From Zygnema circumcarinatum SAG 698-1b (Eukaryota > Plantae > Zygnematophyceae): DNA of 64,000 nt. Shown here piece by piece: positions 1-64,000 of the stretch. Both the position numbers and the translations under genes were made by a program. Position 1 is the stretch's first letter. Each line of letters opens with the position of its first letter. Location: positions 1,696,297 to 1,760,296 of the forward strand of contig CM074819.1 of NCBI GenBank assembly GCA_037447605.1, written 5' to 3'. Under the pieces are notes generated by a model. That model saw only the letters and a program-made list of their open reading frames with translations. It searched no databases and was not told the origin of the DNA.

Positions 1-2070
1 CTCCCTCTCTCCCTCCCTCCCTCCCCCTCTGTCCCTACCAGGGAAAGACTGCCGTGGGGGGACACGTGTCGGCCCGAGGAGGCGCCAGGAGGCGAGAGCC
101 GTCCGGGCGGGCCAAACGCCCGGATAGGTTCGGCTGAGCAGGCGGTTAAACTCCGCCGTCCGATGCGTGATCGGACGGCCCAGATTAGCCCGGTCAGCGG
201 GCGGCGGAAGGACCGTACCGTTGGCGGGAAAGACGGTAACGGATTGCGGCTTTCCTCCGGGGACGCTCCGACGGACGGTGTGGACGCGGCGGCGGACGGT
301 TGACTTAGCGCCGGCGGACGGTACGTGGTGGTCGGTGGACGGTACGGGCGCCGGTAAAGGAAGTCTCTGTCCTGGCGCCGGCCAGAGGACATTAGGTGGC
401 ATTAAATGCGGGGGGCCGACGGGCGGCAGAGGGACAGGTGGGGGGCGGAGGGCACGCCACGTCAGCATTGGGCGGTCTAACGGGCCGTTTCTATGTGAAA
501 AATTGGGGTATTTTTGGAGGCCTTGATTGGACGGTTGGGGAAATTCAGGAGCAATTATTTGAGGATTTTTTGCAGGGGGAAAATCAGACAGACTTTTGGG
601 TGAAGTTTGGCAGGATCCTAAACGACAGCGCGGAGAGAGAGGAGGTTGAAAGTGACGTCATAACCGGAAAAGTACTGGAAACTGCGACAGCCTGTCGGTT
701 AGCTACCGAAGGTCACCGCCGTTACGGTCAGTCAACTCTGAAACAGTTCCCGTCCGTCGTGGTCGGCGCTTTTCAGAAGTGACGCGTCCAATCACCTTGT
801 TTTATGGCACGTGCACAAACTTTCGGACCAGTTAAATGGTGTCACGTGGTTGTCAGAAATGGACAAGCAAATCTATCAACTGGAAATTTGAACGGCGGCG
901 GCGGTCGTTCTGAAATGGACGGATTCGAGAGCCATACGGAATAATACGTCATCATTGGCTGAGGTCAGCGCGTCTCTGACGTCTTCATTTGACCAGGTCG
1001 AAGTCCGCAGCGGTTAAGGGCGCATGAGACTTCGTTGACTTCTCGGATCTAGTGCCGTAGGCGTACGAACAATGTACGATATGTACAAAATTGTACCTCT
1101 TTGTACGGATATTTCGGCTTTGAAAATTGGATGTTGGGACCTGTCGGTGGAAGTTCTTTCGTACGAGATCGTTCTGGAACCGTACGAACTTTTGATTCTT
1201 CGATACGGACAAAGTACACGTGGAGTGAACACAGTAAAAATGTACGGTTTCACAACAAACGACGGAATGTTTTTGTCGTTTAACTAAGCCCGCAGTTTAT
1301 GCCCGGGGGTAGGTCGTTTTCTCGCGCCAAGTGGGACAGTCTGTCAAGTAAGAACGAATTAAATCCCTCCACGTGGCAACTTCAGCACTTGGCCGCCACT
1401 AAGTGGTCGGTGGTCAGAATCGGTCGCAGAAATAATCAAGGCCCAATGAAAAACAGGGGACGGGGGAAAAAAGTCGGCCCAAAACGACAAAAAAAGGTTT
1501 AAACAACGAAGATCAGCAGAAAGTTCGCTACAGCCTATAGAAATGTGATTATTTTCCAAAGGATCCACATTGGACATTAGAAGCTGGACACATTTTTTTC
1601 CTGGGATAGATTTTTGAATTATTTACACATCGGGCAGGCGCGGAACTGTCCTGGTTCGGAGTGGGAGGATGGATGCGCGGTGACGAAAGCAAACGGTTGA
1701 GTGACGTCAGCAACGTTTGCTCGAAATCCGGGTGGTTTGCTTACTCGCAACCGCCGACAGGTGCGGCGCCGTGTCTGCTCCACGTTTGAATGGGCACACC
1801 ATGGGCCGCGAGGAACTGGAGCCTACTTCTCTTCCAATTCATTCCATCTCATCCTTAGAAGATTTTCCTTTCCTAGACATGTTCAGCAATCTCAATCATT
1901 CAATGCACAGCACACTCACCCACAAAAGCTTTATTTCCAAAGATGAACAAGAGCTCAAGCATCCTATGCTTCCCTCAAAGCTCCGGTTGACAAAGACACA
2001 GAAAACAGCAGTCTTTTACATGTCCTTCCTAAAACCTCGCCGCCAAAAGCATAACATGATGAACAACATG

Positions 2071-2217
2071 AACTGGCTGCGTTGTTGTGCCTAGGCGTAG
2101 TTTTCCGCTCCTAGCTTAGTTTGATTATGTTTCAGTCATTTGTGACCAGTCCTTTGTGGTTCCACATTTTGCCTTTGTCCATGTACATTTGATGGCCTCG
2201 CCATCGCGAGTTCAATG
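2071..2217 (-). mobile_element. Partial copy of the same MITE-like family (TIR plus adjacent internal sequence)
   Basis: Reverse complement cattgaactcgcgatggcgaggccatcaaatgtacatgga...ggagcggaaaactacgcctaggcacaacaacgcagccagtt aligns with 12549-12701. Confidence 0.75.
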
Positions 2218-2405
2218 TTCAAGTTTCTCCATCTTTCACATGAACCATTCGATCAAAAGGGTCTTGGGATTCAAACTACAGTACTTGCTAAACACTCAAC
2301 ACGTGTACTACGTCCGTACAGTTTCAGTACAATGCCTCAGTACAAAAGTTTCGTACGACTCTATGTCCGATTGTACGGATCTCAACAGGCACACCATTGG
2401 GCCGC

Positions 2406-3712
2406 GAGGGAGGGAGGGAGGGAGGGAAGAGGGCGAGAGAGGGAGAGAGAGGGAGAGAGCGGGAGAGAGGGGGGGAGGGGGGNNNNNNNNNNGGAGGGGG
2501 AGGGAGGGAGAGAGAGGGAGAGAGGGGGGAAGGGGGAGAGGGAGGGGGGACGGGGAGAGGGAGGGGGGACGGGGAGAGGGGGGGAGAGGGATAGAGGGGA
2601 AGGGGGACAGGGGGCAGGTGGAGCGGGACGGGGAGCGGGGGCAGGTGGAGGGGGGAGAGGGAGAGGGAGAAGAGGGAGGGAGAGAGGAAGCGGGAGAAGG
2701 AAAAGGAGAGCGAGAACGGGAGAGTGAGAAGCTTCCAAAAAAAGTCGTTTTTTCACATAAAGCCACATTAGTTCGTAATACAATTCCAGAACAAGCCAGG
2801 ACTCACCTTCGCTATCTGACGGGAGGCAGAGCCTACACCCTATAATACATTTTTTCCCACATTTAAAGGGTACCCGGCTACTCACTTACAAATTTGACTT
2901 ACTAATTTGACTAATTTGACTATGAGTAAATCCTACTTACTATCGTACATGATTTTTGTTGAGGTGCGTTTTTGTCCTTTCTTGCACCCATTATTACAGC
3001 TCTCCTGTTCTCCACAAATCAAACACCGGTGGATGAAACCACAAAGAATGCGCTATAGACTGTCCACAAAAAATTAGAAGTCCTTCAAAAAAAATTACCA
3101 GTCTGTCCTACATGTACCATTGAAAATTTCTCCATTGGCGCGTAATATTTTCTTTGTCTAAAGATATGATGAGGCGAAGAAAGGAATAACGGACCCATCC
3201 TGCAAAAAGAAATTCAACGCAATTATCTCAACGGGATTTACTTTCTAATGATGGTTTATCCCTCCTTCACCTTACCTCCTCATTCTCCCTTTCCCTCTCC
3301 CTCTCCCTTTCCCTCTCCCTCCTCCCTCCCTCTCCCTCTCCCTCCTCCCTCTCCCTCTCCCTCTCCTCTCCTCTCCCTCTCCCTCTCCCTCCTCTCCCTC
3401 TCCCTCTCCCTCTCTCCCTCTCCCTCTCCCTCTCCCTCTCCCTCTCCCTCTCCCACTCCCTCTCTTCCTCTCCCCCTCTCTCTCTGTCTCCCTCTCCCTC
3501 TCCCACTCCCTCTCTTCCTCTCCCTCTCTCTCTCCCTCTCCCTCTCCCTCTCCCTCTCCCTCTCCCTCTCCCTCTCCTTCCCCCCCTCACTCTTCTCCCT
3601 TCTCCTCTCCCTACTTCTCTTCCTTCTCCTCTCAGTTCTCCTCTCCTTTCGCCTCACATTTCTCCGCTTCTGTCTCCCCTCCCTTCTCCTCTCCGTTCAC
3701 TTCTCCCTCGAG
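2406..3712. repeat. GA-rich tract (2406-2725, contains a 10-N gap) and CT-rich tract (~3270-3710), downstream of WOX
   Basis: Low-complexity polypurine and polypyrimidine sequence; (ccctct)n dominates the second tract. Confidence 0.9.
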
Positions 3713-4273
3713 AGATAACTACATTTTATTTGCGACAACAGAGCAGAAAGGGGGAGAATAGGTCAGCCTACCAAGTCAGAAAGACGATTGAGATAAAAAA
3801 AACTTTCTTCTCATTTACAAGGAGAGGCCTTTTCTCCAATAGAGGCATCCACCCTGCATCCATAAAACAATAAATAATAAGTCAAGGAGACCTTTTGCAG
3901 ACAAATTGGAGCTGAAAGGACAAAATACAAGAGGTTTTAACTAAAGCCACAACCCTAAAAGCTTCATCCTAAGCGCAGACATACAATCTAGATTCAAACT
4001 TCAAGAATTTAAGGAAATCGCAAAACACACACGAAACACACAAACGAAAAAAGGGCATAGAGTGCTGAAGACAGACCACCAGTTGAATTTTGGAGCAGCA
4101 ATACGCACACACACTCTCTCTCTCGTCCCCATCTCTCTCTCCCTCCTCCCCTCCCCACCTTTCCCCCCCACCTTCCTCCCCAAATCTCCCTCCCCTTCAA
4201 CCACTCCCTTCCCCTCCGCCCTTATTCACTCCCCCCTCCTTTCCCACCCCCTCCCTCTCTCTCTCCCTCACAC

Positions 4274-5844
4274 TTACGTTTTGAGAGTGTAGGAGCCAGC
4301 CTGCTGCAGGGGCTGCAAAGTTATCCCCTCCACATTGGTAGGCACAGGCTGTCCCTTGTCGTCTATGAGGAGACTCCCCTTTCCAAAGCTGTTGTGCACA
4401 TCGAGGAGCCCTAACGGCACATCCCACGACTTCCCGTTGATCATCACTTGCATCATTGGTTCCGCATCTGCAGGTTTGGGAGGGGGAGGAGAATCACAAA
4501 AGCACAGAAGATGGTGAAAAAATTGAAGTCTAGTCGAATCTAATCGAGTCTAATCTAGTCGAATTCATGCAGTGACTTTGAGGGCTAACTTCCGGCATTC
4601 GCATGCAGATGGTAGTTGAATAAACGATCTAATGATCAGGCTGCCTTCAAGATTAAGTAGTTGAGCTAGTTAGGTAAGTTAGTTGGTTAGATGTTCGAGC
4701 AATTTGATCCGACTCGACTTAGATCGGATAGCCGCCCATACATTCAAGTGGTTTCTTTCTCACCAGGTTGAATGAATGTGGGAGCATATAATGTTGCATC
4801 CTTGGACTCTTCTTGCACCTTTGGGACCACATTAAGATGAGAATGCTGCGGTAAAGGTATCGATGAATGCAACGAAACATCTCGGCTTGCACTTTCGTCC
4901 ATGTGATTGTTGTCTTCTTGTGCAGCCTCCTCCCCATCCTCATCATTTCCATCGCTGCTTTCCAACCGCACCTTCTTCTCTGCGCCTTCTTCCTCCTCCC
5001 CCTCCTCCCCTTCTCCATCTTTCTCTGCTCCGTTACCTCCCATAGAATTCTTTCTTTTCAACCTCGCCTTCTTGTTCTGAAACCAGTTGTAAACATTGTT
5101 CTCTGTTATCGGTCCGTACTGCGCCAGTTCCGTTGTTATCTCTTTGATTTTTGGCTTGTTGGAAGTCCCTGTGGAAGCCTGAAAGTATGATTCCAAGAGC
5201 TGAAGCTGAGCAGGTGAAGGGGTCCACCTTTGTCTGTTCCGCGGAGCTGCAGCAGCCGGCTGAGAGGGCTCATATGTGTACGCTGGACACCACAGTCTAC
5301 CTGAAAAGCAGAAAGCACAATTTTAAATAGGCAGCATACATATTTTTCTGCACGCTTATGCAACATGCAACATAAGGAACAAAGTCGTTTCCTACTTGAA
5401 AAAAGGATCTAACTTATTGAATAAACTGACATGCGAGATTTCTACACGGAAAGAAAAGGACCTCAAGCCTTGAATGATCTAATCTGAGTGCTCAATAAAA
5501 CTGCACCAAAAACACAGAATCCAAAAAGCTCTTTAGAGAAGGCCGAGAGAGGGAGAGAGAGAGTGGCTGAGGGAGAAATGTGAGTGAGCGGAGAGGGAGA
5601 TGCAGTAAGGGGGAGAGAGAGAGAGAGCGAGGCTGAGGGAGAACAAAGCAAGAGCGCAGCGAGGGAGATGCAGGAGGGAGGAGGAGAGAGAGAGAGTGAG
5701 GGGGAGGGAGTGAGAGAGAGAGAGGGGGAGGGAGTGAGAGAAAGGGGGAGAGAGAGAGGGAGGGAGAGACACGCTGAGGGAAAATGCAAGAGTGAAACGA
5801 GGGAGATGCATGAGGCGGGGGAGGGAGAAAGAGAGAGAGAGAGA

Positions 5845-5894
<50 letters not shown>

Positions 5895-6324
5895 CTGATA
5901 GTCGTAGTCGTAAGTTACCAGGCATGTGTGCAGTCATTGCGCGGTACATTGCCAGCAGTTGCTGAGAGATGGTGCTAAAGACTGATATCTGACGCTTCAA
6001 CGTATCGATCTGAAGGTCGGAAATGACGATACCATGCACAGCTGGATCATACGGAGGTTTGGGAAGAGGAGGGCCCAATTGGAGGGAGACTGAGGAAGAA
6101 GAAGTGAGTGCATTTGTGCCCCCTCCAGCACTCATGTTGGAGGAGGAAAGCGCAGAAACCTGCAGAATTACTTCTCTAGAATGAGAGTCAAAATTAGAAT
6201 TAGATTTCACTCCTGAAACATCTGCTTCCATAGAAAGCGCAACAGTTACCCTAATTCTAACCCTAACCCTAAATTTGAAGGCGACCGTGGCTTGGCAAGC
6301 AGAGCCCTCTTCTTCTGCTGACAT
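4274..6324 (-). CDS. WOX: WUSCHEL-related homeobox transcription factor (WOX13-type N-terminal motif and homeodomain, plus WOX8/9/11/12-type C-terminal domain); exons ~6324-5919, 5300-4764, 4467-4274
   Basis: The spliced frame gives [62 protein letters not shown] (WOX homeodomain). Upstream is [23 protein letters not shown] (WOX13-clade motif) and the last exon is [13 protein letters not shown]...[12 protein letters not shown]. Both GT-AG introns are phase 1 and keep frame. The start codon and final few codons are uncertain: the stop overlaps a possible AC|GTAAGT donor. Confidence 0.9.
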
Positions 6325-7040
6325 TCCTTGTACCTGCGCGCCGACCCTAAAAGTGACCTAAAGTTTGGCACCAATGCAAGCTCTTACCCTCACCCGCATC
6401 CTAACCCTAACCCTAATTCTAGTCAGACAAGCAGAATGCTCTGCATGCACGGACATTTCTGTGATGTTCCCACTCTCAACAAGTGTTTCTGGAAGCGCAT
6501 GAAAAGGAGTAACCCTAAACCTTTGTTTGCTGCAACGCAAAGCTTAGCAATAGGGAGGTGAATGTTCTGTAAGACTTCCGCTGGTACAGTAAGACAGCGC
6601 CACGAAATGTATTTCCGAAACGGTACTCCTAAACTCCAGCTTACTACTCGAATCGCAGGATTTCATGTACTGATTTTTAAATCTGTTTCTTCGGTAATCT
6701 CTAATATTTGATACGCCCCACTGTCAATAGGATGCAGTGTACGGCAATTGGTGGAGCACTGTGCCTTTGGCAAAGGCGTGAGCAGGCAACCATGGCCTGA
6801 CACGTGTACAGTGATCCTACGTGGCAATTACTGATTGGGCCATCTGATTCAAGAGATTCCCCTCGTTGACCGAGAGCTGGCTTGACTGCAAATTTCCCCT
6901 CAGTATAACGAAGCTAGGAACGGAGGAAGGCAGCGAGTCTTCCACAAGAACTTGATCCATACCATAGTGTCCCTTCAATTCTCTTTGTGAGCAAAAGAAA
7001 AAGAGAAGGGGGGAGAGTTCTAAAGCAAAAGATGGTGAAT

Positions 7041-7134
7041 TGGCATTTGAATCACAATGGCGATGCCGTCGGATGAGCATGGACAAAGGCATTATGTCGA
7101 ACCAATGTGAACAGGTCACAAATGACCCATGAAC
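7041..7134 (+). mobile_element. Diverged solo TIR copy of the MITE-like family, upstream of WOX
   Basis: tggcatttgaatcacaatggcgatgccgtcggatgagcatggacaaaggcattatgtcgaacca...ggtcacaaatgac aligns with the 2071-2217 copy and the 12546 TIR. Confidence 0.65.
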
Positions 7135-7512
7135 GGAGGGAAGGTGAACTAAAAATGTTGATTGATGTTGATTTTAATGTTGATGTTAATGTTGATGTTT
7201 TTTGATGTGGGTGGTGCCAGACACTCGCTGGAATTGCCCTGTGTTCTGGGACAGGTGCCCATTATAAATCCCTCCAGAGGCCAAAAAACTGCCTTGAAAA
7301 AAACGGTTTTTTTTTTTTTAGTTGCTTGGGCCTGCATACTTTTGATTTTGGTATCACAAAAAAAGCTCTAATACTGATTTGGATTCAACACAGCATCGAC
7401 ATAGATATCGATACTGTCACTGATATTGATATCGATACCACGGGTCCGATACTGTAACTCTATCAGATGGATTGAAAGAGGAGACAGAAGGAGAGATTGA
7501 GCTGAGGAAGGC

Positions 7513-7548
<36 letters not shown>

Positions 7549-7554
7549 GAGGGT

Positions 7555-7621
<67 letters not shown>

Positions 7622-7803
7622 CGAGAGAGAAAGAGAGACAGAGAGAGAGATGAGATGCAGAACCGACAGCAACGAGGGTCAACCCTTTGAAAAAATCTGA
7701 GGATGAATTCTTAACAGCCCATACCTACATCTCATATCTTGTTCTATGTCATCTAACCCTAACCCTTAATCCGTTCAACCATTTACGGAGCCCGCATGTA
7801 ACG

Positions 7804-10800
7804 TCACCTGCCCATAGAACGCCCCCTTGAGCTCCCTCCTCCCCTTGAACTCCCTCCTCCCCTTGAACTCCCTCCTCCCCTTGAACTCCCTCGTCCCCTT
7901 GAACTCCCTTCCCACCTTGAGCTATCTCCCCCCCTTGAGCTCCCTCCCCCCCTTGAGCTCCCTCCCCCCCTTGAGCTCCCTCCCCCCCTTGAATTTGAGC
8001 CCCCTGGAGACCTTGTCCTTGAAAGAGGGCCTCCAAATTCCTTCCTCTCTCCAATACTTTCCTTTGAATTTGAGCCCCCGAACCGAGGCCCCCCAGAAGG
8101 TCCTTTTGGAGGTCCGCCTCCTCTCGAAGGAGGAAAAGTTCTCGTCTTTCCATATCTCGAAGCATCTGAGCCGTACGTTGTCGGCCTTCCTTTCAATCTC
8201 CGCCGTTCCTCGATCTCTTGCCTTTTCATGACCTCCAACTTCCCCCTATCATTAGTCAAATTCTCCAGCGACTCTCCCTTGCCCATCGCTGTTTCTATTT
8301 GCTTATAAAGGATGTAATCCCTCTTCGTCACCAAGCTTGTGATTTTTCCTGCGTGCAAGGAAAAGTCGATATCGTTCAGAAGATAGCAAAAGAGCAGAGG
8401 TTTATTGTAACCAATTCTTTATGAAGTAGCTTAAAACTAATCAAGTAAAAATTTACCAGAAAACTCCAAGAGCCTTCATCATCAGTCACAGGTTTAACTC
8501 TTACCTTTCGCTCCCATGCGTGCTGTCCGCCCCGTTCTATGTAAATAGTCAATCTGCAAACCGTCAAAACCGCCTGTGAGCCAGACTACTTTGACCACAT
8601 TTGCAGAACTGAAAAAACTTGTTTACGAATTGAAAAACTTCTCCACTCTCATTCAACCTAAGCAATTAAAGCATCTAACTCCCATTTAAGCATGCGAGAA
8701 TTTCAGCACTTAGACTATGTAACATCATGGATAAACATATATGTCATCCTACATCGTTCACACCATCATCACCATCATCATAGAAGTAGAAGAAGGGCAA
8801 GTCAAGTAGACGTAGAAGTCAAAGGAGGTTGTTTTATGTACCGGATTCTGTGGAAAGTCAAACATAATAACATGGTCGACCGTCAGGTCAAGCCCACGAG
8901 CTGCCAAATCCGTGCAAACAAGAACGGGTACTCGGCCAAAAGTGGGGCTCTCTGTATCTTCTGTATCGTCTGGATTCCCTCTGAACCGATTTAAGTTCTC
9001 AACTCTGCAAACTCATTGCATTGAATGTTAGAGAGGAAGGGAGAGAGAGAGAGAGAGTGAGAGAGTAGGATGAAAAAAAAAAAAAGAGTGTGGGAGGAGG
9101 GGAGGAAGAACACGCATCCCGGACATATTCAAAAACCAAATACTTCAACTTTGGTGAATTCTTAAGGTAGAACGAATGAGACTCTACTAATCTTGTTCTC
9201 ATGATTTTCCGTCCCATAGGAAACACTCACTTACTATTCAGGGAATTCCATGTGATTGAAAACCCTGAAAACACTCCAAGACACCCCAATCTTGTGCTCC
9301 TACATGAGCTCCGTTTTCCGTTTTTTGAGCGATTCCTAACTGAATTCTCATATAACAAATAACCAAATAATAACAGCTTACCTTTCGTCTGCAGGTACCT
9401 CTCCATGGTAATTCACAGTCTCCACACTATTGTCATTTAAGAAATGATCAACTGCTCGGCAGGACTGCACTGTGTTGCAGAATACCATCACCCGTTGACC
9501 CTTGGCCAGACTTGGTTGCAATACCTGCATATAAACAGGGCTTCCCCCGTTATAATTCTAAAATACAGAGAGGTAAAGAGAAAGGTAAAGACCAAATATT
9601 CTGCATTCTCAAAGAGGGCTGATTTTTGACACTTATCGGGGAATCGTGTGGCGCATGCCTTGCATGCATGAAAAAGAAGGAAATTATATGCATGAGCTTT
9701 ACCTGCATGATGGTGTCTAACTTGTTTTCATTGCCTGCAACATTGAGGAAATCGTGACGAGCTGTCGAAACTTTCTTATGAAGCGTGGAAGTTCGAATAT
9801 GGCGAATTCCGGGGAACTCTTCATCCAACAGCCTTTGTACGGACTGCATGAAATCACAGCAAACATGAAAGTTACTCAAAGTCATCACCCAACACATAAG
9901 TATGGGACAACATTACCTTCTCACGTACAAAACCAGACTATAAATTTTTTTGAATGTTGCAACCCCTGTTGATCTGTTTTCTTCAAAAACATGGTTGACA
10001 GCAAAACGTCCGGCAATTAAATATGAAGAACTTAGCTTTTGTCTGATCTTCCCTCTTCCTCCTTACCTTAGTGATTGTTGCTGTAACGAGCACTATCTGA
10101 AACGGAAGAGCATCTGGCTGCTTGCTTCGATTCCGTAATGGCAATAGAATCTTACGAACATCTGGTCCAAAGCCTCTATCGAACATAGTATCTGCTTCAT
10201 CCAGTACCTGAATGAAAAAAAGACAATGTCCAGATGCTTCAAAGCCTTATTCCTTGTCGGTTAAGTGGTGTACTTACTGTACATGGTACATTTACTTTGG
10301 CATAACTGATAGAGGAACAAAATTAAGCAAGAGATATTATAGAGAAGGTAGTAGGTAGGAAGATGATGCGTATGAAGGGAAAACTGCAGTCGAAGGCGAA
10401 AGGAGGACAAAAATAGACTCAGAAAAATAGACTCAGACTAGCGAGATATTGCATCTGCGAATAAAGAAATTTCCTTAGCTGAAACACGAAAGAACATATG
10501 GCAATGTGCCCCACATGCACCCCCCTTCTATTCCCAGTCCCTCAAACGGAAAATGCAACTTTAAAATGCAGTTCCATGCACTCACCACATACTTAACATC
10601 ACTGTATGATAGATTGCCATCCTTCATGTGCATCATGAGTCGACCGGGAGTCCCCACTACAAGATCCAATGGAGTATTCAAAGCATCTTGTTGTGGCCTC
10701 ATTCGACCCCCTCCACTGATCATAGCTGATCTGAACCTTGCATGATGACAAAGTGACTTTGCAACTTGGAGAACCTGCGCACAGATGCATCTCGCAAGAG

Positions 10801-12270
10801 TTATATGAGAGTGGAGAGAGGGAGACAGAGGAGAGGACGGGAAAGATGTGGAGGGAGAGAGGGGATACAAAGCATCCTCCCTAACTTATCTGCAGTGTGT
10901 TATATCAAACCAATTCTCAACCCCACATTGTATTGTCGACTCATTCACAATCTAGAAAACCACATGCATCCCGATCATGATCATGATCATCATAGATTTT
11001 GGGCACCAACCTGCTCTGCCAATTCGCGAGTGGGACAAAGAACAAGTGCCCTCGGTTTTCGCGGTCGGGTGGCTCTGCCACTCTCCACCTCATCTTTCCT
11101 CAATAACTGCAAGAACAAATTAAGCAGTGGAAGAAGGGCTAGCGAATTTGAGAACAAAAGAGAATACAAGAACTTGCAGATAGAACATGATGAGACTGAG
11201 CAGTACAGGCTAAATTTGAATGAACCATAAACAGACCACGACCGCGCATGGGGATGTATTAACAGAGGTACCAAACGTGATAAAATACAAGGACAGATTT
11301 CGAAAATACTTGCTTTGTAAGAGGAAGAAAGGGATACATTCAAGTTCACCCTGCTTCTGTTACCTCAGTCAACTGTCCATCATTTCCATGAACGTGTATA
11401 CATACACATCTACATGCACATCTCCAGCATAACAACGAGAGAGAGAGAGAGGGGAAGGGGAGGGCGAAGGGAGAGGGACTGACTGAGAAGCAGAAGGGAG
11501 AGAGTGAGAGGAGGGGAGGTGGAGAAAAAAGAAGATTAGAAGAGAGAGAGAAAGTCAGAGAAATTCAGAACCCTAACCTGCACTAGCGGCAGGAGGTACG
11601 CCAGCGTCTTCCCTGAACCCGTGTGCGACGCCAGCACCAAATCCTCCCCCCGCAGGGAAGCGGGAATACCCGAGGCTTGAATCTCAGTCGGCTGAGAAAG
11701 CTTCAGAGCTTCAACGGCAGAAAGAAGCTCCTCACTTAACCCTAATTCATTAAAACTGCGCGAAAAAGTACTAGATTCGGGCTCCCGCTTCTTCTCCTTC
11801 CTTACAGGAAATGAAAAATCATCAATTTTAGAGTTTAGAAGTGATTCCCCTTGTTGCAAGCGGAGGCGTTCGAGGGGAGGGAGGTCTGCAGGAGGGGGAG
11901 GAGCGCTCAGCACGCTCCGGACAGCTTTAACGGCGCGTTTCTGCAGCCGAGAGCGTTTTAGGGTTAGCAGGTCTGCGGCGGGTGCAGTTCCGTCGAGGGA
12001 GTCGGAACGGAGGGAGGAGAACTGTCGCATAGAAGACGAGGACGAGGGGAAGGAGGAAAGCGAGGAGCGCAGAACTGCAGTCATGGAGGCGCTCCCAGCG
12101 GCCATGGCGGAGTTAGGGTTGAAATTAGGGTTGGGAGATAGAGGAGGGAGAGGGAGAGGGCGGAAGGGAGGGAGAGAGGGAGGTAGGGAGAGGTGAGAGA
12201 GAGAGGCGGACACGTGGCAGCGCCGGAGGGGGCGCAGGAGCGCTGAGAGGAGGCGGGCAGGAGGGGGCAT
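7804..12270 (-). CDS. RH39: DEAD-box RNA helicase, RH39/NARA12-like, probably organelle (plastid) targeted; 9 exons (~12270-11578, 11107-11011, 10774-10587, 10208-10065, 9844-9703, 9524-9382, 9004-8842, 8553-8505, 8348-7804)
   Basis: Q motif (FNELGL...PTEIQ), [68 protein letters not shown], closely matching the plant RH39 pattern. The N-terminus is S/L/P/R-rich and transit-peptide-like. Confidence 0.92.
7823..7992 (-). repeat. Coding 18-bp tandem repeat encoding about 9 copies of SSRGGG in the helicase C-terminal tail
   Basis: Repeated cccccttga(g/a)ctccctc unit; translates [45 protein letters not shown]... Confidence 0.9.
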
Positions 12271-12340
12271 GGCAGGGGCGAGACAGGGCTTTTCTCCCCT
12301 GCGCAGCGCTATACTGGAGCCCCGCCCAATCAGGATGTGC

Positions 12341-12513
12341 CACGTGGAGATATTGCTGACGTGACGAGCCGCGACTGGTCATGTTTTCGAAGGCAGGGCG
12401 GTGCCTTTTCTGCCTTTTGTCTTTCAAGGGAGAAAGTGGGCTGCTATTGGGGGGGACCTGCGCCAATGGCCATGTGTCACGTGGCAAGGAACCCAACCAG
12501 AAACTGACACGTG
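12341..12513. promoter_or_regulatory. G-box (CACGTG) cluster upstream of the RH39-like gene
   Basis: CACGTG at 12341, 12478 and 12508, plus TGACGT at ~12357, all within ~250 bp of the ATG at 12270. Confidence 0.5.
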
Positions 12514-12545
12514 GAAAGAAACAGCTTGAGACTCTACAACAGAAA

Positions 12546-12926
12546 TGGCATTGGTCTCACGATGGCGATGATGCCATCAAATGTACATGGATAACATCAT
12601 CATGGGGAACCACGAGGAACTGGGCGCAAAGGACCTAAGGACAAAAGAAAAAAGCTTCAGGAGCGAAAAACTACGCCTAGGCTCAACAACGCAGCCCAGT
12701 TTCGTATTTTGCTTTCACTCGTGACTTCATGAAAAATGATGATTGTATGACTTTATTGAGCTACTACTCGCACTGGGAAGGACGCTTTCAGCTCGTGGCT
12801 TTGTCCTTTTTGTCTGTTGGTCCTCTATGAGAGAGAGCCTGAGCGGTTGGTTCCTCGTGGTTCCCCTTGTTGACTTTGTCTATGTGCATGGGATGGCATG
12901 GCATGGCCATTGTGAGACCAATGCCA
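12546..12926. mobile_element. Non-autonomous MITE-like element with ~110-bp imperfect terminal inverted repeats
   Basis: Left end tggcattggtctcacgatggc...ggggaaccacgaggaac...ggacctaaggacaaaagaaaaaagc matches the reverse complement of the right end (tggcattggtctcacaatggc...ggggaaccacgaggaac...ggaccaacagacaaaaaggacaaagc). No clear TSD seen. Confidence 0.7.
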
Positions 12927-13217
12927 ACTTCTTCCTTTATGGCCCTGCGAAGCCCAAACAAAACCAGACCAAACTAGATGGCGAAGGAAGGAGGGTCCCA
13001 ATCAGGCAGATCGCACAAGCTCTGCTGTTGCTTACCAAGGGCGGCTCCATGAAGGGATGCTCAAAGCCTGTGCACATGGGAAGCCCATCCATACACGAGG
13101 CCAACAAAATGTTTCGAGCATCCAGGGTGGACAACCCCCGACATTGCGAACAACAACATGTCTCATGCATGCATGCCATCCTAGGAGGAAACAAACATGC
13201 CATGTTACGCATGACTG

Positions 13218-13372
13218 GTACAACGTCCCAGTACGGTTCGTACACTACCTTACGGTACGGTACAGTACTGTAAGGAAACACGGAACCAGTACTGTACAGT
13301 TTGAGCCGTACAGTTCTGGTACGAAAACAATCGGACCCGTACGTTAAAGTACAATACGGAATGTGACCGTAC
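13218..13372. promoter_or_regulatory. GTAC motif array (13 copies in ~155 bp) upstream of UPL1
   Basis: GTAC at 13218, 13231, 13240, 13255, 13260, 13265, 13289, 13294, 13308, 13319, 13339, 13349, 13369. GTAC is the SBP-box/CuRE core; the regulatory role is inferred. Confidence 0.45.
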
Positions 13373-13755
13373 GAGCGGACGAAATGGGATGCATGGGTCC
13401 GTCCCCTCTGATGGCCTCTTCAATTGAAGGGTTTGAACTTTGAATGGGAGCTTTTGCAGCAGCAGCAGCAGGAGGGAGAGGGAGAGGGAGAGGGAGGAGG
13501 AGGGGGAGGAATCTTGGAAGCAGAACGCCGTCTGTCCGCGCATATCTCTCCCTTACGGCTGCGATACTCACTTGATCTTCTGACTTTTTGGAAAGATAGA
13601 AAGCTGCAGACGTTGCTGCTGCAGGGCTGCTGAAAAAGGGGAAGCAAGGCATGTGCTGGCCGCTAAGCTGGCATGTGCAGATTTAGGGAATTGGAAAGAG
13701 ATTGAAGAGTGGACAAAGGTGCTAGTTGTTGCTCTATTAAGGGGAGGGAGCCACC

Positions 13756-16700
13756 ATGAAAGCGAAGAAGAAACGAGGAGTTGAAGCGGTAAGCTGTTGT
13801 CCGTCTGAATTTGATTTCAAGTAATTTGGAGAGAGCAGTATTGCAACACTCACTGCTGTTCCTTGAAGCTCCTTGTCAGGAATGTGTTGCTCCATATGCT
13901 GCTCGCTTATCCTGCTAGCAAGCTTCGGGAGCACTGAAGCGTCCATTTCATTTCAACTTTTTAGGAACTAAGCAGAACTAAACTTTTAGGCTGGCAAGCT
14001 TTCAAATGTTTCAAAATGCTCATTTCTTTTTCCTTCGATATGTTGTAATTACAGCCTCCCAAGGTCGGGGCATTCATCGAACGCGTTACAGGAGCGCCGT
14101 CGTCGTCTGTTCCCGGGAATTTCCTGAACCTGCTGTCGTCCTTCACCTGGGAATTCGAAAAGGCACGGCTCTGACACTCGTTCACTCCCTTTTCACTCCC
14201 TCCCCTGACCTTCTTTTCATTTCTGGAGGCGAATATTCTGCATATTTTTTTTTCTTTTGCGTCTGTCGAGACCGGACGCGTCTGCAGAGGATGACTGAGA
14301 GAGCGATTAGGCGGAGAGCCATGGAGCAGAGGCATAGGCATAGGGCTTATGTAACTAATCATGTTCATATTCTGCTATTCGTGGGGTGAATGAATCGAAC
14401 TCTACAGGGGGACTTCTATCACTGGGTGGATTTGTTCAACCACTTTGACTCCTATTTTGAGCAGCACGTTGAGCCCCGCCATGACTTACAACTCCTTGGG
14501 CAGTTCGAGCAACCCGATGCACCGTTTTCTAAGGAAGAAGTCATCCAGATACTGCGAGTGACTCGTATCATATTGGAGAATTGCTCGAACAAGCACCTCT
14601 ATAGCTCTGTGGAGGTACCTCTCCGTCACTCTCCTGTCCCTCCTCTATCTCGCTCTCTCCCCTTTCCCTTTCTTGTACCTCCACTGTCTGTTTGTTTCTC
14701 TGTATGTGTCTACTCTCGTCTCTCCGTCCTCCCTCTCTTTCTTTCATGCGCTTCCTCATCCTCGTCCATCGAGCACATTGAGCACATCGGCTTCTCGAAA
14801 AGGTGGTTGGGCTGTAGAGTTTTACCGGATACGTGCAATAGGGCATATTTTTTCCTTTTTAATGTCATACAAGTAACATCCGCATGACTTTTTTATCTGC
14901 GAGGTTTTAGAGAGGAATAAGTGTTTGCATGTCTCTTTGCATATGCGAGAACGCGCCTTCAGCTCCTCATATCCAGACACTTCAGAGTACAAACAGTGGG
15001 GGGTCTCCATGATGATTATGAACATAAATGAACATTGAATACTAGGCAGTGGATTTGCATGTACAAACGTGTTTGATTGTTGGAAATCCTCTCACTTCCA
15101 CATCAACTGCAAAACAAGAAAGTGGACGATTAGCGTAATGGGCAGTGCAAAGTCCCGCTGATTTATGCCCTGTTATCCCCTTTCTACTGTTTTTTTTTTT
15201 TTGTGTTTTCAGCATGTCAGCCTCCTCCTTGCTTCTACGGATGTGAAGGTTGTGATTGCTGCCTTAGAAGTTCTGGCAGCCTTTGTGAAGAAGCCTTTTC
15301 TTACAAGAAGTGGGCGCTGGCACGGAGAACCGAGCACAAATGCGAGGCTATTCTCTCTTTCACAGGGATGGGGGGGCAAGGAGGAGGGGCTGGGACTGCT
15401 CGCTTGTGCTTCAGGAAATGGCCTCGATTCTGATGCACAGCGACTGGGTTCCACACTTCATTTTGAGTTCTATGCATCGAGTCTAAATCCTGGAGCAGAG
15501 GATGCAGGAGCACGCACTGGGCTTCAAGTCATTCATATTGTGGATGTGCGCAAGCGGCCGGAAAGCGATCTTGAACTCGTGCAGCAGCTTGTGAGACAAC
15601 ATGCAGTTCCTCCGAACCTGCGATTCTCTTTGCTGACTCGTTTGCGATTTGCTCGCGCGTTTGCGACGTTGGAGGAGCGGAGAGACTACATTAGAGTGCG
15701 GCTGCTAGCATTCACCGTGCTCCTGCAGTCCAACCCAGATCATGAGGACCTTACAGCTTTTTTTGTGAATGAACCTGAGTTTGTAAACGAGCTCGTGATG
15801 CTGCTGAGGGCAGAGGAAGTAGTGCCTGAGGAGATTCGATCGCTTGCAGTTTTGGCACTCACAGCTCAGTCTCAAGACCGGCCCCGTCAGTCAAATGTGC
15901 TGAATGTGATTGGTGGGGGTGGGCATCGCGGAATACTACCTAGCCTTATGCAGAAAGCCATTGGTTCCCTTACTACAGGCTCTCCCGGAGCCTGCTCCGT
16001 ATCCTTTGTTGAGGCCCTTTTGGGTCTTGTTGCAGCGCTTGTAAGTACATCCTCAGGCTGCGCCTCACTGCGGGAGGCAGGTCTTATTCCTACTCTTCTT
16101 CCTCTCTTGAAAGACACTAATCCAGAGCATTCTCACCTCCTCAGTTCTGCAGCATATATTTTGGAAGCATTTATGGATTTCTCAAATGCGGCGTCAGCCC
16201 TATTCAGGGATTTGGGTGGTCTGGACGACACTATTGAGAGGTTGAAGCTGGAGGTCATGAAAGTGGAGAACAGCATCGCAGCAAAAACAGATGTAGAATC
16301 GTCTGGGAGAAATGAGGAGAGAGGAAGTGAAGACAGAGTCATGCTAGATGATAGTGCCAAGGGAAAGGCACTCATGTTGGAGGATAGTATACCTCAGGGG
16401 AATGCAAATGGGGCATCCTCAGCCAGCTCAGAGGCCATACCATATTCTCAAAGGCTGCTCCTGAAGGCACTACTTAGGGCTATTGCTTTGGCCAATTTTG
16501 TCCCTCGAAGCACTGCAAGGGTTCATGGAGTGGAAGATAGTCCTCTACCAGGTTGTCTCTGTAAGATATTCCGCCATGCGAAAGTTTTTGGTGGCGGTGT
16601 GTTCTCTTTAGCTGCATCAGTTATAAGTGGTCTGATACACCATGATCCAACATGCTACCCAGCTTTGGACGCAGCTGGATTACCCAAAGCATTTTTGGAT

Positions 16701-19700
16701 TCGATCTTGACTGGTAAGGCTTCCATTATATTCTAGCTCAATGGCAGCCGAGTCAATGAGTGTATGTTTCAGCACACAGTCAGTGTTGTCGGGAACTTTT
16801 TCTGCATGAGGTGCAAGGAAGATATTCTGCAGTCACCACACAACCACCAATTCATTCGTTTTGAAATGGTGATTTGCCTGTGGCGGTTCAACGGTGCATG
16901 CATCGGTTGTTCAACGGTTGTTTTTTAGCGACCTTTCCTTCTGAGTGGTTCCGAATCTGAGCCTGCCCTGTTACTTGCCTTGATCTATTGCAGCTATTCT
17001 TCCTTCGTCGGAGGCTATTTGTGCCATCCCCAACGCGTTAGTTGCACTCTGCCTCAACACTTCTGGTTTGCAGGCAGTGAAAGATCGGAATGCTCTCAGC
17101 TGCTTTGTCACAATCTTCACCTCCAAACAATATCAAAAAGCATTAAGTGGGGATACCCCATCGAATTTGGGTGCCGGTTTAGAGGAATTGATGCGTCATG
17201 TCCCCAGTTTGAGGGGTGCGGGTATTTCTACAAGCATAGAGATTTTGAAGATGATTGCTTCCTTGGGAGGTGCTGGAAAATCGAAGACCTTCACAGAAAT
17301 TTTGGCAAGCGTAGGTGTTGTCAAAGAAGGCACAAGTAGTGATGCACCAGTCCCCATGGAAACTGATGGAGAGGAGAAGGCCATGGAAGCCGGTGAAGGT
17401 GGAGCTGAAGGAGAGAGTGGTAAAGCAGAGGCCTCCGAAGAAAATATGGTGTCTCATGTGACTTCGGCAGACGCGGCTGGAGATGTGGAGACATTCCTTC
17501 CTGAGTGCATTGGCAACGCAGTTAGACTCCTTGAATCCATGCTCTCTAATTCAGAGAACAGTAGGGTGTTCATTGAGCAGAGAGGTTTAGAGGCCCTTCT
17601 GACCTTGTATACTTTGCCCAAGCTCCCGCTTTCCTTTGGAGGTTCAAGCACTGCTCATGGAATGTCCATAACGTTCAGAACCTTTACCCCGCAACATGCG
17701 AACCACCTCAATCGTGAGGTTGGTTGTATGCTTCGCGAATGGGTGAAGGTATCCGCAACTCTGGTGCAGAAAAGCCTCTCGGGGAAAAGGTTATCGGAGG
17801 TTTCAGAGGGGCCAAGGACAAGGTTAATCAGATGCTTGGCTGCAACAGAAAGCTTTCTTGGATTGACAGCTGTCTTAGTTAGGAGCTCTGCCTCTATGAT
17901 GACGGAGTTAGCTGCAGCAGGATCTGATCTTTTTGTTAACATTGGCACGATATATCTGGAGATTTTGTGGCAACTGGCAGTTCTGGAAGACAGTAAAGTG
18001 GAATCTAAATCAGAAGGTGAACCTGCGGGCAGTGCTGAATCTACAGATAGAGAGGAGGTCGCCGACATTACCCAGCTCATGCGGTTTATGGATGGTTGGG
18101 GTCCTGGTAGTGCCTCTGGTGTACATGTTGCCCCGGACTATATAACGTTCCCTTTACCTGATGGGGGCATTGTGCATCAGGCTAGGCAAGGAGTTAGAGC
18201 AGGTACAGGCTTGCATAGAGCTCCAAGGCCTCATGTTCCGACAGGTGGAGAGGGAGTTCTGAATGTAACCCATGTTGGAGGGCGTCAAGGAGGCCGAGTG
18301 CCTCGCCATCTTGAAGTGGTGCAAGTTGATTTGGATGGGCCACCTGCTCCTGAAACGTTCCAATCAGACTTTGCCAAGGGAAAGCCTGCAAATGTGGTGC
18401 ACCAAGAAGTAATGGCGAGGCTTGTTGGGGCTGTAAAGTTGCTATTTGCTGCGCTCGCAAAGATGATGGTAGTACCTTCTCGGCGAAGGGATGATTTGGC
18501 CAGTCTCACTCTTCCAGCGAAGAAAGTTGCAAGTTCCATAGCCTGTATTTTTGAAAAGGCTTTGTCGTTTGAGGGCAATTGGTCGGGCACTACATTTGTT
18601 GGCAGTTCCGAGTCCGAGCGGCCTTTGGCGATCAAGTGTCGGTTTCTGGGCAAGGTTGTAGGGGATATGTGCTCCATGCTACTTGATAACCAACGAAGGA
18701 CTTGTAATACTGCACTGTTGATTCACTTTTACAGTTTAGGAGCGATCAAGGAGCTTCTAGTGAGCTTCGAAGCTACCAGTCAGTTACTTTGGACTTTGCC
18801 TCCACAGGCTACATCTAGCTCACCAATGGAAACAGAAACTGGCAAAGGAGAGGATGAGAAAATGAAGGAAAAGCAAGACCTTGGAAGGCCTTGGCTGACT
18901 GAGACACTACGCAGCTATTCTCGATTGCTTGAGCAAATTGTAGCCGCACCTATGTTGCTGACCCCTGCACTGAATGGCCAGCTATTGGTCCAGCCTGTTA
19001 CTGGAGCAACAGTGCAAGTCCCTTCCGTACCTGAGGCATTTGTGAAGCAACTACAAGCTGAGGTTTTAGAGGTTGTGCTGCCAGTTTGGAGGCATCCTCG
19101 ATTTCCTGAATGTAATCCTGTTTTCATCACTTCGGTTGCCACAACGATCAATAACATCTACACGGGTGCTGGAGAAGGTCGACCCACTTCAAGAACAACT
19201 GCTGTTGGGGCTCAGGAAGGACCCCCTGCAAGGCCCCCACCACCCCCACCAGACGAAGCTTTAGTTTCCATGATAGTGGAGATGGGGTTTCCCCGAAATC
19301 GTGCAGAGGAAGCGTTAAGAAGGGTCGGCACAAACAGTGTGGAGATGGCAATGGAATGGCTTTTTAGCCATCCGGCGGAGGAGACTCCGGGGGATGACGA
19401 TGAGTTGGCTCGTGCTTTAGCACTATCTATGGGAAGTGTGGATGGGACTCCAAAGGAGCAGGCAGCGGAAAAACCGAAAGAGGAGAAACCCTCTCCTGAA
19501 GCTGAAGAAAGGAAAGGGCCTCCAGTGGAGGAGATGTTGGAGACTGCTGTGCATCTTTTAGAGCACTCTGAGGCAGTGGCTTTTCCTCTCACGGACTTGC
19601 TGCTCACAATCATTGGGCGAAACAAAGGAGAAGATCGTCCAAGAGTCTTGAATTTCCTGGCACAGCAGCTTAGGCAAAGCAGATTAGGAGATCCTAAATC

Positions 19701-22700
19701 AAAGTCGTACACAGGAGTCTTGTCCACTGTCGCTCATATACTAGCATTGGTTTGCTGCGAAGATGCGTCTGCCAGAGAGGTGGTCGCCAATTCAGGATTG
19801 GCAAAATTCGCCCTTGACCTGTTGTTCACATTTGCGGAAAAGCACGAGTGTCCCGGTGAACCTGGTGTGCCGGTTGAGGCGCCAAAATGGGTGACAGCTC
19901 TCCTCTTGGTTTTAGATTATCTTCTTCAATACAAGCCAACATCACCCTCCTCTGCAGACGACTCGCAGGGGCCGAGCTCACCTAAGGAGCAGGCAGAAGC
20001 TTCTGCAGCTGCACTTCCACCTGCAGACTTGGACATAAGGGCTAATTCTACTGCTACTGCAACTGCTGCTGAGCCGTCCACACCTGTAACGATTGGGACT
20101 GCTCTGCCTCAATTGGAGGCTCCTGCAGGAAAATCAGCTCTTGAAAGTGTGGAGGCTGAAGTAGGAAGACATTCGGAAGTTCGCAAATCAGAGCAAACTG
20201 AAAAGGATTCACTCTTTGATATTTCGGGGAAGTTTACGGGTTACTTGAATGAGCAGGAACAGGGTAGGGCTCTACGGCTGTGTGTAGACTTGATCAAACT
20301 TCAGCTTCCTGCTTCGGCTATGCAGGCTGTGCTTCAACTCTGTGCTCGATTGACCAAAAAACACTCTCTTGCACTGGAATTCTTAGAGAAGGGGGGCCTG
20401 CCGGCACTCCTTAGTCTTCCGAAACAATGTCTCTTTCCCACATTCGACACAGTTGCAGCGAGTATCATACGCCATCTGCTAGAGGATACACATACTCTCC
20501 AAGCTGCAATGGAGTCGGAAATTAAGCACACTTTGAGCTACATGCAGGGAAGGCAGGGAAACCGGCCGGTCTTGGTTGGGCCGTTTCTTACAGCCATGGC
20601 GCCATTGATTACTAGGCAGCCTGCCGTTTTCATGCAGGCAGCAACAACTGTTTGTCAGGTAGAGACTGTTAATGGGCGCTCATCTATTGTCCTGGCCAAG
20701 GATAAAGAGAAGGAGCGGGAGAAAGAAAAGGAGCGGGAGAAAGAAAAGGACAAGGAGAAGGAGAGAGAAAAGAGTAAGGATAAGGACGGGAAGGGCGCCG
20801 CTCCAACAAGTGCATCTGTTCCAATGACTGTCGATTACGGTACAGTTTCCGGAGCTGGAGAAGGAAGTCTGAAAGGACACGATGCTGGAAAAGGACATGA
20901 AGTAATTCTGGCCTCTCGATCTGGAAGACTCAAAAGGGTACCGTCGACATTTGCTCAGGTGATTGATCAATTGTTGGAGGTAATTCTACATTATCCTCCC
21001 TCAGGCCAAGACATGGAGGAGGGCACGGATGGGGAGTCAGCAACAGCGATGGAAGTAGATGACGAGCCACCTAAGCCGGCCGGCCTTCCTTCTTCACAGG
21101 AAGAGAAGAAAGGGAAACTGCCGGAGAGTGCTGGAAAGGAGGAGGAGAGTGACCAGCTTAAGGTGCAAAGCTCTGCCGCTCTGTCAAAGTTAACGTTTGT
21201 TATGCGACTGATGACGGAAATTTTGCTCATGTACTCGTCTGCCAGTGCTGTTGTCCTTAGGCGGGATACGGAGAGCAGCCAAGCAAGTCGTGGTCCAACC
21301 CCATCTGGTGCAGATTTTGCCGGTCACGGTGGTTTATTGTACCACATTTTTCATAGGCTTCTTCCTTATGCTGTCGATAAAGGTGCAGACAGACCGCGAT
21401 TGGAACGTTTGGGGGATAGGGCAGCATATTTTCTGATGGCTCTTTGTGTCCGATCGGGGGAAGGTCGCCGTCGCGTTGTGGCTGAGATGGCTAAAGCACT
21501 GCGAGAGTCGGTTACTGCTTTGTCTAAAGAGGGAAGTCTCGGAAATGCCTCACATCTGCAAGCGCCTACACGCAAAATTCGGGCTTTTGTAGACCTTGCA
21601 AATAGCCTTCTATCACACCCCCCTGCACCAAATAGCACATTGACACCTGGAGTTTCTAGTGACATGGCTCAAACCATGACAGAAGCAGGAATGGTGCAAG
21701 CTCTGACACAGACTCTGCAGTCCATTGACTTGGATCATCCAATTGCGCCCAAGTTGGTGACAACTATCCTTAAGGCCTTAGAGGCCCTTACGAGGGTCAC
21801 AAATGTTGGGGAACAAGGGGTTATTGGTGTTGGTGGAATTGGTCATAGGAGAACGGGTGGTCACGTCGATCGAACGGGAGCAGGACAGAGAGGGGCGGAT
21901 GAGAGGGAAGGGAGAAGGGAACCTACTCCAGGGGCTAATCATTTGGGAGCTGGACAACCTGATGAGCATATGCCGGACTCAAATCCGGAGGCAGGAGTGG
22001 CTGGTGGGGTGGATGGGCGAGAAAGACAAGAAGCAGACGAGGAAGAAAGGCATGATCGCGATATCATGGAGCACGATCAAAGGGTGGAAGAGGAGGAAGA
22101 GGAAGCGAGAATGGACCATCACGTTCGTTTAGCGGTGGAAGGTGTGCATAGATATCCGGATTCTGGTTCAGATCCCATGTTTAGGCCGGAACTGGATATG
22201 GTGCTGCAATTTGACTCGATTGAAAGAGATGGAGATGGGGATGATGGACAGCATGATGACGATGAGGAGGACATGGAAGGGGATGATGGAGATGAAGAAG
22301 GAGACGATCTGGCAGAAGATGATGATGAAGATGAAGAGCTTGATGAGGATGGTGAAGAAGATCAAGAAGGTGATGGTGGGCAAGTCTCACCTCCAGACAC
22401 AGATGGAGAAGATCACGATGATGATGAACATGGGCTTGGGGAAGATTATAATGAAGAGCAAGATGCAGAAGATGATGAGGAGGATGAAGATGACTGGGAC
22501 GACCAACGAATGATTGAGGTGCGTTGGCGGGACGGATTGACTGGAATGGATAGAGTCCAACTCTTGGCGGGAGGGGCAGACATTGGTGGTGTGATAGATT
22601 TCCCAGGTGGGTTTATGCAGAGAGTATCTGGGGGCGATCCCGTATATATGAACATTGACGATGTGCTTAGCACATTTAGAAGAGCTGCAGGGGCAGATAG

Positions 22701-25700
22701 ACGACGAGGAAACTTCAGAGGGTTTGGTCAGCCCTTGCGGCAGACTCAAGCAGCGGGAGTTAGTCATCCTCTCCTTGCTCGACCGTCCGGAGGAGGAGGG
22801 GAGGCAGCTGATGGAGTGGCGGTAATGGCATCAGGAGTGGGTTCTGGGGGAGTTTTGGGTCGACTGGAGGCTGAAGAGCTTCTAGGCAGAGGGGATATGG
22901 CGCAGCTTATGTTCTATGATCACCCCTTTTTGGGTGAACAGATGGCAGATGGATTGTTGAACCAGAGGACATTCGGAGGGGGGCCTTCACAGCTCCTAGA
23001 TTTTGCTGACGATCCCATGTATATGATGTGGAGGACTGGAAGGATGGATGGGAGATTGAGCAGCTGGACAGATGATGGCCTACCTCAATCGGGAGCTCTT
23101 GCATCAGGAATTGCCCAGACAATAGAAAATGAATTTTTAGTGAGAGTACCGGCTGTTAGTTCAACTCCTCAACAGCAGCCAACTCCACCTGGAGAAGCAA
23201 CTACTGGGCAACCAACTTCTAGTGGAGCTGAGGTTGGAGCAGCCCAAGGAGCTGCCCCCCCTCCATCTGAGAGACCTTTAGGAGCCACTTCTCAACCCGA
23301 AAGAATAGATAATCTATCAGACCAACTTCCTACAACGGGTGTCCCAGCAACTGAAACTGCTAATACTGGATTAACAGAGGGAGCAGTGCATATGCCAAAT
23401 GGCGGGGCAAGAGATTCTGAGCAAAGAGGTGCATCTGTTGAAGAGGTTCCTAGTGATCAAACTGAGAGAAGAGAGTGTGGTAGGGGTGAGACTGGCGAGG
23501 GCAGAGAACATGGACGGAGCATTAATGACAATGATGTCTTGATGCGTGATATTCGAGCAGAAAGGAATGAGCTTGCAGGACGAGATGCAGAGGTTGTCAG
23601 TCAAGATAGTGGCGGAAGTGGGGCAACTGCGGGAGAGAGTTTGCGGAGTTTGGAAGTGGAGGTTGGCAGTGTTGATGGACATGATGAAAGTGATCGATTA
23701 ACCACTACTGAAAGAATGCCTCCTTCAGGGGATATGCCAATGCAGGGTACAAGTGAAGGTAATAGGCATGAATCAGCGGGAGCGTTGGAGTTTAGAGATA
23801 GGGATGAAGCGATGGAAGCAGCACCATCAGCAGAGGGAGAAGGTGCGGGAGGAGAACATAGAGGGGTTGGAGCTCAGACGGAGTCCTATAGAACTGAGAG
23901 TACAGCTGCAAACCCACCGAGCATTGCAGAGCCATCTAGGGGTGCATCTGCAGAAGCTGCTATATCAGCATCAGAGAGGGCAGATCATACTGTAGTGAGA
24001 CGAGTAGAGGGAGGCGAACCTCGACCTCAGCCTGCAGGAAATGACATTGATCCAACCTTTTTGGAAGCATTGCCGGAGGACCTCCGTGCAGAAGTATTGG
24101 CATCTCAACAAGTGCAAGTAGCAAGAGCTGTAACTTCACAACCTCCTCCTCCTGAAGATATGGGAGAACTCGATCCTGAGTTTTTGGCTGCCCTTCCCCC
24201 TGATATTCAGGCTGAAGTTTTAGCACAGCAACGTGCACAGCGGGCAATAGCTGCACATGCTGCGGCTGAGGGCCAACCCGTGGATATGGACAGTGCATCC
24301 ATCATTGCTACATTTCCAGCAGAACTGAGAGAAGAGGTAAATCGGCACTTTTTGTTTCAGCAATTCATCTCCTGGAAGCATTGGCTCGAGTCTCCGAACT
24401 TCCTCTCGTGCCATAATAGTGTCGTAGGGCGACTGCTTGCAAATGCTGATGGACATGTGCCCGCTAAGTTAAGATGGGAGTGGTGTTGTATTGAGTATTT
24501 TTAGCCCAAAGTTTTCTACTTCTTGTGTAACATTTGACCATTATGTTTTAGCATTTACGGGGTGGGGTGTTCACATATTGCACTGGGTCATCTTTGTGTT
24601 CTGATTTTGATTGGAGTATGATTAATTCATCGATTTATGTTCCGAAAAAGTAGTAACCACTCAAGGCCAGGTAGAGTTCCTATTCAGCGCTGGATAAGAG
24701 GTTTCTAGAGTAGCTCTGTAATTCTAAAGACAAAAAGTTATCCATGTTCATGCCTCTAAATCACTTTCAAACCCCCCCCTCTTTGTCTGTATCCTACCCT
24801 CTCTCGCATTTTGTAGGTCCTATTGACCTCATCTGAATCGGTACTGGCTGCCCTTCCTCCTGCACTTTTGGCCGAAGCTCAGCTTCTAAGAGAGCGAGCT
24901 ATGAACCAATACCAAGCTCGTGGTTTGTATGGAGGGCAGAGGCTAGGAGGGCATCATAGAAGAGCTCATGTGGGAGGTGGGGTAGGAGGAGGAGGGGGAG
25001 GAGGAGGAGGAGGAGGAGGAGGTGGAGGAGGAGGAGGGGCTGCACAGCCAACAGCTGCAGGAACAGACCCACGGACAGTGGGTGGTAGGCCACGTGGCTA
25101 TCTTCCATATCAGCTTGGAAGTGGTACGGCGGGATCAGGTGTAGGAGCAGCGAATGGAAGTGGTAAAGGGAGGGAGAGCGAAGGGAAGCCATTGGTGGAT
25201 GTGAGCGCACTAAGGTCTCTCTTAAGGCTGCTCCGACTTGCACAGGTACATGCATTAATCATGCTCATAGAGCAGGCCCGTTTGTATGTACTGAGAGGTT
25301 ACTGCAGGACTGTTAGTGAGGAATGGGTCTTCCCTTTCCTTAGTTTGGAGTTGGTAACACTTTTGGACCATGAATTGAGATCTAGTGAAACCTATGCATA
25401 TCAAAAGGATCGAATGATGATGATGTGTAGAAATCCCCCGCAGCATGGCCTATGTATTACCGACATTTGACGCTGTGATTGCTTATTTTATCTGGATTGT
25501 TCGCTTTGAAGATTCGGAAGCAAAACTCTGACATTGAAAAAGCATCCTCTGTGTGGTGATGTGCAGCCTTTAGGGAAGGGCTTGCTGCAGCGTCTCCTTC
25601 TCAACCTCTGCTCCCACAGCTTAACAAGGGCCTGCCTTCTGCAGCTACTTTTGGATATGTTAAGACCAGAAGCAGAGGGAGTTGCTGTTGGTATTACTGC

Positions 25701-28700
25701 AGCTGATGGGGCTCCACCACAGCGACTCTATGGCTGTCAATGGAATGTTGTATATGCTCGGGCGCAGTCATCTGATGGTATGCTGCTTCCATATTCTTTG
25801 TTCTTGTTGTTTGGATTAAACAATCTTGTGAATAAAGGTCCTGCTTAAACAGAATGCGTTTATCGTCTAGGCCCTAGCATTTCATTCCGTTAAACTTGAA
25901 AAGGAGTTTGAACTTGAAAAGCTGCTAAATGTTCTGGAAGACTACTTTTTGGGATGGCAAGAAAGCCATCTAAGTTCTGAAAATGTTTTATCAAACGGAA
26001 ACATCATCTAGGTGCTATCCACTTGAACCATGCTAAAGTATTAACTCACACATCTTTCCTTCAAGGAAGAAAAAAAAAGGTAGCTCCGTCCCGCCTTGCC
26101 GCATGTATAAGCCATGCTAATGTGAATCCTGAAATTCTCTCCCTTTTTATTATTGTAGGTGTTCCCCCATTGGTCTCAAGGCGAGTGCTGGAGATTCTCA
26201 CCTATTTGGCCAGACATCATAGCCAAGTTGCTCATCAGTTATTGCTTCTTGAGAGACCGGAAAGTACTACAATCCCACAACAAGGTTTGCTTTCACCTCG
26301 TGCGAAAGAAAAGGGGAAAGCCAAAATTATGGAGCCGGCTACTCCTTTCGAGAAGGCTGGAGAGAAAGTGAAAGAGGTCCCCTTAATTTTGCTTCTGAAA
26401 TTGCTGAACCAACCGTTGTATTATCGGAGTAGTGCTCATTTGGAACAGGTGAGTCAGGCAAACATGTAGAAGTGCCAGTTATATGTTACTTTTCTGCATT
26501 GTTAAAGTAGGGTTATTTGTAAAGTAGACATGAGACTGCTCTGTGTTAGTGTATGGATAGTCTTCTCATGGGAAGGAAATAACCCTAATGTGGCGAAAAA
26601 GCCTAGTTAACAGTCAGTTTTGAACTCCCAGCAGTTTTCTTGCCTCGTCATTCGCTCTGCAAGTGCTGCTGACATGATTTATTACTCCATAATCTTTGAG
26701 TTATTGTTATGTTTAACCTCGTACTTTAGGACGCTTTATAGCTATCCCTCCTCTGTTTCCTTTGTCCCTTCATTTGTTGTGCAAGCTCTAACTTCCTGAT
26801 CTATCTATCTTTGTCCTGGTCTTTTGTTCCTTCTCCTCTCTCTTTCTCACTCTCTCTCTTTCTCTTTTTCTCTCTCTCGCTCCCACTCTCCTGCCAGGTC
26901 ATGGGCCTGCTTGAGGTAGTCGCTCGCAGTGCTGGAGTAGAGGCAACAGAGTCCCGCAATCGAATAAAAGCAGCAGCCGCTGCAAGGGCTGCTGAGATCG
27001 CTTCAGCAGCAGCAGCAGCTGCTGCTCATGCTGCTGCTGCTGCACGTGCAAACCTACCCTCCATAGGTCCTGCTATTACATCACAAACTACAGTCCAACC
27101 CATGTCAGAAGCAAGCCCAGAAATTGCAGAAACAGCACTTCAAATCTCCTCTACCCCTTCAGTGGCTGCTGCGGAAGAAGAGGCTACTCTTCCTTCTCAT
27201 GTTGAAGGTTCTGAAGGAGGTGAAGCTGTGGCTATGGCTACCACGGAGACGGGTACAGGCGGTGGTGTAGAAGTGGAACAAGGAGCTGCAAATGAGCGAG
27301 AGAGAGGAAGGGATGGTGGGAGAGAAGGTGGAATGCCTGTAGAAAAGGTAGAGGCAGGTGAAGCTCAGCAGGGGCCTACATCTGTAATAGAGCCTGAAGG
27401 AGGCCCTCTACCAATGGCATTGACTGTACTGTCTGAATTGCCCAAGACTGAGCTGCAAGTACTCTGCCAATTATTAGCCCGGGAAGGGTGAGATTCCCTC
27501 TCTCTTATTGCAGAGACCTCTTTCAACGTTTGTTCATTTATATTGAAGAAATGCACCGTCGATGTTGTATTTTACTTATGAAGTTTTTCATTTTTTTTCT
27601 GTAGGTTATCCGACACTGCTTATGCGCGAGTCTCCACTGTTTTGAAGCTTCTTGCTGATGCTGTTCCCCCACATCGTCTGCTCTTCATAGAGGAGTTGGC
27701 TGAAGCTGCTCGTCAGCTTAGTGGGCGGGCAATAGCAGAGCTGCAAGCACTGGGAGAGAATGAAGCCGTTCTGAATAGCAGCTCAATGGCAGGGGCCGCT
27801 ACTTTACGAGTGCTGCAGACTCTAAGTGCTCTGCTCTCTATGAGCGGGAGTTTGAAGGTGAGAGAAACTGGGGTGAGGTCTTTTATGAATTCGATGACTA
27901 TTTCCTCTCTACAACTGTTTGCCACTCGGCTGAGTTTGTCTAATGAACTTTCTAAGGCTTCTTCTACGGACTACGGTATTCATGCAAGCAGGTTTCTATT
28001 ACTTCTATTACTATTACTTATTATTATTATTTTTTCTATTACTAGGTTTCAGATACTGGGCTTTAAGCTGTGTTTGTAACATCAAGAACAGCTCTCTTTC
28101 CCAGCTTGCCCTGTGCATCCTGAGCTCTACCTTCATTCCCTTCATCTTTCTTTGCGAAGAAATTTATCATCTTGTTCGATTCGGCCTTCAGCAAGTTGCC
28201 TATTGTTCTCAAGACTCAACTAAGAACAAAGTGCACATTGTTATTATACAGACAAACCTTAGCCCATCTTCCACTGCTGAAATCATCCTAATCCTACTCG
28301 TCCCGTGTACTTCCTCCTTTTTGTTCTCAGGAACAGGAAGGAGAATCTGCAGCTCAAGAGAAGGAGGACGGATTAGCAGTTGCAATTGAGCTTAATTCAG
28401 CATTAGAACCTCTCTGGCAAGGCCTCAGCTTATGTGGTACGAAATTTGAAGCTCGTCTTGGAAACTCTGCTACATTCAGTGGCGCTACAGCCGCCGAAAC
28501 TGCAGCAGGGGGAGCCGCTACAGGAGCTGTCACTCCTCTCCCACCCGGAATTCAGAAGCTTCTTCCCTTTGTAGAGGCATTTTTCGTGCTATGTGATCGA
28601 CTGAGAGCAGGTCAGGGAGAGGTAGAACTTGGGGATGAAGTTGTTGGAAAGGCAGTGCCTCGTTCTCCAAGTGTGAATGGAGCAGGCCCGTTTTTAGCTG

Positions 28701-31700
28701 CTTTGCCATCTGCAGATAAGGGAGGGCCTTCATCTTCTTCAAAGGGAATAGTTTCGGTGGTTGGAAATCGAACTGGGAACTCGGTTTCTGAGAGGGGAGG
28801 AACTACCCTTAATAGATTTGCGGAAAAGCACAAGCGTCTATTGAATGCGTTTATCCGACAAAACCATAGTCTTCTAGAGTCGTCCCTTTCGCTTTTGTTG
28901 CGGACTCCCCGACTGCTTGACTTTGACAACAAAAGGACTTATTTCCGAAGCAGAATTCGACAGCAGCATGAGCAGCCTCACTATGGGACTCTGCGAATCA
29001 GCGTGAGGAGGGCGTATATTTTGGAAGATTCCTACAACCAGGTGGAAACCTTTGTTTGGTGACTCCTTGAATGTTGAGTCTTTGGGTAGTGAGGATATTC
29101 GCAGGGTTCATAAACAGTCTATAATCTAAGGCTTGTAAGGTTTCCTTTTCAGCATCTTCAAGTTTGTAGATGGGTTTTGTCCCTAAAATCTATGTCTGGA
29201 GATGCGGAATTTCAGTGTTTCCATTCTAATTTTGGGTCTGAATCTTTTCTGGATATGATGGGATGCGTGGGTTGGCAGCTTCGAATGCGAACTCCTGAAG
29301 AGCTCAAAGGGCGATTAACTGTACAGTTCCAAGGGGAGGAAGGAATCGATGCGGGAGGGCTTACACGAGAGTGGTATTTGCTCCTTTCTAGAGTAATCTT
29401 CGATAAGGGAGCTCTACTTTTTACAACTGTCGGCAATGATTCCACATTTCAGCCTAATCCTAATTCGGTTCTTCAGCCCGAACACCTCTCTTATTTCAAG
29501 TTTGTGGGCCGAGTGGTAAGTTTGCTGGGCCACCTCATTATCAAAATCATCTTCTCCACTTTCAGAACCTCTATATTCTCATTCTTTTCATATGCGAGGG
29601 AATCCGATGCTCTTGCAAGTATCTCAGTTTGCCTACCCTGAAGGAACTTTATGGACCCGTCAAACCCTAGAATCATTAATATCAACAAATCTGTGCGTTA
29701 TGGTTCACTTGATGACCGGAGTCTCCCTCTCCTGTCTCCCTCTCTTCCCCACCTTAGCTTAAGATATTAAGCTTAACGGAACTGGTGCAGGTTGCTAAAG
29801 CGCTATATGATGGACAGCTTCTTGATGTTTACTTCACTCGTTCATTCTATAAGCATATCTTGGGAACAAAAGTAACGTACCATGACATTGAAGCCATTGA
29901 TCCGGACTACTACAAGAACCTGAAATGGATGCTTGAGGTCAGTTTTCTCCTCTCTGCCATGTTTTGTCGGCCCACTCAAACTGCTTTTCAGTTATGTTGG
30001 TTTATTTTGAACCTTTTCGCAGAGGGCAATATTGGCTTAGGCTTAGCCTCTAGAACATCCCAGAGAATGCTCTGAATCATCATTACTGACAAAACACCCC
30101 TCTTACCCACCCCCCCAAATAAAAACGATGTGCTGCAGAATGACATCAGCGACATCTTGGACCTCACTTTCAGTATGGATGCAGATGAAGAAAAGCACAT
30201 TCTGTATGAGAAGGGAGAGGTATGCACGCCGCCTCCTACCTGAAAGAATATTTCATCATGTAACTTTGCTTAGGTCTGTAGTCATTAGTGGGTAGAATTT
30301 CCTAGACTGAAAAATGTGCCCTTCGGTTCCCCAATGGCGACTGCATTGCAAAAGTGGTCTCATGCCAAAGGGGTCAGTAGCGGGCAGAAAGAAATAGAAA
30401 AAAATTCTAAGGGAGGGTGCGAATATAAGCGAGACAAGCTGAATCTTGGAATCCCAGGGCTATATAAAACTCTGCCAGGGTCTGAAGCTGACTCAAGCCC
30501 TCCCTCACATTTCTCTCAGCTTGACTATCTCATATGCTTTACGAGAGAGAGATAGGAGGTTAGCTGTTCCAATTATCCTTATGCATGCTTGTGTTGTAAG
30601 GTGGATGTTTGAGGAAAGAGCTCTGAAAGCTCATTGCAAAGCTCATTCTCTGAACTCCCTTTTTTATATACTTTACTTTTTGTTTGCTGCATATTCTGAC
30701 ATCGTGGATATGGGGCTGAAAACAGGTGACGGACTATGAGCTGATTCCGGGAGGGCGAAATGTGCGTGTAACGGAAGAGAACAAGCATGAATATGTGAAC
30801 CATGTTGCGGAGTATAGAATGACTGTTGCCATTAGACCGCAGATCAACGCTTTTCTGGAAGGTTTCAACGAGCTGATTTCGAGAGATCTGATCTCAATTT
30901 TCAATGACAAGGAACTCGAACTACTAATATCTGGACTCCCTGAAATCGACAGTAAGTCCTTTTATTTCTCAGCAACTGAAATAGAATAAGATAATGGAGG
31001 TTAGGATAATGCAGTTAGGCTACAAGAGGATTGATCTCGGGCAGTTCTGAACAGATGAATGCGTGCATTATAGATGGCATTATCCCTATTTGAGTCTAAT
31101 TTGCATCACGGCATTAACGCTATTTGGGTCTAATTTGCACTATGGGATTAACCCTATGTGGGTCTTGTATGCGTTCTGGGATCAGTCCTATTTAGGTCTA
31201 ATATGCTTTATGGGATCAACCTTTTTTTTGGGGCTGATTTGTGCTTTGTGGGTGCGGCCTCTCTCTCTCTCTCTCTCTCTTGCTTCTTGCAGCTGAGAAT
31301 CTGCGAGCCAATACGGAGTACACAGGATACACTGTGGCAAGCCCTGTCGTTCAGTGGTTCTGGGAGGTAGTGAGAGCATTTTCTAAGGAGGATTGTGCTC
31401 GACTTCTGCAGTTCATCACCGGCACATCCAAGGTCAGCTCTATCACAACAAGCTCTCTCTCAAACTCTCTTTTCAGCTCCTATCAAGGGGCTGTCACTCT
31501 CTCTCAGCCTCACTTAGGGGCTCTGAGGAGGCCTTAACACTGGGAGAGGGTAGAGGCAGAGGGCAGGCAAAGGGTTGAGAACTATGGGTATTTGGACCTT
31601 ATTGCTCTGCTCCATAGAAAGCGGCAAGGTGGTCGTAGTGAAGAACGGAGTCGCCCTTTTCATTCTTGAGCGGCAGTGGACATCAGCCCGAACCCTCCCT

Positions 31701-32718
31701 GAATCCTAGCCTCCTTCTTTATATCCCTCTCTCTCTCCCTCCCTCCATCCCTCCCTCCCTCCCTCCCTCCCTCCTTCCTTCCTCTCCTCCTTCCTGCTGT
31801 TGCTATGGACTACAACATTGCGACAACCTCTCAGTAGAGTTTATGTATACTCTTTGAAGGCAGGTTCTGATTCGTTCCTTTTTTTGGGTGGGGTTGTATT
31901 ATGCTTGGATTGCAGGTGCCTTTGGAGGGATTCAGGGCCTTGCAGGGCATTTCAGGTCCACAGAAGTTTCAGATTCACAAAGCTTACGGCGCACCTGAGA
32001 GACTCCCATCTGCTCATACATGGTATGCTCTCTCTCTCCCTCTCTCTCTCCCTCTCTCTCTCCCATCTCTCTTCCCCCCTCCCCCTCTCTCTCTCGCTTT
32101 CTCTCTTTCTCTCTAAATCTTTCTGTCGTCTTCCTCGCCACCCCGCCTCCTTGTCTCTCGTTTCCTGTCATTTCCTTTCTTCCACATTCCCTGTCCAGCT
32201 TCCGTTCCCTTCCGCAGTCTCCCTTTCCTGTTTGGTAATTGTGTTGTAAACTGATGCATGTTTTGATCTCACCCCTCTCCCCAGTCATTCTCCTCTCCCC
32301 TCCCCCACTACCTCTCGTCCTCGAGTCCAATCTGTCCACATCCTATCTCCCTTCACTCCTCCTATCGGACCTTTCTCATGAGACACCCAAACAATCCAAC
32401 CTCACTGACCTTCCTTGCACCATGAGCATGCCAAGTCTCACACATGCATGGCGAGTGTAAGCGCGAGAGAGCGGGGTACGCACTGAACATGGTTTCTGTA
32501 CATGGTCCCGCTGTAGAGAGGGAGGGGGACAGAGAGAGAGAGAGAGGAAGAGAGAGAGAGAGGGAGAGGGAGGGAGGCACGCACTGAACATAGTTTCTCT
32601 ATGTGGGGCCTACAGTTTCAACCAATTGGACCTTCCCGAATACCCCTCCAAGGAACAACTCCAGGAGAGGCTCCTTCTGGCCATTCATGAAGCCAGTGAG
32701 GGCTTCGGTTTCGGTTAA
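13756..32718 (+). CDS. UPL1: HECT E3 ubiquitin ligase UPL1/UPL2 (HUWE1/Tom1 family), ~4,240 aa, 18 exons: 13756-13788, 14055-14162, 14408-14614, 15213-16713, 16994-24336, 24817-25245, 25567-25777, 26159-26448, 26898-27487, 27605-27857, 28331-29041, 29279-29515, 29791-29937, 30139-30219, 30726-30951, 31293-31432, 31916-32022, 32616-32718
   Basis: GCCACCATG start; N-terminus [15 protein letters not shown]...[21 protein letters not shown]; UBA ([34 protein letters not shown]); UIM ([12 protein letters not shown]); acidic tract; UBM-type repeats ([18 protein letters not shown]); HECT domain ([16 protein letters not shown]...[15 protein letters not shown]...EGFGFG*). Exon lengths sum to 12,717 nt, a multiple of 3. 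Confidence 0.96.
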
Positions 32719-34094
32719 CCATTCGGACATTGGAGCATTGGCTGGTCAGGTCTGGGCAGGGTGGGCCTATCTGGCACGCGTGTCAGTTGGTGTGGTAATC
32801 GGTGCAGGGAGGATAGCTTGCAGATGCTCTTATTCTCCTCACTATTCGCAGTGTGGTAGTGAATCTCTTTCTCTCCCTCGCCTGCCCCCCCCCTTGTTTC
32901 TTTCCTCTTTTTCTCTCTCTATCATTTCCACCCCGCCCCCCTCTCTCTCTCTCTCTTTGTTAGAAAAATGTTGGAGGTGCAGGCGACAAAACAGCTCTGT
33001 AATGTTCTGTAAATGAACTGCTCCGTGGTTTTAGGCCGCACAGTCGCTGGCATCAAACCTTCCTTAGATGCCACTCGTTTTTTTTTCTTCGGAATCATTC
33101 GGAATGAAATGTTTTCTACACTCCAGGCGGCCCTATGGCGGCCTCGTTTTGAGTCGAGTACGGCTGTTGATGTCTTTATCTCTCCCTCACTTGTTCTAAC
33201 GTTTTGAACATGCCTACTCTGTGTGTGTGTCTGCCTGTGCGTGTGTCGAAAGTGCCTGTCTGCTTCTGTCTGTCCCACTTGGCCTCTGCATTTGTCTACA
33301 TCTTTGTCCGTGCCTTTGTCTGTGTTCGCGCCTGTACAATTGTGTCAGTTTGTCTGTGCTTTTCGAAATGCTTACGCAGGATGAGAAAAATAAACAATAG
33401 ACAAGACACAAAGACATATTTGCAATTCGCGAAGACAAAATCAAAAAGTCTTGACTGTTGCAGTAGTTAAAAAGTAGTTTCATACAAAACAATAATTGCT
33501 ATCTGAAATGACCTAAAGCCGCACAATCCGCTTTCCTAGAAACAACCAAAATCTTACCTCTTTGAGGCTGACCCCAAATCCCTGTGACCCAATGCCCTGA
33601 AAACCCCAAAACTCTGAAAATCCTAAAAACTAACGCCTAAAACCCAGAAACTTAAAGATCCCAAACCCCTAAAACCCTGTGAACCCAAACACCCCAGAAC
33701 TGAAACTTCTGACCTTAAAATCCTCTTAGTCTAAATCCCTAAAGCCTACTTCTGTACAAAAAAAAACGTATCAGCCTCACAACTCTTGAGGCTATCAAGA
33801 TCGAGCAACATCCTCTCCAGCCCAACAAATCGCTGAGTGAACCAAAACAGCTCCTTGCGACTGCCCTGTCCTACCCGAAACACCCATCTCTCTCTCTCTC
33901 TCATTCTCTCCTTCCCTCTCCCCCTCCCCTCTCTCTCTCCCTCCCTTTCCCTCTTCCTCTCCCTCTCCCTATCCCCCTCTCCCCCTCTCCCTCTCCCCCT
34001 CTCCTCCTTCCCCCCTCTCCCCCTCCCTCTCCCTCCCCCTCAACCTCTCCCTCTCCCTCTCCCTCTCCCTCTCTCCCTCTCCCCCCCCCCACTC

Positions 34095-37000
34095 TCAGCT
34101 CGCGCTCTCCTCCACCTCCGCCTGTCCGCTCGAAATTTTCGACAAAATTTCAAGCGCTGCCGCCGGGACGCGTGTCCCCGGGCCAAAGATCGCCCCCACT
34201 CCGCTCTCAAAGAGGAAGGAGTAGTCCCCCGGAGGGACCACGCCCCCGACCACCACCAAAATGTCCCCAACATTTTGCTCCTTCAGCTCTTGCATCAGCT
34301 CCGGGATGAGGGTGCGATGTCCCGCCGCCTGCACAGAGAGAGAGAGAGAGAGAGAGAGGAGGGAGAGGGAGGGAGAGAGGGAGGGAGGGAGAGAGAGAGG
34401 AAGAGAGAGAGCGAGATTTTTTTTGATTAAAAATGATCATGTTTTCTCAAAGTATTTCGTTCTTGAGACCTTTTCTTTTTCCTTTCTCAGCAATCCTTCA
34501 CTGTTTCGTTTTAATCCTTCCTTTCGCCACCTCTTTTCACATTTCTATTCATTCCAATGCTCGTTTTCATATTCTTTCGGTTTTTTAGCACTGTATATAG
34601 AACTTAAAATTAGCACCTTATTATCTTTTTTTTCACAGAGAGTGGTGTGGGAGAGGGAGTGGGAGAGGGAGAGGACCTGCGAGCTGACTCCCACGCAGTG
34701 CACGTCCGCCTCCATGGCGTGCCTCGCCACCTCTTTGGGCGTCTGAAAGAGCGGCCCAATGTCCACATCGAACCCGAGGTCCGCCAAACCCGTCGCGATC
34801 ACCTGAGCCACCCGGCCCGCACGTCACGTCGATGTCATCGTTTCTTCCTCTTCTTCTCTCTCTTCTCTTCTCTCTCTCTCTTCTTCTTCTCTTCTCTCTC
34901 TCTCTCTTCTCTCTCTGTTCCCTTCTTCCCACTTCGCGTCTTCATTCTTCTCTTCTCCTGCCCCTGCCTCGCCCACGCCTGTCCCACTCCCTCTCCTTCC
35001 TCCCCTGCTCATCCTCACTCTTTTCCTTTCCCCTCCCTCCCACTCCTCCCCACCTTCTACTGTCCCTCTCCGTTTCCTCCTGCCTCCCTCCTCCCGCCCC
35101 TCTGCTCCTCCCCACTTCCTCCCACTTCCATCTCAACCTCCTTCCCACCTCTCTCTGCCCTTCTTCTCCCTCCCTCCCTTCTCCTCTCCCTTCCTTTCTC
35201 TCCCTCTTCCTCTTCTTCTTCCTCCCTCCTCTCCTCTTTCTTCCTCCTCCTCTCCCTCTCTCCTCTCCTCTCTCACTCTCTCCTCCCTTCCCTCCTTCTC
35301 CCTCTCCTCTCCTCCTCTCCTTCTCCTTCTCCTCTCCTTCCTCTCCTCCTCTCCTCTCCCCCACCTTGGCCCCTCTGTCATGTCCGTCCTGTCCCATCTT
35401 CGCCACAAGAATGCGCGGCCGCCGTCCCGCCCTCAAAGCAAAGGCCTCCGCCGCCGCCTTCGCACGAGATATCTCGTCTGAATCTCCTCCGTACTCTCCG
35501 CTGCAACAGAGAGAGAGAGAGAGGGAGAGAGAGAGAGGAGGGGGAGAGAGAGAGGGGGAGAGAGAAACAGAGGGAGAGAGAGAGGGGGAGAGAGAAACAG
35601 AGGAAGAGAGAGAGGGAGAGAGAAACAAAGGGAGAGAGAGAGGGGGAGAGAGAGAAACAGAGGGAGAGAGGGAGGGGGAGACAGAAACAGAGGGAAAGAG
35701 AGGGGGAGAGAGGAACAGAGGGAGAGAGGGAGGGAGAGAGAGAAACAGAGGGAGAGAGGGAGGGGGAGAGAGAAACAGAGGGAGAGAGAGAGGGGGTGAG
35801 AAACAGAGGGAGAGAGAGAGGGGGAGAGAGAAACAGAGGGAGAGAGAGAGGGGGAGAGAGAAACAGAGGAGAGAGAGGGAGGGGGAGAGAGAAAGAGAGA
35901 GAGAGGGAGGGGGAGAGAGAAACAGAGGGAGAGAGAGAGAGAGTGACACAGAGGGAGAGGAGAGGGGGAGAGAAACAGAGGGAGAGAGAGAGGGAGTGAG
36001 AAACAGAGAGAGAGAGGGGGAGAGAGAACAGAGAGAGAGAGAGGGAGAGGGAGAGAGAAACAGAGGGAGAGAGAGAGGGGGAGAGAGAAACAGAGGGAGA
36101 GAGAGAGGGAGTGAGAAACAGAGGGAGAGAGAGAGGGGGAGAGAGAAACAGAGGGAGAGAGAGAGGGGAGAGAGAAACAGAGGGAGAGAGAGAGGGGGAG
36201 AGAGAAACAGAGGGAGAGAGAGGGGGAGAGAGAAACAGAGAGAGAACAGAGGAGAGAGAGAGGGAGAGAGAGAAACAGAGGGAGAGAGAGAGAGGGAGAG
36301 AGAGAGAGGGGGGAGAGAGAAACAGAGGGAGAGAGAGAGGGAGTGAGAAACAGGGGGAGAGAGAGAGGGAGAGAGAGAAACAGAGGGAGAGAGGAGAGAG
36401 GGAGAGAGAAACAGAGGGAGAGAGAGAGGGGGAGAGAGAAACAGAGGGAGAGAGAGAGGGGGAGAGAGAAACAGAGGGAGAGAGAGGGGGAGAGAGAAAC
36501 AGAGGGAGAGAGAGAGGGAGAGAGAAACAGAGGGAGAGAGAGAGGGGGAGAGAGAAACAGAGGGAGAGAGGAACAGAGGGAGAGAGAGAGGGGGAGAGAG
36601 AAACAGAGGGAGAGAGGGAGGGGGAGAGAGAAACAGAGGAAGAGAGAGAGGGAGAGAGAAACAAAGGGAGAGAGAGAGGGGGAGAGAGAGAAACAGAGGG
36701 AGAGAGGGAGGGGGAGAGAGAAACAGAGGGAAAGAGAGGGGGAGAGAGGAACAGAGGGAGAGAGGGAGGGAGAGAGAGAAACAGAGGGAGAGAGGGAGGG
36801 GGAGAGAGAAGAGAGAGGAGAAACAGAGGGAGAGAGAGAGGGGGAGAGAGAAGGGGGAGAGAGAAACAGAGGGAGAGAGAGAGAAACAGAGGGAGAGAGA
36901 GAGGGAGAGAGAAACAGAGGGAGAGAGAGAGGGGGAGAGAGAAACAGAGGGAGAGAGAGAGGGGAGAGAGAAACAGAGGGAGAGAGAGAGAAACAGAGGG

Positions 37001-40000
37001 AGAGAGAGGGGGAGAGAGAAACAGAGGGAGAGAGAGAGGGAGAGAGAGAAACAGAGGGAGAGAGAGAGGGAGAGAGAAACAGAGGGAGAGAGAGAGGGGG
37101 AGAGAGAGAGGGAACAGAGGAGAGAGAGAGGGGGAGAGAGAAACAGAGGGAGAGAGAGAGGGAGAGAGAGAAACAGAGGGAGAGAGAGAGGGGGAGAGAG
37201 AAACAGAGGGAGAGAGAGGGGGAGAGAGAAACAGAGGGAGAGAGAGAGGGGGAGAGAGAAACAGAGGGAGAGAGAGAGGGAGAGAGAGAAACAGAGGGAG
37301 AGAGAGAGGGAGAGAGAAACAGAGGGAGAGAGAGAGGGGGAGAGAGAAACAGAGGGAGAGAGGGAGGGAGAGAGAGAAACAGAGGGAGAGAGAGAGGGAG
37401 AGAGAAACAGAGGGAGAGAGAGAGGGGGAGAGAGAAACAGAGGGAGAGAGAGAGGGAGTGAGAAACAGGGGGAGAGAGAGAGAGAGAGAAACAGAGGGAG
37501 AGAGGGAGGGAGAGAGAGACACAGAGGGAGGAGGTGAGGGAGAGAGAAGAGTGGGAGAGAGGGAGGGGATAAACAAGAGGGAGAGAGGGATGAGCGGAGA
37601 AACAGGGTGGAGAGAGAGAGGGAGAGAGAGAAACAGAGGAGAGAGAGAGGGAGAGAGAAATAGAGGGAGAGAGAGAGGGGGAGAGACAGAGGGAGAGAGA
37701 GAGGGAGGAGAAACAGGGGAGAGAGAGAGGGGGAGAGAACAGAGGAGAGAGGGAGGAGAGAGAGAAACAGGAGAGAGAGAGGAGAGAGAAACAGAGGGAG
37801 AGAGAGAGGGGGGAGAAACAGAGGGAGAGAGAGGAGTGAGAAATAGGGGGGAGAGAGGGGGGAGGAGGAACAGAGGAGAGAGGGAGGGGAGGAAACAGAG
37901 GAGAGAGGAAGGAGAGAAAAGCAGAGGGAGAGAGAGAGGGAGAGAGAAACAGAGGGAGAGAGAGAGGGGGAGAGAGAACAGAGGGAGAGAGAGAGGGGGA
38001 GAGAGAAACAGAGGGAGAGAGGGAGGGGGAGAGAGAAACAGAGAGAGAGGGGGAGAGAGAAACAGAGGGAGAGAGAGAGGGAGTGAGAAACAGAGGGAGA
38101 GAGAGAGGGGGAGAGAGAAACAGAGGGAGAGAGGGAGGGAGAGAGAGAAACAGAGGGAGAGAGAGAGGGAGAGAGAAACAGAGGGAGAGAGAGAGAGAGA
38201 GAGAAACAGAGGGAGAGAGAGAGGGGGAGAGAGGGGAGAGAGAAACAGAGGGAGAGAGGGAGGGAGAGAGAGAAACAGAGGGAGAGAGGGAGGGAGAGAG
38301 AGAAACAGAGGGAGAGAGAGAGGGAGAGAGAAACAGAGGGAGAGAGAGAGGGGGAGGGAGAAACAGAGGGAGAGAGAGTGGGAGTGAGAAACAGGGGGAG
38401 AGGGAGACAGAGAAAGAGAGAGAGTGTGAGGAGGTTTCTGAGAGGCTTGTCCCTACCATTTCGCCATTCCCAAACCTTTGCAACAATGAGAACTAAAACT
38501 ACTCCCCTTCTGAACCCAATCTTTTTTTGTCTTTTTCACACATGCCACGTGGCAGTCACCTGTACGCCCCGCTAACGACAAGCGAGGCCGCCCGGTGCCT
38601 CCCCCACACGCTCTCGAGCGCGGCGGTGATCTCCCCGACCGTACAGCGTACGGACGCGGCCTGTACGGCCAAAGCCAAAAGGTTGGACTCCTCCGATCGA
38701 TGATCGGACCGCGCCGCCTCCGTGAGGGCGGAGAGGGAGGCCTGCACTCTGGGGAGGAGGGAGGGAGAGGGAGAGGGAGAGGGAGAGGAGAGGGAGAGGG
38801 AGAGGAGGGAGAGGGAGAGGGAGAGGAGAGGGAGAGGAGAGGGAGAGGGAGAGGGAGGGAGAGGGAGGGAGAGGGAGAGGGAGAGGAGAGGAGAGGGAGA
38901 GGGAGAGGGAGAGGAAGAGGAGAGGGAGAGGGAGAGGGAGAGGGGTTGTGGGAGGGGAGGGGAGAGAGATTGGGGGGGAGTGAGAGAGGGGAGGGAGGGG
39001 GGAATAGAGAGGGAGAGGGGTTGGTGGGAGGGGGGGAGGGGGGGGAGAGAGATTGGGGGGGAGTGAGAGAGGGGAGGGAGGGGGGAATAGAGAGGGAGAG
39101 GGGTTGGTGGGTGGGGGGAGGGGGCGCGGGGGAGAGAGGGAGGGAGGGGGGAGGGGGCCGGAGAGAGGCGAGGGGGAGGGGGGAGGACAGTGAGAGTGGG
39201 GGAGGGGGGAGAGGGAGAGGATGGGGAGGGAAGAAAAGGGGAGAAAGAGACAGAGAGAGAGAGAAAGGGGGAGGGGGCAGGAGAGGGAGAGGAGAAAGGA
39301 GCGGGAGAGGGAGAGGGAGGGGGCGCGGGGGATGGAGGTGAGCATGAGGGGAGGCAGAGAGGGGGAGAGGGAGAGGGAGAGGGAGAGGGAGAGGGAGAGG
39401 GAGAGGGGTTTGTAGAACATACTTGGTTTCATCTCTCGACTCTCTGAGTTGCTTCAAACGTTCGATTTGCGATTTTAAAACCGCTTTGTTGTCAATAGTT
39501 CGAATGTCGACCGCCTCCTCCTTCTCGAGTCTGTACTTGTTCACTGCCACTACCACCTCTCTCCCACTGTCGATTCTCGCCTGCACAGAAATCCAAGAAA
39601 AAAATCAAAACCAAAATCAAAATCAAAATCAAAATAAAACTCTGCATTGACATTTTGTTGGAATACTCCTCGAGTAAACAATTTACATACTAATTACAAA
39701 CATTTCGAACATTTCTATTCTTCAACAATCGTCCCCTGAAAGTTGTCAACATCGTTCCATGCCGGAAGGTTCCTGGAAGATTCTGAAAATTGCAATAACT
39801 CTCAATGCTATTTAGCTTAAGGTCTTAAAACTTCCAACTTTTTTAGGATTTTCAGTGTACACATTAATCTATGGTCTAAAACCTTAAAACCCAAAAAATA
39901 ATAATAATTCTAAATCCCTATAAATTCTACAACCCTAAAAAAAGGTGCCACACCTGCTTCCTTGCGGCGCATTCTTCAATTTTGAGTTTGGGCATGCCGG

Positions 40001-41489
40001 ACGCAATAGCTGACGTCATCCCTCCCTGAGCCTCCACCTCCTCTATGATGGCCCGCGCCTTGGCCTCGAGCTCTGACGTCAGCGCCTCCATCATGTAGGA
40101 CCCGCCCCAGGGGTCTGCCACCTGGCAGCCGCCGATTGGCCGGTTTGCTAGGGCTCAGAAATCGAACTAGGGCGGGAATTAGGGTGAGTGGGAGGACAGA
40201 AATTTCTCATTTTTCGGGGCGTTTTATTCTCTTTTCCCCTTCTTCTTCTTCTCTCTCTTCTTTTCTCTTCTTCTTTCTCTCTCGTTTCTATCTCTCTCTC
40301 TCTCTTTTCTTCTCTCTTTCTTCTTCTTCTCTATCTCTCTCACTCTCTCTTCTATCTCTCTCTTCTCATTCTTCTCTTCTTCTTCTCTCTTCTTCTCTCT
40401 CTACCTTTGTGAGGCCTGTCTCTTCTTGGAGGATGAGTTGTGTGTTGCGAGCGATCCTCGCGCTTTGCTCAGAAGGGAGTGCCAGGGCCTGCGGGAAGAG
40501 CAGAGAGAGAGAGAGAGAGAGAGTGGGAGAGAGAGAGAGAGGGAGAGAGAGAGAGAGCAGAGTTAAAGAGTGAGAGGGACGGGCAATTTTGAATGAAAGA
40601 GAGCGAGCAAAAGAGAGAAAACAGAGCGAACGAGCAAGCCCTTGCAATAATGTGGATGAGAGAATATTAGGAGATACAGAGAGGGAGAGGGGGGAAGGGG
40701 AAGAGTCAGAGAGACAGCGAGAGAGAGGCAGAGCGAGAGCGAGAGAGAGAGAGAGTGGAAGAGAGAGAGAGAGTGAGAGAGAGAGAGAGGGAGGGAGAGA
40801 GAGAGGCCCACCTCATCGTATGAGTTGGTATGCAGCGACTGCGTGCCCCCAAGCACTGCCGCCATGGCTTCAACGGTTGTCCGTACGATGTTGTTGAAGG
40901 GGTCCTGCTCCGTTAAACTGTAGCCGGAAGTCTGACAAAATGAAAATAAATAAATAAATAAAGTAGAACAAAAATACCACGAGTGGAAAACTAAATAGAG
41001 TAGTTATACATACTCTATGAATTAGCATCTCGTTTTCCCTGCAGAGGACTGCAGGTCGCTCGAACTTCCTTGCTCATCCTCGCCTCCATCTCTCTCTCTC
41101 TCTCTCTCCCACTCACTCTCTATCATTCTCTCCACATCTAACTCTCTATCCACCTCTCGCCCCCTCCCGCTCACTCCAAAAAGTCCTGTTTCCCTCCTCA
41201 CTCCCTCTCCCTCTCACTCGTCCATCCTCTCCTTCCCTTCTCTCCCTCCCTCCCTCCCCCTCCTCTCCCTCCCTCCTCTCCTTCCCTTCTCTCCCTCCCT
41301 CCCCTCCTACCCTTCCCTCCCCAAGTTACCTGACAGTGCGTTCTCAGTGCCATCGATTTATCATTTTTTGGATCAAATTTCTCCTGTGCCCCAACGAATC
41401 GTATTCAATAACAACCTTTTGAACCATAATAGGAAGGCCCAGACAAAGCAAACGCTTCAAAAGAGGGAGGGAGAGAGAGAGAAATGACA

Positions 41490-41522
<33 letters not shown>

Positions 41523-43691
41523 GTGTGGGAGAGACGGAGAAAGAGAGAGTCAGAGGGTGAAAGGGGAGAGGGGAGGGAGGGAGATATATGCAGAGAGGGA
41601 GAGGGGGGGCGAGAGAGAGAGAGGGAAAGAGAGAGCGAGAGAGAGAGAGAGAGAAAGGGTGGCAGTGACATACCTTCACTAATTTAGCCCAAAGCCGTCT
41701 CGCTGCTCTCATTTTCGCAATCTGAAAACTCAAAAAGGACCAAAAAAAAACCAAAAGTTCAATCAGAAAGCGGAGCAGAGTCCTATGAGCTTTAGGGTTT
41801 CCAGGAATTTTAAAAAAGAAAAAAAAAATCAATTTATAACAAATTCAAAGGAAAGAAAGGTTCGTTATTTCTAATTTTTTTTAAGGGTTTGCTTACCTCC
41901 ATATAAAAATTCATTCCGATTGCCCAAAAAAAAGAAAATCTCGGGGCCAAATCGTCGACTCCCAACCCTGCCATCTGTCCGCATCGAATGTATTCGAGTC
42001 CGTCTGCAATCGTAAAAGCCAATTCTACAGCGCTGCACAAAAAAAAAAGAAAAAAAAAAAAAAAAATTAAAAGAATTCAGGACAAACAACCCACATTTCA
42101 AAAGTTTAAAAAACGATTCCTCGAAGCTTCAAAAAAAAGTTTCCCAAAAAAAAGTTTCCCAAAAATCTCCCAAAAACTGACCCAAAGGTTTCCTGCTAGT
42201 TCCCTGAATATTTACAAATTATAATCACTAGGTTGGCTTTTGTCGGTTTATTTGTATCATCAAGAATAGATATACACCAAAAAAAAAATTATTATTACCA
42301 GTCCGCCCCCGCCTCCTGCATGTGGTAGCCCGATATCGATATCGAGTTGAACCTCGGCATGTGCCGTGCCGTGTACGCCATGACGTCACCCACTATGCGC
42401 ATGCTTGCCGCCGGGGGGTAAATGTATGTGTTGCGGACCATGTACTCCTTCAGGATGTCGTTTTGGATGGTGCCGGAAAGCTGGTGGATAGGGGCACCTG
42501 GCACCATCGGCTTGACTTTGAATGACTTTGAAAGACTTTGAATGACTTTGAATGACTTTGAATGACTTTGAATGACTTTGAATGCAGGAAAGGAAAGGAT
42601 AGGAAGGCGGTGAGAGCTGACAGTAGAGGAAGGCGTCAAAGGCAAAGGGAGAGAGATAACGAGAGTGATAACGAAAGAGGGAGAGAGAGCGAGAGTGGGA
42701 GAGAGGGAGAGGGGACGCAGAAGTGGAGAGGGAGGGGGAGAGAAGGATAGCGAAAGAGGGAGAGAGAAGGAGAGGGGACGTGGAAAGTGGGAGGGCGAAT
42801 GAAATAGGGAAAGTGCGAGAGAGAGGGAGAGAGGAACGGGGGACGCAGAAGGGGAGAGGGAGGGACGGAGAGGGGAGAGAAAGAGGGAGAGAGAGGGAGA
42901 GTGAGAGAGAGAGAGCGTGAGGGAGAGGTAGAGGCTCACCTTGCTCTATTGCGGCGGCGATATAGAAGGCCATGATGGGGAGGACCGCCCCATTCATGGT
43001 CATGCTGACGCTCATTTTGTCCAACGGAATTCCGTCAAACAGCCGCTTCATGTCTTCAACGGAGTCAACGGCGACTCCCGCCATTCCCACGTCTCCGGAG
43101 ACTCGGGGGTGGTCGGAGTCGTACCTGCACATGTGGCAGTTTTCCGTTCAGTTTTTAGGGTTTTCAGCATTATAGGGGTGAGGGGAGGGGGGTAAATTTT
43201 CCAAGTCGTCAATCGTCTTTTGAGTTTAACAAATACTGGAATTTTCTAGTAAATGGTTTTATTTAGCTTAGTCAATCAGTTAGTTTCTGAACACGTTTTG
43301 AATCATTGAAAGAAGGACAAGCAAACATGCAGGGAGTCACGCACTTTTGTGGAGGTCCGTGTAACTGAATGAAGTAGTTTCTATGCTTCAACTGTGTGCA
43401 GTTTGTTGAGAACTGACCCCCTATGAGTCGCGAGATCGAAAGCAATACTGAGCCCTTTCTGCCCCGCAGCCAAATTCCGACGATAAAATGCGTTCGATTC
43501 CTCCGCAGTGCTGCTCCAATGAGCACAAAAAACATAGAAATGTTGAACTGAATGAAAGAAAACGTGGGAGAGCAATGTGCAACAGAGATTTTTCAATCGA
43601 TACAAAAGGAAAGGGAGAAAAAGAGAGGGATTGAGAAGAGCAGGAGGAAAAGTGGAAAGGGAGGGGCAGAGGGAGAGAGCGAGAGAGAGAT

Positions 43692-43723
<32 letters not shown>

Positions 43724-44855
43724 GGAGAGAGAGAGAGAGAGTTAGAGAGGGAGTGAGAACAAGACGGCGAGAAAGAGACGGATCGTAGATAGTAGACCTC
43801 CAACAATCCTTCTCTTGTATAATCTGTATACAGCTTCATAAGTAAATTCTCTCACTTGAACCCAGCAGCCTACAAATAGGAAAAAAACAAAGGGCCGTCC
43901 CCAAACAATGAAAAGCATTGACTTCAACAACGAATAATTCCCCCCCTCTCTCCCTCTCCCTCCTCCTCACCGTCTCCCTCTCTCTCTCTCTTTCTTCCAC
44001 TTTCTCCCTCCCCACCCTCTTCCTCTCCTTCTTTCTCCCTCTCCCTCCTCTCCCTCTCCCTCCCACTCTCCCTCCACGGACCCCAGGGCATCCCCTGCAG
44101 CCCGTGTACAAGCAAATAAGTGAATGAGCCACCTGTAGCCCGCGTATTGGCGGATGGTCCAGGGCCGCCACGTGTACATGGAGGCGTACGGCCCCCGCGT
44201 GTAGGGCCACACCCCCGGCAGCTCCGCCTCCGCCTCCTCCGGCACGTCCCGGGAGCTGTACACGGGCTTCAGGGGGAGGCCCTGGGGGAGGGAGAGGAGG
44301 AGAGGGAGAGGGGGGGGTGAGAGAGGAGGGGGAGGGGGNNNNNNNNNNGGGAGGGGGAGGGGGAAGGGGAGGGGGAGAGACACATGCGGGGAGGAGAGAG
44401 AGGGGGTAGAGAGGGAGATAACAAATGTGTCCTACCTCCGGTGTGACAGTAGCGAGAGTCTCCCACGGGTTTCCTCCTCCGCTCTCCTTCCCCGCCCTCT
44501 TCTCCCACTCCTCTATGGTCGACTTGGTCAGCAAACAACGGCATTGCTTCAACAGAAAAGGGCCCCTCTCGCCTCCAAGGGCTCCTTTTCCCTGTCCCCC
44601 AAAAAAAAAAAAAAAAAAAATGGGGGAGTAGAGATGGGTTGCAAGAACTGGAAAAGAAAAAGAAACGCCTCGTTTGGGTTTGGACCATCGAAGGGCGAAC
44701 TTCATGGTTTTAAGATGTGTTTAATGATGATGCGATGGGTCAATAAGAGTCACTGTCCCCCCTCCCTCTCCCCACTCTCATTGTTTCTAGTAGTATTAGA
44801 CTGTTTACATTGTATTTTATTTGAGCTTATTCCTTTACGTATGCTCTCCCCCCCC

Positions 44856-44889
<34 letters not shown>

Positions 44890-45259
44890 GTATCTCTCTC
44901 TCTCTCTGTGTATCTCTCTCTCATTCTCTTCGTCTCGTTCAGCTCTTGCAGAATTGGTCTCATAGCGGAACAATTTTTTTTCTTATTAATGGGAGCCTTC
45001 GACGATTGTTACGACTCCTGCGAAGGAGGAGCTACAGGGAGAGAGAGAGAGCGAGAGAGAGAGAGGGAGAGAGAGAGAGAGAGAAAGAGAAATTCACAAA
45101 GGAGAGGGGAGAGGGAGAGGGAGAGGGAGAGAATAATGAAATAAACAATTAGGAGCCAGAAAATGGGATGCAGAGACATATGAACATGTTTCTTCCTTCA
45201 AAGGTTGGAGGCAGCGGTACCTTGGAATGGGAGAGGAGGAGCAGCCTCCGTGTAGCCAT
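34095..45259 (-). CDS. MUT: Adenosylcobalamin-dependent methylmalonyl-CoA mutase, mitochondrial precursor; ~17 exons
   Basis: [121 protein letters not shown] and the B12-binding motif [20 protein letters not shown]...FGPGT. The N-terminus [13 protein letters not shown] is presequence-like. No premature stops in the spliced frame. Confidence 0.95.
35505..38430. repeat. ~2.9-kb GA-rich minisatellite (unit ~28-32 bp, agaaacagagggagagagagagggggagag) filling a MUT intron
   Basis: Dozens of imperfect copies anchored on AGAAACAGAGGG. It is the source of the long spurious SL/ER ORFs. Confidence 0.95.
42514..42584. repeat. 10-bp tandem repeat (gactttgaat) x7 near the 3' end of a MUT intron
   Basis: cttgactttg aatgactttg aaagactttg aatgactttg aatgactttg aatgactttg aatgactttg aatg. 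Confidence 0.9.
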
Positions 45260-45260
45260 G

Positions 45261-45320
<60 letters not shown>

Positions 45321-45521
45321 GGGAGAAGGGGGAAAGTTGGGAGTGAAAGCTCTATCTTTGCTTCTCTCACTACAGGAGGCTTCTCCACGGCTCCATTGCC
45401 AGCTGTACTCGAAAATCTCCAATGGCGGTGAGACACGTGTCAGCTTTGTACACGTGGTGGGCCGACATTGGCTCTGTTGCCCATACAGTTGGCAATGGAG
45501 AAAGGCCCCCGGCCCGAAAGG

Positions 45522-45670
45522 GAGGTGATGTGGGAGGGTGATGTCAACGTCCAAAGTGATGTTGGAGGGTGATGTGAAATCCGAAACTGATGTTGAAGGG
45601 GTGATGTTCGAAGTCCAAAGTGATGTGGAAGGGTGATGTTCCACGACCAAAGTGATGTGGAAGGGTGATA
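45522..45670. repeat. 31-32-bp tandem repeat (gggtgatgtNNNNNNccaaagtgatgtggaa), ~4.5 copies, in the MUT / dioxygenase divergent intergenic region
   Basis: Units begin at ~45537, 45568, 45599, 45631 and 45663, giving about 10 (G)TGATG cores. Confidence 0.85.
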
Positions 45671-46825
45671 GAGGCAGGCCAAACTCTGCCCGTTAGGGAG
45701 CGTCTAATGATGTAGCAGTGTTCGCAACATATGCCGTACGGTTTCGTACGTTATGTAAAGCGTGTTCCCGCAAGCGGTGGCGAGTCAGCAGCGGAGGGCC
45801 CGCGGAGGATATTTTGGATTCCGTTCCATGCGCTGCTACATTTTCCGTATCCGGCTTAAACCGACGTGGCGAGCAATGGACCAATGGCGTTGCGTTGTGA
45901 ACTTGTCCATGCTGACGTGGATGTCGGTGAATGGTGCTCGGCTTTAAAGTTTTAGAGCAGAATTCGTACTTCGGTAACTCCTTGGTAGAAGGCAGATGCG
46001 CGAATTAGAGATTTGCAAAGTACGTAATTGTTGAAACGTGGATTGCCAGCAGTGCAACTATAGTCGACTCGTCCGTCGCAAGTGCGACGTTGCTGAGCTG
46101 ACGTCGCGTTCGTTCCAAGAACGGATGGTCACGTTCTATGTTGTATTCTATGATTGTAGCTCTGTTTAACTACAGAACTAGCTCCTTGTACACAAATGTT
46201 ACGCAAAGCGGCAAATTCTAAATTTCCAACAGCCCGTAAAGGAGCGCTATGCTCCATGCGGAAAATCATTTAAAGCTTAGTTGAACTAGGCAAAGCATAG
46301 AAGAATAGAAGCCACCACGTGGCCTAGTACGGAGAACTTTGTCGGCTTGTGTTCGTACGGTCAAAACGTCTTCAAACATCTACTTGACGCGACCATCGTG
46401 CGGTACAATGCACCGGGACACCTTGCCCCATGTTCTCCGCACCTGGACGCCACCGACCATCATTTGACCACCTTCCAAGAAGCTTCCAAACGAAATATGC
46501 AAAATTTCCAGAACGCATAGCAGCATCGTGGCCGTAGAAAATGTTCTAATTCGTACGATAGTGTGCATCTGGACCGTCCGTCGGTTGCACTTTTTGCTTA
46601 GTGCATTGCATGCTCATCATAAGATGATCGCCGAAACAAGTATGTACGGACTGGTCTATATTTTTTGTCGTTTAGCGCGTCATGAAAGTGAGACGGGATG
46701 CATTTTAGGAAACCGAGAACAAGAGATGCAAATTGAAAATTATAAAAATTTGTGTCGAAATTTCTTTGAGCTTCAATTTTCTTTTCTCTTTTGGAGCTCC
46801 GTTGCTGCTGTTGGGTCGGTGGGCC

Positions 46826-49800
46826 ATGCCGGGACTGGAGAAGGAGATGGGAGGTAACCTGCTAAGCATATTTGATTCTACTTTTCTTTAGAAAAAATAA
46901 AATATGGGTTTTTCGTAAAATGTCGAATACTATGAGTAACTAAATCTTTAATTTTCTGTATTTCCAATTATTATCCCTTTTTTCAGGTATGCAGGTGGAG
47001 GTGAAGCAGGAGAGGAGAGGAGAGCATGTCCACGAGTGGTGGGCGGAGGGCGGAGGGGACATTCCAAGTCACTTTGTGCTGCCCGAAGAGCACAGGCCCA
47101 ACATCAAACATAATCAATTTGCAGATGTGGGCCAGATTCCTGTCATTGATTTGAGCCCCCTCAGGAAAGGCGGGAATGCCGAGGAGGCGGAGAAGGTGAG
47201 GGAGGGAGGAGCAGAGGGACGGGGACAGGGAATGGGGAGAGGGAGGNNNNNNNNNNGGGAGGGGGAAGGGATGCAAAGAGGAACTGGTAGGGAGCCCTGA
47301 GGGTTGTTAATGAGTTGGTTGAATTTTCTGATTTGATTTATTTCCTCCATTGGGGAGGTGGTGGAGGGGGGAAGGGATGGGGAATGGAGGGAGAGATGTG
47401 GGAGGAGGAAGGTTGATTCAGGTTAAATTTGCCTGTAAAGCGTTTGAGTAGGCTGTTAATGTATGCCTGAAGCGGAGTGCAGACGATTCAAGAAATCGCG
47501 GCTGCGTGTGAAGAATGGGGCTTCTTCCAGGTCGGTCTCTCCCTCTCTCTCTGTCTCTATCTCTCTCTCTCTCTCTCGCTCCCCACCTCCCTCCCTTTCC
47601 TCTCTCCTCCTTCCTCGCACTCTCCCTCGCTAACAGATTAGGGCTGATGTGGCACATGCAAGCTGGGTCAGGTTACCGGCCATGGCGTGCATCTTGAGCT
47701 ATTGGAAAATTTGAAAAACGAAGCCCGAGCCTTCTTCGCACTGCCTCTCGAAGAGAAGCGGAAAATCCGGCGTAGCCTCAGGTGGATTCAGCATAATCTT
47801 GTCTTCAAGCGGACTTGCCAGGAGAATTTAACAGGGAAATGCTTTGCTTTTCTGGAGAGGGTGAGAATGTGTAGACATAGCTCATCCGTCCGTACAGGAG
47901 ACAGCAGAGAAACTTACTTTACTTTCCTGAAAGGGTTTTTTGAAAGAGTTTTCTTTTTTTTTTTAATTTTCTTTTTAAAGTAAACCTATCATACGCATAT
48001 GTGCACATGCATGTGACCTCCCTTTCTTTGTGCGAAACAGCTCCGTTCCGCCGCTGCTGAAACTGACTACAGATTGCATTTGGGGTAATTTCAGAAACGG
48101 ATACGGCTACTTTGAAAGCGAGCTGACGAAAAATGTGAGGGATTGGAAAGAGGTTTTCGATTGCACTTGTAAGCCCAATCCGGAGCTTCCCGACGATGAT
48201 CCGGCCAATCGGACGGTAGACGGGTGGAATCAGTTTCCACAGGATCCACCTGGGTTCAGGTGTGAACACTCAATTGAGACTGGATTAACGTTACCGGCAA
48301 TTGGTTTTAGGGTATTGACTTGGATGTAGGAAGAAACCTCGTTTTTTCTTATTCTTTTTGACATATTATCATTTGTTCACTTATCTCTCTGCCACTCTCT
48401 CCTACTGACTCCCTCGCTCTCCTCTCTCCTGCGTTTCTTCCTTTTTCTCTACTGCTCATCGACTCTCTCTTGGTCTCTGCCACTCTCCTCTCCCTCGCTC
48501 TCTCTCACTTCTCGCCCCCCTCCAGCTTTTCTCCTTCCTGGCAGCCCCCCTGACTTTACCCCCACTTATGTAATGAAATATAACAACAAAAATCAGAGAA
48601 TTGAAACTATTTCCCTTTCCCTCCTTAAGCATGATCAGTCAAAATCAGTAAGCGAATCATCAAGCAACCCTAAAAGCCCCAAATTTCCCTCCCTCCCTCC
48701 CTCCCTCCCTCCCTCNNNNNNNNNNCCCTCCCTCCCTCCCTCCCTCCCTCCCTTCCTTTTCCCTGTGCAGAGATGCTGTCGAAAAGTGGTATGCTGCTGT
48801 GGAAGTACTCGCTTTTGACCTTTTGAGCTTCATCTCCCGCAGCCTCGGCCTCTCTCCCACCCACTTTTTTAAATTTTACGACAAACATTCGAGCCTTTTG
48901 CGCCTAAATAATTACCCGGTCTGTCCCGACCCGAGCCTGACATTGGGAGTCAGCCGCCATAAGGACGCGGGGGCCCTCACAGTGCTCGTGCAGGACGAGG
49001 TGGGCGGCCTCCAAGTGAGGGCCAAAGATGGGGAGTGGGTGGGAGTGAAGCCCAATCCTCAAGCTTTCGTTGTCAATGTGGGAGACATCTTTCAGGTACA
49101 GTTCTAGCGTTTCCATGTGTATTGTTAGGGTTGCCGTGTGTATTGTTAGGGCTGCCGTGTGTATTGTTAGGGTTTCCATGTGAATGTTAGGGTTTCCATG
49201 TGTACTGTGGGGGTTTTCATGTCTATTGTGAAGGTTCTCATTCGTACTGTGAGGGTTGCATGTGTGATGTGAAGATTTTTATGTGTATTGAGAGGGTTCC
49301 ATGTGCAATGTTAGGGTTTGCATGTGTACTGAGAGGGTTTCCATGTGCAATGTTAGGATTTCCATGTGTATGAAGGTTTCCACGTATTCTGTGGGGGTTT
49401 CCATGTGGTACTGTGAGGGTTGTTATGTGTATTGTTAGGGTTTCCATGTGCAATGTTAGGGTTTCCATGTGTATCGTAAAAGTTTCCATGTGAATTGGGA
49501 CGTTTTCTATGAGTACTGTTAGGGATGGGCTTCCATGTGTGACGTTAGTTTTGTTAATGTCATAATTTCTGGGTTTCCGTGCGTAAATGTAAAGGTTCAA
49601 GGGTTTGAATGGTTGGCTGGTTAATCAGAGCGCTTGCCTGTTTGCATTAAACAAAAAAGAGAACCTAGTTGCAGCTTTGACTGTTGGTTTGCGGTTTGTG
49701 GTTTGTGGTTTCTAGGTTTGGAGCAACGACAGGTACCAGAGCGTGGAACATCGAGTTGTCACGAACCAAAGTACGGCCCGGTTGTCGGTGCCCTTCTTTT

Positions 49801-49976
49801 TCAACCCCTCCTACGACACGATCTATGCGCCAGTTCCGGAGCTTCTCCATGCGCAAAATCCGTCGAAATACCGGCCGATCAGTTGGGGGGAGTTTTCACG
49901 GAAACGAAACGACGGAAACTTTGGGGACTATGGGGAGGAGGTGCAGATTCACCACTATTACGCGGAGGGGCATTGA
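46826..49976 (+). CDS. 2-oxoglutarate/Fe(II)-dependent dioxygenase (plant DOXC class, At3g19000/At3g19010-like); exons ~46826-46853, 46987-47195, 47483-47530, 47672-47781, 48095-48259, 48771-49095, 49716-49976
   Basis: IPVIDLS, AACEEWGFFQVTGHGV, FFALPLEEK, GYFESELTKNVRDWKEVFD, LRLNNYPVCPDP, HKD...H Fe triad (GVSRHKDAGALT; SVEHRVV) and RLS (RxS) 2OG-binding motif. Splice phases are consistent. Confidence 0.93.
49108..49545. repeat. Degenerate ~21-bp tandem repeat (gtgtattgttagggtttccat), about 20 copies, in the last dioxygenase intron
   Basis: Recurring ttagggtttccatgtg(t/c)a units across ~440 bp. Confidence 0.85.
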
Positions 49977-50556
49977 GAGGGGCAGGGTTGGAAATAGGTT
50001 TGTATGAAATTGTGTGTTGAAAGGGATCATGTTTGCATGTTTGGCATGTCATGAATGGTTTTATAATGTTGTACGAACTTTAAAAGAAAAGGGTTGTTAG
50101 GGCAAGTCATGGCATGGGTTGTGATGAATTGTGGGCATAGAACGAAGGAGTTGGGCACATGGTGTGTGGAACATAGGAATGGAAACATGAGAGCTGCAAG
50201 GTTTGGTGTTGAACAACTCTCTACAATGCAATGCCTAGCAGTACAATGTTGTTGGAGCCAAGTTCGTGGATGGCATGCGCTCCTTGGAGTGGGTGGGTGA
50301 TCCAACGTATCAAAAACGGCCACGTGGGACCGTGCCAGCGTGGCCGAGCCCATGATTGGGGAGACCTCACAGGCCTTGGGACCGCCGAATGGCACAGGCA
50401 GGGCGCTTACGTCAGTAGAAAACTTTGCTGACGTGCTGCATGCGTCAGCAGCACCGGCACGCTGGGTTTCCCATATTTCAGTTGGAAGCCTTTTTGGAGT
50501 CGCGACCGATATTCGCATCCGAAAATGGGGTAAATTATTTCTGGATTTTTCTACTC

Positions 50557-50651
50557 CACGTGGCAACCACTGGAGCAAGAGATTTGAGCTGCTGACACGT
50601 GGCGCCACGTGGAACAAACAAATCACTTACGTCCACGTGTTCTAGCACGTG
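50557..50651. promoter_or_regulatory. G-box/ABRE cluster (5 CACGTG in ~95 bp)
   Basis: CACGTG at 50557, 50596, 50606, 50634 and 50646, including the perfect palindrome CACGTGGCGCCACGTG. Confidence 0.5.
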
Positions 50652-50893
50652 GCGTGTTCATATTGAATAACTTTGGACGCGCGCCACGGCAGTGTTCCTT
50701 TCGGCCTCGTCCGAAACGACAAACCTGGCCGCCCTTCCACCCAGCTGGCTTGCGGCCCGAAATTTGTACGGTCAAGTGGGTCTCCCGCCACGTAGGATCC
50801 TCGGGCCCTTCGAGAAATTTCCGCTGCCCGGAACCACACGTCTGTCAGGGCCGAAAGGGCCGGAGGCGATCCGATGCCGTACAGGTCGTGTCA

Positions 50894-51875
50894 CGTGTCG
50901 GACAAGGAGCCTAGTAACGTTCGTAGCCGCGGTGGCGCCGTACGAACGTGACACCTGCACTGTGACACCTAAATCTCACCCGCCAATCGCTTATTTGTCG
51001 TTTAGTATGATAATCTGTCTTATTAGATTTAGAGATATTGTACGGAAGCCTCGCATGCCCAGTGCAGATAGAAGCGCCACCGCCCAAGGGAGTGCTCTCC
51101 AGCCGCCACGTCGACATGAGGATATTTGTGTTATGCGTGACGTGTGTTTATTGGCTGAGGATCGCAACCTCCAATTGGGACAAAACACGTTGTCAATTCT
51201 ACGATCCTTGCTGGCAGCCTGGCCAAATCCAACCGGCGATCAGATCCTTACGATGATTTATGGCCGTCCGATTGTACGCAAATCCACGAACCGATCGAAC
51301 AAATTTTGGAGATTCCAGGAGATTTCCTTTAGGACCTGCACGATCACGACAAAAAAAACACGGTATCCATTGAGGAATCGACACGTCGCAAACCATTGGA
51401 GCCGCCAAAACCCGTCGCCGACGATTGGAGTCAGCGTGTCGGACGTAAAGCGCAGCAGCGTTCGTGGCCGCGGTGGCGCCGTACGAATGTGACACCTATC
51501 ATGTCGGTGCCGCCCTCTTGTTGTTGTCGTTTAATAGCATATTTTGTCTTATTAAATATAAGGGATACTTCACGAAATTTTTTCCTGCCCTTTACAAACA
51601 CGTGTCACCACCCAAGGGAGTGCTCTCCAGCCGCCACGTCAAGATGAGGATATTTGTGATTCGCGTGGTGTGTGCTGACTGGCTGAGGATCGCAGCGTTC
51701 AACTGGACGACACGTGGTCAATTACACGATCCTTGCTGGCAGGCTGGCCAAATTCAACCGTCGATCTAATTCTCGTGATTAGGGCCAACATACTCACGAC
51801 CAAAAAAATAGCACGGTGTCCATTGGAAGAATCTAAACGTGGCGGACCATGATTGGGTTTTGGAGCCGCGAGAAT
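50894..51875 (+). repeat. Diverged tandem duplication, period ~541 bp (copy 1 ~50894-51434, partial copy 2 ~51435-51875)
   Basis: Shared collinear blocks: cgttcgt(a/g)gccgcggtggcgccgtacgaa(c/t)gtgacacct; cccaagggagtgctctccagccgccacgtc; atgaggatatttgtg; tggctgaggatcgca; acgatccttgctggcag; ctggccaaat(c/t)caacc. Confidence 0.9.
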
Positions 51876-52462
51876 CTGAGTACTTTGAAAATGTCGCCAA
51901 TTTTGTACTCGGCGGATCCCTTGGCCCGCCAACGTGGCGCCGAGTCGAGTTGAGTTCGGCCTACTGCTGGGAGGCCTGTCGTTCAACTCATATGGAGAAA
52001 AGCCAATGAAACACTGTCTCGTGTCAGGATAATTTGTAAGATTCCACTACAGGAGCCAATAGGAGTAGCTCTCAATCTCCCGAGGAATCCAGCGTATCTT
52101 TTCTGCGACAGTCTATTGGCTGTTTAAGATTCGAGACAAATCGTGAATGGTAGAAAGGAGTCAAGTTTGGCCCTCGCCTGCCCAGGTGCCGCTCGGAGCA
52201 TTTTCGCATGCCTGAACTGGAGCACCGACAAGGATTTGATTTCGCGCCGGTCACCGCTTTTTTTTCCCATCGCTCTGATACCTGCCCGAGACGGTACATC
52301 TTTGAAAATAAATTTGAGCCTAAAGTTGGAGCGTGAGATGAAACCACAAAAGAGAAATATGAAAAAAATATATTTTAGGTTCCAAGATTTTTGGTTTCCA
52401 TTAGAAAGGTCCTTCCACTGGCAAACAAACAATTTTGGTGAGGCGGAGCTGCACTAACTGGT

Positions 52463-52598
52463 TGAAAATTTCCCCTCCCTGCGCGCGGGCAGCCAATAGT
52501 CGCCAAATATGACGGGAGGCTAAAAAAAAATGAAAATTTTCCCTCTCCTGTCCGCGGGCAGCAAATAGTCGCCAAATATTACGAGAGGCCCAAAAAAA
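52463..52598 (+). repeat. 68-bp direct repeat x2 upstream of the AP2-domain gene
   Basis: tgaaaatttcccctccctgcgcgcgggcagccaatagtcgccaaatatgacgggaggc / tgaaaattttccctctcctgtccgcgggcagcaaatagtcgccaaatattacgagaggc. Confidence 0.85.
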
Positions 52599-53111
52599 TT
52601 GTGCCCGCCCAGCCGGCGGTCAGCGGCGGCCCTTGCAGGCGGGCCTTGCTGCTGCCGCGGGCGGCCGGCGGCGGCCTGTCTGCCCCTTGAGGCCTTGCAA
52701 GGCCGGTCGGTCGGTCGATCCAAATATCTGGAAGGAAGGCGCTCCTTCACTCTCGATGTGTCTCTCTCCAGGACTGCCTGAAAGCATTCACTAAGTAAGC
52801 GCACCTTCAAGAAGCGGTTGGCAGCTCCTGTTCTGCAGAACCTGCACACAGCGGGGATGAAACATTCTATTGATCAGCTTCAAAATTGTTGCAATCTCTG
52901 ATTAGAAAGCGTTTGGTATCTCTCCTAGATTGTTTTGCAACTTCTGCACACAGGGAGGGTCAGAATTCGCTCATGCAGTCGCTTGCTTCTATTGGATATC
53001 TTCGTCTTGACAGTGCCTGAGTCAATAGTTACATCTGCTTGGCGAAGAAAAGCTGTAGGGATTATTCCCAAGCTGCTGGAGTCATAGCTAGAGCAAGGGT
53101 GGAGTGTGAAG

Positions 53112-56100
53112 ATGTCTTCTTGCAGGGTTTGGGAAGACGGTAAGAGTCAGAGTAACGTTTCGGTTCGACATCGGATGGATCTGATATTTGCTGCAATCAG
53201 ATATTAAGCCAAAAAAACTTAACTGAACTCCTCACGTTTTATGCAGAACAGTTGCTTCTATATCTACGCAGTTTTTTTCAGTAGCAAAAAATAACGAAAC
53301 AGACTTTTTTTATTTCATGGGCAGTCTCATCGTTCAGCTCTTGTTCTGTATGTGAGCAGATAAGGAGAAGCAACCAGGAAGCAGCTTGGTGAAAGCACAG
53401 CGCTCGTCGTCTACAAGAGATGGATTTGTATTCGAATCAACTGTACTTGCTAATGCTGCTGTTAAAGAAGAAGCTCAGATTCCCACGCTTGTAAGCGACG
53501 AGTTCAGGCAAGCAAGCACCTTAGGATTCCCTGCAATGCTTAGCGTTTGTGAGTATATTTTTGCATGAATCTAGCACTTGCTTTGGATCCGGCCATCGCT
53601 ATGAACTGTCGTTTCCCATGCATGCTTCCGTTTTTTGCCTCAGCTAGAGATTTTTTCCTTTTTGAAAGAAACTCTACTTGAAGGGGACTGAGCTTACCCG
53701 GAATCTTCCATTGGTGCAGCTTGAAAAGTTCCTTGAGCCTGGAAGCTCTTCAGGGAGGAAGCGCTCAGCAAGTAGACTCGGTAACACCACGCAAATCATA
53801 CAGGCAAACATCACAGTTCTGTGGAGTATCAAGTGATTCAAGCGGAAGATGGGAGGCTTACGTCTATTCAGCACGCAAGAAAATGTAAGTTCTGGCACTT
53901 TTGATCGCTGCCTCTGAGATTGACTTTGAAGCATGAATGCGTGAACAATTAAGGTATGCTTGGTTTTCAATTTTCACTCGCTCTGTGATTGCAGATATCT
54001 TGGAAACTGGGATGATGTTGAATCTGCTGCCAGAGCGCACGATCAAGCCACTATTTGCATATTTGGTAGACTTGCAACGAATCTGAACTTCCCTATGAAT
54101 GGTAAGCTATGCAGTTCCAAGCAAGTCGTGTCCCATCTGCAAGTCAGTTTTGAAGACTTGTAAACTCACTGCTGCGGTATCTTTTGCATTCCTTTGTTGT
54201 GCTTGAATTCTCACCGAAATTTCTTCGGAATACAGGCCTTTCTGAAGCCAGTTAAGCTCACGTAGGTTAGTACAAACTAGAAATGACGCATATCTGTTTT
54301 GTTGCTTCTGGTTGTTGCAGATTATCAGGACGAATTAGAGCTTCTGGAGTCTCTTCCAAAGGGTGAGGTGGTGGCCCGGCTTCGTCTAGAGGCAAAGCAA
54401 TCGAAACGACTTGGTCGCCACGGACTGATGAAATCGGATGTGGTTCGTTATAGTGGTGATCGTCAGCAGAGTAAGCCAGTAGTGAAATTCCGCTTCACGC
54501 GCATATTTTCTCGAGACGTTGCTCTTATTGTTGCTGATAAGAGCTAAAATTTTCAAAGCAAAAAGGGAATTCCAGGACATCAAAGCAGAGGTCGCAACTG
54601 ATGCTTCATGCTTAGCCAGGAATGTCCCGCTTGATTTGAAATTTTGAACTGTATCTGATAATTTTTGACAGGGTGGGCGTGCCAGACGAGAAATGCGTAG
54701 AAGCATTGCGTCCGATGCAACCAGACATCCAGAAAAAGATCGCAGAAGTGTCATCAAATGGACTAGTACCATTGACGTTCCCTGCTGTCTCTTCGAGCCC
54801 ACCTTTGACTCAGCCGTCACTTGGTGCAGCATCTGCAAATACTTCAGGCCGAGTCCTTATGTCGTCGTCTCCATCGTTTTCAACAAACGTCTGTACAAGT
54901 TCTCAACAAAAATTTCACAGTCATTCGTTTACGAAAAATGAATCAAGCAGGAGTCTATCGCCACAAAAGCGGCAACGGCTCCATGGCAGCATCTCCGATA
55001 GCTATGAATCAGCTGGAACGCAGTAAGTCACAGCTTTAGAGATTTTGGATTCTCTGCTTGAAATGAATCGGTGACGAGTTCATTGAAATTTTACTCACAA
55101 TACATCCTGACATCGAGCCTTGTGTTTTTCGCCTTATTCAGGCACGTTGAGAGGCATAATCTCGCACATACAATGCCAAGGAACTCTGCTGATCCTACTG
55201 GTCTTTCGCAGGTGAACTCTCGTGTGAATAATTTTGGATGTTCCCATTTCCCAAATAACCTGCTTAATGGCTGTATATTGATGCTTAATGTTTGTACTAA
55301 GTGTCTGAGAAGTGTGTGCTGGAGTATGAGAGAGTGAAGGGGAGAGGGCGGGAGGGAGGGACGGAGAGAATTAGAGTAGTGGGGGAGAGAACGGGTTGGT
55401 GGGGTGGAGGGGAAGGGGAGGCGGGGATGGAGAGGACGAGAAAGAGGGGGGGAGAGAGAGGAGGGAGGGGGAAGTAATATCGATAGAGTGGGAGAGAACG
55501 GGTGGGAGGCCGACGGAGGGGAGAGGAAAGTGAGATGACGAGGGGGGAGGGTGAGAAAGGGAAAAAATGAGGGAGAGAACGGGAGGAAAGAGGGGTGTGG
55601 GAATAGATGGGAAGAAAGAGGAGTGGGGGAGGGGGGAAAGTGAGGGAGGCAGAGAAAGGGATACTGAGAGGGAGAGAACGGGTGGGAGAGAGGGGCGGAG
55701 GTCGGGAGAATGAGAGAGGCAGGGAGAGATCGGATGAGGGGAAGGGGGGGAGAAGAGGAAAGTGAGAAGGTTGGCCGGGTAGAGGAAGGGGGGCAGGAAG
55801 GGGTTGGGAGAGGGGGAGCGCGTGTATTTAACACATGATGCTAGGTCTGAACCTGACCTCGCCTGATCACTGAGACCTCCTGAAATCTGCGTTTCTTGAC
55901 AGGAAAATCAGAGCTCAATTTCCCACCAGTCATCTATGCAAGAGCATCCAGTGCTGAGTAATTACACTCTAAAAAAAATCGAAGCAGTTAGCGAGGATAA
56001 GGCTCAAAGTAGAATCTCTTCGACGATCGAGGCTCCAAAAGCAAACGCTTCCTCTAATACGAACGCGCAAAGGTTTTCGGAACCATCTCGACATTCTGCA

Positions 56101-57266
56101 AGGAGTCCTGGATTCCTAAAACGTCCCCTGAACTATGTACCGAATCAATCGCGTCATCCTTTGGAGGCGAAGGGAGAGGAAAGGCCTCATGGCTCCTCTT
56201 TGACACTGCCATACATCAACACAGCTGGTGGAACTCAAGCAGCAAATCATGTTCCAGGATGCAGATGTACGCATGCAGGCGTCTTTCAGCGAGCAAAGGG
56301 ACCGCATCTTCCTGTCGAAGCCTACCACCTTCACAAGCCAGACTCTTTTTTCCGGCCTATGCCAAACGTTTCAGGCTTGGGAGAGGCTTCCACTCAAGGT
56401 ATGGAAAATTCTGCCAAATTGTAGTTTTCGGTGTATTTCTTCATTGCTCATTTTATCGTGTTTTTCAAGACGCAGACGGCTGAATATTTGAGTACTATGC
56501 AAGCGACAAGAGATATCGTTGTTGTGCTTCCGTTTGGAGTTCTTTTGTCGGCTTTTCTTTTTGTTGTTGATGATGCGCTGTACCTTTTGCGACTCGTTGT
56601 ACAAATTCCAGCTACTGATTCTCACTAAGCAGTGCTTGCATGCTTTCTGCCAAAAGGATGATGCATGGCTTTTCTATGACGTGCTGCAGGGCATTTCATT
56701 GGCATGCGCCCATCTGTAGGTCAGCACCGACATCATCAGCATCATCACCACTATCATCAGACTCATCACCATACGAAACCTACAAATGCTCCCAATAAGC
56801 ATCCTCCAAATCGGACCTTGTTTCGACCGAAAGCGATGCGTCTGCCAGCATCGCCTTTTCCCAAAAAGGCAAGTTCTGCCCATGGTTTCCTGTTCCTACG
56901 GCTATAAGGAGCTTCTTTCGTAAACACTCACTGCACGTTCAATTAACTCTCTGGCCAAAATCCAAACCAAACCAAACCTAACCTAACCCAACCTAACCAA
57001 CCAAGCAATCCAAACCAAGCCAAACCTTCAACCAGATTAAGGAAGTTCGACCTCCTGACATTCCCGTGACTGACCTGCTTTTGCAGGAAATGTGCTCCAG
57101 CTCTCTCACCACATGCAGCCAAAAGCCAGTCGCTGGAGAAGCGAAAGCGGCTGTGATTTCTTTGGAACGGAGCGATACAGGCGCCTTCTCACAAGTCACT
57201 TCGATGAACCACTCGGAGCTGACGGCTCGTATGGACGCAGAGGAGAAGATGCAGAGATACGTTTAA
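53112..57266 (+). CDS. AP2-domain transcription factor with a single divergent AP2 domain (exons 53112-53139, 53360-53507, 53720-53884, 53995-54101, 54321-54470; later exons to ~57266 uncertain)
   Basis: Spliced TSQFCGVSSDSSGRWEAYVYSARKKIYLGNWDDVESAARAHDQATICIFGRLATNLNFPMNDYQDELELLESLPKGEVVARLR matches the AP2 fold (GV...GRWEA...YLG...AARAHD...LNFP). The C-terminal exons are low-complexity and inferred only from splice signals and ORFs. Confidence 0.75.
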
Positions 57267-58839
57267 TGCAAGGCCGGCTCCAGAACCGTTTCTGTCGGAA
57301 GAATTTTGATGAGAATTGAGGGAGGGAGAGCGAAAGGCAGGGAGAGTGGGGTCTGAGTGGGGAGGGAGGGCGGGATTTTTCATATGTGGTAAGTCTTGGG
57401 GATTTGAGAAACGGAGGTAGCAACAACAGGGCTTCTTGGTTTCTTCGGTTTCAACAGGGTCAATGCGATGCTCAGCTAGAATTGCCGATTGTCCGTTTTC
57501 TGCCAACAGTTTTTCGTCTCCTTCAAGGCGCCTGCCGTGAGAAAGCGAGCCAGAGAGGCCGCGCGAGTGAGAGAGAGGGAGGAGAGGGAGTAGGGAAACG
57601 GAGTAGGGGACGGGAGGGCCTAGGTGGGAGGATGGAAAGACAGACAAATGAAGGTAGGTGGAGGGCGCTTAGTTGGGTAGCTTATTCCCCTTTCGTTTTT
57701 CTGAAGGGTGTTAGTTGAACTATAGTTTTTGGCTGCAATTTCCATCTTCGTTTTTCTTTTCTTCTCCTTTTACCATTTCCTTTTTGCCATTTAGCTCTTG
57801 CTTTTGGACGTATCGCATTCTTTGTTACTTAGAAAGAGTGCAACGCTGAGCCTCGTGCTTTATCAATCTGAGTTTGAGGGTTTCTAGGGATTTTCGGTTT
57901 CTTCTGGTTTCTGGGATTTCTAGGGTTTCTGAGGTCTTAAGAGTTACTGGGGTTTTCAGATGCTTTTTAGGCTTTAAAGGACACCACGGCGTCGTTATGT
58001 CCACATCGATGACAGATTGCACGCCTCCAACATCATGACCACATGAAAACTAGAAAGGAACCAAACGCAGCAAACTTATCCCACGCTAAGTTGAAATTCA
58101 GTTTCCAACTTTCAATTGAAATTTTGAACCGCGCGTGCCGGTACTGCCGGCGAATGCGAAACGTCAGGGAAGAGTTTAGTTTTGCTGACGTGCAAAATCC
58201 CTTCTAGAGATCTGCTGTGGAAGCATCTCAAATCTGCCTCCCATTCACCTCATCATCAGCATCACATCTGCCATTGGCATGAGATACCTGAATCCTCTCC
58301 TCTATATATGTCGCAAGTACACTGCCACTGTGGCCCACTCCTTTCCCTTTACCGTACCCTAATTCCTATCAAAACCGCCACTTGTTTCGAAAACTTAACA
58401 ATAGTGGCTCAGCCTAAAAATCTCCTCTGCACTCTGCAGGAAGGCTCTCGGTCTCCCAATTTCTCGCATGCAGCAATTCCCAACAGAAACAACGCGTTGG
58501 AGGCAGACTCAGCTCTCCCATTCCCATTATGAGCTCCTCCTCTACCTAAATCTTGAGTTACACCTGACCTACTTCATCCTCTCCCTCTCCCTCTCCTCGC
58601 TCTCCTCCCTTTCCTACTCTCTCTCTCCTCCCTGTCCCACTCCTCTCCCCTCCCTCTCCTTCTCCTCCGCCTCCCTCTCCTCTCCTCCTCCCCCTTACTT
58701 TCCCTTCTCCTCCTCCCTCTCCTCCCAGGCCTCCTTCCCCTCCCCCCCATCCTCCTCCCCGCCTACTCCCCCTCCTCCCACTGCTCCTCCCTCTCCCCCC
58801 TGCTCGTTCCCCCTTTCCCCATCCTCCCTTTCCTCTCCT

Positions 58840-62791
<3,952 letters not shown>

Positions 62792-63666
62792 CGCCGCAAA
62801 CTGACAAAGAGCCGCTCAAAGCTTGAACGAAACATTTTGAGAACCATGTTGCCGTTCACTGAGGCATCACCCTTGTGCAGAAAACCTGCAAACACAAGGA
62901 CTTGCAAAAAGTAGCCGATGCAAGTTACAAGCTGCAACACTCTTCTCTCTCTCTCTCTCTCTCCCACTACTCTCTCTCTCCTGTCTTCTCTCTCTCTATC
63001 GGTCTCTCTCTCTCAAACACACACACACACAAAAATAGACTTCTCGAAGCTCTAAAAAGTTGGAGAGGGATTGGTACAAAAAATCCAGAAACTAATAAAG
63101 CACTGCTTGTCCTTGCAGGAAGCACCTTCTTTCCTCGGAAAAAGTATTTTCTTGCAAAAAGACTGACGCGGATTCTTACCAGGAGATTGCTCGCTCCACT
63201 CAAGAAAAGACCCTTCCAAGCAATAATTGACACATGCGTCATGATTTTAACATCCAAATAGTATGGAAAAGCTGTAAGAAATAAGAAATACTTTTCTTCA
63301 GCAAGACTGATGCACCCCTCTCTATGCCTGCAAGGAAAGGTCTAAAACAAACCTGGTCAAGCAAGTGAGCCTCGTTTGGTTGCTCTGCACTGCTTCCCTG
63401 TCCTCCTCCTACAGAAGTGAGCAGCAGCAGTACAAAACTGGCGTGCCGTCAGATTGCGCTCTTATTGTGCTTGTTTTACCTGCTCCGTTTGGTATCCTTG
63501 TTCCTTATCTCTTAAAATTTTGGTATGGTCTCCTGCTCCAGCTGCTGCAGGAGCAGGATCAGCGCTTAGACCTTACAATCAACAGGCCTTTCAAGGAAGT
63601 GAAATCATCTTCCGGCACTTGGATATGCATGCATGCATGCATGATCCTCAGCGTTTCAATGATCGC

Positions 63667-63716
<50 letters not shown>

Positions 63717-64000
63717 GGGAGAGAGAGGAGAGAGAAAGAAAAGATTAACGCTGAGGCCGGCGGCTTAAAAATCCCTTTTTCCAATTTTTCTTGGCGGCTG
63801 CCCGGATCATCTCCGCCAACCACCGTGTTCCATCGGCTGCCCAAATTTCCCGAAGCTTCGCAAAACCTTCGTGTACCGTACATGCTCGTACGAAAATTTA
63901 CGTCATCTCATTTCAAAGTACTGTAGTTGATGCATGCCTGACGTGTCACAAACCGCAATTTGTGGTTCCGCAATTTGTGGTTTCGCATTTGCCAGTTGGC

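What the first reader, a model, noticed from the sequence alone, without database searches (positions are those of the whole stretch)
4274..6324. WOX protein combining WOX13-clade and WOX8/9/11/12-clade signature domains
Seen: exon 1 carries [30 protein letters not shown] and the homeodomain has NVYNWFQN. An in-phase third exon (CCTG|GTGAG at 4764 to CTGCAG|AT at 4467) encodes [55 protein letters not shown]. Established: the first two features typify the WOX13 (ancient/T1) clade, while V-F-ING..EVP.G..d....FG....L..s.G.PV.Tn..G.T...LQ.G..Y.L is the C-terminal domain of WOX8/9/11/12 (intermediate/T2). Inference: an algal-grade protein with both may reflect the ancestral WOX architecture, later partitioned between clades. 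The ORF track hides this because the unspliced exon-2 frame stops at 4744. I cannot tell whether this combination is already reported for algal WOX proteins.
Basis: partly seen in the sequence, partly recalled or inferred. Interest (0 to 1): 0.85.

Follow-up and report, generated by a model that had tools for sequence, protein, structure and literature searches.

The report
Ancestral three-part WOX regulator in alga
This algal gene for a plant developmental regulator carries a tail domain that the main published classification assigns to one seed-plant subfamily only; the same tail turns up in relatives from single-celled green algae to pines, so it is probably the family's original design, later lost in flowering-plant WOX13 and decayed in mosses.

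Summary
Observation confirmed at DNA level. A minus-strand gene has a WOX13/T1 motif in exon 1, a T1-type homeodomain in exon 2 and, in exon 3, a homologue of the WOX8/9/11/12 (T2) C-terminal motif (67 bits against a T2-only HMM; best shuffle 10). It is not an algal oddity. The same three-part layout occurs in T1 WOX proteins of Pyramimonas, Closterium, Mesotaenium, Riccia, lycophytes, Ceratopteris, Ginkgo and Pinus, several known from transcripts. The domain is decayed in mosses and absent from about 40 angiosperm WOX13s. It is predicted (pLDDT 96) to be a compact ubiquitin-like beta-grasp domain with no Pfam model. So the 'T2-specific' motif of Deveaux 2008 and Wu 2019 is most likely ancestral to the family and was kept or lost differentially. 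I found no paper saying so, but only open-access papers were searched. The domain's function, probably protein docking, is inferred. The scan had not noted this before.

The parts
5919..6324 (-). Exon 1, coding part; start codon uncertain (ATG at 6324, 6231 or 6134; 6231 begins MEAD as does the Mesotaenium homologue)
5935..6024 (-). WOX13/T1WOX motif; predicted as one ~30-residue helix in the close relative P0007
   Evidence: 35 bits vs angiosperm WOX13-motif HMM; helix 56-85 in P0007 model
5301..5918 (-). Intron 1, phase 1, GT-AG, CT-microsatellite rich; same place (just after the T1 motif) and phase as in Closterium, Selaginella, Diphasiastrum, Ceratopteris
4764..5300 (-). Exon 2: homeodomain followed by an acidic low-complexity linker
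5053..5235 (-). WOX homeodomain, T1 type (NVYNWFQNK)
   Evidence: Pfam PF00046 E 6.6e-12; groups with Closterium, Mesotaenium, P0007 at 98/88
4468..4763 (-). Intron 2, phase 1, GT-AG (predicted; not read-verified)
   Evidence: phase-1 intron 6-12 codons before the domain in four T1 genes and Lupinus WOX9
4278..4467 (-). Exon 3: ~60-residue C-terminal domain homologous to the T2WOX (VFIN + LQxG) motif; predicted beta-grasp fold
4272..4277 (-).

Best explanation
An ordinary, vertically inherited T1 (WOX13-type) WOX gene of a streptophyte alga that keeps the family's ancestral three-module layout: an N-terminal helical T1 motif, a DNA-binding homeodomain and a C-terminal ~60-residue beta-grasp (ubiquitin-like) domain, joined by disordered linkers. 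The C-terminal domain was present by the chlorophyte-streptophyte split. The T2 lineage (WOX8/9/11/12) kept it and lacks the T1 motif. T1 genes kept both parts through liverworts, lycophytes, ferns and gymnosperms; the domain decayed in mosses and was lost in angiosperm WOX13. Likely working mode (inferred): the homeodomain binds promoter DNA, the acidic linker may help activation, and the non-catalytic beta-grasp domain docks a partner protein or a second WOX molecule, as PB1/UBX/RA-type beta-grasp modules do. Its strand-2 residues differ by clade (K-x-W in 14/14 T1 against V-x-F/T/W-E in T2), which suggests a changed partner. Shown: sequence homology, distribution, purifying selection, intron pattern. 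Predicted: fold. Inferred: splicing in this species, ancestry, docking function.
For: Exon 3 finds 54 cluster representatives; the top hits are T1-homeodomain proteins with T1 motif and this domain, mixed with T2 proteins. T1-domain vs T2-domain profiles: hhalign 99.7%, E 6e-27, 64 columns without gaps. Presence/absence table with names: present in Pyramimonas x2, Closterium, Mesotaenium, Riccia x2, Selaginella x2, Diphasiastrum x3, Ceratopteris, Adiantum, Ginkgo x2, Pinus pinaster; partial in Gnetum and Taxus models; decayed in Sphagnum and Ceratodon; at most 0.3 bits in about 40 named angiosperm WOX13s. Uninterrupted ORFs on short contigs (L001, L003) hold all three modules. Shared introns. 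Homeodomain and C-terminal-domain trees both put the window with Closterium, Mesotaenium and P0007. Fold: pLDDT 95.7; the top 50 VIA rows are dominated by ubiquitin-like domains, Z 5-6, rmsd about 2-3 A; TM 0.93, rmsd 1.0 to an Atlas WOX9 model. Full P0007 model shows three separate folded modules, pTM 0.33.
Against: No reads for this species. The domain tree has only 62 columns: the window's algal group is 90/91 (not starred), and AU tests reject neither window+T2 (p 0.135) nor T2 as sister to all streptophyte T1 (p 0.228). Fold Z-scores are middling and show no function. T2 sequences in my HMM were collected by similarity to exon 3, which inflates the 67-bit score somewhat. The T1 motif is weak in Pyramimonas (12-16 bits). 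A Spirogloea model (P0100) and many short algal or metagenomic T1 sequences lack the domain, through loss or truncation. No experiment on the domain's function was found in readable papers.
Confidence: 0.8

Rival explanations
1. The gene layout is ancestral as described, but in this alga exon 3 is skipped or the message usually ends in intron 2 (stop at 4744), so the main product lacks the C-terminal domain.
For: No reads could be laid; the unspliced frame ends cleanly 6 codons into the intron; another homeodomain 'fusion' in this genome was not borne out by RNA according to an earlier scan note (unchecked).
Against: Consensus donor and acceptor in frame; exon 3 is under purifying selection; the closest relative P0007 has the joined form as one uninterrupted ORF on five contigs under 2 kb; same-phase intron in relatives.
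Confidence: 0.07
2. The domain arose in one WOX lineage and was shuffled as a phase-1 exon into the other (or came from another protein family more than once), so T1+domain proteins are chimeras rather than the ancestral state.
For: The domain sits in its own exon bounded by introns; the 3' intron differs between T1 (phase 2) and T2 (phase 0, 5 nt upstream); AU test does not reject window+T2.
Against: The domain is in chlorophyte, streptophyte-algal, liverwort, lycophyte, fern and gymnosperm T1 proteins whereas T2 is confined to seed plants (PMC6788696). Domain tree groups follow organism groups. Every full-length hit with the domain is a WOX protein.
Confidence: 0.08
3. The domain is ancestral but acts inside the protein (stability, turnover, auto-inhibition) rather than as a docking site for partners.
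For: Ubiquitin-like folds also serve as degradation or proteasome-binding tags; the domain is dispensable in angiosperm WOX13 and in mosses.
Against: No fixed packing against the other modules is predicted (pTM 0.33); clade-specific invariant K/W/D positions fit a binding face better than a purely structural role; no C-terminal di-glycine for conjugation.
Confidence: 0.2

Closest known systems
T1WOX / ancient / WOX13 clade (AtWOX13, PpWOX13L, CrWOX13A, SkWOX13B)
   Same: T1 motif upstream of the homeodomain, NVYNWFQN signature, phase-1 intron right after the T1 motif. Non-angiosperm members share the C-terminal domain too.
   Different: Angiosperm WOX13s have no trace of the C-terminal domain; mosses have a decayed one. 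The window has K for R after WFQN.
T2WOX / intermediate clade (WOX8/9, WOX11/12) with the 60-aa T2WOX motif = VFIN + LQxG WOX8 MOG (PMC2584047, PMC6788696)
   Same: Homologous C-terminal domain, gapless alignment, same predicted fold (TM 0.93 to a WOX9 model), phase-1 intron just upstream (Lupinus WOX9).
   Different: T2 has NVFYWFQNR, no T1 motif, a phase-0 3' intron, and V-x-F/T/W-E and HSSG where T1 has K-x-W and D-x-x-G.
Beta-grasp / ubiquitin-like domains (BAG1 Ubl, UBX, ThiS, ubiquitin)
   Same: Strand-strand-helix-strands topology; Z 5-6, rmsd about 2-3 A over 52-58 residues.
   Different: No detectable sequence similarity; short helix; no di-glycine; no single subfamily stands above the rest.

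Membership tests
WOX family | WOX-type homeodomain | tested here: met
   Pfam PF00046 E 6.6e-12; the named best hits are WOX13-type proteins at 64-69%
T1WOX (WOX13 clade) | NVYNWFQNR signature in helix 3 | tested here: met
   NVYNWFQN present; last residue K instead of R, also in L011
T1WOX (WOX13 clade) | T1WOX / WOX13 MOG motif upstream of the homeodomain | tested here: met
   35 bits vs angiosperm-only HMM; T2 proteins score below 0
T1WOX (WOX13 clade) | Conserved first intron downstream of the WOX13 motif | tested here: met
   Phase-1 intron at 5918, same place as in four T1 genes (PMC2584047)
T1WOX (WOX13 clade) | Homeodomain falls among T1 sequences in a tree | tested here: met
   With Closterium, Mesotaenium, P0007 at 98/88; T2 rows separate at 98/99 (67 columns, long branches flagged)
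T2WOX (WOX8/9/11/12) | NVFYWFQNR signature and T2-type homeodomain | tested here: not met
T2WOX (WOX8/9/11/12) | C-terminal T2WOX motif (VFIN + LQxG) | tested here: met
   67 bits vs T2 HMM, but 95 bits vs the T1 version of the domain; the motif is homologous, not T2-diagnostic
T2WOX (WOX8/9/11/12) | Absence of the T1 motif; seed-plant distribution | tested here: not met
   T1 motif present; nearest relatives are algal
Beta-grasp (ubiquitin-like) fold | Mixed sheet packed on one helix with ubiquitin topology | tested here: met
   Predicted model only; Z 5-6 is modest
PB1 domain | Lysine on strand 1 and acidic OPCA motif for head-to-tail binding | tested here: inconclusive
   No Pfam PB1 hit in 52 members; invariant T1 lysine is on strand 2 and only one Asp of the D-x-D/E-G-D pattern is present; no PB1 entry named in the top fold rows
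WOX family | Binds DNA and regulates transcription; spliced and expressed in this organism | not testable with these tools

The most novel reading that the evidence does not exclude
The first green-plant WOX protein already had a ubiquitin-like docking domain. The 'intermediate-clade' motif is therefore a retained ancestral domain rather than a seed-plant innovation, and the WOX superclades arose partly by reciprocal module loss and by resurfacing of this domain for new partners. Neither the shared ancestry nor the fold has been reported.
Probability: 0.5. Interest if true: 0.65.

Novelty: new variant of a known kind. Interest (0 to 1): 0.55.

Why it matters
WOX8/9/11/12 drive embryo patterning and root regeneration, and their conserved C-terminal motif is used to define the clade and to argue about which fern and lycophyte genes belong to it (PMC6788696, PMC6788082). 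If the motif is ancestral, its presence cannot define T2, its absence from fern NVFY-type proteins and from T3 becomes a loss, and Arabidopsis WOX13 is a reduced, unrepresentative model of the 'ancient' clade. The idea that the ancestral WOX was a bare homeodomain (PMC3913392) would also need revising. A defined 60-residue fold with clade-specific residues gives a direct handle for finding partners and for domain-swap tests in Marchantia, Ceratopteris and Arabidopsis.

Tried and rejected
Word-index homologue searches were insensitive for this domain. Pfam, PDB-sequence and Atlas-feature searches found nothing for the domain. Repeat-protein hits P0013, P0017, P0027, P0044 were judged spurious. 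I first suspected that Deveaux 2008's 'supplementary C-terminal motif' of moss/gymnosperm WOX13 was this domain; its supplement shows a different motif (QdxxxxLL) and lists no VFIN/LQxG HMM hit in their WOX13 set. AU tests on the 62-column domain tree were inconclusive. Ten literature searches found no statement of the shared domain or its fold. Three functional papers on WOX9/WOX11 partners were not held. Nardmann and Werr 2012, Sakakibara 2014 and Dolzblasz 2016 were not read, so prior notice cannot be excluded (my estimate about 35%). The organism was not identified.

Full report
Observation. The region holds one minus-strand WOX gene, the only one in the window. Exon 1 (to 5919) encodes the quoted T1 peptide; exon 2 (5300-4764) the homeodomain and an acidic linker; exon 3 (from 4467) the quoted C-terminal peptide. 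Both introns are GT-AG and phase 1, and exon lengths keep the frame. Pfam sees only the homeodomain. The 4467 acceptor has the best pyrimidine tract in the intron; a weaker one at 4539 would also be in frame. Exon 3 differs from its relatives mostly at third codon positions (0.68/0.86/0.44 against L001; 17 of 36 identical residues use a different codon), so it is constrained coding sequence. The model was searched exon by exon and the joined protein was left out.

One correction to the gene model. Closterium, Diphasiastrum and Ceratopteris have a phase-2 intron at this same codon, four residues after the final Tyr of the domain. A short fourth exon is likely; its acceptor is unresolved. The domain is complete either way.

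Is exon 3 really the T2 motif? Searched alone against 1.8 billion representatives, it gave 54 hits, among them seven full-length NVFYWFQNR proteins named WOX8/9/11-like or unnamed from angiosperms. An HMM built from those seven scores exon 3 at 67 bits; the best of 5000 shuffles scores 10.4. The T1-derived and T2-derived profiles align without gaps over 64 columns at 99.7%. The T2 set was picked by similarity to exon 3, so the score is somewhat favourable, but an independent structure search returned a WOX9 model at TM 0.93, rmsd 1.0. Homology is secure.

It is not peculiar to this alga. The best hits were T1 proteins with the same three parts. Scanning all retrieved WOX proteins (names) shows the domain in T1-homeodomain proteins of Pyramimonas (chlorophyte; T1 motif weak, 12-16 bits), Closterium, Mesotaenium, an unidentified close relative (P0007, Logan runs SRR8128904/6), a second unidentified alga on a metagenome contig (L011), Riccia, Selaginella, Diphasiastrum, Ceratopteris WOX13A, Adiantum, Ginkgo and Pinus pinaster. 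It is partial in Gnetum and Taxus models, recognisable but decayed in Sphagnum and Ceratodon, and absent (0.3 bits or less) from about 40 named angiosperm WOX13 proteins, some of them partial models. T2 proteins lack the T1 motif. One fern NVFY-type protein (P0157) has neither. A Spirogloea model lacks the domain, by loss or truncation.

Descent. A phase-1 intron lies 6-12 codons upstream of the domain in Closterium, Selaginella, Diphasiastrum, Ceratopteris, the window and Lupinus WOX9; the linker length varies, so exact identity of position is not provable, and the annotated Curcuma WOX11 intron is phase 2. The 3' intron differs between T1 and T2. Homeodomain and domain trees both place the window with Closterium, Mesotaenium and P0007, and T2 domains form their own clade (97/97). 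With 62-67 columns the backbone is unresolved and AU tests reject neither alternative (p 0.135, 0.228). The case for ancestry therefore rests on distribution and parsimony: one origin before the chlorophyte-streptophyte split with losses is simpler than repeated gains. The host is probably a conjugating green alga or close kin; this is inferred from the trees only.

Structure and likely mechanism. With a 52-sequence alignment AlphaFold2 gives a confident 62-residue model (pLDDT 95.7). Fold searches return mostly beta-grasp domains: ubiquitin, BAG1 Ubl, UBX, ThiS (Z 5-6, rmsd about 2-3 A; Foldseek E no better than 0.03). The scores are modest and no subfamily stands out; there is no Pfam or PDB sequence match. 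The full-length relative P0007 is predicted as a 30-residue helix (T1 motif), the three-helix homeodomain and this domain, separated by disordered linkers with no fixed packing. From general knowledge of beta-grasp modules in regulators, the likeliest job is docking a partner or oligomerising; there is no di-glycine for conjugation. T1 versions have K and W on strand 2 in 14 of 14 sequences and D on the later hairpin in 13 of 14, where T2 has V, F/T/W-E and H, consistent with a changed binding surface. This step is inference. The only functional hint I could read is indirect: WUS, which lacks the intermediate-clade motifs, does not rescue wox8 wox9 embryos (as cited in PMC6788082).

Comparison with the literature. 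Deveaux 2008 (PMC2584047) defined VFIN and LQxG as WOX8-group motifs and lists no HMM hit for them in its WOX13 set. Wu 2019 (PMC6788696) merged them into a 'superclade-specific' T2WOX motif of seed plants. Lian 2014 (PMC3913392) took homeodomain-only proteins as ancestral. A 2025 Ginkgo study notes 'unique' motifs in GbWOX13B/C without, in the text I could search, linking them to T2. I found no paper that reports the shared domain or its fold, but closed-access papers were out of reach.

Verdict. The gene is a T1WOX member, not a T2 member and not a chimera on present evidence. The value lies in a family-wide correction and a fold assignment, not in this locus being unusual. New variant of a known kind; interest 0.55.

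Noticed in passing
window 4272-4278 (-): Conserved phase-2 splice donor hides the apparent stop; Selaginella P0012 and one Ceratopteris isoform also end at or just past this codon, so read-through into the intron gives a quick stop in several species.
   Followed up: partly
window 6045-6070 (-): An L-P-x-P-x-Y motif just upstream of the T1 motif is shared with Closterium, Mesotaenium, P0007 and Diphasiastrum proteins; not seen in the angiosperm WOX13s I read.
   Followed up: no
window 5074-5100 (-) and L011:4697-5305: Both algal homeodomains read WFQNK where all other retrieved WOX proteins have WFQNR; may affect DNA contacts.
   Followed up: no
window 6250-6520 (-): Cluster of telomere-like TTAGGGTT (telo-box-like) words in the 5' region; part of it falls in the frame upstream of the 6231 ATG, which argues against 6324 as the start.
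   Followed up: no
window 14390-29060 (+): Large multi-exon gene with a 2506-codon open stretch (16984-24501); peptides look like a UPL1/2 (HUWE1-type) HECT ubiquitin ligase, from memory only.
   Followed up: no
window 7749-8358 (-): Tandem 18-nt-unit repeat giving GC-rich open frames upstream of the WOX gene.
   Followed up: no
P0085, P0086, P0146 (Sphagnum, Ceratodon): Moss WOX13-like proteins carry a decayed remnant of the domain followed by a conserved SLAGGPVPSMD peptide.
   Followed up: partly
L011:3793-6671: Metagenome contig of an unidentified eukaryote (GC 54%) with T1 motif, homeodomain and C-terminal domain exons; its domain scores about equally against T1 and T2 profiles (68 vs 64 bits) and sat next to T2 in one tree at weak support.
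   Followed up: partly
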